64,000 nt of DNA from Gemmatimonadota bacterium (GTDB lineage Bacteria > JBHIER01 > G020348925). Position numbers and translations under genes: made by a program. The DNA is taken from NCBI GenBank assembly GCA_020348925.1, contig CP070758.1, forward strand, positions 1,506,469 through 1,570,468, in the 5' to 3' direction. The notes below the pieces were generated by a model. That model made no database searches. It saw only the letters and a program-made list of their open reading frames with translations, and had not been told where the DNA came from. Shown here in pieces: positions 1 to 64,000 of this stretch (its first letter is position 1; the number at the start of each line of letters is the position of its first letter).

Positions 1-124
1 CCAGGACAGCCTTCAAACTCGATCTGATAGGTGATATCGAAGAAGCTGTCGATATGATACAACCCGCCGCCAAGATCTGTTATGGTCGTCTGGCCCGGAC
101 TCGGCAGACCTAAATCTGTACCAC
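1..124. repeat. 124-bp direct repeat, copy 1 (identical to 8626-8749)
   Basis: ccaggacagccttcaaac...aaatctgtaccac is identical at both ends of the 1-8749 segment. Confidence 0.95.
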
Positions 125-2813
125 CTCTCACTCTGAATGTGCAGAAATCCGGATCCCCGAAGAGTTCCCCCTGGAGGCGATACATGTCGGCCGGAAAAGT
201 CTGCACAGGATCGCCCGGAACCCGCGGTCCGGTGTGGACCTCGCAGAAAACCGGAAGAACGGCGAGATGCCGGTTGAATCCAGCAAGGTCACCGGTCCCA
301 TGAAGAGTCAAATCCAGGGTTGCCTCGAAACAATGGCCGTCACCGCCTAAAGAACCACCGCTCGTCTCGCATTCTCCCGGAGCAAGTGGCAAAGTACAGT
401 TAGGATCGTCGTTACAGAGAAAATCCTCGAGAATACCCGGCCCCTCGATCGTGCTTCCGGGGGGAAGCCCGTCGATGATCTGCCACAGCTCGTCAGGTGA
501 TGCATACTGGCAATCCATGGGAGGCAGTGTTGCCGTACCCGTACCATTATCATCGACAATACAGGGACCACCGACTCCCTCAGAGATATCAATACGACAG
601 TCCTCCTCAGAAACGCATTCGCACTCAGTGACCGTAACATTCTCTGCGTTGAAATCCAAGTTCACGCACTTCGGACGGCACTCCTCGTCAGGGTTCGGAC
701 AGGGTATGTCCTTGCAGCCCTGACCGTCCGGTGTCGGCCCGCACTCGGCTTGACCCAAAATGACAAAGGCCAGATCGAGGGAGCGACTGCATTTGTGGGT
801 GATGGTCCCTTCGATCGATAGGTTCGTTCCCCTGACATCGATGGAGACCCATTCGGGATTATAATCGTGAATCTCAAAAATAATATCCTCATAAAACTTT
901 CCCTCAGGAACCCCATCATCAACGAGGATCTCGCGACCGATGTACAGCGCTTCTTCCTCAGGCGTGAGGGGTGGCAGAGGCGGTTCACGGTTCTCACCCG
1001 GCGGATTCCCCACCAGAGACCATTCCGGGGTGGACCAGTTCACGGCAACCTGAAATTCAGCTCCCGGTCCCCATGGTTCTGCACCGAAGGTAATGGATAT
1101 ATCCTTGCGCCCCTCAACGTAGGGATGGTCGTAAAACCATATGTTCCACCAGTTCGTATTCGGGTACTCATACCATCCCAAGCCGAAGTAATCCGTCCCG
1201 CCGCCCCCGTCGAAACTTCCATCCGGGTTGAAAGCGACGCTGAAATCATTGACAATGGGCACAGAAGGCTCCCACAGTTCCACCCAGTGAAACTCCACCT
1301 GCCAATCCTCTCCGCAGACCGCATCATCATTCCAGCGATCCAGCGACGACTTCCAGCCCCAAATCGCACCACCATTTTGAGCCACAACGGCAGAAATGCT
1401 CAGCCAGTAAACGGTCCCTTCCTGTTGAATGAAGGGATCTGCAATCTCTTGTATTTTATACTCGTAGTACCCCTGATGGTCCTGTAGGTTGAGAGAGGTT
1501 CCACTGCAGGGCCTGTACCACCCCTGCATCTCCAAAGATTTGACAGGATAGACACTAAACTGGCCGAGAGAGAACGTCCTCTCCCACAGCAAATCCCCCG
1601 GCCGGCTGTGCATAATTTCAGCAGCGGGATTGACCGGAATATCGGCATATATTCTTACAATGAATTCTGAGATTATACCGACGCTGCCTCCCTCCCACGA
1701 GCCCCAGAATTGGATCGCCTCGACCGCTCCTGTTTTCGTACAGAGCCAGTCATCCGCCAGCAGGTTGCCCGTGGCATCCACAGCCCAGCCCGACGGGTTC
1801 GGCATCTGGGGAAAGTGCATCTTGGGATCGTACCAGATCGCAGTGGCGGTCCCGTATGCGGCAAAGGCAATCTCGAGCACCTCACCGGCCACGGGTTCCA
1901 CCACACCAATCTCCGTCAGAGGGATCTCAAACTCGTAGACTTTGTGCTCATAGGCCGCCCGGCTCGTATACGTGAAGCCCGGCACCCCCCATTCCTGCTC
2001 CGGAACCGAGATCTTAAATTCCCTCAGGCCATTCGGTGTCTTCACGTAGACCTTGGCGTAATCCACGTCTCCGTCCATGGTGTTGTCCGAGGTAAAATCG
2101 ATGGCCACGTAGAGATTCCGATGGTCATTGCACACCCAGCCGTAAGTGTAGCCGGCCGGATGTCCGGATCCCGGTTGGCAGTACTCCTGGAAAAACGGCA
2201 TCCCCAGGTATTCCCCTTCCAACTCCCCGTCAACGATGAGACGGCCCCACTGACTGTTCAGACTGTACGTGTAAAAACTGGAAGATTCGTCGAGATGCTG
2301 GTACAGATTGTCGGGTGGAAACTGGAAGGGCACTTCCAGGATGTGCTCCGCTTCGATGCGCGCCACTACGGACAATATCGGAGCCACATCGTCGACGTGG
2401 AAGGTAAAGTTGAGCGATCGCCCCTGGGCGTCAATGACGTCGTAATCATTACTGGCAAGCTTCATCAGAGCAAACGCCTCGTCCGCATCCGTACCCGTGA
2501 CGCGGCTTGGTGCCACCCCCCCGAGAGTGACCGCATCAATGTGCGCCGCACTGGTCCCGTAATGGTCGATGGCCACCGTAATCTCACCGGAGAGGTCGCC
2601 TCCGGAAAGCCGAATCTGTTGCTCGGTAAAAAATTTACCATACGAAAGGGAGCCCACAGTCTCCCATTCGCCATCATGACACATCGAGACGGAAAACTCC
2701 CCGTAGTCCCGCGCCTTGACCGCTGTTGAAGCTATCAACCCCCAAAGAAGTATTGTTACGCAGCACAGAAGAAAACCTTTCGTAATCAAAGACTTCACTA
2801 TTATCTTGGACAT
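1..2813 (-). CDS. 5' part of a giant secreted Cys-rich protein; open off the left edge of the window
   Basis: Missing from the ORF track because it has no stop. I translated it by hand from ATG 2813, preceded by AAGGAGG: MSKIIVKSLITKGFLLCCVTILLWGLIASTAVKA (signal peptide) ... KMHFPQMPNPSGW...LADDWLCTKTG...QFWGSW...DLAFVI ... GTDLGLPSPGQTTITDLGGGLYHIDSFFDITYQIEFEGCP. I found no stop in about 937 codons. Confidence 0.85.
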   Translation of the reverse strand, partial: MSKIIVKSLITKGFLLCCVTILLWGLIASTAVKARDYGEFSVSMCHDGEWETVGSLSYGKFFTEQQIRLSGGDLSGEITVAIDHYGTSAAHIDAVTLGGVAPSRVTGTDADEAFALMKLASNDYDVIDAQGRSLNFTFHVDDVAPILSVVARIEAEHILEVPFQFPPDNLYQHLDESSSFYTYSLNSQWGRLIVDGELEGEYLGMPFFQEYCQPGSGHPAGYTYGWVCNDHRNLYVAIDFTSDNTMDGDVDYAKVYVKTPNGLREFKISVPEQEWGVPGFTYTSRAAYEHKVYEFEIPLTEIGVVEPVAGEVLEIAFAAYGTATAIWYDPKMHFPQMPNPSGWAVDATGNLLADDWLCTKTGAVEAIQFWGSWEGGSVGIISEFIVRIYADIPVNPAAEIMHSRPGDLLWERTFSLGQFSVYPVKSLEMQGWYRPCSGTSLNLQDHQGYYEYKIQEIADPFIQQEGTVYWLSISAVVAQNGGAIWGWKSSLDRWNDDAVCGEDWQVEFHWVELWEPSVPIVNDFSVAFNPDGSFDGGGGTDYFGLGWYEYPNTNWWNIWFYDHPYVEGRKDISITFGAEPWGPGAEFQVAVNWSTPEWSLVGNPPGENREPPLPPLTPEEEALYIGREILVDDGVPEGKFYEDIIFEIHDYNPEWVSIDVRGTNLSIEGTITHKCSRSLDLAFVILGQAECGPTPDGQGCKDIPCPNPDEECRPKCVNLDFNAENVTVTECECVSEEDCRIDISEGVGGPCIVDDNGTGTATLPPMDCQYASPDELWQIIDGLPPGSTIEGPGILEDFLCNDDPNCTLPLAPGECETSGGSLGGDGHCFEATLDLTLHGTGDLAGFNRHLAVLPVFCEVHTGPRVPGDPVQTFPADMYRLQGELFGDPDFCTFRVRGGTDLGLPSPGQTTITDLGGGLYHIDSFFDITYQIEFEGCP

Positions 2814-2942
2814 AGCGGTCCTCCTTTATCAGAAACCATATAAGAATGATTAAGCACCATGTTTTCGAATTCTTTATGTCGTTTCTTTCGACACAAAACG
2901 AGTATTCCTTTTCGATGCACAACGTTTCGTATATTTATATGA

Positions 2943-2971
2943 AATTTAGAGCGTAAGATATTATATGTCAA
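2943..2971 (-). promoter_or_regulatory. Putative sigma-70 promoter for the gene starting at 2813
   Basis: TTGACA-17 nt-TAAATT on the minus strand in an AT-rich intergenic region. Confidence 0.5.
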
Positions 2972-3171
2972 GTGTTTTTTATATGTGTTCACAGGAAATT
3001 CCAGTACCTTTTTTTCCACACGCCTTGTAATCTTCCGGCCATTTCCCCGGACAGAACATATTTTCAGGCACGATATTGGTCACATAAAGAAATGATTCCG
3101 TTTTGCCGCAGCTTCGGTATCCCACCCGATTTCCCTTTGGAATACGAATTCACCACACTCTGTAAAGGAAA

Positions 3172-3202
3172 ACCTCCCGCGGATTTTCACCTTTCGGGAG
3201 GT
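3172..3202 (-). terminator. Hairpin downstream of the giant gene's stop; possible terminator
   Basis: acctcccg...cgggaggt inverted repeat followed by TTT on the minus strand. Confidence 0.35.
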
Positions 3203-3326
3203 CGTGTTACCCTATGTTTTTCGACCTTTCGAACATTCGCCACAGTGTATTTCTTCGCTGTATCCAGGACAAGCTCTGAGCGAAGTCGAAGGGCTCAGGA
3301 CATGCTTTTGAAACGTTTTGACTGTT

Positions 3327-6300
3327 CTATCTCATCAACACCATCCGCCTCGTCTGGGTGAAATCATTCGCCCGGATCCTGTAGAAGTAGACGCCGCTGG
3401 CCGCCTGCTCACCGTCCCACCGAACTCTGTGGTAGCCCGCCTCCATATCGTCGTTCACCAGCTCGGTCACCACCTGTCCCAGTATATTATAAACCGTTAC
3501 GTTCACCCTGGCATCCTCGGGCAGACCGAATTCAATACTCGTCACAGGATTGAAAGGATTGGGATAGTTCTGCGCCAGACTGTACTCCAGCGGTATGAGA
3601 TCTCCCACCTTGACCACAAACAGTCGCCCGTGCCCGAAGCTGATCCGCTCGTCCACCGTGAAAACCACCGGCTCCACCACCTCCACCTCGATCTCATCCC
3701 CCACCTCCCCCATCACCTCGAACAAAACACGCACCACCGGCCCACTGCCGGCCTCTATCACCCCACCGCTCAGACTCGACACAAAGACCACCAGCTCTTC
3801 ACCAACCACCTGAGACATGACATCCATCCCCGCCGAACGCTCCGTCACCTCAGGCGCACCCGCCTCCAGAACATCCCCATCATACCGGAACCGCAGCAAC
3901 ACTCCGGCCACGTCCTGCTCCGAGGTCACATCCACAGGCACCGCCACCGTCCGACCCGACACCCCCACCGCATCACCCACAGCCACCTCGGCCACGACCA
4001 CCTTCGGATCGCACACGCCCACCGCCCGGTTGATGCACTTCATCAGATCGATAATATTCACCAGCGTGTCCCCGTTGGCATCGGACGCCCACAACTGCGT
4101 CCCGGGTGAGGTTACCGGTCCGGTCAACGGCGGCTCCTGCCTGCCGACCATGTGATTCAACACGGCAAACAGATCCAGCAACGTCACCATCGTGTCCGCC
4201 ACTCCAAATTGGCCTGTCACGTCGCACTTGCCCGGCACCAGGTACCCCCCAAAACAGATCTGACCCTTGTCCTCCAGCTTCAAACACAGCGGCTCCTTCG
4301 GCTCCGGAGGATCACCCCAGTCATCCAGACCGTCCAGGATCACGTCCGAATACACGATATCGGCACAACTGCCGGCAGGCGCACCGGGCAGCACTTCAAA
4401 CAACACCCGCAAGATCGACAAGTTGCCCTCATGCGCATATCCCGGCGGCAACTCACAGAACCCCTCACCGGCCGGCAACACTTCGATCTGAGGATGCTCA
4501 GGCGTCGAAAACAGCGCAATCTCAACCAGCCCCCCTCCAGGATGCGACAGCCAGACCAGCTCGAACCCTTCGCTCCGCGCCGTCTTGACCACCTCCACAA
4601 CCTGTAAATACTGCGCATCATAGGCCAAATCGATCTGCACCGCCGAAACCGGATACTCGTTGTCCAGCATCAGCCCGACAGTCACCGTATCCCCAGGCAC
4701 CACCGTCGGGTCCTCACCACCGCAGTTGGAATGCTTGTAGGCCACCTTCACACCCGAGGTGTCCCGCATACACATACCGGTAAAGGGCATGAACTTGATA
4801 TCCGCCACAGCCGTATCCTGAGAACAATACCCCTTGGCCGCATGCACCACCACATGCGCCGGCAGTTCCACCGGCGGCCCGGATCCCCTCGGGATGATCG
4901 TCAACAGCGCCTGACCCCGACCCCCGGGCTCCAGACACAAAACCGTCTCGCTGAAATAATAATCCCACAACGGCGGGATGTCACCCGCCTCTATCCACAG
5001 GCTGATGCAATCGTAATAGGGCTCCTCGTTGGACACCGGCAACGGTACGACGACCGACGCCCACGTCGCCTCCGCACTCACCCAGCGGTGCCTCGACCAC
5101 ATCCACCGCTCGCAATCCCGCAGATACCCCGTCGTCGAATCCTCGACCGTCCAGATCCACTCCCCGGGACCATCGCCAGGCGTCAGACAATGATCCCGCA
5201 GCACAGGGTAGTCGACGACGATGTTCCGCGCATACTGCTGATAGGTACTACTAATGATAGCCTCGTACTCATAAAACGGCGTCTTCCCATGATACGGCGC
5301 TACCACCTGAATCCCCGAACCCCCGATGCCCCCCCACAAAACCGTATCATAGACCGCCTCGACCGGCATGAAAAACCCCCACGGCGCCAACCCGAAACTG
5401 ATCTTCGGATAGGCGCTGTTGGATCCCTCATTGACCACCGTGGCCCACACATCGTAGGGCACATTCTCACACGGGTAGCGCGGACTCCAGCGGATATCCT
5501 CCGCATGCACCGGCTGCACCCGACGCCCATCCGGCCCCAAGTAGAGATGCTCGGGGTAGGGCATAAACTCCAGCTCCACCTCTCCCCACTCGCCGCTGCA
5601 CTTAAAACCCCTCACCTTTAAAAGAACAGGCCCCTCCGGCTCCGGTCCATCCGGCCAGACCGTCACATAGACGCTATCCCTGTCCCCCGGAGTTCCGAAG
5701 GGCTGCAGAACCAGAAGCGTCTCATTCAAGATAACCTCCCACTCCTCCGGGACACCCTCCAAGGACAGTTCAATCGCCATCGGAACCGATGCATCGTTCC
5801 ACACCGGGATAACGATGGGCTTCAATCCCCATCGGACGGGTTCCGTGCTCCACGGATCTTCCGGCCAGATCGTCATCCGGCATCGACGGGCAAAATTCAG
5901 GGTATCATCGAGGCAAAAAGCTCCATCCACATCCCATTGTTTCGCCAGCCAGGTCACAACAATATTCCGCGCCCACCAGTTCTCGCCGTCCGGATGATGG
6001 TGGTACTCGCACTCGCAGGTCAGGGTGTCCGTGGCACCGCCCGGGACCATTACAGGGCCTACGGTACAATGAGGCCGTATGCCTATGGGCGGAACCGTGA
6101 ACAGACCCCACGGCGCCTCAAAAAAGCTGGCCGACAGAGGTGCAGCCTCCTCGCACTCGTTCCGGAAGACCGCCTTGACCGTGTAATCATCGCAGACGCA
6201 CGGATACTGATCGCGGTAGGGATGGGTCCACGTAATGGTCGGCTTGGGCGTCTCGAGACATCCGGGGTTGTAATCGAGACAGACACGCACCATGTATTCG

Positions 6301-8749
6301 TATCCCGGAAAACACTTCCACTGGTTCAATTCGGCATTCCAAATCCAGGAGTAGGTCGTATCATGGCCGGCATCGCCCAGAATCCTGGGCCTGCCCGGCT
6401 GAGGCCCCCTCTGCTGCCAGACAATGTAAAAACAACGCTTGGGTGGGATGATGATGCAACTGTCGCGCACCACCACCTTTTCCCAATTCCAGTTCCCGAT
6501 AAAGCCGACACCCTCTATGAAATCCAAAGGCGGCGACTCCAACATGGATACATCTGGCGGCAGAGGCTCACAGGGCTCGCACGGCGACACCAATCCCACA
6601 TAGACCCACATATTGATGAGCCCCATGTCAAACCACTGAAAGGAGATGGTATCAAGCCTGGCCTCACCGCAGGGATTGTAAAAACCGATGGCGTACAGAT
6701 CCGATCCGGGCGTCGGCCCCACGAGATAATCGTCCGCCTGCTCGTCAAGATCGTTGTCCCAGCAGCAGTGGCCCCAGCACTCGGGGTAACACGGCCCGCG
6801 GCGGCCGTCGAAGCCCTCGACACCACGCTCCACATGAAGCGGGATATTGTTGTTGATGATCCAAGGATCGCCCGGCTCGAGATCGAAGGTCAGGTAAAAG
6901 TCCGTACAGGCGTCCGACGTGAGAAAGCCTGTGCTGCCGTTCTCACCGGCACCCAGCACTGTCGGATCAGGACCGCCCGTCGGATCGAAGGGCGGCGGAT
7001 TCTGCCGCAGGCAGGTGCTGCTCAAGGAGGTGTTTGGCGGCAGGGTCAGGATCAGGGTATATACTCCGGCTGTGCCATCGGTCAGAAATCGATAGTAGCC
7101 CGAGGATCCATCGTCGAAGATCGTAATCGCACCCGGACCGCTGACCGACACGTTCCCGCCGGGGATAATCTCACCCGTCTCCTCGTCGTAGTAGTAACCA
7201 GTGGGATCGTAGTCGAGATGGTTGGGAATACCGTCCCCGTCTCGATCAGTAATTCCTTCAAGGATATCCGGCATGCCGTCCCCGTCCGAATCCCCGCACG
7301 GCGGGTCCAGGGTGGCACAGGTCTGATACGGTGCAAAACGAGCCCACGATGGGCAGTCCTCCCAGTAGACGTTGTCCTCACAATAACTGTCGTGATCGTC
7401 GCAGCAGGCCCCATAGAGCCACGGCTCGCTGCAGATAACAAAGGCCATATCCAGAGGCTCACCCGTCTCAGGATCGAGGAGGCGCATATCCTCCTGACTC
7501 GTTGATAAAATCTTGTCCTTAAATGGCCCTTTTCGAGATGAAGTGGGAGTTTCTAAATTCAAATAAAAAATAACCCACAGTGCAGCGTCATTGAAATGGC
7601 TCTTCGATGTCTTCCAACCCCACGCCGGCAAAGATGGTCCGCCGTTATCACCCGTCTCGACAGCTGCAGCGATCATGAGCCAGTAAATGGTCCCTTCTTC
7701 CTGAATAAAGAATCCATTCCCAAATCCGTTGTCAATTGGGAAAAAAACGTCCGACATATCCAGTGTATACTGAAAATATCTCTGATGATCCGTCGGGAAA
7801 ACTGAGCCCTCTCCAGGAATAAAAAATCCCTCCCACTCGGATGTTTCTATCGGATAAGAATCCCAACCCTCACAGATACCATACCACAGCAAATCTCCCC
7901 ACATACTGTAGCCGGTCGGGCTTTCGTGGGCAGGGATGTCACTTAGAATACCTACCAGAAAACCGTGAATTTCGTCCTCAACATCCTCCAACCACGAACC
8001 CCAGAGTTGAATTTCGGTCACCGGGCCGGTCTCCGTGCACAGCCAATCATCGACCGCAGCTACGCCACTCCATTGTCCTAACTCAAAAATTAAAGTTGAT
8101 GAGAAAACATCCCAGCCGGACTCGTCCGGAAATTGGGGGTAATGCATCTTTGGATAGCACTCGCAGGCATCGTCAGGACCATTCCCGTTCAGATCCCCAA
8201 GACACGTGCTGCCCGGTCCCAGGGGAACGCCCCCGATGGCCAGACATTCCTCGTAGAGCAACTCCTGGCACAATCCCTCTTCCATGCAGCAGGCCACGGT
8301 CGAGGGAAACTCACAGGCATCGTCTGAGCCGTTGAAATCATTGTCCCCAAGACAGACGCTGCCCGGACCCTGGGGTACACCGCCGTTGTCAATACAGGTA
8401 CGCACACCCAGATCGAAACAGCCGCCATCGGAGAAGCAGCAGGCCTCCACGGCCCCAAGGACACAGTTGCAGCAGATGTCCACTGTCCCGTCCCCATTGA
8501 CGGTCACATCCCGCTCGCAGATCTCATCCGGCGGACATCCACCGGAGCAGCCAACAAAATGCAGCACACCGGTGGCCATCCGAATGGTGGCCGTCGTCGT
8601 GCCGGCTAAACCATCCAGAACACTGCCAGGACAGCCTTCAAACTCGATCTGATAGGTGATATCGAAGAAGCTGTCGATATGATACAACCCGCCGCCAAGA
8701 TCTGTTATGGTCGTCTGGCCCGGACTCGGCAGACCTAAATCTGTACCAC
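3327..8749 (-). CDS. 3' part of a giant secreted protein: Cys-rich ACC repeats, KMHxPQ/WGSW domain, TSP3-like Asp repeats, duplicated Ig/CARDB-like units, cohesin-dockerin-cohesin, T9SS/FlgD-type CTD; 5' end lost in the gap
   Basis: ORF 3327..8951 with the across-gap N-terminus removed. CTD: EYSLAQNYPNPFNPVTSIEFGLP...YNILGQVV...SGVYFYRI. Dockerin-like: CDVTG...DTMVTLLDL / SDANGDTLVNIIDL. Cohesin-like: GDTVTVGLMLDN...VSAVQIDLAYD and GRTVAVPVDV...VAGVLLRFRYD. Confidence 0.85.
8626..8749. repeat. 124-bp direct repeat, copy 2, abutting the N gap
   Basis: Identical to 1-124. Confidence 0.95.
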
Positions 8750-8849
8750 NNNNNNNNNNNNNNNNNNNNNNNNNNNNNNNNNNNNNNNNNNNNNNNNNNN
8801 NNNNNNNNNNNNNNNNNNNNNNNNNNNNNNNNNNNNNNNNNNNNNNNNN
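8750..8849. other. Assembly gap (100 N)
   Basis: Run of n. Confidence 1.
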
Positions 8850-9366
8850 TGACAACAGTGCTGTCACCATGTTGGACATCCCAGGCCTGAGGTGCTTGTA
8901 TTTGAATGAGATGTTGTTGGTAATCGAACAACGAGTCATTGGGGATTTCATTCATAGTAGGCGCACAAACAGGTTCCGCATATTCCACGCTCGGATCCTT
9001 GGCAAATTCACGAGCCACAGTGACAGGGTCGAAATCTGTGGAAAAAGAGAGAGAATATATTCTCGATATATCCGGTAATCCGGAACCTTTGGGTATAGGT
9101 TTGTGCTTGAACCGTTTTCTCACCTTCTGCACGGAGAAACGGCTTAATTTTTCATCGAAAGAAGAAATTCCCGTCACCTTTAGATGCTTCATACCCTTGG
9201 CTATAATATTGGGTTTAAACTTCACCACAATCTTTCCTGGCTCGTAAAGAGGTGCTGTTCTTTTTTCAGGAAATCGATGTCCCGAAATTTCTTTGCCTGG
9301 TGCTCGAACAACAATGATTACAAGAACACACAGTGCGGCGACAACACATTTCATACTTTGTCCCAT
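8850..9366 (-). CDS. S8 subtilisin-like peptidase: signal, prodomain and start of the catalytic domain; truncated by the gap
   Basis: AGGAGG RBS; signal peptide; YEPGKIVVKFK prodomain start; DPSVEYAEP...PNDSLFDYQQHL..IQAPQAWDVQHGDSTVV, typical of the region just before the subtilase catalytic Asp. Confidence 0.8.
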
Positions 9367-9456
9367 TGGTTTCCTCCTGTGAGTATTGAATGAAATGAAT
9401 CTTCTAAGGCACAATAGGGTAATATATTATAAAAACAAAGATGAAAAAGGCGGTGC

Positions 9457-10173
9457 TCATGGTTCCTTCCATTTTTCTAAGAACACAAAATGGGAAAGAG
9501 GCTTACGGACAGGAGGAAGAGGTTCATGAGCCGGATAGCCAATGGCAATGATCGCCATAAGTTGGACATCTTGTGGTATCTCAAGTAGGGTCTTAATTTT
9601 CTCTTCAACAATGAGCGGCCCTCCCATCCAGAGAGATCCCAAGTCCAGAGCTGTCGCGGCTAAGAGAATGTTTTGGCATGCAGCAGAGACACCCTGGATG
9701 TTGTGTAAATTTTCGATATTTTCCCACCCTTTGTCCATATCGATATGGCGGATATCACAAAAAACAAAGATATGCACAGGAGCTGAAAACACACTGGACC
9801 AATATGAATTCATTCTTTCTGAGGGAATCCCTTTCGTCTCATAGAACCCTTTCAACGTGTCCATCAGCACTTCTCGGATATCGTTTTTCGTTTCTCTATT
9901 TCGAACAATCACAAACTTCCATGGCTGGTCATTGTTGGCCGAGGGAGCCCATGAGGCTGCTTTTAGGAGTATCTCAATCATTCCTGGATCGACATCTTTT
10001 TCTTGGAATTTTCGAATGCTTCTACGTTCTTTGATCGCTTTCAAGATCGGATTCGTTTCGAATGGTGAACTTTCAAACAGTTCCGTTCCCTCAGAATACA
10101 GAGCTCTATTGAATATGAACATCAGAGCGAATGAGAAGACAATCACAATCAGAAAGAATCTATGCATCCTCAT
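9457..10173 (-). CDS. Nitroreductase family protein with an N-terminal signal-like extension
   Basis: IKERRSIRKF, AASWAPSANNDQPWKF, QNILLAATALDLGSLW and IAIGYP motifs; hydrophobic N-terminus. Confidence 0.9.
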   Translation of the reverse strand: MRMHRFFLIVIVFSFALMFIFNRALYSEGTELFESSPFETNPILKAIKERRSIRKFQEKDVDPGMIEILLKAASWAPSANNDQPWKFVIVRNRETKNDIREVLMDTLKGFYETKGIPSERMNSYWSSVFSAPVHIFVFCDIRHIDMDKGWENIENLHNIQGVSAACQNILLAATALDLGSLWMGGPLIVEEKIKTLLEIPQDVQLMAIIAIGYPAHEPLPPVRKPLSHFVFLEKWKEP

Positions 10174-10215
10174 CAGTTTACTCCTCTTTTCAATGTAATT
10201 TTACCTCTTTCAGTA

Positions 10216-12726
10216 TTATTTCATGATGAGACATTTTCTTGTTTGAGAACAATCGCTCGTTTTCAATTTGTAGAAATAAATTCCTGAGGCGAGTGAGTTG
10301 CCGGCATTATCCAATGCGTCCCAAGTGACCCTGTAATGTCCTGCTGCGTTGGTATCATTCACTAATGTTGCCACTTCTCGCCCCAGGATATTGAATACAC
10401 AGAGTTTCACCACACTCTCATGAGGCAGAGCGTACTCGATAATTGTCCGAGCGTTAAAAGGATTGGGATAATTCTGAGTCAGGATGAACTCTTTGGGAAT
10501 ATATATTTCTTTGACAAGAGTCATCAGCATTTTAAAATCTTCTTTTGAAAAATGGGATTCCAGAGATTGGAAATATTTGAAGACTTTGGACGAGATTTTA
10601 ACTGTTTCAGCCGATGTACATGAACCAATCCCGAGAACGACGTTCACAATACCTATTGCATCGATAATATCTACGGCTCCGTCCCCGGTGCAGTCGGCCG
10701 CCCATTCTTGAGATTCCGTTGGCTCTGTGGACCCCAGTATGATGTTTACAACAGCAAGCACATCCAGAATGTCTAAACTCCCATCCTGATTCACATCTCC
10801 CTTGAAGGGGACGTAGTTGAACCATTGTACAATGTTGTTTAATAGCGCTCCACGGATTTCATCATCGTCTCCAGTTGTAGCCCGAATGCCTTCGAGTCCG
10901 AGGGCGAAATAGACCAGTTTGTAATCACCATCGTATTTGATGGCTGCAACTTCTTGAGAAGAGTAATAATGAAGGATGGAGCTTGCCCCTTCACGAGGAG
11001 TGATAACACTTGGAGAAGTTTGATTCACATCTATTGTGAACAAGTTGAAATCGCCGGTGATGGGATCCCCATCCACCGCGGTTAGGAATGTCTCCTCTAT
11101 TGTATCATTTACGTAATCAGCGTGAAGATAATTTGCATAAAAGAGTGCATCATCCAGCGAGCCATTTTCCACTAAATCATAACCTATGTTTTGGCCAAAG
11201 AGGATAAGACAACCCCCTCTCTCAAGATAGCTGGCAATGAGTGTTTGTTCATTCGGAGTAAGAGTGCTGTCCCGGTCATCACCTGTAGACCAGATCATTG
11301 TTTCATACCCCGACACGTCAAAGCAGAAACAGTCTTTGGACTGCGTATCCACATAACGGTACACGTTTCCTCCGGCATACAAACACGCATCGTAATATTC
11401 TTCTGAAGAGGAGCCGCCATCGTCGTCGACTAACAGAAGAAATGGATGTCCTGTCTGAAAATTGAATGTTAACGTGTCCGCATAATCACTTTCTTCCGAT
11501 ACGTAGACATAGGCCGTCGCCCAATGAGACAAGAAGTCTGGATAGGCAATCAGGCGAAAGGGCGTGTTTGTGTTTCCGGTTGGGTGAAAAGGTTCAATTT
11601 CTTCATATACAGAATGTCCGTCTTGCACAATAATATGTTCATCCTCAACGTACAATTCTGCTCTGATGTCGGTCGCGGCATACCCGATATTTTCGAGAAG
11701 CACGATGAGATTTGCGGATTCACCAGGAGTGAGAACCCCGTCCTTATTTCCCTCGCTGTCGTCAATAGTATATCCTGAGGTGTGGAGCAGTGGTCTTAAA
11801 AAATCGCTGACTTCTTCGTTTGCAGTCAAATACGGCAGCCCCCCTTCCGCCAACGGTACGGACCCTGTTATGGCGTATAACTTATCTTCCACTACTTCAG
11901 CTGTTAATCCTTCACGACGTGTCGGCATGGGTGCCCAGTGTGTCCATCGATCATGCACCGGATCATACGATTCGAATTCGTTCGAATTTCCACCACGTCC
12001 TCCAACCACGTAAATTCTGCCGTGGACGACTCCGATTCCGCTTCCTCCTCTCGGTGTTGGCATAGGGCTTTTTGCAGTCCATGTTTTGGAAAAGCTATCA
12101 TACTCCTGGACTAGGTTAGAACTCCATCCTCCAATCAAATACACTTTGCCGTTAGCGTGAGCAGTCATAAACGTAGATCGTGCTTGAGGCATAGTCACGT
12201 CTGCTTTCCAAGAATCGCCAGCGGGATAATATTTTTCCACAACATTTTCTTCCGCTTGAACTCCCAGTCCACCAAATACGAAAATAGTATCGTTGATGGC
12301 TACTCCTCCTGCCCAACCTCGAGGTGTCGGCATTGAAGTTTTTGACGTCCAACGATCGCTCTGGGGATCGTATTCCTCCACGTCGTCCAGGGCATAGTGG
12401 CCACCGGCAAAGGAACCACCACGTCCACCGATGGCATAGATTTTATCGTTCACGACTTCTGTTACCAAGCCCCACCGTGGCGTCAACATAGGAGCCTTCA
12501 TTTCCCACGTGTCAGTTTCAGGATCGTACATTTCAACCGTGGGTAGAGCTCCATATGGATTAATACCCCTCTGACCACCTATGACGTATATCTTTCCGTT
12601 CAAGACGACGGAGGCTGGATTCCAACGCTCTGTGAGTATTGGCGCTCTCGGTGTCCACGTTTGAGATAAACCAACGGTATAAAAACTCACGAATATGAGA
12701 GTTATCATGAGACTCTCCTTTTTCAT
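10216..12726 (-). CDS. Secreted Kelch-repeat protein with dockerin and T9SS-type CTD
   Basis: Six Kelch blades (KIYVIGG, MPTPR); dockerin KGDVNQDGSLDILD...ADCTGDGAVDIID; CTD LTQNYPNPFN...SGIYFYKL. Confidence 0.9.
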   Translation of the reverse strand: MKKESLMITLIFVSFYTVGLSQTWTPRAPILTERWNPASVVLNGKIYVIGGQRGINPYGALPTVEMYDPETDTWEMKAPMLTPRWGLVTEVVNDKIYAIGGRGGSFAGGHYALDDVEEYDPQSDRWTSKTSMPTPRGWAGGVAINDTIFVFGGLGVQAEENVVEKYYPAGDSWKADVTMPQARSTFMTAHANGKVYLIGGWSSNLVQEYDSFSKTWTAKSPMPTPRGGSGIGVVHGRIYVVGGRGGNSNEFESYDPVHDRWTHWAPMPTRREGLTAEVVEDKLYAITGSVPLAEGGLPYLTANEEVSDFLRPLLHTSGYTIDDSEGNKDGVLTPGESANLIVLLENIGYAATDIRAELYVEDEHIIVQDGHSVYEEIEPFHPTGNTNTPFRLIAYPDFLSHWATAYVYVSEESDYADTLTFNFQTGHPFLLLVDDDGGSSSEEYYDACLYAGGNVYRYVDTQSKDCFCFDVSGYETMIWSTGDDRDSTLTPNEQTLIASYLERGGCLILFGQNIGYDLVENGSLDDALFYANYLHADYVNDTIEETFLTAVDGDPITGDFNLFTIDVNQTSPSVITPREGASSILHYYSSQEVAAIKYDGDYKLVYFALGLEGIRATTGDDDEIRGALLNNIVQWFNYVPFKGDVNQDGSLDILDVLAVVNIILGSTEPTESQEWAADCTGDGAVDIIDAIGIVNVVLGIGSCTSAETVKISSKVFKYFQSLESHFSKEDFKMLMTLVKEIYIPKEFILTQNYPNPFNARTIIEYALPHESVVKLCVFNILGREVATLVNDTNAAGHYRVTWDALDNAGNSLASGIYFYKLKTSDCSQTRKCLIMK

Positions 12727-12837
12727 TGTATCATCTCCTCTGTGAAGTGGGTGAAAAAGTTAAAAGGAATAACATACTCACAGCCGGTAAGAGGTGCTTT
12801 CGGGTTGGAGTATGATTTTATCGCGTCAGACAAAGTT

Positions 12838-12927
12838 TTACTTCAGAAGAACCATGCTCTTCGTGTGTGTGAAGTCTCGTGCTGTCAGTACTCAAACAAG
12901 AAACAAAATAACGTGTCCATTTTTCAT
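12838..12927 (-). pseudogene. Deletion remnant: signal-peptide start joined to a CTD-like C-terminal tail
   Basis: GGAGG RBS, then MKNGHVILFLV*VLTARDFTHTKSMVLLK*; the tail resembles the CTD ends ANDFTQTRRMVLMR and TSDCSQTRKCLIMK in this window. Confidence 0.6.
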
Positions 12928-12998
12928 GTTGATGGACCTCCATTTCCGTTAAAATTATAATGCGTCTACACCTGTTCGTTCCATAAAGTGTTATTTAG

Positions 12999-14720
12999 TC
13001 AGGGAAGACATGTTCCAATTCCCAAGATCACGTTGACAATTCCAAGTGCGTCGAAAACATTCACCATTCCATCGTCGTTGCAATCGGCGGTCCAGGATTC
13101 CGTATCCGTCGGATCACTAATTCCTAAAATGATGTTTACTGTTTGGATCACGTCCAGTATATTGATTGCGTCATCACCGTTAACATCTCCCTTGGTCGGA
13201 ACATACCGCAGCCACTGGATGATCTTGTTCATAAAAATTCCTCGGAACTCATCATCATCCCCACTCATCGTCCGGATCCCTTCAAAGCCGAGAGCAAGAT
13301 AGACGACCTTATGGTTTCCTTCATATTTGATAGCGGCAGTCTCGCGGCACATGTGATAGACAAGTATTGGACTTGCTCCCTCCCGCGGAGTTATAACGCT
13401 GAGGGAGGATTGGTTTTCGTCGATTGGGAGAAAAGGGAAGTCAGCGGTGATGGGATCGCCCTGGATTCCACACAGAAATGATTCCTCAATCGAATCACTG
13501 ACATAGTCAGCATGGAGATAGTTGACGTGGAAGAGTGAATCATCCATTGAGCCATGTGTCACCAAATCAAAGCCTATGTTCTGGCCAGAAATGATGAGAT
13601 GACCTCCTCCGTCAAGGTATTCAGTCAAAAGATCTTGCTCCTTTGCAGTGAGGGTGCTGTCCTGTTCATCACCCGTAAACCAAATTAGGATTTCATATTC
13701 TGAAAGATCTAATGATTGAATATCTTGGGATCTCATGTCCCATTCGTGGTGCACTTTGTCTGCGTGGAACAAACATCTCTCGTAATATTGCTCGTAAGAC
13801 ATTCCACCATTATCATCAATCAAGAGTATGTCCGGATTCCCCACAGGCAAGCGAAAAGTAAAAGTATCTTTATGACTTGGCTCTGTGTCAATCACGAGTT
13901 CGAGTGAAGCATAATGAGGCCCGGAAGCAAGATCCAAACCGATGATGAAGGGATCATGAGAATTGTTGCCGCTTCCGTGACCGGGGATCGTATTAAAAAG
14001 AGTTTCATCTTTTTCTAAGATGATATGTGTGTCTTCACTCTCCAAGCTTCCTCGCAGATTACTCAAAGAGGGCTCGATGCAGGCGTTCTCTAATTCAACA
14101 AACAGATGTGCTGTTTCGCCACAGTTGAGTATAGCATCACTATTGCCTTGTGAGTCGTCGAGCATCACCTGGATCATTCGTATTTTTTTTGCCAAATACC
14201 TATCGATTTGACTTCGCATGTAGGATTCGTCGAATTGATCGGGGTAGAAAAACTTGAAATCCTGAAATTGCATAAAGCGATCAACAATAATAAAGACAGG
14301 CCATCCACCCCCAAACCGTTCACAGACGTGGCCGGTTGAGTCGTACACCACAGTATACGTAACGCCATGTCTGTTTACCCAATTCTGTACTGTTGACAAT
14401 TTTGCAGTCATGCCGATAGAGATGATTTGAAAATCCTGGTCTTTTAATTCTTGCCAGAGATTATTTTCGAGATGCGGAGCCTCCGCATTGCAGGTCGGTC
14501 ACCCTGAATGCCAAATATGGAGCAGGATAACATCGCCTGTGTAATCGTACAGAGAGATGCTATCACCGACTGCTGATGGCAGGGTAAAATTATCCACAAC
14601 ATCTCCAATTTCATAATCCTGCGCTGAAGATGATGAATGGTGTGTATCTGAAAAACTGACTCCGTAATAAAGGAGAAAGAGACTAACCAGGAATTTTGGA
14701 AGATGAGGATTTGTTATCAT
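12999..14720 (-). CDS. Secreted selenoprotein: AhpC/TSA (TlpA-like) thioredoxin fold with UxxC, accessory domains and C-terminal dockerin (about 573 aa; Sec at 14499-14501)
   Basis: ORFs 14499..14759 and 12999..14411 share a frame and are joined by one TGA: NFTLPSAVGDSISLYDYTGDVILLHIWHSG-U-PTCNAEAPHL. A SECIS-like hairpin follows. GGAG RBS before ATG 14720. Confidence 0.88.
14472..14488 (-). promoter_or_regulatory. Bacterial SECIS-like hairpin
   Basis: ATGCGGA-GGC-TCCGCAT starts 10 nt after the UGA; the apical loop begins with G, 17 nt from the UGA. Confidence 0.75.
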
Positions 14721-14759
14721 GTTTTGTCTCCGTTTTATTTTATCAAAGAATTGAAGCAT

Positions 14760-16229
14760 TCATGAGGTCCCTTTGATTTCAGAGAATCTTTGTTTCGTTT
14801 CCTCAACTTGTGGAATCCCTTCATCACAACCGTCCATAATCAGCAAGAATTTCTCCATTTCTGAAACGGCTTTTTGAATATGACCGAGTTCATCATAGAT
14901 GCGACCCAACAGATATCGGGAGTGCGAATAGTTGGGATTAATCGCTACGACCTTTTCCAATTCGGCGATCGCCTTATCCGTGTCGCGGCTTTTGAAAAGA
15001 GCTTCGGCGAAAGCAGTTCGAAAAAAGACCTCCTCTCGCGGCCAGAGCGGTTGAGCGAGAATATTTTGAAAGTGCTCAATCGCTTTGTCATGAGTCCCGT
15101 TCGCTGACGCGATCTTCGCGGACAAATGACCGACATACATCTTCATCCTCAGAGTATAGAGTTCCCCGTACCTCTCGTGAACATCTCGTTGTTCTTCCTG
15201 GAGTATGAGATGCTCCAACTGTTCCCTTTGTTCGACGGCTTTATGGACCACTCCCAATTCAGTGTAATTCAAACCCATGAGCCATTTCAGAATGTAGAGC
15301 TGGGGACCATCGGCCGGAATCTTTTCCAGGAGAGATAACGATTGCTCGTAGTCACCCCTTTCGTAATGGGTTCGTGCTATCTGTATCTGACTGCTGTTTC
15401 GAATCCATTGGTTTGTACTTGTCGCAGCTCCTTTCTCAAAGTAGCTGATGGCTTTTCTATACATACCTTTATATTGATACGCTCTCCCCAAGTGATCGAT
15501 GGCAAAGGCAAAGTCGGGCTTGAGGACCCGTGCTTTGTTAAATTCCGTGATCGCTTCATCATATCTTCCCATGATGAGATATATTTCTCCTAAACTATCA
15601 TGAGGATTGGGTTGATCGGGAGACAGAAAAACATACTTTTTCATATTGGCTATTGCCTTATCGTAATGACTAAGGTAGGCATATGCGTATCCGAGCTGGT
15701 TGTAGGCCGGAGCATAGTTGGGATCTATCTTAAGAATACGTTCGAATTCTATTATTCCTTTTTCATATTGTCTGAGTCTGAGATATTCGTTGCCTCGATA
15801 CTCATAGGGTTCTATGGCCTTCGAATAACGTTGGGCCAGTTTTTCGATCATCTCCCGAGCTGTCGTGTAATCGCGGTTTGTATGGGCATTGTGAAAGGAG
15901 ATGATGAGCTGCTCTTTTTCCGTAGTATTCGGAGCAAGTTCGACCGCCTTTGCGAGAGCCTCTCTTGCCTCTTCGATTCGACCGTAGTTACGGCAACTCA
16001 CGCCTAACCTGCAAAAGGCCATAGCAAACCCGGTATCCAGTTGTGTCGCCCGTTCAAAACAGGCGAGCGCCTCTTCAAAATAAAATTTGTTCGCCAGTTC
16101 TATCCCTTTCCGATACTTCATATATGCTTCTGCAGAATTGGTGGTGACTTCCCTCTTGTCTCGGAGACCGTAGGCCAGGGCAACAATGAGTGCTACAACA
16201 CATGCGACAATTGCTCCTTTCTTCATCAT
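14760..16229 (-). CDS. TPR-repeat protein with N-terminal membrane anchor or signal
   Basis: Many TPR units (DPNYAPAYNQLGYAY, PDQPNPHDSLGEIY); AGGAGG RBS before ATG 16229. Confidence 0.9.
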   Translation of the reverse strand: MMKKGAIVACVVALIVALAYGLRDKREVTTNSAEAYMKYRKGIELANKFYFEEALACFERATQLDTGFAMAFCRLGVSCRNYGRIEEAREALAKAVELAPNTTEKEQLIISFHNAHTNRDYTTAREMIEKLAQRYSKAIEPYEYRGNEYLRLRQYEKGIIEFERILKIDPNYAPAYNQLGYAYAYLSHYDKAIANMKKYVFLSPDQPNPHDSLGEIYLIMGRYDEAITEFNKARVLKPDFAFAIDHLGRAYQYKGMYRKAISYFEKGAATSTNQWIRNSSQIQIARTHYERGDYEQSLSLLEKIPADGPQLYILKWLMGLNYTELGVVHKAVEQREQLEHLILQEEQRDVHERYGELYTLRMKMYVGHLSAKIASANGTHDKAIEHFQNILAQPLWPREEVFFRTAFAEALFKSRDTDKAIAELEKVVAINPNYSHSRYLLGRIYDELGHIQKAVSEMEKFLLIMDGCDEGIPQVEETKQRFSEIKGTS

Positions 16230-16264
16230 GACGACAACCTCCTTTCTCTTATGCAAAGAGTACT

Positions 16265-16280
16265 TGCAAAACCAATGCCA
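16265..16280 (-). promoter_or_regulatory. Sigma-54 (-24/-12) promoter
   Basis: TGGCAT-TGGTT-TTGCA (GG-N10-GC), 35 nt upstream of the TPR gene start. Confidence 0.8.
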
Positions 16281-16356
16281 GATGCACGGTTACTGTGGTA
16301 ACCTATTAATTATTAAAGTATTATATTTTATTTTTAGGATGATGTGTTCCCGCTTA

Positions 16357-16407
16357 TGTAATGTATCGTTACACAGGAAAACTTTGGGATGGTAACGAGA
16401 AATTACA
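16357..16407. promoter_or_regulatory. Two palindromic upstream activator-like sites
   Basis: TGTAA-N7-TTACA (16357-16373) and GGTAA-N7-TTACA (16391-16407), separated from the promoter by an AT-rich tract. Confidence 0.6.
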
Positions 16408-17740
16408 CCGATAAGCCGTACTTTTTGATTTTTCGATCCAACGTCGGACGGGAGATGTCCAAGAGTTCACACGTCTTCTTTTTATTGTTGTTCGTATATG
16501 TGAGAATTTTAGCGATGTATTCTTTTTCCATTTCAGCCAGAGTACGCAATCGTTCAGATACTATTCTTGGCTCCTTGTCCTCGGAAGATGGGAGATATTC
16601 CATGAGTAGGACATCACTCTTGGCCATAATAACTGCGCGTCGCAGAACGTTCTCTAATTCTCGAACGTTCCCTTTCCAGGGTTGGTTTACGAGAAAATCC
16701 ATCACATCGGGAGCCACTTTACGAACGTTTCTATCGAATTCTATGTTGATTTTGTCCAACAAGAATTCGACCAAGAGAGGAATATCTTCACGGCGCTCTC
16801 TCAGTGGTGGAACATAAATTTCGATAACTTTGAGCCGGTAGTATAAATCCTCACGAAATTGTTCCTGCTGGATCATGTGTTCGAGATCTTTGTTCGTGGC
16901 TGTAACGATTCGAGCTTCTGAAGTAAGGGTCTGGGTTCCGCCAACCCGTTCGTACTTTTTTTCCTGCAGGACTCGCAGAAGCTTGGCCTGAATGTTGAGT
17001 GAGATATCGCCAATCTCATCGAAGAAGAGCGTGCCTCGTTCGGCCAGTTCACATTTTCCTTTCTTCGTCGCAACCGCTCCTGTGAAAGCGCCTTTTTCGT
17101 GACCGAACAGCTCGCTTTCAAAGAGGGTTTCTGGAATGGCCGTGCAGTTTACGGCGACAAAAGGTTGTTTTCTGCTCATACTGTTATAATGAATAGCCTT
17201 GGCAATGAGTTCTTTACCCGTTCCGCTTTCCCCGCGTATGAGGACCGTTACTCGACTCGTCGAAGAGGAACCAATTGTCTTAAAAATCTCCCGCATAGAT
17301 TTGCTTTGGCCGATAATATTATTCAGTTCGTACTCCTGAGAAATTTCCTTCAGTAGAGTATTCATCCTCCGATTGAGATCTAGATTTTCCAAAGCCCGTT
17401 GAATCGTACATTCGATTTCATCGAGGTCGATGGGTTTCCGTATGTATTCATACGCGCCCAATTGCATGGCTCTGATAGTCGTCCGCATGTCATCATAGGC
17501 AGTGATAATGACGACAGAAATATTCTCGTTGATTTCTTTGATCTTTTCGAGAAGGGTGAGACCATCCATTTTGGGCATTCGAATATCCAAAATAACCACA
17601 TCGGGATTCTCATTTTTGACTTGAGCCAAACCTTCTTCACTATCTACGGCTGTCGAAACGTAATATCCTTTCTCCGTAAACGTAATCTGTAATGTTTCAC
17701 ATATAGACCTATCGTCGTCGATAACAAGAATCGATTTCAT
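16403..17740 (-). CDS. Sigma-54-dependent response regulator (NtrC/AtoC family)
   Basis: Receiver (VIDDD, LDIRMPKMDG), AAA+ GESGTGKE, GAFTGA, Fis-type HTH. Confidence 0.97.
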   Translation of the reverse strand: MKSILVIDDDRSICETLQITFTEKGYYVSTAVDSEEGLAQVKNENPDVVILDIRMPKMDGLTLLEKIKEINENISVVIITAYDDMRTTIRAMQLGAYEYIRKPIDLDEIECTIQRALENLDLNRRMNTLLKEISQEYELNNIIGQSKSMREIFKTIGSSSTSRVTVLIRGESGTGKELIAKAIHYNSMSRKQPFVAVNCTAIPETLFESELFGHEKGAFTGAVATKKGKCELAERGTLFFDEIGDISLNIQAKLLRVLQEKKYERVGGTQTLTSEARIVTATNKDLEHMIQQEQFREDLYYRLKVIEIYVPPLRERREDIPLLVEFLLDKINIEFDRNVRKVAPDVMDFLVNQPWKGNVRELENVLRRAVIMAKSDVLLMEYLPSSEDKEPRIVSERLRTLAEMEKEYIAKILTYTNNNKKKTCELLDISRPTLDRKIKKYGLSV

Positions 17741-20217
17741 GAAACAACCTCCTTGCCTTGAACCAAGGGAAGGAATACGGAGAAGAGAGTCCCGTGGTTT
17801 TCTTTGCTGTTCACCTCGATAATCCCATCATGCTGTTCGATAAATTTGAGCGAATTCGTCAAACCGAGTCCGGTACCATCAGCTCGCGTTGTAAAAAAAG
17901 GATTGAATATATTCTTTATATTTTCTTCTGAGATCCCAGGTCCGTTGTCTGAAATATCAATCTGAACCATTTCTCGTTCATTCTTCGATGTCACATTCGT
18001 TCTCAGATCTATTTTACCTCGTTCATTGAGAACCTGAACTGCATTCATAAGGAGATTCAAAATAACTTGGCTGAGCTTATCCTGGTCTGCTGTGATTATG
18101 GGTACATTCTGAGAAAATGTTATTCGTACCCGAATGGCCTTTTTTTTCATTTCCTCATGAAGCAACCTCAAAGTATTCTCCAAGATAGTATGAACGTTCA
18201 CCGGTTGCACTTTGAGTGGAGCTGGCTTGGCAAAGTTCAAAATACCCTGAACCAGGTTCTCCAGTCGGTCTACCTCCGAAAGGGCAATCTCAAATCGCCT
18301 TGTGCTTACGGGTGTGACGCTTATTTCTTTTGATAAGCTTTGGAGGTTCATTTTGATGGCCGTCAGTGGATTTCGAATCTCGTGAGCCACGCCTGAGGCC
18401 AATTGTCCCAATGAAGCCAACCTCTCAGCGTGGAACAACTTTTCCTTTGCTCTCGCTATACCTTCCACAAGCCGTATGTTTTGAATGGCTAATGCTGCTC
18501 GACCGGCTAAGGTAGACAGCCACTCCCGATCCATCTTCGAGTAAATATCCCCGGAACGTTTCTCTCCCAGTATCACTATTCCTAGCAATTCGTGTTTCTT
18601 TACCAGAGGAATCAGGAGAACCGCTTTCAAACGGTTGAGGTTTTTCTGAGTGTGTTGTGAGAGTTGTCTGAATTCTCTCTTTCCCGAGATCTCCTCCCAT
18701 GACAGGGGATGATCCTTTAATGGTTTGAAAAGAGAAACGATATCCTCGTAATCGAATGCAACCGTATTCGTGAAGTCACTCGGGAATCCTCTGCTCAATG
18801 ATACGGTAAAGCGTTTTGATTCTGATGGCATGATGAATAAAGTCGCATGGTGCGCGTGCATAGTCGAGTGCATCTCGTGAAACACAAATTCAAGGAGCTG
18901 ATCCAGTTCGCCGAATGAATTCATTTTCTCTGTCAATGTCTCGATCGTCTGATGAAAATCATAGTCCTTTCTGTAAAACGTTCTATCGATAAATTTTTGA
19001 ATCATCTCTCTGGCAGGTGCAAAAAGAATGGCGATGATGATGACCGAGAGAAAGACGATGACGAAACTCTCAACACCCGTCACTTTTTGAAATAATCCTC
19101 CGGCAACGTTAACCAGGAGTATGTAAACTCCCAAAAGGAATCCTGTCAGCACAGTGTAGACGAGACTTCGTTTGATAATAACGTCGATATCCATCATCCG
19201 ATATCTCACGATACAGTAACCAAAGGAGAAGGGAATCAGGGTCATTGGAAAGACTCCAAAAAAAAGATAGTCCGTATTGTGAAAAACACTCACAAAAACG
19301 ATTCCAAAAATCAAAAAGGGGACGAGCCCCATCGTTATCCCCCAGAGGAGCATCTTAATCTGCCGCTTGCTCACCGGATCTTGGGAAAAAAAATATGAAT
19401 GGATCAAGCTTCCTATTCCCAAAATGAGGTAGAGACCTAACAATGACCAATTGAGAAGGTTAATATCCAGGGCTTCGAAAGATCTTCTCAGACCGAACAA
19501 TTGGTGTACGGTGAAACGGATGTGGAGGATAGGTGGAATAACGTAAATGAGATACAAGAGATATCGTCGTTTGGTAAGAATATTTTTGCGCTGTGGAAAG
19601 ATGAGAAAAAAGTGAAGAAAGAAAGCGGGGAGAAGGAAAAGGGAGAAAGCACCGGCGTTCTGGACGAAGAGATCGACCCAATAATAGGATGAACGACGAA
19701 GATGGCAGACGAGAAAAATCATAAAGGCCAGGCACATCATGTAAAAAAGTTGAGGGACTCGCTCATGAGGTTTTCTCAGAAAAATATACAAGCCAATAAT
19801 GAAAAAGATAAATCCCAAAATACTGTAATAGGCGTATTGGAAGTCGGCTGTCCGATACGTATCTAAAATGAGATCGAAGTTTAAGATGTCGTTGCCCCTT
19901 TGAATAAGATAGGGGACAGTCGAACCGACCTTCTGCTGAATTAAAACTTTTGCAGCCTCCTTCGGTGAGGTGACGATGCGGTTGGCGATTCCCAATATAA
20001 TGTCGTCTTTTTTCAACCCGGCTCGATCGGCAGGGCCGTCAGGGACGATATCCACAATCTTCACCTCGTCGTATCCCAGAAGCCAAACACCACCATCGTT
20101 TGGCTTTTGAGAGAACATGTCAATGATACTCATGACTGCCACAACAATGGCCAGCAAACCAATGATCAGCAGAAGATTTCTGATACGAGTTTGTCTTGGA
20201 GAAGTCATGTTCTGCAT
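17737..20217 (-). CDS. Membrane sensor histidine kinase with periplasmic PDZ domain, multi-TM region and GAF domain
   Basis: PDZ IVPDGPADRAGLKKDDIIL; HisKA GVAHEIRNPL; HATPase NLLMNA, DNGPGI, GTGLGL. Confidence 0.93.
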   Translation of the reverse strand: MQNMTSPRQTRIRNLLLIIGLLAIVVAVMSIIDMFSQKPNDGGVWLLGYDEVKIVDIVPDGPADRAGLKKDDIILGIANRIVTSPKEAAKVLIQQKVGSTVPYLIQRGNDILNFDLILDTYRTADFQYAYYSILGFIFFIIGLYIFLRKPHERVPQLFYMMCLAFMIFLVCHLRRSSYYWVDLFVQNAGAFSLFLLPAFFLHFFLIFPQRKNILTKRRYLLYLIYVIPPILHIRFTVHQLFGLRRSFEALDINLLNWSLLGLYLILGIGSLIHSYFFSQDPVSKRQIKMLLWGITMGLVPFLIFGIVFVSVFHNTDYLFFGVFPMTLIPFSFGYCIVRYRMMDIDVIIKRSLVYTVLTGFLLGVYILLVNVAGGLFQKVTGVESFVIVFLSVIIIAILFAPAREMIQKFIDRTFYRKDYDFHQTIETLTEKMNSFGELDQLLEFVFHEMHSTMHAHHATLFIMPSESKRFTVSLSRGFPSDFTNTVAFDYEDIVSLFKPLKDHPLSWEEISGKREFRQLSQHTQKNLNRLKAVLLIPLVKKHELLGIVILGEKRSGDIYSKMDREWLSTLAGRAALAIQNIRLVEGIARAKEKLFHAERLASLGQLASGVAHEIRNPLTAIKMNLQSLSKEISVTPVSTRRFEIALSEVDRLENLVQGILNFAKPAPLKVQPVNVHTILENTLRLLHEEMKKKAIRVRITFSQNVPIITADQDKLSQVILNLLMNAVQVLNERGKIDLRTNVTSKNEREMVQIDISDNGPGISEENIKNIFNPFFTTRADGTGLGLTNSLKFIEQHDGIIEVNSKENHGTLFSVFLPLVQGKEVVS

Positions 20218-20748
20218 GTTTGAGATGAGTTTGCCGAATATGGTGTTTCAAAATTGGAGACAGATGTGACAGATGTTAATACACAGGAGGTTCTTATGAT
20301 GCTGACCAGCAACGTCTGTTTCCTACCGTCTGCGAAGAATTGGACATCATGACTATACAATTATGTTTCAGAAAAGGTGCAAAAATTTGCCCAATTTTCG
20401 AAGAAATGGAATTTCTTGATTCATCATCCGTGTTCTGAGATGTGGATGGGAGAGGGAAGAGAGATCGTGTATGGTGATGAGGCTGAAGATAAATCCCTTT
20501 GTTGACCTACGTAGGAGATGCCGTATTATATATAAATATTTGATAAATGTATATTAATCACAAATACTTAGAAAGAAAGAGAGGCTGGACACATATTCTC
20601 AGACAGGTGGGCGTGCACAATCCTCCCAGTACAATGTTGGGAGGGGGTATCGGAATCTCATGTCCCTTCCCGAAGAAAAGTTTTTTATTCTTCGATTCTT
20701 CAACCCCTGAGTGCTTGCACGCTTCAACCAAAACTGTATCAAGCGATC

Positions 20749-21411
20749 TCAATCCGAGAGGCACCATCGATACCCAAGAGAAATTGCAGGATCCCGGGTT
20801 TCGACGAGAAGGCCCGCAATTGTGAACCAGTCTGTTGGGATCCACGAAAGCCCGAGGTGGAAATTACGACCGTCATAGCTGACAAAGGAACTGAGCCGTT
20901 CTGTCACTGTTGCGGTGAGTCCGGCCAGACCGAAGCAACGTTCAAAGTCGGGAACCAGGCTGGTGAATCCTCCGGACAGACGGAAGGCATATCCCTCGTT
21001 GAATTCCCAAGATTTTGTGAGCTGTGCGAAGATCGATTGGTCGCTCCCACCTGTCTGAACACTTCCGGTACCCAAGATCAGTCCCGGTCGCCAGCCGTCT
21101 TCAATCTCTGAGATGGGATGAATTCGGGCGCCCCAGATGGGTTTCTCAGCCTCTATCGTATACCCAATCCCCACATCCAGCCAGGGGACCACTCCGTACC
21201 GTAAGTTTGAGACTCCTTTTTCCTCTTCTCCTGTTGGAAGATACATGACAGTGGCAAGAAGCGTCCTCGGAGTTAACAGAGCTCCTGTGTTATCCCCGGA
21301 ACCGGAACAGACCGGACAGGATGGACCACATTCCTGTGCCTCTGGACAGTTCAATAACCCAAAGAGTACAATGACGCATACTGCGAACACTTTTTTCATA
21401 ATCACCTTCAT
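20749..21411 (-). CDS. Exported hypothetical protein with N-terminal CxxxCxxC and beta-strand-rich body
   Basis: Signal peptide, ECGPSCPVCSG; last gene of the efflux operon. Confidence 0.7.
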   Translation of the reverse strand: MKVIMKKVFAVCVIVLFGLLNCPEAQECGPSCPVCSGSGDNTGALLTPRTLLATVMYLPTGEEEKGVSNLRYGVVPWLDVGIGYTIEAEKPIWGARIHPISEIEDGWRPGLILGTGSVQTGGSDQSIFAQLTKSWEFNEGYAFRLSGGFTSLVPDFERCFGLAGLTATVTERLSSFVSYDGRNFHLGLSWIPTDWFTIAGLLVETRDPAISLGYRWCLSD

Positions 21412-21423
21412 GTCGGTTTCCTG

Positions 21424-24400
21424 CTATTTAAAATTGTTGCTGTCGCTCTGTTTTTTTGCCCCCCATTTCTCAAACAAGACGGGCAGGACAATCATGTTCA
21501 AGACGGTGGAGGTGAGCAGTCCACCCAGAACCACGACAGCCAGAGGAGCCTGAATCTCGTTCCCCGGTCTGCTGCCGGCGAAAGCTAACGGTGTCAGGGC
21601 TAGACCCGTGGTCAGGGCCGTCATCAGAATTGGGCTGAGACGTTCCAGCGAACCATTGATGACGGCGTCTCGGACTTCCTGACCCTGGGAAATGAGCATG
21701 TTATAGTGCGATACCAGGATGATGCCGTTGCGAACCGATATGCCAAAAAGCGTGATGAATCCGACAATGGAGGCGATACTCATCTGTCCGCTGGTGACGG
21801 CCACGGCAATGATCCCTCCGATCAGGGCCAGGGGCAGATTGATTAAACTTAAGAGCACCTGACGGAAATTCTTGTATTGCAAAAAGAGGCTGATACAGAT
21901 AAGAATCAGTGAAAGAATACTCAGCAGACTGATGACCCGCCGTGCCTGGGCTTCGCTTTCGAACTGTCCACCGTACTCGATATAATATCCCTGGGCGAGA
22001 TCGATGTTCCGCTCAATGGTGCCCCGGATATCATCAACCACATCAGTGGCACCCCGGCCGGTCACATTGCACTGGACCACCAATTTTCGCATCACGTTCT
22101 CCCGGCTGATGTAATTCGGCCCGTGGTCGATGGTGATGTCCGCCACCATCTCAAGGGGGATGCGAGCCCCGACGGGTGTGTCGATGAGACTGTTGCGAAC
22201 ACCGCTCAGGTCATCCCGAAAGGGCACGTCGTAGCGGACGACCAGATCGTGCTGGTTCTGTCCTTCGTACACCTCGGAGACCACCTGGCCGAGAAAAGCC
22301 GTGTCGATCAGGTCGTCGATATCGGCCATGGTTACCCCATACGCGGCCATCTTCCGGCGATCGGCCCGGATGCGCACCTGGGGGATGTCCATCTGGAGAT
22401 CCATGGACAGGTCCGCCACACCTGGTATCGGTTCGATGAGTTGTTGGATCCGATTCCCTATGGTCCGCAACTCCTTCAAGTCCGTACCGAAGATTTTAAT
22501 GGCAATATTGGCCCGGGTTCCTGACAGCATATGGTCGATGCGGTGGCTGATGGGTTGACTGAGAGTAGCGACGGTTCCCGGCAGAAGATTCAATTTTCTC
22601 CGAACCTTCCCTAACAGGTCGTCCCGTGAAATGCCGTCATTGTCGATGACGATCTCCATCTCCGCCGCATGGGAACCGAGGGAGTGTTCGTCCAGTTCCG
22701 TGCGACCGGTGCGGCGGCTAACCGAGAGGATTTCGTCTATTTCGAGCAAAACCCCTTCGGCCATGTGTCCGATTCGATCCGATTCTTCGAGGGCGGTTCC
22801 GGGTATGGTTGCGATACTGATATTCAGCGCCCCCTCATTGAACTCGGGTAGAAACGACCGGCCCAGAAAGGGAAAGGTCCCGATGGCAGCAACGAGTATC
22901 ATCACCGCTGCCAGAATGATGAAGCGCTTATGACGAATGGCGAATTCCAGAACCGGACGGTACACGGACTGAAGCTGTCGAACAATCCAGGGTTCCCTGT
23001 TTTTTTTATGTCTCACGTTTCGAAGCAGGAGGGAGCACATGGCCGGAGTAACCGTCATGGCCACCACGAGGGAGGCAAAGATGGCTGATACGTAAGCCAA
23101 TCCCAGGGGTTGAAGCAATCTTCCTTCAATACCACTGAGGAAAAAGAGGGGCAGGAAGACGACAATAACGATGAAGGTGGCGATGGTTATGGGTGCCCGT
23201 ATTTCGGACGACGCGCTGAAGACGACCTCGAGAAACGGCTGCTGAGCCTCTGCCGGCTGTTGACGATTCTGCCGCAGGCGACGAAATACGTTTTCAACGT
23301 CAATAATGGCATCATCAACCAAGGCTCCAATGGCGATGGCTATACCCCCCAGGGTCATCGTATTAATAGTGAGATCGAAAAACCGCAGGATGAGAATTGA
23401 GAAAAGAAGGGACAGGGGGATGGCGACAATGGCAATGATGGTTGAGCGAATATTGCTCAGGAAGAGCAGGAGAATAAGGACGACCAGGAGGGCGCCATCG
23501 CGCAGGGCATGAACGACGTTACTCACGGCCCGGTCAATGAAATCGGCCTGCCGGAACAGGTCTCTGTGAAGCGTTACGCCGTCCGGCAATGTGACTGTGA
23601 TGTTGTCAATCACCTCGTTTAAATGTTCGGTCAGTTCCAGGGTGTTGACGTCGGGTTGCTTGGCCAACGTAATGAGAACGCCCTGCTGGGTGTTGATGGA
23701 GGCCTCTCCGATTTTTGTCGCCGGCCCGATCTGGACGCGGGCAATATCGCGAAGGAGAATGGGAACGTTGTCTCTGACCGTCACAACGGTCTGTTCCAAT
23801 TCCTGCAGTTCCTGAATCCGTCCCAGACCGCGGATGAGGTATTCCTGTCCTGAATGCACGTAGAATCCTCCGGCAGCATTGAGATTGGCCCCCTGGGCCG
23901 CCCCGATCACTTCATGCAAGCTCAGATCATATTTTCGCAGCAGGTCGGGATTGATGAACACCTGGTACTGTTTCACTTCTCCGCCGTAGACCTTGACCTG
24001 GGCCACTCCCGGCACGGCCAACAGACGGCGGCGGATATCAAAGTCCGCCAAGGTGCGCAGGTCCATGAGTGATGTTGTCTCACTGGTCAAGCCGATGGTC
24101 AAAATCTCTCCCACGAGTGAGGTGATGGGGGCCAGGGTGGGCTGGTCCACACCTTCTGGCAGCACGGCCTGGACCATCTGCAGCTTTTCATTGACGATTT
24201 GACGGGCTTTATATATATCCGTGCCCCAGTCGAATTCCACCCAGACCGCGGAAAAACCCTGGACCGATGTGGATCGCACCCGGCGTACCCCGCTGGCGCC
24301 ATTGACGGCCGTCTCAAGCGGAAAGGTCACCAGCCGCTCCACCTCCTCGGGGGCCATCCCGTGGGCTTCGGTTAAAACGGTGACAGTCGGCGCGGTCAGG

Positions 24401-24522
24401 TCGGGAAAGACGTCCAGAGGGGCGCGGATCGCGACAAATGCTCCGTAGGCAAACAGGATGAGGGCCGCAAGTACGACGATCCAGCGATTACGGATACTGG
24501 TGCGAATGAGTTTATCTAACAT
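21424..24522 (-). CDS. Heavy-metal RND efflux permease (CusA/CzcA family)
   Basis: PLDVFPDL, GALVDDAIIDVEN, RLSPILMTALTT; 1032 aa. Confidence 0.95.
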   Translation of the reverse strand: MLDKLIRTSIRNRWIVVLAALILFAYGAFVAIRAPLDVFPDLTAPTVTVLTEAHGMAPEEVERLVTFPLETAVNGASGVRRVRSTSVQGFSAVWVEFDWGTDIYKARQIVNEKLQMVQAVLPEGVDQPTLAPITSLVGEILTIGLTSETTSLMDLRTLADFDIRRRLLAVPGVAQVKVYGGEVKQYQVFINPDLLRKYDLSLHEVIGAAQGANLNAAGGFYVHSGQEYLIRGLGRIQELQELEQTVVTVRDNVPILLRDIARVQIGPATKIGEASINTQQGVLITLAKQPDVNTLELTEHLNEVIDNITVTLPDGVTLHRDLFRQADFIDRAVSNVVHALRDGALLVVLILLLFLSNIRSTIIAIVAIPLSLLFSILILRFFDLTINTMTLGGIAIAIGALVDDAIIDVENVFRRLRQNRQQPAEAQQPFLEVVFSASSEIRAPITIATFIVIVVFLPLFFLSGIEGRLLQPLGLAYVSAIFASLVVAMTVTPAMCSLLLRNVRHKKNREPWIVRQLQSVYRPVLEFAIRHKRFIILAAVMILVAAIGTFPFLGRSFLPEFNEGALNISIATIPGTALEESDRIGHMAEGVLLEIDEILSVSRRTGRTELDEHSLGSHAAEMEIVIDNDGISRDDLLGKVRRKLNLLPGTVATLSQPISHRIDHMLSGTRANIAIKIFGTDLKELRTIGNRIQQLIEPIPGVADLSMDLQMDIPQVRIRADRRKMAAYGVTMADIDDLIDTAFLGQVVSEVYEGQNQHDLVVRYDVPFRDDLSGVRNSLIDTPVGARIPLEMVADITIDHGPNYISRENVMRKLVVQCNVTGRGATDVVDDIRGTIERNIDLAQGYYIEYGGQFESEAQARRVISLLSILSLILICISLFLQYKNFRQVLLSLINLPLALIGGIIAVAVTSGQMSIASIVGFITLFGISVRNGIILVSHYNMLISQGQEVRDAVINGSLERLSPILMTALTTGLALTPLAFAGSRPGNEIQAPLAVVVLGGLLTSTVLNMIVLPVLFEKWGAKKQSDSNNFK

Positions 24523-24534
24523 GATCTCCCCCGA

Positions 24535-26097
24535 TTAATGAATGTGTCCGTGTCCAATACTGCCCGTGTTCATTGAGGCCAGCTTCAGCAGGTAGGCACC
24601 TGTACTGACGACCCGTTCGCCGGCTTCAAGACCCTCACTGATGGCCGCCATGCCTTTGAAGACACCGCGAACCCCGACCTGGCGCTTTTCAAAGGATTCA
24701 CCTTCGACCTGAACAAAGACGGACTGTTGACCGATCTCATCCAGAATGGCGGTTTGAGGCACCACAACGGCGGCATGACTGACGGATGTATAGATGTTGA
24801 CCTGTAGGATCTGTCCGATTTTCAGGGTGTTACCCTCGTTGCAGATCTCAAACAGAACCGGAATGGTCCGGCTGTGGGGATCCATCAATTCACCCCTGTT
24901 GATCAACGTGACGTGCTCTTGTTCAAGACACAGGGTGTTCCGCTGACCGGGAATGTGCACCTCCAGGCCGCTGCTTTCCTCGATGCCGTAATAGTCTTTC
25001 TCATAGACGTCGGCCCGGACCCAAACCACGGAGGGATCGATGATGGTGAGCAGTTTTTCACCTGAGGCGACGATCTTTCCGGGCATGATGTTCATTCCTG
25101 AAACAAAGCCCCGAATGGGTGCCCGCAGCACCATGTGGATCTGGGCGCTGTTATCATCCACGAACGGTTCTGCGCCATAGGCCCCCAGGACGGATTCAAT
25201 AGCTGCCTTTTCGACGAAGTAGGTCTGTCGATAGCCCTCAAACTCCCTTTGGGAGATAGCCTCGCGTTCCATCAGTGCCTGAGCCCTACGAAAGTCCTTT
25301 TCCGCCCGCTGGAAACTGAGCTGTCGTTCCGTCCAAGAGTTGGAACTGCCCATGGAGGGGCTGAGCGTAATCAGTATGTCTCCCTGTTGTACCCGGCTGC
25401 CAGGAACTACCATTTTCCGATTCAACTTCGGATCGACGAAGGCATCGACCGGAGAGACAATCTCCGAAAAACGCTGCTGCTGGGGAATAACTTCAGCCAC
25501 AGCCGGGACAGATGTTCTGATCTCCTCGACTCGGCTGAGCACAGTGGCGAAATCCGTCTTCCATTGCTGCTCTTTCAGGAATTGAACCTCTTCGTGATGT
25601 TCTTCATTTTCATGATGGTCGTGTTCGTCCGCATCCTCCCCGGTGTGGCCGTTTTCATCCTCGAACGCATGATCCTCATCTTGCATATGAATTTCACCAA
25701 CCTTAAAGGTTTCCCGTATTTTCTCCGTTTGAACATTCAGGTCCAAGTGATAGTGGTCGTGGTGAGGTAATGTCACATCCAGGAGGTAAATGCCGTCCCT
25801 GGCCGGTTTCTCTTCGGCAAAGCGGAGAGACTCTTCATCTGGGGATGTGAATTCCAGTTCGACCCGTCCCTCAAGAACCGGCTTGAAGTCTGCCAGTTTC
25901 GTTAGGTGGATGATGAAGTGTGACGGTTCGCCGGGAGTGATTTCTTCATATTCCATGAACAGTTCAAGTTGGTCCGTCCACATGGTGACGGCAACCATCT
26001 CCTGATCATGGGCGTGTTGATCTTCCGTGTTGGATTGTGGCTTGGTGGCACAGGTCAGCACACACAGACTGAAAAAGAGTAGGAGTGCTCGTTTCAT
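24535..26097 (-). CDS. RND periplasmic adaptor (CzcB/CusB family) with His/acidic-rich insert
   Basis: Lipoprotein-like N-terminus, HDHHENEEHHEE, LRAPIRG, VSTGAYLLK, C-terminal HGHIH. Confidence 0.92.
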   Translation of the reverse strand: MKRALLLFFSLCVLTCATKPQSNTEDQHAHDQEMVAVTMWTDQLELFMEYEEITPGEPSHFIIHLTKLADFKPVLEGRVELEFTSPDEESLRFAEEKPARDGIYLLDVTLPHHDHYHLDLNVQTEKIRETFKVGEIHMQDEDHAFEDENGHTGEDADEHDHHENEEHHEEVQFLKEQQWKTDFATVLSRVEEIRTSVPAVAEVIPQQQRFSEIVSPVDAFVDPKLNRKMVVPGSRVQQGDILITLSPSMGSSNSWTERQLSFQRAEKDFRRAQALMEREAISQREFEGYRQTYFVEKAAIESVLGAYGAEPFVDDNSAQIHMVLRAPIRGFVSGMNIMPGKIVASGEKLLTIIDPSVVWVRADVYEKDYYGIEESSGLEVHIPGQRNTLCLEQEHVTLINRGELMDPHSRTIPVLFEICNEGNTLKIGQILQVNIYTSVSHAAVVVPQTAILDEIGQQSVFVQVEGESFEKRQVGVRGVFKGMAAISEGLEAGERVVSTGAYLLKLASMNTGSIGHGHIH

Positions 26098-26111
26098 TTT
26101 AGTCTCCTTCG

Positions 26112-27341
26112 TTAGAGTGATATGAGAGTTTCTCCGATCAAAGCTTCAAGAGCAAATACGATCCGATAATATCCGGCTAAATATTCATAATAGTTTTCTA
26201 TGGTCTCCTGATATACCATGATTCCGTTCACGAGATCGCCGATGTCGAGGAATCCCTCACGAAAAGCAAAGACAGTATTTTCCATGGTGTCGTCAAGTCC
26301 CTCGAATGTCCCTCCATTGGTCTGGAAGAATGATGCGTACTCGGCGATGGATTGCCGGTGCCGGTTTATTGTACGGTTCAGTTGCTGCCGGTACACCTCG
26401 AAATCGATAACGGCCGCTTCATAATCTATCCGACCCTGTTCGATCTTGGGGCGATTCCGGTCGAAGATCGGCAGCGGTAGGGAGAGGCCGATGACATAGC
26501 CTTTGAAATCTTCACCGACCTCTTTGTAGCCGCCGGCTACATGCATTTCCGGGAGAATGCTCATTTTCTCCAGGGCGATCTTTTTTTTCAAAGATTGTTG
26601 TCTGTGGACGTGGGCCTGATATTCGGGATTCTGTTCGAGATTCTTTAATGCCGATTCGATCCCTGCTGGATTGTGAGGAATAAAATCTATGGGAGTTGTC
26701 AGGATCATATTCTGTTTCTCACTCAGTCCGAGATCGGTTTTGAAGTGATCGGTAAACTGGCGGTGCTGTTGGTTGAGGGAGTTCAAGCTGCCGCGGATGT
26801 TCATCAGCGATAGGTGTAGGAGCTGCTGATGGAGATCGGAAATCAAACCCTCCTGGTACTGATCGGCTGCATAGTCGGACATGTCGTCGACCAATGTTGC
26901 CAATCGACCCAACCGCTCACGTTTCATGTTTGTGAGTTGAAGTTCGACGTAGCTTGACTTCAGTTCCGCCATGAGGAAGAGGAGCTCGGCATCACGCTTC
27001 GCACCAGTTGCAGAGAGGTGTTCTTTCTGTGTCGCTTTGTGCTGAGCATGAACCCAGGGCATCGTAACATCCTTGCCCAGCATGAAAGCCGTTTCCTGCT
27101 CATCATCAAGGTCGTTGCTGAGCCGCTCCGCTTCGAATTCAAATTCTGGATTGCGCCATTGGAGTGCTGCCTTGCTTTCGGCGACTTCCCTGTCGAATGT
27201 GTTTTGGATCAACTTGGCGCGCGGTGCATGCTGCAGGGCATATTCCTGAACCTCGCCCAGGGCAAGTCGGACTGTAGTTTCTTGTGCGTGGACAGAACAG
27301 GCAAGGAAAGAGAACATCGTAATTATTTTAAGCACATTCAT
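26112..27341 (-). CDS. TolC/CzcC-family outer-membrane efflux protein
   Basis: NPEFEFE, GLSLPLPIFDRN; AGGAG RBS before ATG 27341. Confidence 0.9.
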   Translation of the reverse strand: MNVLKIITMFSFLACSVHAQETTVRLALGEVQEYALQHAPRAKLIQNTFDREVAESKAALQWRNPEFEFEAERLSNDLDDEQETAFMLGKDVTMPWVHAQHKATQKEHLSATGAKRDAELLFLMAELKSSYVELQLTNMKRERLGRLATLVDDMSDYAADQYQEGLISDLHQQLLHLSLMNIRGSLNSLNQQHRQFTDHFKTDLGLSEKQNMILTTPIDFIPHNPAGIESALKNLEQNPEYQAHVHRQQSLKKKIALEKMSILPEMHVAGGYKEVGEDFKGYVIGLSLPLPIFDRNRPKIEQGRIDYEAAVIDFEVYRQQLNRTINRHRQSIAEYASFFQTNGGTFEGLDDTMENTVFAFREGFLDIGDLVNGIMVYQETIENYYEYLAGYYRIVFALEALIGETLISL

Positions 27342-27479
27342 AAAAAATCTCCTGTGTCCGTGTGGAACTTCTTTATTCGAGTACGCTGTTATTGTGTACC
27401 GAAACGTATACAGGTACACTCATACTGTTTTCTGGTCACACACCAGATAGTGGTTTGAAAGAATGTTTATGGAAGATGT

Positions 27480-27911
27480 TTAGAAATGAACAGGAGGGCC
27501 CCTTGTGGTGCGATCCGAATGCCACTCAGGAGGAGGGGGGATGTTGTGTGATTCAAAAGGGTAATATCGTAAAGGTATATATTCGGTTTCACCGTCTGCT
27601 GTCGGTAAAATGTGAAAGAGGTAGAGTTGCCTCTCATGAGTTGGGAACCAATCGCGCAGGTTCTTCGGGCTGGGTTGGTAGAATTCGGTGTCATTGGTTT
27701 GGGTGTGCGGTTGATGGTGACACTCGTGATGATCAGAGTGATCTTCAGCGGGGAGAGGACACGGTGTTGGTGGATGAAAAATGAATGAAATTTCTTTCCC
27801 CGTGTCTGTTTCGTGAGCGTGAATATGGACATGGGGGTATACGACGGCGAAGAGTATGTAGAAAACCGCTGCCCAAAGTGCAGATATTTTTGAAAGCGAA
27901 TACTTTTTCAC
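27480..27911 (-). CDS. His-rich small exported protein ending in RGPP (DUF2946/CruR-like leader candidate)
   Basis: GTG start with AGGA RBS; hydrophobic N-terminus, HVHIHAH, HSDHHECHH, C-terminal TTRGPPVHF*. Confidence 0.7.
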   Translation of the reverse strand: MKKYSLSKISALWAAVFYILFAVVYPHVHIHAHETDTGKEISFIFHPPTPCPLPAEDHSDHHECHHQPHTQTNDTEFYQPSPKNLRDWFPTHERQLYLFHILPTADGETEYIPLRYYPFESHNIPPPPEWHSDRTTRGPPVHF

Positions 27912-28390
27912 ATCAATCCTATATATTGGTACATACATTTTTCTCAAAGATAAGGGAAAGGTCGTCCAAAAGCAACATCAAATCTCACCCCAAAGCTTTG
28001 TTACCTTGTTGTGTTGAACGCTCTTGGGCGAATTAAGTTTCCTGTGAATGGATAAAAAGGGGACAAGTTGCTTTTTTGCCTGGATTTTTGCCACGGAGGC
28101 ACAGAGATCCCGTTGAATATGTAATTATCCCACGGGGAGACACGGAGAATAATACAATTTACGTCATTCGGTTACGGTGACGAAACCCACATTGTTTGGC
28201 AACTACTTATTTTGTTTCATTTTGTGTAGTTTCCCGATCGCCCGGTATATGTATGCCAGGCGAATAGTATCGATCGTTCAGGAGATGTCTCCTGGACGAA
28301 AAATAACCGGGGATTAAATCCCTCTCCGTCGATCAGGGATGCAGCGCCCTGACAATCGTAAGGTACAAAGAGAAATACTGCTTTAATAAC

Positions 28391-28570
28391 AGAATCCCCT
28401 CTAACTCCCCTTTGAAAAAGGGGAGGACCTTTGGGAAAGAATCCCCACTGACCTTTTTTAAGAAAAGAGATGACTTTGCGTATAGAATCACCTCTGACTC
28501 TATGAAACACAAGGAGTGGACTTTTGGAATGAACCCCTCTGACAGCGCTGCGTAAAAAGGGAGGACTTAT
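28391..28570. repeat. Degenerate REP-like tandem array, four units of about 46 bp
   Basis: Units begin agaatcccctctaac / agaatccccactgac / agaatcacctctgac / atgaacccctctgac and end in (g/t)gac(c/t)t; the first unit holds the hairpin ctcccctttgaaaaaggggag. Confidence 0.65.
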
Positions 28571-28817
28571 GAATATTATTAAAAACCTGTATAAATATTC
28601 ATATTTCAGGAACTCTCTCCTGGGACGATGGCTTATGAATACGAGGCAGGTATCTACTTGGGAATAAGGACTTAGCGGAGACTTGGCATTTTTGCTCAAA
28701 GGCTTTGGAAGTGAAGCTTCAAGGAATTTTTTTCTTGGATTTAGTCCTTAGAATGTATTATATTTACGCTCTTTCTTTTGGGTTCTTGACAATGTTTTTG
28801 GACCTTTGGAGGAGAAA

Positions 28818-29225
28818 ATGAGAGCTGTTATTTCCACAAGACAGGTCAGAAGTGAGTTCGTTGCGCGGGTGCAGGACCTCAGCGGCCAGGATCTGCTGGG
28901 CTGCTACCAGTGCGGGAAGTGTTCTGCCGGCTGCCCCATGACGGAGGAGATGGATATCATTCCCAGCCAGGTCATCCGTCTCTCTCAACTGGGGCAGGAG
29001 GAGGACGTGCTCAACTGCAAGACCATCTGGCTGTGCGCCACCTGCTACCAGTGCGGAACCCGGTGTCCGAAGGGAATTGACTTTTCGAAAATCGCCGAGG
29101 CTCTACGGTATCTGGGCATGGGGAAGGAGAAGGAAGTATGCGGACCAAACCACATTCCCACTGAAATCATCGCCGAAGCACCGCAACAGGCTTTGGTCAG
29201 TACTTTTCGGAAACAAGGATTATGA
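28818..29225 (+). CDS. hdrC: Heterodisulfide reductase subunit C
   Basis: CYQCGKCSAGCP and IWLCATCYQCGTRCPKGID. Confidence 0.92.
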   Translation: MRAVISTRQVRSEFVARVQDLSGQDLLGCYQCGKCSAGCPMTEEMDIIPSQVIRLSQLGQEEDVLNCKTIWLCATCYQCGTRCPKGIDFSKIAEALRYLGMGKEKEVCGPNHIPTEIIAEAPQQALVSTFRKQGL

Positions 29226-29228
29226 TAC

Positions 29229-29285
29229 AAATTCCAAATCCGAAATCAAAAATCCAAAATTCAAAATCCTCAACGCAAAATCAAA
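29229..29285. repeat. Heptamer tandem repeat (AAATCC/AAATTC-type)
   Basis: aaattccaaatccgaaatcaaaaatccaaaattcaaaatcc. Confidence 0.7.
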
Positions 29286-29319
29286 GTAAAGCTTTATTAA
29301 TAATAAGGCGGAGATACGA

Positions 29320-30243
29320 ATGAAGGTTTCTTACTATCCCGGTTGTACATTGAAAGATAAAACGACAAATCTCGACGATTCGACCAAGGCGGCGGCTGAA
29401 GCGCTGGACATCGACATGGTGGAACTGCCCGAATGGACGTGTTGCGGGGCGACGCATCCTTTGACCGAGGAGAAGATCATCAACCTCGTGCCGCAGATCC
29501 GGATTTTGAGCAACGTCCGCACGGAGGGCAACGATTCCGTCACGACAACGTGCGCCTTCTGCTATAACACACTGAAGCGGGCGAACAAAGCCGTCATCGA
29601 TGATCCCATCAAGCGCCAGCGGATGAACGCCTTCCTCAAAGACGATAAACGAATCCCGGAATATGACAAGGAGACGGTCTACGATTTCAAGGAATACAAC
29701 GGCGAGACCAAGGTGGTCCATTTCCTCGAAATATTGAGGGACACTATCGGTTTTGAGACGTTGTCGAACAGAGTGACCAAGAAGCTGGAGGGATTGAAGG
29801 TCGCCCCGTATTACGGGTGCCAGCTTCTTCGCCCCCCTGAGGAGGTGGACCTGGACGATCCGGAGAATCCGAGCATTCTGGAGGATTTTCTGAGGAGCTT
29901 GGGTTGCGAGGTGGTGAACTTTCCCTTCAAGAGCGAGTGTTGCGGATCGTATCTGTCGCTCTCGGCTCCGGATGCTGCCACAAGGGCCTCGCATACTATT
30001 TTGAGATCGGCTTTGAAGAACGGCGCCGAGGCGGTGACCCTGAGCTGTCCACTGTGCTATTATAATATGGACAAGCGCCAGGACAATATTCTCAAGCTGT
30101 ATGCGGATTTCAGCACAGTTCCGGTTTTCTTTTTCACGCAGCTTCTGGCCCTGGCTCTGGGAGTTGACGAGTCGGTTATGGGCTGGAACAAACATCACAT
30201 CGATCCCACTCCGCTGTTGAAGGAGAAAGGATTTCTCTCTTAG
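29320..30243 (+). CDS. hdrB: Heterodisulfide reductase subunit B
   Basis: YYPGC, WTCCG, CAFC, YYGCQLLRP, ECCG, CPLC (two CCG domains). Confidence 0.95.
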   Translation: MKVSYYPGCTLKDKTTNLDDSTKAAAEALDIDMVELPEWTCCGATHPLTEEKIINLVPQIRILSNVRTEGNDSVTTTCAFCYNTLKRANKAVIDDPIKRQRMNAFLKDDKRIPEYDKETVYDFKEYNGETKVVHFLEILRDTIGFETLSNRVTKKLEGLKVAPYYGCQLLRPPEEVDLDDPENPSILEDFLRSLGCEVVNFPFKSECCGSYLSLSAPDAATRASHTILRSALKNGAEAVTLSCPLCYYNMDKRQDNILKLYADFSTVPVFFFTQLLALALGVDESVMGWNKHHIDPTPLLKEKGFLS

Positions 30244-30250
30244 AGGTACT

Positions 30251-32200
30251 ATGCCACAGAAAAAGATCGGGGTCTTTGTCTGCCACTGCGGCATCAATAT
30301 CGCCAGTGTCGTACAGATCGAAGAACTTGTAAAACGGCTCCAGGAATCCTCCGGAGTTTATTATGCCACGGATTACAAGTACATGTGCTCCGAGCCGGGC
30401 CAGGCCTCGATCCGCGATGCCATCAAGGAGAAGGAACTGGACGGCATCGTTGTCGCCTGCTGCTCTCCCTCGCTCCACGAGCTCACCTTCCGGCGAACAA
30501 GCTCGAGTGTTGATCTGAATCCGTACCTGTGCGAGATTGCCAACATCAGGGAGCACTGCAGCTGGGTCCATTCGGACAGTACCCTCGCCACGGAAAAAGC
30601 ACAGGAGATTATTGAGACGATCGTGGAGAAAGTGCGGCTGGACGAAGCCCTCGATCCGATAAAGGTTCCGGTCAATAAGAGAGCGATGGTTATAGGCGGC
30701 GGGATCAGTGGCATTCAGTCGGCTCTGGATATTGCCGACAGCGGTTACCCCGTCATCCTGGTGGAGCGCGAGGCGGCCATCGGCGGTCACATGGCCGAAC
30801 TGTCGGATACGTTCCTCACCCTTGAAAAATCTTCCGAACTCCTCTCCGCGAAACAGAGGGAGGTTTCTGTCCATTCGAATATACAGTTACTCACATATTC
30901 TGAGGTTGAAGATTTAGACGGATATGTAGGCAATTTCAAAGCCACCATAAAGAAGAAGGCGAAGATGGTCGATTGGGACAAGTGCGACGGGTGCGGGAAA
31001 TGCATTGCGGTGTGCCCGGTCAAGGTTCCCTTCGATCAGGAGCATCCTCTGGGCAAGGAAAACGCTATTTATCTGCCGCTTCTTGAGGCTGGCCCGAAGA
31101 GGGTCGTTATTGATAAGGGTATCTGTCAACATTTCAGTGGTGAGTGCTCGGAGTGCCAGACGGCCTGTCCCAAGAGCGCGATCCATTTTGATGAGCAGGA
31201 TGAGACCCTGGAGGAGGAGATCGGAGCCGTCGTCGTTGCCACTGGCTACAGTATGTACCCGAAGGACCGGATAGGCGAATACGGTGTTGACGGGTGCGAG
31301 GATGTGATCGACGGACTACAGTTTGAGCGTATGCTGGCCGCTTGGGAGCGGGGTGAGGGACCTCTGAGACGACCGTCCGACGGCAAGACCCCGCGGGATG
31401 TCGTCTTCGTCCAGTGCTCCGGGTCAAGAGACCCGGAGCACGCCATGCCCTATTGCTCGCGGATCTGCTGTATGTATACGGTCAAAGAGGCCATGGTCTA
31501 CCGAAAGGCCGTCCCTGATGGACAGGCATATGTCTTCTACATCGATATCCGGACCGGTGGAAAGGGCTGCGAGGAGTTCACCCAGGGGGGGATTGCGGAT
31601 AACAGACTCATCTACATGAGGGGGAAGGTCTCGAAATTGTATAGGGAAGGGGACAAGGTGGTCGTCTGGGGTGTCGATACCTTGATGGGCAAGAAGGTGG
31701 AGATAGCGGCCGATCTTGTGGTACTGGCCACAGCCACAGTGCCCAGCCCCGGAGCCAAGGAACTGGCTCAGAGACTCAAAGTATCGGCGGACGATTACGG
31801 TTTTTTCCAGGAGGTTCATCCGAAGCTGAGGCCGGTGGAAAGCCCCACAGCAGGCATCTTTCTGTCCGGTGCGGCGCGGGCGCCTATGGATATCCCGGAG
31901 TCGATCATGCACGCCTCCGGTGCGGCCAGTAAGGTCCTGGCCCTGTTCTCCCAGGACGATATTTCACACGAGCCCATTGTGGCCTTTGTGGATGAGGACT
32001 ACTGCTCGGGTTGCGGCGTGTGCGTCGAGACCTGTCCCTACGGAGCGCGCGAACTGCAGGGCAGAAAACGGGTGGCCAAAGTGATTGAGGTCCTGTGCCA
32101 GGGGTGCGGCGCATGTATCGCGGCCTGTCCCAACGGTGCCTGCCAGCAGCGGAACTTTCAAGCGGAGCAGTGTCTGTACATGCTCGATGCAGCCCTATGA
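30251..32200 (+). CDS. hdrA: Heterodisulfide reductase subunit A, full length but lacking the TFPTxDCxxC cysteines
   Basis: IGVFVCHCG, VACCSP, NIREHCSWVH, GGGISG, CSGSRD...YCSRICC, C-terminal ferredoxin. Confidence 0.93.
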   Translation: MPQKKIGVFVCHCGINIASVVQIEELVKRLQESSGVYYATDYKYMCSEPGQASIRDAIKEKELDGIVVACCSPSLHELTFRRTSSSVDLNPYLCEIANIREHCSWVHSDSTLATEKAQEIIETIVEKVRLDEALDPIKVPVNKRAMVIGGGISGIQSALDIADSGYPVILVEREAAIGGHMAELSDTFLTLEKSSELLSAKQREVSVHSNIQLLTYSEVEDLDGYVGNFKATIKKKAKMVDWDKCDGCGKCIAVCPVKVPFDQEHPLGKENAIYLPLLEAGPKRVVIDKGICQHFSGECSECQTACPKSAIHFDEQDETLEEEIGAVVVATGYSMYPKDRIGEYGVDGCEDVIDGLQFERMLAAWERGEGPLRRPSDGKTPRDVVFVQCSGSRDPEHAMPYCSRICCMYTVKEAMVYRKAVPDGQAYVFYIDIRTGGKGCEEFTQGGIADNRLIYMRGKVSKLYREGDKVVVWGVDTLMGKKVEIAADLVVLATATVPSPGAKELAQRLKVSADDYGFFQEVHPKLRPVESPTAGIFLSGAARAPMDIPESIMHASGAASKVLALFSQDDISHEPIVAFVDEDYCSGCGVCVETCPYGARELQGRKRVAKVIEVLCQGCGACIAACPNGACQQRNFQAEQCLYMLDAAL

Positions 32201-32247
32201 GTCTGGAGTATTTGCCATAGAGGCGCAGAAATTCAGAGAAGAATAAA

Positions 32248-32781
32248 ATGGGTGATACCAATTTATTAGACTATGTGATACAAAAGAGCGGTCAGGACGT
32301 GTTGTCCTGCTACCATTGCCAGAAGTGTGCTGCCGGCTGCCCGGTAGCACCTTTCATGGACATTCAGCCCAACGTCATCCACCGCCTGCTGCAATACGGA
32401 CGGGACGATGAGATTTTAAAGAGCGCCACCATCTGGATCTGCGCAGCCTGCGAGACCTGCGGTGCCCGCTGCCCCAACGATATCGACATCGCCAAGGTGA
32501 ACGATGCCTTGAAACAATATGCCGTCAGAGAGGGCATCAAGGGGAAAGAGAAGGGGATGCCGGCCATGCACAACGCCTTTCTCTCGGGAATTGAAAAGCG
32601 CGGGCGGATGCACGAGGTGAGTCTCATCCGGGAACTGCGCATGAAGACCGGCGGACTGTTCAAGGATATGAAATTGGGCATCAAAATGTTCAAATTGGGC
32701 AAGCTGCCCCTCTTTTCTGAAAAGGTGAAAAATATGGGTGAGATCAAGAAGCTGTTTGAAAAAGCGAGGAGGGCCCAGTGA
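32248..32781 (+). CDS. hdrC: Heterodisulfide reductase subunit C (second copy)
   Basis: CYHCQKCAAGCP, IWICAACETCGARCPNDID. Confidence 0.92.
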   Translation: MGDTNLLDYVIQKSGQDVLSCYHCQKCAAGCPVAPFMDIQPNVIHRLLQYGRDDEILKSATIWICAACETCGARCPNDIDIAKVNDALKQYAVREGIKGKEKGMPAMHNAFLSGIEKRGRMHEVSLIRELRMKTGGLFKDMKLGIKMFKLGKLPLFSEKVKNMGEIKKLFEKARRAQ

Positions 32782-33641
32782 CCGACAACGGAGCGACGTA
32801 TTCCTACTATCCGGGCTGCTCCCTGCACGGGACCTCGAGGGAGTATGATGCTTCGACCCAAGCCGTGTGTGCCGAGCTGGGTATCGAGCTGAAGGAGCTT
32901 TCAGACTGGGTCTGCTGCGGGGCCTCATCAGGGCACAGTTTGGACGAGACACTCAACATCGGCTTACCGGCCCACACCTTAAAACTGGCTGAAAAGGAGG
33001 GCATGGATGTGGCTGTGCCCTGCGCAGCCTGCTACAATCGGCTCAAAGTGGCAGAGCATGCTCTGCAGGAGAAAGAAGGCGTGAGAGAGCAGATGAAGGA
33101 TCTCCTCGATTATGAGTTTCAGGGGACGGTGCAGGTTCTCAATTTGGTGGAGCTGATCAAGGACAGAGTGGGACTGGAGAAAATACGGTCGAAGGTTGTG
33201 AAGCCCCTCACTGGTTTGAAAGTGGTCTGTTATTACGGCTGTCTCCTCGTTCGGCCGGCGGAGGTGACCCATTTTGACGATCCCGAGCATCCTCGCAGTC
33301 TGGATGAGATCATGGAGGCCGTTGGCGCCGAAGTCCTCAACTGGTCGTACAAGACGGAATGCTGCGGTGGAAGCCTTTCCCTGACCCGGGACGATATCGT
33401 CAAGGGTTTGGTCGACGGCATTGTGGACATGGCCAAGGAGGCAGGGGCTCAGGCCATCGTCACGCTCTGTCCCCTGTGTCTGGAGAACCTGGAGATGCGG
33501 CAGAGCGATGGCACATACCCGGTGTTCTACTTCACCGAACTGTTGGGCGTCGCCTTTGGGCTCAAAGAGAGCGAACATTGGCTGAAGAAACATTTGGTTG
33601 ATTCGACATCCTTAATGAAATCACTGCGGTTGTTATCATGA
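32778..33641 (+). CDS. hdrB: Heterodisulfide reductase subunit B (second copy)
   Basis: YYPGCSL, WVCCG, CAAC, YYGCLLVRP, ECCG, CPLC. Confidence 0.95.
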   Translation: MTDNGATYSYYPGCSLHGTSREYDASTQAVCAELGIELKELSDWVCCGASSGHSLDETLNIGLPAHTLKLAEKEGMDVAVPCAACYNRLKVAEHALQEKEGVREQMKDLLDYEFQGTVQVLNLVELIKDRVGLEKIRSKVVKPLTGLKVVCYYGCLLVRPAEVTHFDDPEHPRSLDEIMEAVGAEVLNWSYKTECCGGSLSLTRDDIVKGLVDGIVDMAKEAGAQAIVTLCPLCLENLEMRQSDGTYPVFYFTELLGVAFGLKESEHWLKKHLVDSTSLMKSLRLLS

Positions 33642-36600
33642 TAAAAAAGATCGAAAACGAAACAGTAGGATCGGTATTGATCGTCGGTGCCGGCATCGGC
33701 GGCATGCAATCGGCTCTGGATCTGGCGGAGTCGGGATTTAAAGTCTATTTGCTCGACGCCTCTCCGGCCATCGGCGGGACCATGTCGGCCCTGGACAAGA
33801 CCTTTCCCACCAACGACTGCGCCATGTGCATCATGTCGCCGAAACTGGTGGAGTGCGGCCGTCATTTGAACATAGAGATCATCACCTGGGCCGATGTGGA
33901 GTCCATCCAGGGTAAACCCGGCAACTTTACGGTCGATATTACCCATCATCCGAGATACGTCGATTTGGAAAAATGTACGGGCTGCGGCGAGTGCGCCGAA
34001 AAGTGTCCGGTTGTCGTGTTGAACGAGTTCGACGAGGGTGTTGGCACACGCCATGCCATTTATCGTCTCTATCCGCAGGCCATTCCGAAGACATTTATTA
34101 TAGATAAAGGTGACCCGCCACCGTGTCGGATCACCTGTCCTGCCGGGATCAATGTCCACGGCTATGTAGCCCTCATCTCTCAGGGGAAGTTCAAGGAGGC
34201 CTTGGATCTCATCCGTGAGCGGATGCCCTTTCCGGCCATTTGCGGACGGGCCTGCCATCACCCCTGCGAGCAGGAGTGCAACAGGGGTGACGTCGATCAG
34301 CCCATTGCCATTCGACAACTGAAAAGGTTTGTCTCGGATTACATGGCCAATAAAGAGGAGGACAAACCCGAAAAGTTGACGCCGACGAAGGAGGAGAAGG
34401 TGGCCATCATTGGCGCAGGACCGACCGGATTGACGGCCGCCGGCGATCTGCTCCAAATGGGCTATCCTGTAACGGTCTTCGATGCCGAGGATGGGCCTGG
34501 AGGGATGATCAAAACATGTCTCCCGGATTACCGTATTCCCAAATGGAGCAACGAGTACGATGCCGGCCGGATTCTCCAGATGGGTGTGGAACTGACGCCG
34601 AATACGAGAATCGGACAGGACCTTACTATCAATGATTTGAAAAAGAAGGGCTACAAAGCCTTTTTTGCCGCCATCGGCGCCCAGGAGGGGAGATCGTTGC
34701 CCTTGGAGGGTATCGATTCCGAGAACGTGTACATAGGGATTCCTTTCCTGAAGGACGCCAAGGCCGGCAAGAAGATCCCTCTGGGTGATAAAACGCTGGT
34801 CATTGGTGGCGGGAACGTGGCCATCGATTGCGCCAGAGTGGCCCTCCGTCTCGGGTCCAAGGAGGTCCACATGGTCTGCCTCGAAACCCGGGATCTGACG
34901 TCGAAGGATCGTATGCCGGCCCACGACTGGGAGATCGAAGAGGCCGAGGAGGAGGGGATCATTGTACATCCCTGTCTGGGACCGGAGCGAATTGTGACCG
35001 AAAACGGAAGGGCAACCGCTCTTGAAACGATCGAGTGCACCTTTGTCTATACGGAGGACGGTGTTTTTCAGCCGCAATTCGGGGAGTGTTCGGAAGAAGC
35101 GATCGATTTCGACACACTCATTGTCGCCATCGGGCAGCAACCCGATTTTACCGGCTTCGAGGATATCGAAACGACACCCTGGAAGACCTTCAAGGTCGAT
35201 GAGATAACCCTGGAGACGAATGTGCCCGGTATATTCGCCGGTGGCGATGTGGCTTCAGGCCCGGCTTCCGTTGTTGAGGCCGTGGGTCAGGGGCACGAGG
35301 CGGCCATATCCATCGATCGGTATTTACGCGGTGTCGATCTCAAAGAAGGAAGGGAGAAGGGGGAGATCAAGACGGCCGAAAAGCCGGAGAAGCCCGTCGA
35401 GATCAAGGAGCGGGCCGACATGCCCAAGCGTCCGGGTTCCGAGCGAGCCAGAGATTTTGACGAGGTCGAACTGCCCTATCCGGCGGAAGAGATCGTCATC
35501 GAGGAGGCCAAACGGTGCCTCAACTGCAGTATCTGCTCCGAGTGCATGGAGTGCGTCCGGGCCTGCGAGGCCGACGCCGTCGATCATCTCCAGGTGGAGC
35601 GAAAGAGTACGATCACTGTGGGTGCCGTTATTCTCAGCCCCGGCTTCGATCTGTTCGAGGCCGAGCTGAAGGGCGAATACGGCTACGGCGTCTACCATAA
35701 CGTCATCAGCAGCATGCAGTTCGAGCGCATCCTCAATGCCTCCGGGCCCTTCGAGGGAGAGATTCTCAGGCCGTCCGATAACAAACATCCGAAGAAGATC
35801 GCCTTCATCTCCTGCGTCGGTTCCAGGGACATCGTCTGCGGGCAGGAGTACTGTTCGTCCGTGTGCTGCATGTACTCGACGAAGGAGGCCATCATCGCCA
35901 AGGAGCACGAATCCGAAATAGAACCGACTGTATTCTACATGGATATGAGGGCTTTCGGCAAAGGTTTCGACCGATACTTTAAGAGTGCCCAGGAGAAATA
36001 CGGTATTCGATACATTCGCTGCATGGCCTCCAAGGTGATCGAGATGCAGCAGACGAAGAATCTGAGGATCAAATATCTCAAGGAGGACAACACCTTTGAG
36101 GAGGAAGAGTTTGAACTCGTTATTCTGGCCACAGGCATCACACCCTCTCAGAAGGTGAAGGAGTTGGCCCAGCGCATCGGGCTGGGTCTCAACGAATATG
36201 ATTTCTGCCTGAAACAGGGCTTTTCACCGACGGAGACGGCCACGCCCGGCATTTTTGTCGGCGGCGCTTTTGCCGAGCCCAAGGATATTCCCGAGACCGT
36301 TATTGAAGCCAGCAGTGCCGCCGCTGAGGCATCGCGTTTACTGGCGCCGGCCCGGGGAACGCTGACGACGAAAAAAGAGTATCCGGCGGAGAAGCCTTTT
36401 ACCGAGGACGAGCCGCGCATCGGCGTCTTCATCTGCCGCTGCGGCAGGAATATTGGCGGATACATGGACATCCCGGCCATTGTCGAGCATGCGATGACCT
36501 TACCCCACGTAGTCTTTGCCGGTGAAAACCTGTACACGTGCTCCCAGGACTCTCTGGAGAAGATCAAATCCGAGATCGAGGAGCACGAGCTGACCCGCGT

Positions 36601-38071
36601 CGTCGTGGCTTCCTGTACCCCTCTGACCCATGCGCCGCTTTTCCGGGACACCATCCGCGAGGTCGGGCTGAATCCTTATCTCTTCGAGATGGCCAGTCTC
36701 CGCGAGCACGTCTCCTGGGTCCATATGAACGAGCCTGAAAAAGCCACGGACAAAGCCAAGGAAGTCGTGGCCATGGCCGTGGCCAAGGCGGCGCTTCTGA
36801 CGCCCATTGAGCAAGGGTATTTCGACTTAAACAAACAGGGTCTCGTTCTGGGTGGGGGGCTGGCCGGAATGACGGCAGCCCTCTCGCTGGCCGAACAGGG
36901 CTTTGCTGTCCATCTCGTGGAGAAGGAGAGCGAGCTGGGTGGGCATCTGGCTCATATCTACCGCACCATTGACGGCAAGGATGCCCAGGAACTTTTGAAA
37001 AAGATGCGGCAGGATGTTGAGGGACACGAGCTCATTCATGTCTATAAAGACGCTGAGGTGAAGGAGATATCAGGGTACCTGGGGAATTACACCACGACCG
37101 TTTCCCTAAAAAAAGAGGAGAAGACGGTCGAGCTCAATCATGGTGTGGCCATCATCGCCACTGGAGCACATGAATACGAACCGAAAGAGTATCTCTACGG
37201 TCAGAATTCAAATGTGGTTTCCCAGGCGGACTTGGAAAAACGACTCGTTGAGGGCGACGTCTCCGGTGTGAACAAGGTTGTGATGATCCAGTGTGTTGGC
37301 TCACGAGATGACGATCATCCCTACTGCAGCCGGATCTGCTGTACCCAGGCTGTGAAGAATGCGCTAAAACTGAAGGAATTGAACCCGGATACTGAGGTGG
37401 CCGTTCTGTACCGCGATATCCGGACCTACGGTTTCCGCGAGAAGTATTACCTCGAGGCGAGACGGAAAGGGGTGCTCTTTATCCGCTATGATGAGGAGCA
37501 AAAGCCCGACGTGACGCAAGAGAACGGCGGGCTCAGCGTAAAACTTATTGATCCGGTCGTCGGAGAGGAGGTGCGCTTTGATCCGGATCTGCTGGTGCTC
37601 AGCACCGGCATGTACGGAGAGAACGACGACCTGGCCCAGATCTTAAAACTCCCTCTGACGGAGGACGGTTTCTTCATGGAGGCCCACACGAAAATTCGAC
37701 CCCTCGACTTCACCGCCGACGGCATGTTCCTGTGCGGCCTGGCCCATTCACCCCGGACTATTGAGGAGACCATTGCTCAAGCAAAAGGAGCATCCATACG
37801 GGCCGTGACCATACTTTCCAAGGATAAAATTCAGGCCAAAGCCGAAATACCCATGGTCAACGAGAAGTGGTGCAGCGGGTGCGGTGTGTGCGAGCTGGTC
37901 TGTCCCTACGATGCCCGAAAGGTCAACGAGGAGATGAAGATCGCGGAAGTGGTGGAAGTTCTGTGCCAGGGCTGTGGGGCCTGTGCCACGGCCTGTCCCA
38001 GCGGTGTGACTCAGCAGAAGAATTTCGAAAAAGAAGAAGTCTTTACGATGATTGACGCTGCGCTCACGTGA
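33638..38071 (+). CDS. HdrL-type large HdrA: two HdrA modules with an inserted GltD-like NAD(P)H-binding oxidoreductase
   Basis: 1477 aa; KTFPTNDCAMC; CGRACHHPCE, VAIIGAGPTG, VIGGGNVAIDCAR; second module IGVFICRCG and YCSRICC. Confidence 0.92.
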   Translation: MIKKIENETVGSVLIVGAGIGGMQSALDLAESGFKVYLLDASPAIGGTMSALDKTFPTNDCAMCIMSPKLVECGRHLNIEIITWADVESIQGKPGNFTVDITHHPRYVDLEKCTGCGECAEKCPVVVLNEFDEGVGTRHAIYRLYPQAIPKTFIIDKGDPPPCRITCPAGINVHGYVALISQGKFKEALDLIRERMPFPAICGRACHHPCEQECNRGDVDQPIAIRQLKRFVSDYMANKEEDKPEKLTPTKEEKVAIIGAGPTGLTAAGDLLQMGYPVTVFDAEDGPGGMIKTCLPDYRIPKWSNEYDAGRILQMGVELTPNTRIGQDLTINDLKKKGYKAFFAAIGAQEGRSLPLEGIDSENVYIGIPFLKDAKAGKKIPLGDKTLVIGGGNVAIDCARVALRLGSKEVHMVCLETRDLTSKDRMPAHDWEIEEAEEEGIIVHPCLGPERIVTENGRATALETIECTFVYTEDGVFQPQFGECSEEAIDFDTLIVAIGQQPDFTGFEDIETTPWKTFKVDEITLETNVPGIFAGGDVASGPASVVEAVGQGHEAAISIDRYLRGVDLKEGREKGEIKTAEKPEKPVEIKERADMPKRPGSERARDFDEVELPYPAEEIVIEEAKRCLNCSICSECMECVRACEADAVDHLQVERKSTITVGAVILSPGFDLFEAELKGEYGYGVYHNVISSMQFERILNASGPFEGEILRPSDNKHPKKIAFISCVGSRDIVCGQEYCSSVCCMYSTKEAIIAKEHESEIEPTVFYMDMRAFGKGFDRYFKSAQEKYGIRYIRCMASKVIEMQQTKNLRIKYLKEDNTFEEEEFELVILATGITPSQKVKELAQRIGLGLNEYDFCLKQGFSPTETATPGIFVGGAFAEPKDIPETVIEASSAAAEASRLLAPARGTLTTKKEYPAEKPFTEDEPRIGVFICRCGRNIGGYMDIPAIVEHAMTLPHVVFAGENLYTCSQDSLEKIKSEIEEHELTRVVVASCTPLTHAPLFRDTIREVGLNPYLFEMASLREHVSWVHMNEPEKATDKAKEVVAMAVAKAALLTPIEQGYFDLNKQGLVLGGGLAGMTAALSLAEQGFAVHLVEKESELGGHLAHIYRTIDGKDAQELLKKMRQDVEGHELIHVYKDAEVKEISGYLGNYTTTVSLKKEEKTVELNHGVAIIATGAHEYEPKEYLYGQNSNVVSQADLEKRLVEGDVSGVNKVVMIQCVGSRDDDHPYCSRICCTQAVKNALKLKELNPDTEVAVLYRDIRTYGFREKYYLEARRKGVLFIRYDEEQKPDVTQENGGLSVKLIDPVVGEEVRFDPDLLVLSTGMYGENDDLAQILKLPLTEDGFFMEAHTKIRPLDFTADGMFLCGLAHSPRTIEETIAQAKGASIRAVTILSKDKIQAKAEIPMVNEKWCSGCGVCELVCPYDARKVNEEMKIAEVVEVLCQGCGACATACPSGVTQQKNFEKEEVFTMIDAALT

Positions 38072-38082
38072 AAGGATTCATT

Positions 38083-38502
38083 ATGGAGTTCGAACCGAGA
38101 ATAATTGCCTTCGTGTGTAACTGGTGCACCTATGCTGCCGCCGATCTGGCCGGCACGTCGCGAATTCAATACCCGACCAACGTCCGCATCATCAGGTTGA
38201 TGTGCTCCGGTGCGGTCGATCCTGTCTACATCATGAAAGCCCTTCTGGAGGGTGCCGACGGCATCCTGGTGGGTGGGTGACACCCGGGGGATTGCCATTA
38301 CCAGTCTGGTAATTACAAGGCGCGACGGCGCATCGCCATCCTCAAGACGATTCTGGGGGATTTGGGTATTCCCGATAGTCGGGTTCGTCTCAAATGGATC
38401 AGCGCCAGCGAAGGCCGGGAGTTTGCGAATACGATCACGACCATGGTTGATGAGTTGAAGCAGTTGGGACCGAGTCCCTTCAAGACGATGTGGGAGATAT
38501 AA
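38083..38502 (+). CDS. mvhD: MvhD/FlxD [2Fe-2S] subunit, selenoprotein (Sec at 38278-38280)
   Basis: IIAFVCNWCTY...RLMCSG...[26 protein letters not shown]...WISASEG; the frame stays open to TAA 38502. Confidence 0.95.
38297..38313 (+). promoter_or_regulatory. Bacterial SECIS-like hairpin
   Basis: ATTACCA-GTC-TGGTAAT; the loop starts with G, 23 nt after the UGA. Confidence 0.75.
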
Positions 38503-38513
38503 AGGAGTGACTC

Positions 38514-39605
38514 ATGGCAATTCCTTTGAAAGACAATAACTTTGTGGAAACACTCAACGAATTTTTTAAAGGACTTATCCAAAAAAAGGTGGTTGATGCT
38601 CTCCTCCTGCCTCAGGCCGTTCTGTCGGGAAAGAGCTTCGCCCATACACTTATCACAAATCCGGAGCAAATTCAGCACGCCGCACCTTTTTTACCGATCC
38701 TCATGGTGAACGGGGCGAAAGTCCTTTCTTCGCTGACCGCCTGGGATCCGGGCAAGACCATCGGTGCCGTACTGCGGGCCTGCGAGATGCGGGCCTTGAT
38801 TGAACTGGCCAAGCTCAAGCAGGCCAGCCTGGACCGCGTCGTTCTCATTGGGGTCGATTGTTTGGGAACCGTCGAATCGGCCGAATTCGAGAAGATGGTC
38901 GAGGGGAACGGTGATTTTAAAGTTGAGGAGTACCTTTCCGGTCTCCTTTCCGGAAAAACGAATACTTTGAGAAAGGCCTGTCAGATGTGCCCGTATCCGG
39001 TCCCTCTGAATGCGGCCATGACTATCGGTTTCATCGGCGTCGATCCGAAGAAAGAGATCTATGTCCACGCTGGAGATGAGATCGCTCAACAGCTTGGCAT
39101 CGATAAGGGGAGTGCGCCGGCCCAGCGAGAAGAGACGGTTTCCAAAATACGGGAAGAGCGGACAAAAAAGCGGGAGGAATTTTTGGTCGAGCTTAAGGAA
39201 CGAATCAAAACCGTGCCTGATCTCTTGAATGCGTTTGCCCGGTGCAAGCGGTGTTACAATTGCCGTCAGGAATGTCCCATCTGTTACTGCAAGGAGTGCG
39301 TTTTCCTGACCAATGTCTTCGAGCACAAACCGGAGCAGTATCTGAAATGGGCCCAGCGCAAAGGGGCCATCAAACTGCCCTACGAGACACTGCTCTTCCA
39401 TTTGACCCGACTCAACCACATGGTCTTCTCGTGCATCGAATGCGGATTGTGCACGAGTGCCTGTCCCAACGATCTCCCGGTCTACGATCTGTTTCAGTAT
39501 ATGGGAAAGGACGTCCAGGCCCTCTTTGAGTATATTCCAGGTATGAACGTTGAGGAGGAACCGCCTGTGTGTACCTTTCGGGAGGTGGAGCTCGATCCGA
39601 AATAG
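38514..39605 (+). CDS. FdhB/FrhB-family Fe-S protein (Hdr-associated)
   Basis: LRACEMRALIELAKLKQA, IGVDCLGT, RKACQMC, CKRCYNCRQECPICYCKEC, CIECGLCTSACP. Confidence 0.85.
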   Translation: MAIPLKDNNFVETLNEFFKGLIQKKVVDALLLPQAVLSGKSFAHTLITNPEQIQHAAPFLPILMVNGAKVLSSLTAWDPGKTIGAVLRACEMRALIELAKLKQASLDRVVLIGVDCLGTVESAEFEKMVEGNGDFKVEEYLSGLLSGKTNTLRKACQMCPYPVPLNAAMTIGFIGVDPKKEIYVHAGDEIAQQLGIDKGSAPAQREETVSKIREERTKKREEFLVELKERIKTVPDLLNAFARCKRCYNCRQECPICYCKECVFLTNVFEHKPEQYLKWAQRKGAIKLPYETLLFHLTRLNHMVFSCIECGLCTSACPNDLPVYDLFQYMGKDVQALFEYIPGMNVEEEPPVCTFREVELDPK

Positions 39606-39625
39606 TGAAGAATAAGGCTATATCC

Positions 39626-41077
39626 ATGAGCACTCGTGAAAAAAATAAGGGGCCAACGGTAAAAGACATCGAGACTCCCGTCGATCCAACGGTGGTGACC
39701 CGGGCCCTCGTCATCGGTGGCGGTATTGCCGGAATTCAGGCCGCCCTCGATATTGCCAACAGCGGCTACGAGGTCATTCTGGTGGAGAGAGAACCCTCCA
39801 TCGGGGGACACATGATCCAGCTCTCCGAGACCTTTCCCACCCTCGATTGTTCCCAGTGCATTCTCACTCCCAAAATGGTGGAAACAGGCCAGCATTCGAA
39901 CATCCATCTCATGACCTATTCCGAGATCGAGGAAGTGCATGGTGAGGTCGGCCACTTCAAGGTCAAGATTCGGAGAAAGGCCGCCTATATCGATTGGGAC
40001 AAATGTACCGGTTGTGGCGTATGCAGCGAGAAGTGTCCGAAGAAAGTTCCGGCGGAATTTGAGCGTTTCGTCGGCGTTCGGAAAGCGATCTATACGCCGT
40101 TTCCTCAGGCGGTCCCGAATAAGCCGGTCATCGATCATGCCAATTGCATCTTTTTCCAGAAGGGAAAGTGCAAAACGTGCGAGAAGTTTTGCGATGCGGG
40201 TGCCCTGTGTTGGGAACAGGAGGATACCATCATCGAGGAGGAAGTGGGGGCCATCGTCGTCGCCACTGGCTTTGATCTCTACCCTATGGTCAATCTGGGT
40301 GAATACGGAGGAGGACAGATCAAGGATGTGATCGATGGCCTTGCCTTCGAGCGACTGCTTTCGGCCTCCGGTCCGACCAGTGGCGTGGTGAAGCGTCCTT
40401 CCGACGGAATGGAGCCGAAAGAGGTCGTATTTATCCAGTGTTCCGGTTCGAGAGATCCTGAGAAAAACTTGCCCTATTGCTCCAAAATATGCTGCATGTA
40501 TACGACGAAACATGCCATGCTGTACAAACACCGTGTCCATGACGGGCAACCGTATGTTTTTTACATCGACGTGCGGACGGCCGGGAAGGGGTACGAGGAA
40601 TTCTACCAGAGAGCCGTCGATGAGGAGGATGTCATCTTTTTCAGGGGAAAGGTTTCTCGCCTGTTTGAAGAGGATGGCAAGGTGATGGTCTGGGGGGCCG
40701 ATACGTTGACGGGCAAGAAGATCGAAATTGCTGCCGACCTTGTTGTCCTGGCCATGGCCATGGTCCCCAGTGAGGGAACGGTCGAATTGTTCGAGAAATT
40801 GAACATCCCAGGTGATGCCGAAGGGTTCTTTTCCGAAGCCCACACCAAAATGCGACCTTTTGAAAGCTCTGTTCCCGGCTATTTCCTGGCCGGCTGCGGT
40901 CAGGGGCCAAAGGATATTCCCGAGGCCGTCGCTCAGGCCAGTGGTGCAGCCAGCAAGGTGATTATACTCTTTGCAAGGGCACAGGGAAATCCAAAATCCA
41001 AAACCCAAAAATCAGAAGCAGAAATCCAAAATCGAGACTCAGACGTTGACGATAGTAGAGATAATTCATTGGGATAA
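39626..41077 (+). CDS. hdrA: Short HdrA-like subunit without the N-terminal domain or C-terminal ferredoxin
   Basis: Starts near RALVIGGGIAG; ETFPTLDCSQC; YCSKICC; ends after AQASGAASKV in a repeat-derived tail. Confidence 0.85.
   Translation: MSTREKNKGPTVKDIETPVDPTVVTRALVIGGGIAGIQAALDIANSGYEVILVEREPSIGGHMIQLSETFPTLDCSQCILTPKMVETGQHSNIHLMTYSEIEEVHGEVGHFKVKIRRKAAYIDWDKCTGCGVCSEKCPKKVPAEFERFVGVRKAIYTPFPQAVPNKPVIDHANCIFFQKGKCKTCEKFCDAGALCWEQEDTIIEEEVGAIVVATGFDLYPMVNLGEYGGGQIKDVIDGLAFERLLSASGPTSGVVKRPSDGMEPKEVVFIQCSGSRDPEKNLPYCSKICCMYTTKHAMLYKHRVHDGQPYVFYIDVRTAGKGYEEFYQRAVDEEDVIFFRGKVSRLFEEDGKVMVWGADTLTGKKIEIAADLVVLAMAMVPSEGTVELFEKLNIPGDAEGFFSEAHTKMRPFESSVPGYFLAGCGQGPKDIPEAVAQASGAASKVIILFARAQGNPKSKTQKSEAEIQNRDSDVDDSRDNSLG
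40987..41035. repeat. Heptamer tandem repeat inside the 3' end of the short hdrA
   Basis: aaatccaaaatccaaaacccaaaaatcagaagcagaaatccaaaatcg. Confidence 0.65.
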
Positions 41078-41093
41078 AACGAGGTGATGTGAC

Positions 41094-41864
41094 ATGGCAG
41101 AGGCAAAGGCGAAAGAAGCGAAGACACAAACCGAAGTTTCCGGAGGGGCGCAGCTCGTTTCCATCTACATCATGGGGGAGCGGTACATGGTGCCGGACAG
41201 CTTGACGATCCAGAAGGCTTTGGAATTTGCGGGGTATCAGTTGGTGCGGGGGTGTGGGTGTCGGGGCGGTATTTGTGGAGCCTGCGGAACGGTCTACCGG
41301 ATGCCCGGATCCTATCGTATAGAGGTGGGATTGGCCTGCCAGACTGTGGTAAAAGCAGACATGCACCTGACCCAGATCCCTTTCTTCCCGGCCAACAAGG
41401 CCACGTACAATATCGATGAGCTGAAGCCGGAGGGTTCGTATGTGGCCAGTCACTATCCGGAGCTCTTCAAGTGCGTCGGCTGCAATACGTGTACCCGGAG
41501 TTGCCCCATGGACATCGAAGTCATGGAGTACATTTCCCAGGCGATTCGGGGTAACATCGCCAGAGTGGCCGAACTCTCCTTCGATTGCGTCATGTGCGGA
41601 CTGTGCACGGCCCGGTGTCCTGCTGAGGAAGTTCAGTACAACGTGGCCATCCTCTGCCGGCGGCTTTATGGCAAGCATGTTGCGCCGAAAGCCGAACACC
41701 TTGCTCTGGCCGTGAAGAATGTTGAAGAGGGGAAATATGATGAGGGACTTAAAGAATTGATGTCGGCCAGTGAGGAGGAGCTGAAAAAACTTTACGTGGC
41801 GCGCGAAGCGGAGCCTGAGATGGCCGACGAATTCTGGGAACCAGAGAAGAAAGAGTATTTGTAG
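41094..41864 (+). CDS. Fumarate reductase/succinate dehydrogenase-like Fe-S subunit ([2Fe-2S] plus 2x[4Fe-4S])
   Basis: CRGGICGAC...LACQT; CVGCNTCTRSCP; CVMCGLCTARCP. Confidence 0.85.
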   Translation: MAEAKAKEAKTQTEVSGGAQLVSIYIMGERYMVPDSLTIQKALEFAGYQLVRGCGCRGGICGACGTVYRMPGSYRIEVGLACQTVVKADMHLTQIPFFPANKATYNIDELKPEGSYVASHYPELFKCVGCNTCTRSCPMDIEVMEYISQAIRGNIARVAELSFDCVMCGLCTARCPAEEVQYNVAILCRRLYGKHVAPKAEHLALAVKNVEEGKYDEGLKELMSASEEELKKLYVAREAEPEMADEFWEPEKKEYL

Positions 41865-41906
41865 TCTGAGGAGTGCGAGAATTATATGTTATTGTATCAC
41901 AATCAG

Positions 41907-41980
41907 GAGATTCCCGCATTCGCGGGAATGACATAGAGGAACAGTGCAATGACTGTCATGCCTGTAAATACAGGCATCTC
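41907..41980. repeat. Inverted pair of REP-like palindromes
   Basis: gagattcccgcattcgcgggaatgac and an inverted, degenerate copy gtcatgcctgtaaatacaggcatctc. Confidence 0.65.
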
Positions 41981-42053
41981 CACAATTCTGAAATGAAATC
42001 AATCGCAAATTTTGAGATAATTTTTTGAATAATACAAATAAGGAGTATTGGTC

Positions 42054-43540
42054 ATGCCGTACACGCCTGAGTTGAGAGAATTAATCAAGGTTGTTGAAAA
42101 GACGAGGCCGGCCCGTATTGAGCGGAAACGGAAGGGGCAGGAGTTTCCTGAATTATCTTTGGCCGAGCGGCAGGAACGGCTCAAGAAGTACCACCCTGAC
42201 TTCATCGATGGAACCCGCCGCGAAATAAAGGCCGGACCGAACAAGGGGTATGCCATCGCCCATGAGTATGTGAACATACTGGAGGCATACAGCCGGGTCA
42301 ATCCTGATGTCATCGATCTCACTCAGGCGGACCATGAGACCGATGTGCTCGTCATCGGTGGAGGTGGTGCCGGGACAGCCGCCGCCCTTTTAGCCCAGGA
42401 AAACGGTTGTAAAGTAATTATAGCAACGAAACTTCGCCACGGCGACGCCAATACCATGATGGCCGAGGGGGGTATCCAGGCGGTCACGAAAACGGAGAAG
42501 GATTCACCCTATTATCATTATCTGGATGTGCTCGGTGGTGGTCACTTCGTCAACGATCCGGAACTGGTGAAGACGTTAGTGACTGAGGCTCCCAAGGTGA
42601 TGGGGTGGCTGGAGGATTTGGGGGCCATGTTTACCAAGTTCGAGGACGGTCGGATGAAGGCATTGCACGGCGGTGGCACCAGCCGGAAACGTATGCACTA
42701 CGCCGGTGATATCACCGGTGCCGAAATTATGCGAACCATCCGGGATGAGGCCAGGAACCGATCTGACAACATCAAAGTACTCGAATTTTCTCCTGCCGTT
42801 GAACTTGTACTCAATGACAAGGGTCAGTGTGCCGGGGCTGTTCTCTATAACATAGAGACCGAGGAGTACTTCTTTGTCAAGGCCAAAGCGACCATACTGG
42901 CCACAGGGGGATCGGGTCGACTGCACATACAGGATTTCATGACGACGAATCATTACGGTGCCACGGGCGATGGGCTCATTCTCGGGTACCGCGCCGGCGT
43001 GAAGATCAATTTTCTTCATACCGTGCAGTATCATCCCACAGGTGCTGTCTTTCCCGAGCAGGCTGAGGGACTGCTCATCACGGAAAAATTTCGAGGGGCC
43101 GGTGCCAATCTCGTCAACATTGAGGGTGAGCAGTTTGTGTATGAGCGCGAGCCGAGAGATGTTGAGGCGGCTTCTATTATCCGGGAGTGTTCCCAGGACG
43201 TCGGCAAGGGCGTGCCGACACCGACCGGGAAGCAGGGTGTCTGGCTCGATTCGCCCATGATTGACATGCTCGAAGGGGAGGGGACGGTGAGGCAGGAGTT
43301 TCCGGGCAAGTGGAAGATCTTCAACCGCTACGAGATCGACATCACAAAGGAGCCGATGCTTATTTTCCCGACGCTGCACTATCAGAACGGCGGCTTGGAG
43401 ATCAACTCGAAGTGTGAGACGAGTGTTCCAGGCCTCTATGCTGCCGGTGAGGTGGCCGGTGGCATACACGGTGAGAACCGGCTCATGGGCAATTCGCTGC
43501 TCGATGTGACCGTCTTCGGTCGGATTGCCGGTGTCAGTGC
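42054..43540 (+). CDS. Fumarate reductase/succinate dehydrogenase-family flavoprotein (TfrA-like); 3' end in the gap
   Basis: IGGGGAG, NTMMAEGG, LATGGSG, QYHPTG, ITEKFRG, EPRD, LHYQNGG, HGENRLMGNSL. Confidence 0.9.
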
Positions 43541-43640
43541 NNNNNNNNNNNNNNNNNNNNNNNNNNNNNNNNNNNNNNNNNNNNNNNNNNNNNNNNNNNN
43601 NNNNNNNNNNNNNNNNNNNNNNNNNNNNNNNNNNNNNNNN
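43541..43640. other. Assembly gap (100 N)
   Basis: Run of n. Confidence 1.
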
Positions 43641-43777
43641 AAATTTCTCATGACACATGAAATTACAGAAGGACGGATTCCGTTTCCTGAACCTCTGTTG
43701 GAGTTATCCCCTTAGAGGTTCATTACCGATAAACTGCCTAATTAAGCCGGTGAACGGATACCTCCTGCGTACTCTCC

Positions 43778-43880
43778 TGTCATTTCGACAAAATGGAGGA
43801 ATCCAGGGAAGGTATCACAGACAGATTTTTCGACACACCCCGTGGAATACATCATTCAACGGGGCAAGCTCGAAATGACA
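43778..43880. repeat. About 100-bp element bounded by 11-bp perfect inverted repeats (MITE/REP-like)
   Basis: TGTCATTTCGA ... TCGAAATGACA. Confidence 0.55.
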
Positions 43881-43939
43881 AAAGGATTCAGCTCGGGAGA
43901 AAGTTGTATTCACTTCCCCCCACTGCCCAAAAGATTTAA

Positions 43940-43969
43940 CCGCAAGTTTTTCCCGCTTTTCTCGTTTAT
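43940..43969 (+). promoter_or_regulatory. Candidate ECF promoter, copy 1
   Basis: CCGCAAG-N17-GTTTAT, 9 nt before the sigma ATG. Confidence 0.6.
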
Positions 43970-43978
43970 ATTCATAGC

Positions 43979-44572
43979 ATGAGTGAACATCAGATCACAT
44001 CAGACTGGGAGTTGATGCGACTCACGTCGGAGGGCGATAGGGCTGCCTTCAAACGGCTCGTGGAGAAATATCACAAGGCGGTGCTGAACCTTGCCTACCG
44101 TTTTCTCGGTAACCGTGAGGAAGCCGAGGATGCTGCCCAGGAGGTCTTTCTCCGGGTCTATAACTCTGCCAAAAGATACGAGCCCCAAGCCCAGTTTACG
44201 ACGTGGCTCTTTCGCATCGCCACAAATTTCTGTCTGAACAAACTGAGACACCGCCAGCGTCTTCAGGAAGTTCCTCTTGAATCATCCTCGAATAGGACAG
44301 AACAGGTTTCTGACTTAAATCTTCCTGCCCCTGAGCAAACACGACCGGATGACCATTTGGAGCAGAAAGAGAGAAATCGAATCATCGCTGAGAGCATCGC
44401 TTCTCTCCCTCCCAACCAGAGAATGGCCGTCATCCTCAAACGGTTTGAAGGTTTGTCCTATCAGGAGATAGCCAAGGTACTCAACGTTTCCGTCTCAGCC
44501 GTGGAATCGCTGCTCTTTCGGGCGAAACAGACGCTGAAGAAAAAACTGGAGCCGTATGTTCAAAATGTATAA
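43979..44572 (+). CDS. ECF RNA polymerase sigma-70 factor
   Basis: AEDAAQEVFL, FTTWLFRIATN, LPPNQRMAVIL, LSYQEIA. Confidence 0.95.
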   Translation: MSEHQITSDWELMRLTSEGDRAAFKRLVEKYHKAVLNLAYRFLGNREEAEDAAQEVFLRVYNSAKRYEPQAQFTTWLFRIATNFCLNKLRHRQRLQEVPLESSSNRTEQVSDLNLPAPEQTRPDDHLEQKERNRIIAESIASLPPNQRMAVILKRFEGLSYQEIAKVLNVSVSAVESLLFRAKQTLKKKLEPYVQNV

Positions 44573-44619
44573 CTCATTTAAAAAATGATAGTAGGTATAA
44601 CAAATGTTTTCAATATACA

Positions 44620-44649
44620 CCGCAAGATTTCAGAAGAAATGGTGTTTAT
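44620..44649 (+). promoter_or_regulatory. Candidate ECF promoter, copy 2
   Basis: CCGCAAG-N17-GTTTAT with identical spacing, upstream of the anti-sigma gene. Confidence 0.6.
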
Positions 44650-44675
44650 TACAATAGAAAAGGAGTGAATCGACT

Positions 44676-45149
44676 ATGAAGTGTGAAGAGATACAGAGAA
44701 AGTTGTCGGCTTTTATTGACAAAGAACTGAAGCAAAAGGATGCCAAACTCATCAGAGAGCATCTCAATAAATGCACAGGGTGCGCCGAAGAGCTTCGGGC
44801 CATCAGCTCCGCGTGGGATTTTGTGGAGACGGCCGAAGGGATCGAACCTTCACCGTACTTCTGGACGAAGCTTTCCGCGAGGATCGATGAACAGACGACA
44901 CAAAGAGCAGAAAGGTGGAGCTTTGTGAAGAGGCTGTTCCCCAAACCCATTCCGATTTTTGCAGCCGCAGCTCTTGTTCTGGGTGTGCTCCTGGGAAATT
45001 TTGTCGGCCGGATGCTGTATCCAAACGGGTCTTATATGAACACGAACGGAACGGCAGAAGCCCTTGCTTTAAACACCTTTGATGATTTGCCCTCCGGCTC
45101 CCTCGGGGAAGCCTATTACTCACTCCTGACCGAAGGAGGCGAGCAATGA
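44676..45149 (+). CDS. Zinc-binding (zf-HC2/ZAS) membrane anti-sigma factor
   Basis: MKCEEIQRKLSAFID...HLNKCTGC, one TM helix. Confidence 0.9.
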   Translation: MKCEEIQRKLSAFIDKELKQKDAKLIREHLNKCTGCAEELRAISSAWDFVETAEGIEPSPYFWTKLSARIDEQTTQRAERWSFVKRLFPKPIPIFAAAALVLGVLLGNFVGRMLYPNGSYMNTNGTAEALALNTFDDLPSGSLGEAYYSLLTEGGEQ

Positions 45150-45700
45150 GAAATAGATGGCTCATTGTAGTACTTATTTTTTCAGTAGCTGTGAACGTCG
45201 CGGCTTTAGTCACTATAGGCATCCAATGGTCGAGACATTTTACCAGACATCATCCACTGCTGTCGGAACCGCCCTTTTCAGAACGACACCGGGAGTTACT
45301 CAGGCGAAAGCTAAATCTGACTGAGGTCCAATATCAACAGGTGAAAGAGGCCCACGACAAATTCAATGTAGAGATGGAGACGATGCACAGTTCATTGAGA
45401 GCTAAGCGCAAAGCACTTTTTCACCAATTACGAGCGCCTGATCCTGATCGTGCACAGATCGATACCCTTCTGGTGGAGATAGCGACACTGCAAGCTGATA
45501 TCGAACGCAAGGTTGTAGACAACCTTCTGAGCATGAAGAATGTCCTCACGCCTGAGCAGCGGGAGAGATTCCTCTCCCTCATCGATCGCCGATTCAGCGA
45601 ACATCGAAGGCATTTCGGACCCGGACAGCGGGAAAGACGCGGGCCTTCTCGTTCGAAAAAAGAGATATTTCCACCTGAAGACAATTCGCAGGAAAGATGA
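45146..45700 (+). CDS. Periplasmic heavy-metal sensor / Spy-CpxP family protein
   Basis: SVAVNVA TM segment, LNLTEVQ, VLTPEQRE. Confidence 0.85.
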   Translation: MRNRWLIVVLIFSVAVNVAALVTIGIQWSRHFTRHHPLLSEPPFSERHRELLRRKLNLTEVQYQQVKEAHDKFNVEMETMHSSLRAKRKALFHQLRAPDPDRAQIDTLLVEIATLQADIERKVVDNLLSMKNVLTPEQRERFLSLIDRRFSEHRRHFGPGQRERRGPSRSKKEIFPPEDNSQER

Positions 45701-45755
45701 AAACAACTACACGTGTAGCATAAAAAAATATTGAAACCTTAACTATAAGAAGGAG

Positions 45756-46298
45756 GTGAAAACAATGGTAACGAAGTGGTTTTTTTACACGGTAACCGTT
45801 ATGCTCATCCTCGGAGTAACTCAGCTTGGCTTGGCCCAACCCGAATGCAAAACCGATCCTGGTTTCGGCGACGGTCCAGGTTTTGGCCACAGACGCGGAC
45901 TTTGCCAGGACCGGGAATTCGGGCGCGGTGACGGCCCCAATATCCTGACAAAAGCCGAAGCTCTTGAGTTAACATCTGAGCAGATCAAAAAGATCAAAGC
46001 CATGCGTCTCGATATGGCCAAGGAGAAAATACGGCTTCGAAGCGAGCTCGATCTCAAGGAACTGGAGCTGAGAGAGTTGATGTCCGCCGACGAGCCCGAT
46101 ATCAGACGGATCGAAGCCAAGATCGACGAGATGGCACCGCTGCGCACTGAACTTCAGAAGAAACGCATCGGACATCGGCTGGCTGTGAGAGACGTCCTGA
46201 CACTGGAACAGAGGGAAAAACTTGAACTGATGCGCGGACCCGGTATGCGCCATCACAGCGGGTCCAGGGACGGACATCGAGGTTCGCTTCGATGGTAG
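45756..46298 (+). CDS. Spy/CpxP family periplasmic chaperone
   Basis: Signal peptide, LELTSEQ, VLTLEQRE. Confidence 0.85.
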   Translation: MKTMVTKWFFYTVTVMLILGVTQLGLAQPECKTDPGFGDGPGFGHRRGLCQDREFGRGDGPNILTKAEALELTSEQIKKIKAMRLDMAKEKIRLRSELDLKELELRELMSADEPDIRRIEAKIDEMAPLRTELQKKRIGHRLAVRDVLTLEQREKLELMRGPGMRHHSGSRDGHRGSLRW

Positions 46299-46316
46299 AT
46301 ATTTCTAAACTATTCT

Positions 46317-46338
46317 GGGGCGGGAATACTCCCGCCCC
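46317..46338 (+). terminator. GC-rich hairpin after the Spy gene
   Basis: ggggcggga-atac-tcccgcccc; no strong U tract. Confidence 0.45.
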
Positions 46339-46560
46339 TACAGCGAGCCCTATTACTACTATGCCTACTTTCTTCTCAATCCTGTGAGTATTGATATCAC
46401 ATTGGCATTCGAAACTCCACTCCTAATTCCATAATGAACAGCATGATGCTGCTGAAGTAACTTTAATTTAGAAACAGTTCATTCTTTCGAAGGTGGGGGT
46501 GAACCAAAACCGGATATTCTCCCCAGCGTGACTATGTATTCGTTATGAAGGAACCATGAA

Positions 46561-47454
46561 ATGTGGATTAATAATCTTTTATCGTCGAGTCCAAAAGTAT
46601 TTCTCCTTTTAACGATGACTCTTCCAGCTCTGATTGTGGGCTGTAAAGGCCAGCAAGAAGTGGAGATGCACTGGTCAGCACATTCGATTCAAGTGGACGG
46701 CCGGATGACGGATTGGACGGCTATCCCCACCATGTTCTTTGAGGAACGTGCTGTGCAGCTGGGTTTAGCCAACGACAGCGAAAAACTCCACATCCTGTTC
46801 CGATTCGGCAACGAGATGTGGGCGCGGTTCATCCGCATGGGCGGTCTGACATTGTGGGTGGACAATTCAGGAGAAAAGAAAAAAGCGTTCGGCCTCCGTT
46901 ACACCGGGGGACCACCTCTTCCAGAAGGACAGGGCCAAGGCATGGGAGGCGAAGGTGGCTTCCTGGACCGGTTGACCGAGGAGCAGAAAGAACGCCTCAG
47001 GCAGCGTGAGATCAAAACCGATCAAATCACAGTCGTGACGAAGGACAGCGATTCAATCGATACTCTCCCGATTGATGGCTCCAGAGGTCCGGCTGTCTCT
47101 TTTGCCGATCTCCAGGGAATTTACACCTACGAATTCAGCATTCCATTGCAGAAGAGCGATCCCACAACCTACGGCATCGATGCCCAACCGGGACAAGCCC
47201 TTGGTCTCGGACTGGAATGGGGCCTCAGTGATGAGGATCGTAAACGCATGATGGAGGAAATGCGAGGTGGAGGGATGAGAGGTGGGATGGGTGGAGGTCG
47301 GCCAGGAGGAGTCAGGGGCGGAATGGGTGGAGGTTGGGGCGGTATGGGAAACATGCCACGCCCGCAAATGCCCGGAAAGCATGAAATCTGGGTGAAAACG
47401 GTTCTTGCATCACCTTCAAACGGGCAGGGAGAACGTGATGCCAAGGATCTTTAA
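46561..47454 (+). CDS. Hypothetical lipoprotein with Gly/Met-rich C-terminal region
   Basis: Lipobox IVGC; IQVDGRMTDW; GGMRGGMGGG. Confidence 0.75.
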   Translation: MWINNLLSSSPKVFLLLTMTLPALIVGCKGQQEVEMHWSAHSIQVDGRMTDWTAIPTMFFEERAVQLGLANDSEKLHILFRFGNEMWARFIRMGGLTLWVDNSGEKKKAFGLRYTGGPPLPEGQGQGMGGEGGFLDRLTEEQKERLRQREIKTDQITVVTKDSDSIDTLPIDGSRGPAVSFADLQGIYTYEFSIPLQKSDPTTYGIDAQPGQALGLGLEWGLSDEDRKRMMEEMRGGGMRGGMGGGRPGGVRGGMGGGWGGMGNMPRPQMPGKHEIWVKTVLASPSNGQGERDAKDL

Positions 47455-48238
47455 GCTCGAAGCGCGGTGGACGGCGGGCTTTGCCATTCTGACCTTTCTT
47501 CATCTTGTCCTGACTTCCTGCGCCACCGCGCCTTCTTCCAAAACATACGTCGGTCCCACCACCGAGTCATCAACTCACGTCACAGAAGATGCATCCTTCC
47601 AAGACCTCTGGCAGAAACGAACCATACAAATAGGTCCAGCACTAAAGAAAAGAAGCCGGAGTTTTCTGAGCACTCCTTTTTCTGGATCTGGGGGACAGGG
47701 TGCCGGAGGCGGAGACAACGAATTCCCCCTGTCCGTGACCGCCACGTTGATGGACTCTTCGCTTATTGAGGCTGGCCTGCGGTATTTCGCCGACCGGATA
47801 GAAATGACCCAGGACGAGGAAGCGACCTTCCGCAGCAGGTACTTCGACCGCTACGACCCGACAAACTATCTCCTCATCTGGTGCGAGCTTCGCACCGGGT
47901 TCGCCCAGAACTATTTGAACCTCGACCGCTGGATCATCTCTATCGAAGACGACGCCGGAAACCAGTATGAACCGGCACGCATAATCGGGGAACCGCCGTC
48001 ATACCGCCATATGGTCATGGAAAAGCCGCTGGCGTTCCACCCTGAAAGGGGATACGGGGAGTGGGAAATCCACCACAAGAGGGTGATGTTATGTTTCCCG
48101 AACCGTGATTTTTACGGGAACCTCATACCGTCCAAAGGAGTTCAATCCTTAAAACTGGTTTTTCAACAAATAGATGACAGAAAGATAAGAGAGGGTGGAA
48201 TATGGGTATTCACGCATGAAACCCGTTCTGAACCATAA
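47438..48238 (+). CDS. Hypothetical lipoprotein
   Basis: Lipobox LTSC; overlaps the upstream gene's end. Confidence 0.7.
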   Translation: MPRIFKLEARWTAGFAILTFLHLVLTSCATAPSSKTYVGPTTESSTHVTEDASFQDLWQKRTIQIGPALKKRSRSFLSTPFSGSGGQGAGGGDNEFPLSVTATLMDSSLIEAGLRYFADRIEMTQDEEATFRSRYFDRYDPTNYLLIWCELRTGFAQNYLNLDRWIISIEDDAGNQYEPARIIGEPPSYRHMVMEKPLAFHPERGYGEWEIHHKRVMLCFPNRDFYGNLIPSKGVQSLKLVFQQIDDRKIREGGIWVFTHETRSEP

Positions 48239-48243
48239 CATAT

Positions 48244-49131
48244 ATGATACGAAGACATGTAACGCAAATATCGTTTGTCCTTTCCATTCTATTACATCTT
48301 CTCATACTTTTATTGTATACTCCCGTGAGCAGATTACGGTTTATTCCTTTGGAGGCTGAAAATCTGACGGAGGAACGTCAAGCTGATGAGAAACGAATCA
48401 CTTTCGAGCTGGTTGAAACGCCGGAGGAATCCCGATCGGAAAAAGCGCCTGATCACGCTGATCTCATATCCGATAAAAATTCTATTGCCCGGGATCAGAA
48501 TCAAAATGAGGACAGGCCGTCGGAAGACCCCTATTCGAAAGGTGATCTGGATGTGAAGGAGATTATCACGTCACAGCCGGAGACCCCTTCATCGTCCTCT
48601 CCCTCTTCGATCCCGGGTTCTGAAACCGAGGCGGCCCAAGCTGGGAAAAATGCAGGGAGCTCCCCCACCCCAACGGGACTTGGACAGAGCCCTCTCTCTA
48701 TCAGACAGTTTCTGGCGCGGATCACACCATCGCAAAATACGCAGCACAAGAATCAGTCGCCCGATCGACCCCTGTATGACCATGAGATATCTCAGGCTGA
48801 GGATTATGGAGGATTGACATTCAACACCTACAATTGGGACTTCGCTCCTTATCTCATCGAAATGAAACGAAAGATAGAGAACAATATGTATCCGCCTCCG
48901 GCTTTTACGCGCTTCGGTTTCATTCAAGGTGAAACGCTGATCCGCTTCAGAGTCATGCCGAGTGGAGAAGTCACGGATCTGGTTGTTTTAAATCATAATG
49001 GGCATGAATCCCTCAAAACAACCAGTCAACAGGCTATCTTACTATCGTCAGCTTTCACCCCGCTGCCGAAGGACTTTCCTGAGGACTACTTAGAAGTGAC
49101 GTGCTCTTTTAAATACGTCGTTCTGCGCTAA
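48244..49131 (+). CDS. TonB-like energy transducer
   Basis: SILLH TM motif, Pro/Ser linker, C-terminal domain YPPPA...IRFRVMPSGEV...FTPLP. Confidence 0.8.
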   Translation: MIRRHVTQISFVLSILLHLLILLLYTPVSRLRFIPLEAENLTEERQADEKRITFELVETPEESRSEKAPDHADLISDKNSIARDQNQNEDRPSEDPYSKGDLDVKEIITSQPETPSSSSPSSIPGSETEAAQAGKNAGSSPTPTGLGQSPLSIRQFLARITPSQNTQHKNQSPDRPLYDHEISQAEDYGGLTFNTYNWDFAPYLIEMKRKIENNMYPPPAFTRFGFIQGETLIRFRVMPSGEVTDLVVLNHNGHESLKTTSQQAILLSSAFTPLPKDFPEDYLEVTCSFKYVVLR

Positions 49132-49179
49132 AAGCCACCGTCTCTGATTGGCAAAACTCATTACGAAAGGAGAAGACAT

Positions 49180-49836
49180 ATGAACGAAGCTTTGATTCTA
49201 TTGCAACGCGGTGGAATTGTCATGGTACCGCTGTTGATATGTTCCGTCACCGTGCTCGCTGTTGTCATCGAGAGGTCAATATCTTTAAGAAGGAAAAGGG
49301 TTCTCAGACCTGAAATCATCAATCTCATCGACACCATCAAGAAACCGGAAGATATTCCATTGGCCATATCAATTTGCCATAAAAATGACGGTCCCTTCGT
49401 GAACATCGTTCAATTCAGCCTGGAAAACGTGGACGTACCTAACGGAGAATTGACAGGACTTGTGTCCGAACAAGGGCGTCAGGAAGTTCGCTCTCTCGAG
49501 AAGGGCTTGGTTATTCTTGAAACAATTGCCGGCATTGCCCCTTTACTCGGGCTCTTGGGAACAGTCCTGGGAATGATCAAAGTCTTTACCGTCGTCTCGC
49601 AGCAGGGAGTCGGACAGGCACAAGCTCTTTCAGGAGGAATATCGGAAGCACTACTGACCACCGTCGTCGGCTTATCAATTGGTATACCAGCTCTGGTGGT
49701 TTTCAATCTTTTCACGAACAAAGCCGGAAGCATGGCCATGGATATTGAGAAATTTGTCTCACGTCTCCTTCGAAAATTGACTCGCTTTCAATCGAATGCC
49801 TTTGAGTGCAACACCCTTTCGACGGAGAATGTTTGA
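49180..49836 (+). CDS. exbB: MotA/TolQ/ExbB proton channel protein
   Basis: APLLGLLGTVLGMI, GISEALLTTVVGL. Confidence 0.9.
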   Translation: MNEALILLQRGGIVMVPLLICSVTVLAVVIERSISLRRKRVLRPEIINLIDTIKKPEDIPLAISICHKNDGPFVNIVQFSLENVDVPNGELTGLVSEQGRQEVRSLEKGLVILETIAGIAPLLGLLGTVLGMIKVFTVVSQQGVGQAQALSGGISEALLTTVVGLSIGIPALVVFNLFTNKAGSMAMDIEKFVSRLLRKLTRFQSNAFECNTLSTENV

Positions 49837-50258
49837 TGCAATTTGTCGAAAAAAAGCGGCGCAGAGTCATCATCAATATCACTTCACTTATTGACGTTCT
49901 CTTTCTTTTGTTGATCTTTTTTATCATGTCTTCAACGTTCACTGAACAACCGGGCATGAAATTGGAACTGCCTGAATCGCAATCGGCAACGTCCGAAAAA
50001 ATGAAAGAGCTTATCCTTGAAATGAAGGGGGACGGACGGATAACGCTGAATCAGGAACCTGCGAACCTTGAAAATTTGGAGGAATTGTTCAAGCGGGCAG
50101 TGCCCTCCCTTGAGGAGAAGACCCTCGTCATCAAGGCCGACAAGCACGTTCCGCATGGAGATGTCGTAGCCGTTATGGATATGGCAAAACTTAGCGGTTT
50201 AGAAAAATTGGTTATTGCCACGAAGGTCAAATCAAATGAGACGGATCCTTCGCTGTAA
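49836..50258 (+). CDS. exbD: ExbD/TolR biopolymer transport protein
   Basis: INITSLIDVLFLLLIFF, IKADKHVPHG. Confidence 0.9.
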   Translation: MQFVEKKRRRVIINITSLIDVLFLLLIFFIMSSTFTEQPGMKLELPESQSATSEKMKELILEMKGDGRITLNQEPANLENLEELFKRAVPSLEEKTLVIKADKHVPHGDVVAVMDMAKLSGLEKLVIATKVKSNETDPSL

Positions 50259-50410
50259 AGGAGCGCATTCGGTATAGCAAATCCAAATACAGAAAACGAA
50301 GGTCGAGGCCAAGGTTCAGGAAGAGAGCAAGACCATAACGCTGAAGGGAAGCAGGTTGTGATCTCGAGCTGACGAAAGTCTCGGAGCGAAGCACAGCCTA
50401 TCATTATCCT

Positions 50411-50444
50411 CAAAAAAAAGGCCGCCTCTCGAAAGAGGAGGCCT
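50411..50444 (-). terminator. Rho-independent terminator of the cold-shock gene
   Basis: aggcctcctc-tttcga-gaggcggcct followed by a T-run on the minus strand. Confidence 0.7.
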
Positions 50445-50465
50445 CTACTGGCCCGAAAAGTGGAG

Positions 50466-50666
50466 TTATACCTTCACCACTTTATCTGCCTTCAAGCCCT
50501 TAGAGTCTTCAATGATCTCGAACTCAACTTCCTGACCTTCCTTGAGAGTTTTGAAGCCCTCATCCTGGATGGCAGAAAAGTGGACGAAAACATCATCGCC
50601 AGACTCCTGTCCAATGAAGCCATATCCTTTCCGCTCATTGAACCACTTTACGCGTCCAACCGGCAT
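50466..50666 (-). CDS. cspA: Cold-shock protein
   Basis: [24 protein letters not shown]. Confidence 0.95.
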
Positions 50667-50793
50667 CTAACTCTTCACCTCCCTTCAAACGGTGACAAAC
50701 AAACAACAAAACGGCCGACCATCGAACTTTGAACCCGTCGACCGTCTCTTCATTTAGTCGATGCCACGGTTTTCCTTCGAAAACCGTTCTGCA

Positions 50794-50822
50794 AATGTAC
50801 ATTTCACCCTAATAAATGTCAA
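50794..50822 (-). promoter_or_regulatory. Sigma-70 promoter of csp, giving a structured 5' UTR of about 120 nt
   Basis: TTGACA-17-TACATT; hairpin acggttttc...gaaaaccgt at 50766-50787. Confidence 0.55.
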
Positions 50823-50896
50823 GGAAATTTTTTGATTTTTTATCATATCAATAAGGATTCACCCCTTTGAAATACAGCGTTCCTGGTGTCCGACTA

Positions 50897-51421
50897 TTAA
50901 TCTTCGACAGCGACAGCATCCATACTTTTCCCCATCCGCACCGCCGGTATCTCTCCATCAGGATATCTGCAAACACTCTCCTTCATCTTCGAATACCCTA
51001 CCTTCTCCCAGAACCTCTGGTTGTATTTGGGTACGGCGGTATCAAGAATCAGCCTCGAGATGTTCGGATAATGTCCTGCAACCCACTTCTCCACGTACCT
51101 TACCAATCCCGTTCCAATTCCACACTTGACAGAACCCAGTTTGACATAGAGAAAAAGGATCTCAGCCGTCGACTCACCCAGTAGTCTTAAAGTACAGAAC
51201 GCAACCGGTTGGTCATCCACCACTGCAACAAAGGAATCCATAGCTCCTATCATACGACCGAATTCAGCGGAATTGTAAGCTTTGGCGCCCAGCTCCACCG
51301 CATGCGGTGACAATTCCTGACGAAACATCCGCGTGAAAGCCTCGTAACGCATGGCGAAACAGGCTTGCGCATCACTGGATTCGAAGGGACGAAAAACGAT
51401 TACTGGTTGACTGTCATCCAT
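50897..51421 (-). CDS. GNAT acetyltransferase
   Basis: AEILFLYV...GIGTGLV, NQRFWEKVGY. Confidence 0.8.
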   Translation of the reverse strand: MDDSQPVIVFRPFESSDAQACFAMRYEAFTRMFRQELSPHAVELGAKAYNSAEFGRMIGAMDSFVAVVDDQPVAFCTLRLLGESTAEILFLYVKLGSVKCGIGTGLVRYVEKWVAGHYPNISRLILDTAVPKYNQRFWEKVGYSKMKESVCRYPDGEIPAVRMGKSMDAVAVED

Positions 51422-51478
51422 AACTTGTATTCACCAAACCTTTTCTTTCTTGGAACAGGCGATTGTTTCGGATTTCTC

Positions 51479-52324
51479 TCACCTTGATTTCTTACCGATG
51501 GCAAGAAGATGGGAAGAGGCGCCAATGATGCTTGCATCCCCCTCAATCATTCGCATGAAATCCATCGCAGCACTCCAGGCACTTTCATCCTCTCTCAATG
51601 CATCTGTATTTTTTGTGAACCACAAGACCCCTTCCACGGCAAGCACTCGCACATCGAGAAATCCCGCTGATGCGATCTCATCGTTCAATTCGCTGGGATG
51701 TTGAAAATAGGCCTCGGTGAAATATTCAGGCTTCTCGGTCGGATTACGGTGACAGCTATCTCGCAAATCACCGGCGATGATATTTCGAAACGCAGGATCG
51801 TGTATATATCCACTGTACAATCCATCGATGAACGAAGCAAAACGGGAAATGGCAGCACATACTACAGCGCCTCCTGGACGAAGTACGCGAGAAGCCTCAC
51901 CCAACACCCCCAGACGCTCGTTCTTTTCCTGGAGATGATAGAGTGGTCCCATGAGCAAAACGACGTCGGCGTTGTCCGTTTGAAACGGTAAATTGCTCCC
52001 ATCACCGACACTCGCGCTCCACCATCGGTCTCCCGCGACCCGTTCCATCGCATCCCTTGCCTTCTCTACGTGATGGAGAACCAGATCTATGAGATGGACT
52101 TCATAGCCACGCTCCATGAGCCAACAGGCATAGGTGCCGGTCGCACCGCCCACATCAATGATCACTGCCGGTGGTTCTGGGAGATGTCTGTCCAGGATGT
52201 CGATGGTCCGCGTCCGCTCCAAGGACCCGATGTTCCGATCCAACCTGTCAGTTTCTGAAAATATTCTGGTGTAAAAGTCAATTATTCGTTGCGGAGCGTT
52301 CGTCACGTTCTTTTCCTTGCCCAT
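51479..52324 (-). CDS. Class I SAM-dependent methyltransferase
   Basis: IIDVGGATG, DVVLLMGPLYHL, RVLRPGG. Confidence 0.9.
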   Translation of the reverse strand: MGKEKNVTNAPQRIIDFYTRIFSETDRLDRNIGSLERTRTIDILDRHLPEPPAVIIDVGGATGTYACWLMERGYEVHLIDLVLHHVEKARDAMERVAGDRWWSASVGDGSNLPFQTDNADVVLLMGPLYHLQEKNERLGVLGEASRVLRPGGAVVCAAISRFASFIDGLYSGYIHDPAFRNIIAGDLRDSCHRNPTEKPEYFTEAYFQHPSELNDEIASAGFLDVRVLAVEGVLWFTKNTDALREDESAWSAAMDFMRMIEGDASIIGASSHLLAIGKKSR

Positions 52325-52381
52325 ATTATTCTTTTGAATGATGTGATTGTCCCGCGCTACCCTTCGAGATGAAAGACGAAT

Positions 52382-52879
52382 TTATGTATCACGTCTTAAT
52401 TTTTCCCCGGTACTGAGATAATGATTGATTGCCTCTTCCCAGTCCTCCAGATCACGGCAGAATATCATATCCAAATCTCTTTGATTCAAGAGATGCCCCG
52501 TGTCGGTCAATCCGGTATAGGTATACGTAATCTCCGCTCTTGTCCTCTGAGTATGGGTCTCTTCGCTGCATTGGATGGCTATCGTCCAAAGCCGCTCTGT
52601 TGTGAAAACCGTATACCCCATAAACGACTTCTTCGGTTCATAGTTGGATACGATCCACGTATAGTTTGTTTCCCCATGGCCGTGATGCGTTTTTGTTGTG
52701 AAAACCATGTGTTCCTCAACGGCATTTGTTTCAGAATACACGATCTCCGGGTTCCACCCATAAGCCCAGTTCATCTCTTTGATCGGACCAAACAATGGGA
52801 ACACATTTTTCAGGGATCCATTCAATGTTATTGTTCTCGTTTTTGAAATACGTTTCGATGGAAACTTCGGCACTTTCAT
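52382..52879 (-). CDS. Hypothetical protein (SRPBCC/START-like)
   Basis: VFPLFGPIKEMNWAYGW, C-terminal helix WEEAINHYL; AGGAG RBS. Confidence 0.7.
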   Translation of the reverse strand: MKVPKFPSKRISKTRTITLNGSLKNVFPLFGPIKEMNWAYGWNPEIVYSETNAVEEHMVFTTKTHHGHGETNYTWIVSNYEPKKSFMGYTVFTTERLWTIAIQCSEETHTQRTRAEITYTYTGLTDTGHLLNQRDLDMIFCRDLEDWEEAINHYLSTGEKLRRDT

Positions 52880-52961
52880 CTTCTCCTCCTTGAGCAGTCT
52901 TCAAAAGAGAATGATCTTCGCTCCCAATTACAATCCTGTTCCCAACAGGAATAGCTCGACA

Positions 52962-53324
52962 CTAAAAAGAAAAACTGACCACCTCTCCGGTTGCCGTGAA
53001 GAACCGGCTCGTAAAGTCCACGGCGGCCCGCTCATCAAATCCTTTGCATGTGTACAGCACAATTGAGAAAAACGCCTCCCCGGTCCAGACATACGCGGAA
53101 ATGCCCGAATCGACGAGCGGAACGAAGGCGTCGAACCCGGCATTCTCCCCCCTGCCCATCCCTGATACTGGAGAGTAAATTACCGGTTCCCCATAGGTGT
53201 TTAAATCGAGATGCTTCGCGACTCCACGAAGATAATGCTCAATGACCTCTTTCGTCATTTCGATCGAGTAGAATCCCTCGATCAGAAGTCGCTGCCTGAA
53301 AATGTTGGGGGCAATATTTTTCAT
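52962..53324 (-). CDS. S-adenosylmethionine decarboxylase-like protein
   Basis: FVPLVDSGISAYVW...YTCKGFD resembles the SpeD fold pattern. Confidence 0.6.
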   Translation of the reverse strand: MKNIAPNIFRQRLLIEGFYSIEMTKEVIEHYLRGVAKHLDLNTYGEPVIYSPVSGMGRGENAGFDAFVPLVDSGISAYVWTGEAFFSIVLYTCKGFDERAAVDFTSRFFTATGEVVSFSF

Positions 53325-53377
53325 CCGCTCTCCATTTCGAATGCAACAAAAATCCACAGCGGCGAAGCCGAAATCTA

Positions 53378-53620
53378 TCATCTACCATTGCCAGCGATAG
53401 CGCAGCAAAAACTCTTTTTATAGAGCAAATCTTGAGAAGGCTTCGGAACAAAACATTTCGCACCGACAGGGCAGAAAAACGTTTTATCACAATACATTTG
53501 GAATTCCGGGTTTGCGAAGAATTCGTGAGTCTGTGGCCTCGGCTTGAACGGATTCCAGAAGAATGCCTCAAAGAGCTTCTGTTCGAGGAATGGTACATCG
53601 TCTCCAGGGCGAATATTCAT
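53378..53620 (-). pseudogene. Probable truncated GNAT fragment
   Basis: IRPGDDVPFLEQKLFEAFFWNP resembles a GNAT N-terminus, then degenerates. Confidence 0.4.
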
Positions 53621-53657
53621 CGGACACTCAATTTCTTTTTTTCGGTCGATAGCTCGT

Positions 53658-53903
53658 TCAATCGATACGCCGGAGCTCGAGCGCTATTCCATTCGGGTCA
53701 GGACAGTGTATGACTGCATACCCCGGCTTACGCTCCCAAGAGAAATTCCCGTCGCACAGCAGCGTCATAACATAAGGTGCGATAGCATCCCACGCACCGA
53801 TACAGAGTCCGGCTGGCGTCTCCCAATCCACAACGAACCGGTCACCGGCTTTGTGGTGCCCGCCCTGACACTTACCCGACACTACGACAATTTCAACGGA
53901 CAT
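53658..53903 (-). CDS. TIGR04076-family small Cys protein
   Basis: GKC...HKAGDRF...GLCIGAWDAI...CPDP. Confidence 0.75.
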   Translation of the reverse strand: MSVEIVVVSGKCQGGHHKAGDRFVVDWETPAGLCIGAWDAIAPYVMTLLCDGNFSWERKPGYAVIHCPDPNGIALELRRID

Positions 53904-54299
53904 TTCTCGATTCGCTTTTCTTTCGTTCGCAAAGTGTCACAGACTTCATCCAGCGACTAAATGATCCCCCCAAACTCGCCAATGAATTTCCATTTATCTC
54001 AATGACCCCAGCACAATCTTTGAACGTGATGACCGCTTGCTGCAGGTCGCAATCGAACCTGCGGCATTCCATATTTTTGCCCGAAATGGGAGTAATCGCC
54101 TTTTGTGCGGCGGATGATGATACCACATCCTATCACTTGACAATAAGCTTCAATTCGAGCGAGCCTCGGATCAGATTCTTTCAATCCCGCAGGATGAGAA
54201 ATTTTGAAAATTGGAGGTTCTCCAATATCGTATTCGATCACGAATTCCTCACAACGATATTCCTGTTCTCATCCAAAAAACAAAAATTCTCTCGATCCT

Positions 54300-54689
54300 T
54301 TACTTTGTCCAGTCTCCGCGTCTCCAACTCTTTGCTGTCAGACGCTCAAGATCCTGGTAATATGTTGGATTATTATTGCCGCTATCCGCATTTTCTTTCA
54401 AAAGGTTGTACATATGTTTTGACAGAATCGCTCCAACAGCATGTACCGCATCGTGCCTGTCAAGCCCTTCCTCCATCAGTCTTGTCAGCGTTCGCTGCAC
54501 AGGAGTTTCGTCACCCAAAGCCGTTTGATTTTCCACAACAACGTGAAAAACAGAGTGAAGCCGTACGTTGGGAAGTTTAATACCAGCTTTTTGATGATAC
54601 TCCTCCACAAGCAAGGATCTCAGTTCTTCGTCGATTGACAGCCACTCTTTTGGATCCGGAGCCTCGTCCGGATCGTAGGATGATTTCAT
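54300..54689 (-). CDS. Hypothetical protein (DUF1841-like)
   Basis: LHSVFHVVVENQ, GLDRHDAVHA; GAGG RBS. Confidence 0.7.
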   Translation of the reverse strand: MKSSYDPDEAPDPKEWLSIDEELRSLLVEEYHQKAGIKLPNVRLHSVFHVVVENQTALGDETPVQRTLTRLMEEGLDRHDAVHAVGAILSKHMYNLLKENADSGNNNPTYYQDLERLTAKSWRRGDWTK

Positions 54690-55176
54690 GTTCACCTCGC
54701 CTTAAACGATGCTTCTAAAAAATAAGAATGATCCTCATTATCCGAAGAATCACTTGATTTAGCATTTTGATTGCTCATGTCGTTACTTCAGGAGCTCCGG
54801 CTTTCTGTTCAACGGATGTGAGCGGATCCTACATCTTCTCTTCCTCAAAAAAATCTTTCCCGTGTGTACGCATACCACCCCGGAATACTCTCCGGCATCA
54901 GGCGGCAACTTTTCGATCGAAGCGGAAAGGCGCTGTGTCTCTTTTCATAGTAGCTTCGCAGTGAATATATGTAATCGATAAAGCAACGTGCGCCCCAATG
55001 TCAGAGCTCAATTATATCAAAGCAACCATACATAGCGAAATTATGTTAAAATTAGACATGTTGATCCAAAATGTCAAGTGAAATGCGATTCGTATCCGAA
55101 TGGACAAAAAAGAGCCGGTTCATTTCGGACAGTCTGTTGTCATGAAGTAACTGTAATTGGCAACGGCGGACACATG

Positions 55177-56022
55177 TCAAGCATACGTCTCATGTAGGAA
55201 CACGTCGAAATTGAACCGCGGCGTATAGCCCAAGAGCATAATGGCCTTTTCAATAACATAGACCCGGTCTATTCTCTGAGGGATTGGCCAACCCTGCTTC
55301 TCGAAGCGTGCCTTCGCTGTCGGAAAACGACGATGAATGAGCATCCAAGGATCCCGCCATAAGAGGTTACAGTCGTCCTCCTCGAATGGCGATTGCGCCG
55401 AGAGATTGATAATCTCAAAACCGTTGAGCGGTGTCACCAGCGACAAGTAGTGTCCTTCGGCGACATCGCGGATATCCACTCCCCGGTAGAGGCGGTAGAA
55501 GGCCAGCAAATGCTCCGGCTCCGGAAAGCAGCGGGACATTCTTATGACGATGGTCGTCATGCCCTTTGCGGCAGCTCCCAGGCACAGTGATTCAGCTTTT
55601 AACTTCGTCGCATCATAGAGATCCTCCGGATTCGGTTCGAGCTCCTCGGTCACCCAGACGGCTGAATCCTGTGCACGGGTAGTACAGCCATAGACGGAGG
55701 TCGTGCTGGTCAGAACGAAGCGTTGCACCTCCGCCCTGAGCGAATGTTCGATAAGGAGACGAGTAGCCTCGACATTCACCTGCTCAAATTCCCTTGCTGA
55801 GCGGATCCCGACGTGAGGGGCGTGAAGAGCCGCCAAGTGAACAACGGCATCGACACCCACAAGCGCCCGAGCGAGCAGTTTTTCATTACGAATATCTCCG
55901 ACGTGAGTGGTACGAGGTCCTGGAGTGAGATCGAGACCGAAAACTTCTGCTTCCTCGGCAATCCGTTTTGCCACTGCATCTCCAATGCGACCGGAAGTGC
56001 CTGTTACCAAAACTTTCACCAC
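55177..56022 (-). CDS. NAD-dependent epimerase/dehydratase (extended SDR)
   Basis: VTGTSGRIG, HLAALH, YDATK. Confidence 0.9.
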   Translation of the reverse strand: MVKVLVTGTSGRIGDAVAKRIAEEAEVFGLDLTPGPRTTHVGDIRNEKLLARALVGVDAVVHLAALHAPHVGIRSAREFEQVNVEATRLLIEHSLRAEVQRFVLTSTTSVYGCTTRAQDSAVWVTEELEPNPEDLYDATKLKAESLCLGAAAKGMTTIVIRMSRCFPEPEHLLAFYRLYRGVDIRDVAEGHYLSLVTPLNGFEIINLSAQSPFEEDDCNLLWRDPWMLIHRRFPTAKARFEKQGWPIPQRIDRVYVIEKAIMLLGYTPRFNFDVFLHETYA

Positions 56023-56241
56023 AATATTCCGTCAGCGATTAAAGCCTTTTAGCGATAAAATCACAATACATATCAGAGCAGCTACACCATTCACAACCAA
56101 AGTCCAGGCAATGAGTACGCCCCTTGAACCTGTTTGCGACGGCGGCCGAAAACTGCAATGGAAACTGCATCAATACATCCCGCAATTGGAATAAAAATCA
56201 CCATAAAAGGACCGACTCTAAATTTTCGGCTCAAACCGGTT

Positions 56242-56949
56242 TCATTTTTCACTCTGGATGTCTTCAATTTTGATTCGGCGAAAGGCCACATCTGTGGCCG
56301 TTCCTACAAATAGGCCGGGGCGCCCATATTTCAAGTAATACGCCATTTTTTTCTCAAATACAAACCGGTCATCGATAAAGATCGAAAATCCATCTCCAAT
56401 CACTTCAACACGTGCCGAAAACCAATCATCTTGAGGAATAAAAACATCTCCTTTTTCTTGTTTCGAGTATGCTTCGGTCCACCAGGGAACGACTCCATGA
56501 GCAACGGGAACGTAAGCTACTGTGTTCCTTTCTTCAGCTCCTCCTGGCATGAACCAGACCACTTCATAGTTATCACAATCCTGCGCCCGAAGTGCAAATC
56601 CGAACCAACCCGCTCATTCCAAATTAATGTGAGTTGCCAGAAATTTCATCTCAACCGCCATTGCATAATCACGTTTTACCCCTCCAAGCAGAAGAACCTT
56701 GCCACGCACGTCATCAACCACTTTCCCAGTAAAAGGGTCTATCTCCTGGTTATACACATTATTCTTGAGTACTAAAACTTGCTCATTATCCAGAGTATCG
56801 ACTCGAAACAGATCAGAATTTTTCTCTAAAGGTATTTTATTCAAGTCCACATACCGGCTCGTATCCATCCGGGTTTCGCCCTTTTCGACCTGAGCAGCAG
56901 GAATTGAAAACAAGGTCACTATGCAAAGAACAATGATAGCGCGCTTCAT
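56242..56949 (-). pseudogene. Exported concanavalin/DUF1080-like protein interrupted by an in-frame TGA (56614-56616)
   Basis: ORFs 56614..57027 and 56242..56562 share a frame: HINLE*AGWFGFALRAQDCDNYEVVWFMP; signal peptide MKRAIIVLC after a GGAG RBS. Confidence 0.7.
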
Positions 56950-57023
56950 TTTTGGTCTCCTCTTGGTAACAGACATGCGCTCCATGATGATGGATACAGG
57001 GGGACTATCCCCATGTATCCCCG

Positions 57024-57536
57024 TCACGCTTCATCACGAAACTCAGGTCGATATTTGGCCACCCCGGAGACTCCCCGCATTCGCAACGTATCGAGCACCA
57101 AGATCATGAATGCATCATCAGGAACATCCCACTCGCACCGGATCCCGCACCGACTCGCCACTTCAAAACCGAATCGAGGATAATACTCAGGATGCCCTAA
57201 GACGATCACAAAAGGACAGCCTCTGTTTCTCAACTTCTCAACACCGGTTCTCACAAGCTCCGAGCCAACACCTTTTTTTTGGAACTCCGGCATCACGGCC
57301 ATGGGTGCCAGACCCATTCCCAGGACAGTCCTCTCATTGGCCTCAACAGTAACAGGACTGAAGAGGATGTGACCGACGATGCTATCCTCCTTCAATGCCA
57401 CCAGGGACAGCAGATCGTTACAGCTCCGGCGTAACGTGTCCACGATTTCCGCCTCCTGTGATTGACCGAAGGCCCGTACATGGATCTCTCTGATGGCATC
57501 TCTGTCCTGCGGTTGTTCCTCACGAATTCGAATCAT
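57024..57536 (-). CDS. GNAT acetyltransferase (YhbS-like)
   Basis: IVGHILFSP, LAPMAVMPEFQKKGVG, VLGHPEYYPRFGF. Confidence 0.92.
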   Translation of the reverse strand: MIRIREEQPQDRDAIREIHVRAFGQSQEAEIVDTLRRSCNDLLSLVALKEDSIVGHILFSPVTVEANERTVLGMGLAPMAVMPEFQKKGVGSELVRTGVEKLRNRGCPFVIVLGHPEYYPRFGFEVASRCGIRCEWDVPDDAFMILVLDTLRMRGVSGVAKYRPEFRDEA

Positions 57537-57769
57537 CTTCTTTCTCCAAAATCGCATCAAGGAACTATCATCACCCTCTCAAGCACTGTACACCTCTTTT
57601 GAACATAGGCACCATATTCATGGCTAAATTCCGCACAGTCTCCAATCCCCGGGGACCACACCGGCTTCCGGTCCGACGGTCCCGCTTCCGTTCTTTCCGA
57701 AGAGTTTCCAAATGAAATTCCACTGCCATCAAGTTTACGATTGCAGAGGGCATTTGTCTCCCTTCAAGA

Positions 57770-58408
57770 TTACGACTGTAAAGAGTAATCGAAATAACAG
57801 GAATCATCCCCTCTCATCAAGCACGTGTTCCGAGTTAAGACTATCTTTGGATTGAAGGTTCTGGCCACAGTGTAGTCCGCATGACATATGGCTGAATACC
57901 CAATGTCCGCCGCCTCAGCCTCTCGAAATGTCTTCGCCACAAGGCACTCCGTCATTGCAACGATCCCCGAAGCACCTGCTTTTTGAACGATTTCGATTGT
58001 CATGGCGCTGCTCCAGAATTGGCTCTTCGTCATGGGTATCCAAAAATGAGTGATAAGCGCATCGACATCTCTGTTTTGAACATCCTGGAACTGCGATCGA
58101 ACACTGTCAGAGTATATTTTTGACCCAACCTCCCTCAGCATTTCAAGGAACCGATCTTTTCCAATCTCCCCCTCCAATCCTTTCATATACCGTATATACC
58201 AACTTTTAAAGGCAAAGTTGAAGACCCGTTCGTACGACATACCCGAATCCTTTTGAAACTTGTGCTCCTCCTCTGGTTTTGAATCTTGATGAAAGAGAGT
58301 TTCAGCGACCGCTCCTTTGCAGCCCGCATACAATAGTGGAAGAGCCGACACTGATTTGAAAAGAAAATTTCTTCGAGTGTGACGATACGATGTTTCCCCT
58401 GTTCTCAT
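57770..58408 (-). CDS. L-2-amino-thiazoline-4-carboxylate hydrolase-like protein with Tat signal
   Basis: TRRNFL; TECLVAKTF, ICHADY, LMRGDDSCYF. Confidence 0.75.
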   Translation of the reverse strand: MRTGETSYRHTRRNFLFKSVSALPLLYAGCKGAVAETLFHQDSKPEEEHKFQKDSGMSYERVFNFAFKSWYIRYMKGLEGEIGKDRFLEMLREVGSKIYSDSVRSQFQDVQNRDVDALITHFWIPMTKSQFWSSAMTIEIVQKAGASGIVAMTECLVAKTFREAEAADIGYSAICHADYTVARTFNPKIVLTRNTCLMRGDDSCYFDYSLQS

Positions 58409-58501
58409 GACTGTTTCTCTCCTCTCGCTTTCAATAATTTAAAGATTCCCATCATCTCCGGATGCCTTCACTTCCCTTCTCCATACGACGATCTCTCTTC
58501 A

Positions 58502-60595
58502 TTATTCTCTGATCACAAATCGATCCTTCCTCACAGCCTCATCATCCCCGTTCAGATCCCGAACCGTCAGAGTGAGAACAGTGGTTTCGGGCGGGACATC
58601 GCGGATGTCGATGCGGAGAAAGTTGCATTCGGTGGACGTCATCCCTTTATTTTCCGATGTCGCCGAAATCAGCCCTTTCCTGCGCTGTGCTCCAAAGAGA
58701 CGACCGATATCTCCGATCAGTTTTGCCAGGCCTCCTCTGTCTTCACCCTCAGGGCCCACGGTGTATTCAATCTCATAATGCGTCTGTCCGAACTCGTCCT
58801 GTCGGAGATTGTAAATCTCGTAGTAGATGTAGACCGGCTGTGATGTGGTATATCTTTTTCGCGGATTGGGGGTGATCCGGAAATCATGCCTGCTGCATAC
58901 CCTTTGGTTCGCGACAGGTGCTATGGCAGAAGCAAAGAGAATGTCGCTGATCTGAAGGCTCTCAAAACCGTAATCTCTCACATTCACTGTGTCACGAAGA
59001 AGGCCAATATTTTCCGAGCCCCGGTCTCTCACCTCAAGGGCAAAATGGTACTTTCCCGGTTTCAGCTGAACCGTCCGCTGCGCAACGACATCATATTCCT
59101 TGGTTGGGTCAATCCGATCGGTGACCAGTTCCTGGTCCGCGATCTCTTTCACGACACTCTTCCAGGTACGGTCAAAAAAGAACGTCCCCACCTCTGTAGA
59201 AATACGCGACGCATCGCTCTCCACAGTGTAATCAAGGTATTGAGCTGGCAGTGCATAGCACACATCCACGGTCGTTCTCCCCCCATCCCCTCTGAAATTG
59301 GCCAGAAAGCAGGGCATTGTGAAACGCTCTCCACCATAATCGTACTCGAAGGTTTGGGGAACTTCCTTAATGAGAGCAGTGTATTGGTACAGACCATCGC
59401 TTCCCGGCCGCTCCCCCCATTTGAACTGATACTGACCTGTCAACATCATGTCCTCGAAGTAATGGTCAAATTTTTCATAACTCCATATTTCAATAGATGT
59501 TTGCACTGGATCCTTCGCCCCAGGTTCAATGGACGGTCTTGTCCTGACGCGGCCTTTGGGCGGCCCATACCGGATATACACTTTCCCCTGATCCGTCTGC
59601 CACCCCGGTATTCCCCGCCCCGGGAGACCGTAGCGAAGATTGGCGTAAGCAACCCGGCTATAATGCTCGAGAGTCCGCTCGTTATAATCGGTTAAATAGA
59701 TCGGATCCCGTTCGAGCCAAAATCGATCCTCCAGACTGTTCTTCTCTGCAACAGAGGCGGTCGCATATCGTTTCTCCTCATCCGGTGAAAGAAGCAACTG
59801 TTTCGATTCAAAGACAACCCTCTCCTCCCCCGGCATCAACCGCTTGGCCTCCTCGAAGGCATCCCATGCTTCGGTCTCACGGCGCTGTCTGTAGTAAGCC
59901 AAGCCGAGAAAGAGCCGGGCATCCTTGTCCTTGGGATTGTCCCTCAGAATTTTCTGATAGAGTTCGGCCATCTCGTCATAACTCCCGCGTTCACAGTAAG
60001 CCAGTCCCAGATGAAAAAGAGCGTCCCTGTGATTCGGATCGATCTCCAAGGTCTTCTCGAAGTAACCGATCGATCTCCTCTCATCCTCCTGGGCGAAGTT
60101 TTCGAATCGAATGGGTCCGTCAATCATGTCCCTATAATGCCACACCTCACCTTCAGAGATCTTGCCCAAAAGGAAATAGGCCTCAGCGCAGAGTGGATCC
60201 AATTCAATGGCTTTCTTGAACTCGGCCTGAGCTCCATGGTTGAATCCCTGTTTCAGTTTAAGCATCCCGTACGTCACGCGATAGTCCGCATTTCGACGAT
60301 CCAATTTCAGGGCTTGGCGTATATGTCGCTCCGACTTTATGCGACCCATCAAGGTCCCCTTATTCATATAGAGTTCGGCAAGCTTCGCATGCGCTTCGGC
60401 ACACTTCGAATCAAGGGTCAGCGCATTATGAAATTCCCCAATCGCTTCCTCCTCGTGCTCCTGTATCATGAGGTCAAGAGCCTTCGTCAAATGAAAAAGA
60501 GCGCTGTCTGAGTTGGACGCCTGCAACGCCTGGCACTCCACAGAGGCAACAATGAGGAGGATCATCAAAGCGAATATATAAAAACGATGAAGCAT
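58502..60595 (-). CDS. GWxTD-domain protein with TPR repeats
   Basis: Signal peptide, TPRs, RVAYAN...GWQTDQGKVYIRYGPP. Confidence 0.9.
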   Translation of the reverse strand: MLHRFYIFALMILLIVASVECQALQASNSDSALFHLTKALDLMIQEHEEEAIGEFHNALTLDSKCAEAHAKLAELYMNKGTLMGRIKSERHIRQALKLDRRNADYRVTYGMLKLKQGFNHGAQAEFKKAIELDPLCAEAYFLLGKISEGEVWHYRDMIDGPIRFENFAQEDERRSIGYFEKTLEIDPNHRDALFHLGLAYCERGSYDEMAELYQKILRDNPKDKDARLFLGLAYYRQRRETEAWDAFEEAKRLMPGEERVVFESKQLLLSPDEEKRYATASVAEKNSLEDRFWLERDPIYLTDYNERTLEHYSRVAYANLRYGLPGRGIPGWQTDQGKVYIRYGPPKGRVRTRPSIEPGAKDPVQTSIEIWSYEKFDHYFEDMMLTGQYQFKWGERPGSDGLYQYTALIKEVPQTFEYDYGGERFTMPCFLANFRGDGGRTTVDVCYALPAQYLDYTVESDASRISTEVGTFFFDRTWKSVVKEIADQELVTDRIDPTKEYDVVAQRTVQLKPGKYHFALEVRDRGSENIGLLRDTVNVRDYGFESLQISDILFASAIAPVANQRVCSRHDFRITPNPRKRYTTSQPVYIYYEIYNLRQDEFGQTHYEIEYTVGPEGEDRGGLAKLIGDIGRLFGAQRRKGLISATSENKGMTSTECNFLRIDIRDVPPETTVLTLTVRDLNGDDEAVRKDRFVIRE

Positions 60596-60855
60596 GTTAC
60601 GTGTGCAAAGATTGAGACCTTCAGGCCTGAGCTTTAAAAAATTAAACAGGACCGAGAATATACCCGATTTCGCATGAAAAAACCACGCATCCTTTCAGAC
60701 ACCCCACATGTCCTCGAAGTTTCCTAATTTCGCCGGGACCTTTTGCTGCAGAACAGTACCTGAGAATCCGTTTTTCAACTCCAATTCTGGTCCTTTTTTT
60801 TTCATAAGGTCCACTTTTTCATAGCCTTCGGCTAATCCTCTGGAGTCCGCTTAAA

Positions 60856-60903
60856 ACACTAAGTGTTGGTGTTTGAAAATATTAAACATACAAAATATAG
60901 TGT
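60856..60903. promoter_or_regulatory. Tandem NrdR boxes
   Basis: acactaagtgttggtg (60856) and atacaaaatatagtgt (60888), 32 bp apart, resembling acaCwAtATaTwGtgt upstream of nrdJ. Confidence 0.7.
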
Positions 60904-60921
60904 ATTTTTTTAAATTTTCAC

Positions 60922-60950
60922 TTGACATTTGGGATGAAAATTGATATACT
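60922..60950 (+). promoter_or_regulatory. Sigma-70 promoter of nrdJ
   Basis: TTGACA-17-TATACT. Confidence 0.75.
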
Positions 60951-61053
60951 ACAGGTCACCTTTTCACTGCCCAGACTGGACGTGGTATTCCAGTTGTAAT
61001 CTCAATAAAAAAGCAGTATTCTCAGAAAATTATTTATGATGAAGGAGCCTACA

Positions 61054-63321
61054 ATGGCTGTTGCTACAGGTATTCAACTCTCTCTCTCTGAAAATGCCAC
61101 GAAAGTCTTAGAAAGAAGATACTTACGAAAAGACGAACGGGGTGAGCTCATTGAAACGCCTGAGGAGATGTTCCGGCGAGTGGCAAAAAATATCGCCTCA
61201 GCCGAAAGGAAATACAATCCCAATGCAGACGTTCTGAGAGTTGAGGAGGAGTTTTACCGGACAATGAGTGATCTTGAATTCATGCCCAACTCCCCCACCC
61301 TCATGAACGCCGGCACACCGCTCCAGATGTTGTCCGCCTGTTTCGTCCTTCCGGTTGAGGACTCCATGGAACGCATCTTTGACTCCGTAAAACACGCCGC
61401 ACTGGTCAACAAGGCCGGTGGTGGAACCGGTTTTTCTTTCTCGCGGATCCGACCGAAGAACGACATCGTTCAGTCGACGAAGGGTGTGGCCAGTGGTCCT
61501 GTCTCTTTCATGCACGTCTTCGATGCGGCCACGGAAACCATCAAACAGGGGGGACGCCGCCGCGGTGCCAACATGGGCATTCTCCGCATCGACCACCCTG
61601 ATATCCTCGACTTTATCAGGGCCAAGAAGAATCCCAACGTCCTCAATACCTTCAACCTCTCCGTGGGGCTGACGGAAGCGTTCATGGAGGCAGTGCAGAA
61701 GAACTCAGAATACGATTTACTCCATCCCAATACGAAGGAGCCTGTTGGTCGCTTGAAGGCCAAAGAAGTCTTTGATCTCATCACCGATCTGGCCTGGCGC
61801 AACGGAGATCCCGGTATCATCTTCTTGGATCGGATCAACAAGGACAATCCCACACCAAAATTGGGAGAGATCGAAAGCACAAACCCCTGCGGGGAACAGC
61901 CCCTTCTGCCCTATGAATCGTGCAATCTGGGATCGATCAATCTGGCCAAGATGATTACGGCCACCGGCGGGCAACCCTCCATCGATTACCCTCGCCTGGC
62001 CAGAACCGTGCGAACAGCGGTGCGGTTTCTCGATAACGTCATCGATATGAACAGGTATCCCCTGCAGGAGATCGAAGAACGGACCTTCGGCAACCGAAAG
62101 ATCGGTCTCGGAATCATGGGTTTTGCCGACATGCTCATCTGGCTGGGTGTTCCCTACAATTCGAAAGCGGCCCTCGAAACAGCCGAGGAGGTGATGCGCT
62201 TCGTCTCCGACAAGGCCAAAGAAGCCTCCCAGGAGCTGGCCGAGGAACGCGGCCCCTTTCCCAATTTTGCGGGGTCAACCTACGATGTTTCGGGACTAAA
62301 GAAGACTCGAAATGCCACGCTGACGACGATCGCGCCCACGGGGTCCATCAGCATCATCTCCAACTGCTCGAGCGGTATCGAACCACTCTTCGCTATTTCT
62401 TACGTGCGTAATGTCATGGACAACACAAAGCTGCTTGAGGTCCACTCCCTTTTCAAGGAAGTTGCTCGGCGGAAAGGTTTTTTCAGCCAGGAGCTGATGG
62501 AAAAAATTGCCTCGAAAGGAACGATTCAACACCTGGACGAGATCCCCCTCAAGGTGCGCAAGCTCTTTGTCACGGCCCACGACATTTCTCCCGAATGGCA
62601 TATTCGCATCCAGAGTGCCTTTCAGAAGTACACGGACAATGCCGTTTCGAAAACAGTCAACTTCCCCACCGAAGCCACGGTGGAGAATGTGGCGGAAGTC
62701 TACATGTTGGCCTTCGACCTCGGCTGCAAGGGGGTGACGATCTATCGGGATCGAAGCAGGGACGTCCAAGTCTTGAACATCGATTCATCGGAACCTGAGA
62801 TGGCTGATGAACGACCGCCTGATGAAATAACCAGACCCCGCAAAGCGCTCACACCCAGGAAGCGACCGACCGTCACCGTCGGCACCACGCAACGGGTCAC
62901 GACCGGCTGCGGAAACCTCTACGTCACCATCAACGAGGATGAGAAAGGGCTGTGCGAGCTCTTCTCCAGACTGGGCAAATCCGGCGGGTGCATCGCCTCC
63001 CATACGGAGGCGATCAGTCGGCTTGTTTCTTTAGCTTTACGATCAGGTGTTGATGTTGAGTCAATTCTGAGTCAGATCAAAGGCATACGGTGTCCGTCGC
63101 CCTCATGGTACAACGGCGGCTCCGTCCTCTCCTGCGCCGACGGTATCGGGCTGTCCCTGGAAGAGTACCTGAAGGAGAAAAAGAAAAGTACGGGCTCGGC
63201 CAAAAAGATCGGCAGTGACCTGCGGGACATCTGTCCGGAGTGCCCCGACTGCGGCAGTCTGGTCGAATACATGGAAGGCTGCGTCGTCTGCCGCGCCTGC
63301 GGCTATTCGAAGTGTGATTAA
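61054..63321 (+). CDS. nrdJ: Adenosylcobalamin-dependent (class II) ribonucleotide reductase with C-terminal TSCPD/Zn-ribbon region
   Basis: FMPNSPTLMNAG, SACFV, TNPCGEQPL, CNLGSINL, IAPTGSIS, KGVTIYRD, CPECPDC...CRACGYSKC. Confidence 0.95.
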   Translation: MAVATGIQLSLSENATKVLERRYLRKDERGELIETPEEMFRRVAKNIASAERKYNPNADVLRVEEEFYRTMSDLEFMPNSPTLMNAGTPLQMLSACFVLPVEDSMERIFDSVKHAALVNKAGGGTGFSFSRIRPKNDIVQSTKGVASGPVSFMHVFDAATETIKQGGRRRGANMGILRIDHPDILDFIRAKKNPNVLNTFNLSVGLTEAFMEAVQKNSEYDLLHPNTKEPVGRLKAKEVFDLITDLAWRNGDPGIIFLDRINKDNPTPKLGEIESTNPCGEQPLLPYESCNLGSINLAKMITATGGQPSIDYPRLARTVRTAVRFLDNVIDMNRYPLQEIEERTFGNRKIGLGIMGFADMLIWLGVPYNSKAALETAEEVMRFVSDKAKEASQELAEERGPFPNFAGSTYDVSGLKKTRNATLTTIAPTGSISIISNCSSGIEPLFAISYVRNVMDNTKLLEVHSLFKEVARRKGFFSQELMEKIASKGTIQHLDEIPLKVRKLFVTAHDISPEWHIRIQSAFQKYTDNAVSKTVNFPTEATVENVAEVYMLAFDLGCKGVTIYRDRSRDVQVLNIDSSEPEMADERPPDEITRPRKALTPRKRPTVTVGTTQRVTTGCGNLYVTINEDEKGLCELFSRLGKSGGCIASHTEAISRLVSLALRSGVDVESILSQIKGIRCPSPSWYNGGSVLSCADGIGLSLEEYLKEKKKSTGSAKKIGSDLRDICPECPDCGSLVEYMEGCVVCRACGYSKCD

Positions 63322-63432
63322 GCCACAGAGACAATCAAATGTGAAGCGGTCTCTCATCGATATTTATGGTTCTTACTCCTTCAAAGGAATACCTTGGAGG
63401 AGTTTCTTGTCTTCACTCCGGTGGAAGAAACC

Positions 63433-63876
63433 ATGGCACGATTGACCTGGGACGAATACTTTATGCGAATTGCCACACTGGTCGCCGAACGCGCAACCTG
63501 TCTTCGCAACCACGTCGGGGCCATCATCGTCAAGGACAGACACATTTTGGCCACAGGGTACAACGGTGCCCCGCGAGGCGTCCCGCACTGCGATGAGGCC
63601 GGCTGTCTGCGGAAGAAGCTGAATGTGCCTTCAGGAGAGCGGCACGAATTGTGTCGGGGCATCCACGCCGAGCAGAACGCCATCATTCAGGCCGCCGCCT
63701 TCGGTGTCAGCATCGCCGGCAGCACCATCTATTCCACCCACCACCCCTGCGTCGTCTGCAGCAAGATGATCATCAACGCCCGCATCGACCGCATCGTCAT
63801 CAAGGGCGATTACCCCGATCCCCTGGCCAGAGAGATGTTGAAAGAAGCCAAGGTTGAAGTGGTCAGAATATCATGA
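63433..63876 (+). CDS. dCMP deaminase (ComEB family)
   Basis: WDEYFM, TGYNGAP, HAEQNAI, PCVVC. Confidence 0.93.
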
Positions 63877-64000
63877 GCCACTGGTAAAATTTTCAATGTT
63901 TCTTACTCTCCTGAAACTCGCTCCACCCCATGCTATTACGTCGTTCGCGCAGGGTTGCGAAACCCGTTTCGTTGAAGGATTACGGTTACGTATTTTGTAT

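Follow-up and report, generated by a model that had tools for sequence, protein, structure and literature searches.

A predicted exported, dockerin-bearing UxxC selenoprotein split by gene calling in a Gemmatimonadota bacterium

Results

Gene organization and features of the locus

The window analyzed in this study is a 64,000-nucleotide stretch of the genome of a Gemmatimonadota bacterium (GenBank assembly GCA_020348925.1, contig CP070758.1, positions 1,506,469 to 1,570,468). On its reverse strand, two ORFs (14499..14759 and 12999..14411) share a common frame, and the sole interruption is a TGA at the first Cys position of a ResA/TlpA-type CxxC motif (IWHSG-U-PTC), as proposed in an earlier sequence-only reading of this DNA. 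With the TGA read as selenocysteine (Sec, U), the protein reads HIWHSG-U-PTCNAEAPHLENNLWQELK across this position. We regard it as highly probable that the locus encodes one exported, dockerin-bearing Sec thiol-disulfide protein of approximately 573 residues with a presumed surface-assembly cassette, and not two fragments. The features are listed in Table 1.

Translation probably begins with the ATG at 14718-14720, and orthologue L054 has a stop directly upstream of the equivalent Met; an in-frame ATG further upstream, at 14759, is probably unused as a start. Regions of the n-h-c type, recognized by eye, precede the Y-x-[VI]-G-D domain start both here and in all full-length homologues, in agreement with the signal peptide predicted previously. 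No SECIS-like hairpin accompanies the terminal TGA (−3.5 kcal/mol, z −0.03). The expectation that standard gene callers would split the gene was correct: the public database entry (P0002) comprises only the C-terminal piece of 466 aa, and the active site is covered by none of the 47 database matches.

Table 1 Features of the predicted selenoprotein gene and its surroundings (window positions)
Feature	Position	Strand	Remarks
Predicted selenoprotein CDS	12999..14720	(-)	573 residues with TGA read as U; terminal stop TGA 12999-13001
Sec-type signal peptide, predicted by eye	14649..14720	(-)	MITNPHLPK-FLVSLFLLYYGVSF-S; cleavage site approximate
ResA/TlpA-like thioredoxin-fold redoxin	14190..14627	(-)	Active site U-P-T-C; Pfam, phmmer, AF2, Foldseek
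UGA, predicted selenocysteine codon	14499..14501	(-)	Numbered 74 with the probable start and 87 with the upstream ATG
Putative resolving Cys of UxxC (TGC)	14490..14492	(-)	Column conserved to ≥90% (alignment A3)
Candidate bSECIS hairpin AUGCGGA-GGC-UCCGCAU	14472..14488	(-)	Inside the CDS, codons N-A-E-A-P-H
β-Sandwich (Ig-like), first half of paralogous cassette	13842..14183	(-)	AF2 pLDDT mostly >90; VIA
GATase1-like/ThuA-like α/β domain	13200..13841	(-)	VIA; Foldseek gives the same families
Type I dockerin, two Ca-loop repeats	13014..13199	(-)	DVNGDDAINILD and DCNDDGMVNVFD; Pfam, VIA
Decayed end of a T9SS sorting domain	12841..12888	(-)	…LTARDFTHTKSMVLLK-stop; out of frame with the gene; tblastn

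The redoxin domain

Pfam assigned the N-terminal domain to AhpC-TSA (2.1e-17, 63.6 bits against a cut-off of 26) and Redoxin (55.1 bits), and a phmmer search of the PDB retrieved chains of ResA, DsbE and the thioredoxin family at E 5e-12 to 1e-9, in which the first Cys is the residue opposite U. An AF2 model built from a domain-only alignment has a pLDDT of 91.7; in the full-length AF2 model the redoxin is below 50 because the alignment over that domain is poor. In Foldseek, the model superposes on ResA 2h1b_A with TM 0.82/0.89 and an rmsd of 1.5 Å over 138 columns. U is model residue 46, directly before helix 47-64, and the W-P pair within GGGWPVF is aligned to the Pro loop of the related PDB chains. 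The domain has the thioredoxin fold with the additional N-terminal strands and central insert of ResA/TlpA/DsbE, the motif at helix α1 and the cis-Pro loop. The earlier assignment to an AhpC/TlpA-type UxxC thioredoxin fold is supported.

The curated NCBIfam models gave scores below their cut-offs (ResA, 60.7 bits versus 170; TlpA, 29 versus 230; DsbE, 23.2 versus 123). Judged by these scores, the redoxin is related to the ResA/TlpA/DsbE models and is an equivalog of none. With PF00578 above its gathering score and Sec in UxxC, it falls within an already recognized selenoprotein family, the Prx-like thiol:disulfide oxidoreductases (PF00578, UxxC/UxxU; exemplar WP_010940744.1), which are listed in the reviews PMC13188914 and PMC9312934 and credited in their tables to their reference 12. 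It shares with that family, as described there, AhpC-TSA/Redoxin matches above the Pfam cut-off, Sec as the first residue of UxxC and a bSECIS within the coding region. The family is defined by the redoxin alone, whereas the protein described here also has a signal peptide and a cassette of approximately 390 residues; this comparison is with the family description.

The AhpC/TSA family, the top Pfam match, raises the alternative that the protein is a peroxiredoxin-type thiol (selenol) peroxidase that detoxifies peroxides outside the cytoplasm, and not a disulfide oxidoreductase. Sec is a good peroxidatic residue, NCBIfam gives weak matches to thiol peroxidase and PrxQ models, and Bcp-type peroxiredoxins are among the fold matches (TM 0.76-0.81). 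The peroxidatic motif of peroxiredoxins is PxxxTxxC(U), with Thr at −3 of the peroxidatic residue. However, the motif here is UxxC with His, not Thr, at −3 (I-W-H-S-G-U), and ResA/TlpA chains rank above Bcp chains by both sequence and fold, so that a peroxidase appears improbable. In the accessible part of the selenoprotein review table (PMC13188914/PMC9312934), the Sec-form peroxiredoxin is listed as TxxU.

Conservation and selection of the predicted recoding site

In alignment A3, the TGA occupies one column in all 17 TGA-bearing sequences (the gene itself, a paralogue from the same genome, orthologue L054, and sequences from G003, G007, G016, G023 and G036), and the same column holds Cys in all ten Cys forms; these counts are not independent because the sequences are related, and they refer to homologues chosen for a TGA inside the match, with seven further TGA-bearing TlpA-like matches left out. 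Homologues thus carry Cys or TGA at this position and never Trp, as the Sec interpretation had predicted. The metagenomic orthologue L054 (68% identity) reads VWHSG-U-PTCNAEAPHLE, with TGA and hairpin as in the window gene. The dN/dS values between the two genes are 0.17 upstream and 0.12 downstream of the TGA, and nucleotide identity is 41/45 over the TGA and the following 42 nt, compared with 26/45 directly upstream. L054 was the only one confirmed among 41 stretches from related loci in metagenome contigs, and none of the 24 pattern matches in genome contigs was confirmed. Another Sec-redoxin-dockerin protein, 243 aa long, is encoded in the same genome as the window gene (G000:C1:2672901-2673630). 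From these comparisons, we conclude that the codon at 14499-14501 is a conserved and selected Sec-type site.

The TPR protein encoded upstream has a similar C-terminal peptide, from which synteny had been suspected. This synteny was dropped, as the ORF upstream of L054 encodes an unrelated 86-aa coiled-coil protein. A TPR_CcmH_CycH match of the upstream TPR protein was weak, being one of 31 generic TPR matches, and was given no weight.

The TGA was compared with assembled metagenome contigs, not raw reads. Contigs of runs X1 and X2 cross the codon without a difference there, and the X2 contig is a strain variant with four SNPs elsewhere in the stretch; the two runs belong to a single study, and the assembly may itself derive from X1. 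For run X3, the contig matching the window (record 5) ends before the TGA, and the sole piece over the codon (record 4) diverges from the window on both flanks. The codon is uncovered in run X4. Nothing specific speaks for a sequencing or assembly error replacing TGC, TGT or TGG, apart from the metagenome-type, single-contig nature of the genome and the use of contigs in this comparison. Retention of the TGA in two contig assemblies, one of them the strain variant, the same codon in the independent metagenomic orthologue and the TGA in 16 other homologues make the chance of such an error negligible.

The coding-region hairpin

The 7-bp stem with a G-first loop (GGC) that had been described as SECIS-like starts 10 nt past the UGA. 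Folded alone it has a free energy of −8.3 kcal/mol, and 2 of 200 shuffles were as stable. The published bSECIS criteria, as given in the available part of PMC13188914, are a loop of 3-9 nt, a stem of 4-16 bp and G in the first two loop positions, together with a position 16-37 nt from the UGA and an MFE of −7.5 kcal/mol or lower (Fig. 2 legend). The hairpin lies within these limits, with a loop of 3 nt, a stem of 7 bp, G first, a spacing of 17 nt and the above energy. Taken alone, the hairpin of a single gene is weak evidence and statistically unremarkable. In the same genome, a stem of at least 7 bp occurs in an equal interval after 8.8% of 19,943 random TGAs, and 9% of random TGAs have a stem of at least 6 bp with a G at loop position 1 or 2; the 66-nt context of the hairpin has z = 0.07.

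The hairpin evidence is strong only because of the comparison with homologues. Across 16 homologues, 75.0% of the cells are paired, compared with 33.9-47.3% when the partner is slid, and six of the seven pairs are altered on both sides. The covariation score is 0.532 against a shuffled mean of 0.198, and it was reached in none of 500 shuffles. For the six sequences from G036, the tested register does not always match that of the hairpin, which lowers the overall pairing figure. All 15 TGA rows of the homologue comparison have a hairpin of 6-8 bp in which a G stands at loop position 1 or 2, and the best stems of the Cys forms (n = 6) are 3-6 bp. Hairpins of a like kind are found in the known selenoprotein genes of the genome, namely selD (loop GUU) and mvhD (loop GUC). 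Both the published limits and the covariation uphold the earlier description of this element. An Rfam scan of 14350-14600 with E up to 10 gave no SECIS family, and bacterial SECIS may lack an Rfam model. A mir-287 match in the same scan is a chance hit (E 1.1).

Selenocysteine machinery

The genome encodes selA (598.8 bits), selB (396.5 bits) and selD (372 bits), all above the curated cut-offs, and selD itself contains one TGA. A tRNA-Sec was found at 65.8 bits, also above its curated cut-off, and ARAGORN calls it tRNA-SeC with anticodon tca. The mvhD gene in the window, from which Sec usage had been suggested, is a genuine Sec-type gene (FlpD, 180 bits, one TGA, 38101-38469), and the machinery anticipated on that basis is present.

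These results bear on the possibility that the TGA is a true stop, arising as a nonsense mutation or serving as an ordinary terminator, with the locus being a pseudogene or two genes. Translation table 11 yields two ORFs and the public calls retain only the C-terminal piece, in line with such a stop. Inactivating TGAs do occur in this genome: another dockerin gene (G000:C1:4080164-4080334) has one TGA at a conserved linker Trp and was rejected as a selenoprotein. A further point in favor of a stop is the loss of the C-terminal sorting domain from this gene copy (see below). Nevertheless, in several genomes the TGA falls in the catalytic Cys column of every TGA-bearing homologue, the hairpin covaries, and the Sec machinery is complete. 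Furthermore, the part upstream of the TGA has a dN/dS of 0.17, while on its own it would be a 73-residue half-domain without an active site. A true stop is accordingly very unlikely.

The C-terminal cassette and its variants

Between the redoxin and the dockerin lies a cassette of 330 residues, comprising a β-sandwich and a GATase1-like domain, which was absent from the sequence-only reading. In VIA, the β-sandwich (residues 190-308) gives generic matches to other β-sandwich domains (Z 11-12), and the GATase1-like domain matches 3rht_A (Z 17.7, rmsd 2.9 over 194) and GH42 trimerisation domains (Z 16-17.5). In catalytic class I glutamine amidotransferases, the elbow that follows the central strand bears the nucleophile Cys, which forms a triad with His and Glu. 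The paralogue consensus SGQNIG shows no conserved Cys, and by eye none is apparent where the nucleophile would lie.

The dockerin that had been recognized at the C-terminus is supported by Pfam Dockerin_1 (PF00404; 1.6e-7, 31.8 bits against a cut-off of 22.9) and by the VIA match to 2ccl_B (Z 11.8, rmsd 1.1 Å over 62/62 residues, 31% identity). The β-sandwich/GATase1-like/dockerin cassette is present at 40 loci in the genome, of which 25 end with a dockerin and 14 with a sorting domain, and it is common to peptidase and glycosidase heads. At least 81 cohesin modules and at least 148 dockerin modules are encoded in the genome, with at least one cohesin on a T9SS-sorted protein 4 kb from the gene. 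A complex predicted between dockerin residues 515-586 and the cohesin lying closest to the gene (P0049 1645-1785) scored 0.10, with a mark of 0.32, and gives no answer either way.

No match to the T9SS sorting domain (PF18962/TIGR04183) was found in the protein, and only a decayed remnant is present downstream. With the C-termini of P0003 and P0005 as tblastn queries, 11 of 16 residues of this remnant are identical (E 0.001, search space 700 nt), and it terminates in a stop, as sorting domains do. The domain is present in the orthologues P0003 and P0005, in the G003 homologue and in a neighboring paralogue. By this comparison, the gene copy has evidently lost a T9SS sorting domain that its orthologues retain, and some decay of the gene may have occurred.

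Discussion

In this study, we identified a predicted exported selenoprotein that combines a UxxC redoxin with a dockerin-terminated cassette. The redoxin resembles ResA, TlpA and CcmG(DsbE) (1st9, 2h1b, 4nmu, 3gl3 and 2b1k) in fold (TM 0.82-0.89, rmsd ~1.5 Å), in the location of its redox motif where helix α1 begins, in the aligned cis-Pro loop and in a putative export signal. It differs from them in having Sec for the first Cys, preceded by Gly instead of Trp (HSG-U versus W-C), in the additional C-terminal modules, and in the absence of a membrane anchor and of neighboring CcdA or cytochrome-maturation genes. Members of the NF041054 family also combine a TlpA-like fold with a Sec-containing redox motif, but motif and register differ (UGC versus U-P-T-C), and a score of 22.9 bits against a cut-off of 300 shows that the protein is not a member. 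The pneumococcal Etrx lipoproteins (4hqz and 2yp6) and the DsbE/MPT53 and DsbF proteins of M. tuberculosis (1lu4 and 3ios) are likewise extracytoplasmic thioredoxin-fold oxidoreductases, and their structures are among the sequence and fold matches. They are Cys-based, lipid-anchored or free, and without dockerin or T9SS modules.

Cellulosomal type I dockerin enzymes, such as Xyn10B of C. thermocellum (dockerin 2ccl_B), share the C-terminal dockerin with duplicated Ca-loop/helix repeats and a genome rich in cohesins. In contrast, the cargo here is a redox selenoenzyme and not a glycoside hydrolase, and T9SS sorting domains are present in the host, which appears to be diderm. SaoB and SaoC of the SAO system, as described in the available text of bioRxiv 10.1101/2022.07.06.499078, are also selenoproteins with signal peptides outside the cytoplasm that are mis-truncated in databases, but they have substrate-binding folds, CU motifs and Firmicutes hosts, without a dockerin or T9SS module. 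A fusion of a dockerin or T9SS module with a Sec-redoxin was not found in our searches of the main texts of open-access papers. The term "secret" is absent from the available parts of PMC13188914 and PMC9312934, and "periplasm" from that of PMC13188914. The earlier suggestion of an undescribed architecture holds in this respect for the fusion within the literature searched; it does not hold for the UxxC redoxin selenoprotein family, which the available parts of the reviews already include.

Where the protein acts is a separate question. Sec may be inserted in a periplasmic ResA/CcmG-like reductase that is fed by CcdA and serves cytochrome c maturation or envelope repair, with the dockerin serving a periplasmic or different assembly role and not surface display. 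Among proteins of solved structure, those nearest in both sequence and fold are ResA, DsbE/CcmG and TlpA-type proteins, the genome encodes two DsbD_TM/CcdA proteins, and in the absence of a T9SS sorting domain no known outer-membrane route is visible. Against this, the T9SS domains of P0003, P0005 and the G003 homologue point to an ancestral surface or extracellular destination, a classical pair of CcdA and Cys-form TlpA genes is located elsewhere in the genome, the ResA score lies far below its NCBIfam cut-off, and the cassette is also found on peptidase and glycosidase heads typical of secreted enzymes. We consider a periplasmic role possible, although rather doubtful.

We propose a scheme for the exported Sec thiol-disulfide protein. 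SelB and Sec-tRNA(Sec), recruited by the coding-region hairpin, would decode the UGA as Sec; we infer this insertion from the conservation of the site and its hairpin. The N-terminal signal peptide, as recognized by eye, would take the protein across the inner membrane. Sec would be the attacking residue at the N-terminus of helix α1, with Cys three residues on, and family analogy suggests thiol-disulfide exchange. The selenolate would attack a substrate disulfide or another oxidized sulfur species, the Cys would resolve the mixed Se-S bond, and a donor would then re-reduce the enzyme. No reductant is evident; the CcdA gene of the genome adjoins the Cys-form TlpA-like gene and not the selenoprotein gene. 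The β-sandwich, GATase1-like domain and dockerin presumably form a delivery cassette, carried by approximately 40 different heads in this organism, and the dockerin would dock the enzyme into one of the genome's cohesin modules. This copy, its sorting domain lost, is now dockerin-terminated, like most of its paralogues.

Beyond this scheme, we put forward a more far-reaching picture tentatively and as less likely than not, in which these bacterial selenoenzymes are made for extracellular display. A displayed Sec disulfide reductase or isomerase may open disulfides of extracellular protein or organic-sulfur substrates in anoxic sediment and be recharged by ambient sulfide or thiols instead of a cellular electron chain. 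It may be docked, via the dockerin and/or a T9SS domain, into a large non-cellulosomal cohesin-dockerin assembly beside peptidase and glycosidase heads that carry the same cassette. Dockerin-ending copies that lack the sorting domain might be carried through the outer membrane by cohesin-bearing T9SS cargo.

In public databases, the entries for this gene, for its orthologues and for many relatives seem to be N-terminally truncated and to be labelled as "hypothetical" or "dockerin" proteins. Since no database match reached the active site, a class of exported selenoenzymes may escape routine annotation. Because the redoxin is small and its model confident, the advantage of Sec over Cys in a TlpA-type enzyme is directly testable. 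Selenocysteine is costly to synthesize. Its presence on a protein with display modules suggests a need for fast, overoxidation-resistant thiol-disulfide chemistry outside the cytoplasm in these sediment bacteria, and connects the use of selenium with a very large cohesin-dockerin/T9SS secretome.

Identification of the probably recoded gene

Under translation table 11, the gene falls into two ORFs in the same frame of the minus strand. With TGA read as selenocysteine (Sec, U), it forms a single frame of 586 residues from the upstream ATG, whose sole internal TGA lies in the motif LLHIWHSG-U-PTC-NAEAPHLE. The start codon is probably a downstream ATG, because in L054, an orthologue from a metagenome, a stop codon immediately precedes the equivalent Met. 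Residue numbering here counts from the upstream ATG (U87, C90); subtracting 13 gives the numbering from the probable start. TGA is a normal stop codon in the window's own genome (G000), where it terminates this gene and 13 of its 40 cassette paralogues; therefore, a reassigned genetic code is ruled out as the cause of the internal TGA.

Contigs from two sediment-metagenome runs of one study (X1 and X2, of which X1 may be the source of the assembly) span 14200-14800, and the codon and hairpin are unchanged in both. The X2 contig has four differences elsewhere in this interval, three of them synonymous by our own count. The genome also encodes the Sec machinery: selA (598.8 bits), selB (396.5 bits) and selD (372 bits, itself with one TGA) are clustered, and a tRNA-Sec (65.8 bits) has the anticodon tca. 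The sequence-only reading had proposed one frame broken by a single TGA, a 7-bp SECIS-like stem with a G-first loop, and Sec use suggested by a Sec-type mvhD in the window. The frame holds on translation, the stem is borne out by folding, published criteria and homologue covariation, and mvhD is indeed an FlpD homologue with one in-frame TGA and a hairpin.

Coordinates of the gene, its domains and related features (G000 positions are on C1)
Feature	Position	Strand	Remarks
Sec redoxin gene with dockerin	window 12999-14720	-	
ORFs under table 11	window 14499..14759; 12999..14411	-	upstream ATG at 14759
Probable start codon (ATG)	window 14718-14720	-	
In-frame TGA (U)	window 14499-14501	-	
Hairpin	window 14472-14488	-	
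Terminal stop (TGA)	window 12999-13001	-	
Signal peptide, Sec-type predicted	N-terminus MITNPHLPK-FLVSLFLLYYGVSF-S	-	judged by eye
Beta-sandwich	residues 190-308	-	full-length model
GATase1-like/ThuA-like domain	residues 307-520	-	3rht_A Z 17.7, rmsd 2.9 over 194 residues; GH42 trimerisation domains Z 16-17.5
Type I dockerin	residues 521-582	-	2ccl_B Z 11.8, rmsd 1.1 over 62/62 residues, 31% identity
Kelch-cassette-dockerin-sorting domain gene	window 10216-12726		adjoining gene
Nitroreductase-family gene	window 9457-10173	-	Pfam 7.6e-35
ORF resembling start of subtilase propeptide	window 8638-9414		by eye
Cohesin-bearing ORF, 1874 residues	window 3327-8951		4 kb downstream of gene
100-base N runs, withheld sequence	window 8750-8849; 43541-43640		
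MvhD/FlpD homologue	window 38101-38469	+	180 bits; GILVGG-U-HPGDCH, then 7-bp hairpin, loop GUC
MvhD/FlpD copies elsewhere	G000 4137256-4137624; 3206190; 3209769		first TGA-bearing, other two stop-free
selA, selB, selD	G000 2516704-2521550		
tRNA-Sec	G000 405376		
Second Sec redoxin-dockerin gene	G000 2672901-2673630 (L049:902-1630)	+	243 aa; G-U-G-F-C
Cys-form TlpA-like gene	G000 2673760-2674323		3' of second Sec redoxin gene
CcdA and Cys-form TlpA-like genes	G000 3581273-3582476		adjoining
Dockerin ORF with TGA at Trp	G000 4080164-4080334	+	DSAAQ-(TGA)-RADCNADG
Cassette family, example loci	G000 2576004-2610868; 4665916-4681644; window 10216-12726		

Conservation of the recoding site

Pfam AhpC-TSA (2.1e-17) and Redoxin (9.8e-15) both span the TGA, and a phmmer search of PDB sequences returned ResA, DsbE and thioredoxin-family chains, in which the first CxxC Cys aligns with U. 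When 41 genomes were searched in six frames, other genomes yielded 13 redoxin-part matches with exactly one TGA each. All 13 were compared, together with the own-genome paralogue and one further gene of genome G036 from the same fetched locus. Whether Cys or UGA occupies this position in homologues, a check suggested by the sequence-only reading, is answered by a MAFFT alignment of 27 redoxin domains (A3): its sole invariant column is TGA in 17/17 TGA forms and Cys in 10/10 Cys forms, where rows were picked for carrying TGA, so that the alignment tests the position of TGA and not its frequency, and seven more TGA-bearing profile matches were left out. The Cys three residues after U is at least 90% conserved in A3; the one exception (L044:978-3272, from G023:C31) reads G-D-C-U-G-G-P, with a Cys immediately before Sec and none at +3. 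The A3 profile matched 12 TlpA-like sequences in G000 (2 with TGA), 18 in G001 (3), 10 in G023 (6), 16 in G036 (11) and 6 in G003 (1); G001 is the only same-family genome among those examined.

Over residues 6-251, L054 shares 68% identity with the gene product; it reads VWHSG-U-PTCNAEAPHLE, and its TGA and hairpin are identical. The dN/dS against L054 is 0.17 over 73 codons 5' of the TGA and 0.12 over 164 codons 3' of it, so purifying selection acts on the protein sequence of both halves. Identical nucleotides number 26/45 just 5' of the TGA, 41/45 over the TGA plus 42 nt, and 35/45 beyond; thus, synonymous sites are frozen exactly at the RNA structure.

The hairpin, AUGCGGA-GGC-UCCGCAU, has a folding energy of -8.3 kcal/mol, equalled by 2 of 200 shuffles. 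It falls within the bSECIS constraints as given in a 2026 review (PMC13188914): a loop of 3-9 nt, a stem of 4-16 bp, G in the first two loop positions, a distance of 16-37 nt from the UGA, and an MFE of -7.5 kcal/mol or lower. At 19,943 random G000 TGAs, the same interval holds a stem of at least 6 bp in 22%, of at least 7 bp in 8.8%, and of at least 6 bp with G early in the loop in 9.0%. We regard the hairpin taken alone as weak evidence of Sec and, with the homologue comparison, as strong evidence. In every one of the 15 TGA rows compared, the stem spans 6-8 bp and G occurs within the first two loop positions, whereas the six Cys forms have stems of only 3-6 bp. The homologue stems vary yet pair (UUGCGGA/UCCGCAA, GGGCGGU/ACCGUCC, GGAAGGA/UCCUUCC, AGCCAGA/UCUGGCU and CUGUGG/CCACAG). 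In an ungapped 16-sequence alignment, 75.0% of cells are paired, versus 33.9-47.3% with the 3' partner slid by 1-3 columns; six of seven stem pairs are altered on both sides, and the covariation score, 0.532, exceeds that of all 500 shuffles (mean 0.198), figures that are lowered because the hairpin in six G036 genes is not always in the tested register. Like hairpins follow in known G000 selenoprotein genes, selD (loop GUU) and the window's mvhD (loop GUC). Folding found no SECIS-like hairpin at the gene's terminal TGA (-3.5 kcal/mol, z -0.03).

Short contigs from X1 and from X3, a run of another study, match only the 34-nt UGA and hairpin stretch (14470-14503, three differences) and diverge on both flanks; therefore, the same recoding cassette is present in other genes of those communities. 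The TGA of a separate G000 dockerin ORF was rejected as a Sec codon; it lies at a conserved Trp position between dockerin repeats and looks like a nonsense mutation or an error.

Domain structure and related Sec redoxins

The N-termini of all full-length homologues are, by eye, signal-peptide-like as here, in line with the signal peptide claimed beforehand; the C-terminal dockerin, also claimed, is matched structurally over its whole length. A domain-only AF2 model of the redoxin (pLDDT 91.7) superposes on ResA 2h1b_A with TM 0.82/0.89 and rmsd 1.5 A over 138 columns, followed by DsbE, CcmG, pneumococcal Etrx and M. tuberculosis DsbE/DsbF. U immediately precedes helix alpha-1. The NCBIfam ResA, TlpA, DsbE and WAxxUGC selenoprotein models all score far under cut-off for this domain, which is therefore a relative of these proteins and an equivalog of none. 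In the full-length model, residues 190-586 are mostly above pLDDT 90. The GATase1-like domain is predicted to be non-catalytic because its paralogue consensus, SGQNIG, has no conserved Cys; no Pfam family was found for this module.

Trx-fold CxxC enzymes use the motif's N-terminal residue as their exposed nucleophile. By analogy with the family, the selenolate at U87 would attack a disulfide, and C90 would then resolve the mixed Se-S bond. The G000 CcdA gene adjoins a Cys-form TlpA-like gene and neither of the two Sec forms.

The second Sec redoxin of G000 has a signal peptide and a covarying hairpin of its own; its dockerin follows the redoxin immediately, the cassette being absent. At one locus of G036 (L046, G036:C1:108000-115500), TlpA-like genes whose active site holds a TGA stand in tandem: four encode short secreted forms (about 180 aa), and two encode long forms that add LVIVD repeats, Ig-like domains and T9SS tails. 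A Cys form is encoded on the other strand. The G003 homologue has redoxin, cassette and sorting domain, without a dockerin.

Cassette family and genomic context

The cassette (residues ~190-586) recurs at 40 loci in the 5.04-Mb genome, 25 ending in a dockerin, 14 in a T9SS sorting domain and one of unclear ending. The family consists of secreted modular proteins in which a variable head precedes the beta-sandwich, the GATase1-like domain and the dockerin; some also have a sorting domain. In all, 11 copies form a tandem array at 2.576-2.611 Mb. In database relatives, the cassette is joined to DUF362, Kelch, beta-helix, beta-lactamase-like and GH130 heads and to M1, M6, M28, S8 and C25 peptidases. 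The cohesin-dockerin repertoire of G000 is very large: 81 matches to cohesin and, with 150 of the 527 dockerin candidates scored, at least 148 to dockerin. Its T9SS-type C-terminal domains run into the hundreds (247 tblastn HSPs).

The 1874-residue ORF has DUF7901, a Pfam cohesin and a T9SS sorting domain; a genome scan gave a second, weaker cohesin match, with a dockerin-like stretch between the two by eye. Where this ORF and ORF 8638-9414 overlap, their boundaries are uncertain, because the first N run lies there and enters both translations. Between the Kelch-dockerin gene and this giant gene sits the nitroreductase-family gene, whose product has an N-terminal hydrophobic segment and may be exported or membrane-anchored.

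Three database orthologues (P0003, P0004 and P0005; 65-66% identity) all start within the redoxin, shortly after U, as would follow if a TGA had cut their gene calls too. In P0003 and P0005, a T9SS sorting domain comes after the dockerin; the gene described here ends seven residues past the dockerin. About 110 nt beyond its end, another frame reads ...LTARDFTHTKSMVLLK and then a stop; it agrees with the 16 C-terminal residues of P0003 at 11 positions (E 0.001, search space 700 nt). We read this as a deletion that probably took the sorting domain, turning the gene into the dockerin-terminal type, the G000 majority.

Novelty and implications

Comparison shows that the Sec-recoding site is conserved and under selection, and that it lies in a ResA-type redoxin which looks exported and is fused to a dockerin cassette. 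There is very little doubt that the gene is a real, mis-annotated selenoprotein gene read by recoding, and we hold with high confidence the whole description of a mis-annotated, exported-looking Sec redoxin with a dockerin cassette. Two reviews (PMC13188914 and PMC9312934) list 'Prx-like thiol:disulfide oxidoreductase, PF00578, UxxC/UxxU' as a computationally predicted selenoprotein family, credited to their reference 12; the redoxin head is therefore of a known kind. Exported selenoproteins, SaoB and SaoC, are also described in a preprint (bioRxiv 10.1101/2022.07.06.499078). In the literature outside supplements and subscription journals, we found no paper in which a selenoprotein is combined with a dockerin or with type IX secretion. 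What is new is the domain architecture; the selenoprotein family itself is known. The gene reveals a hidden class of selenoenzymes tagged for export and display, and offers a tractable test case for Sec versus Cys.
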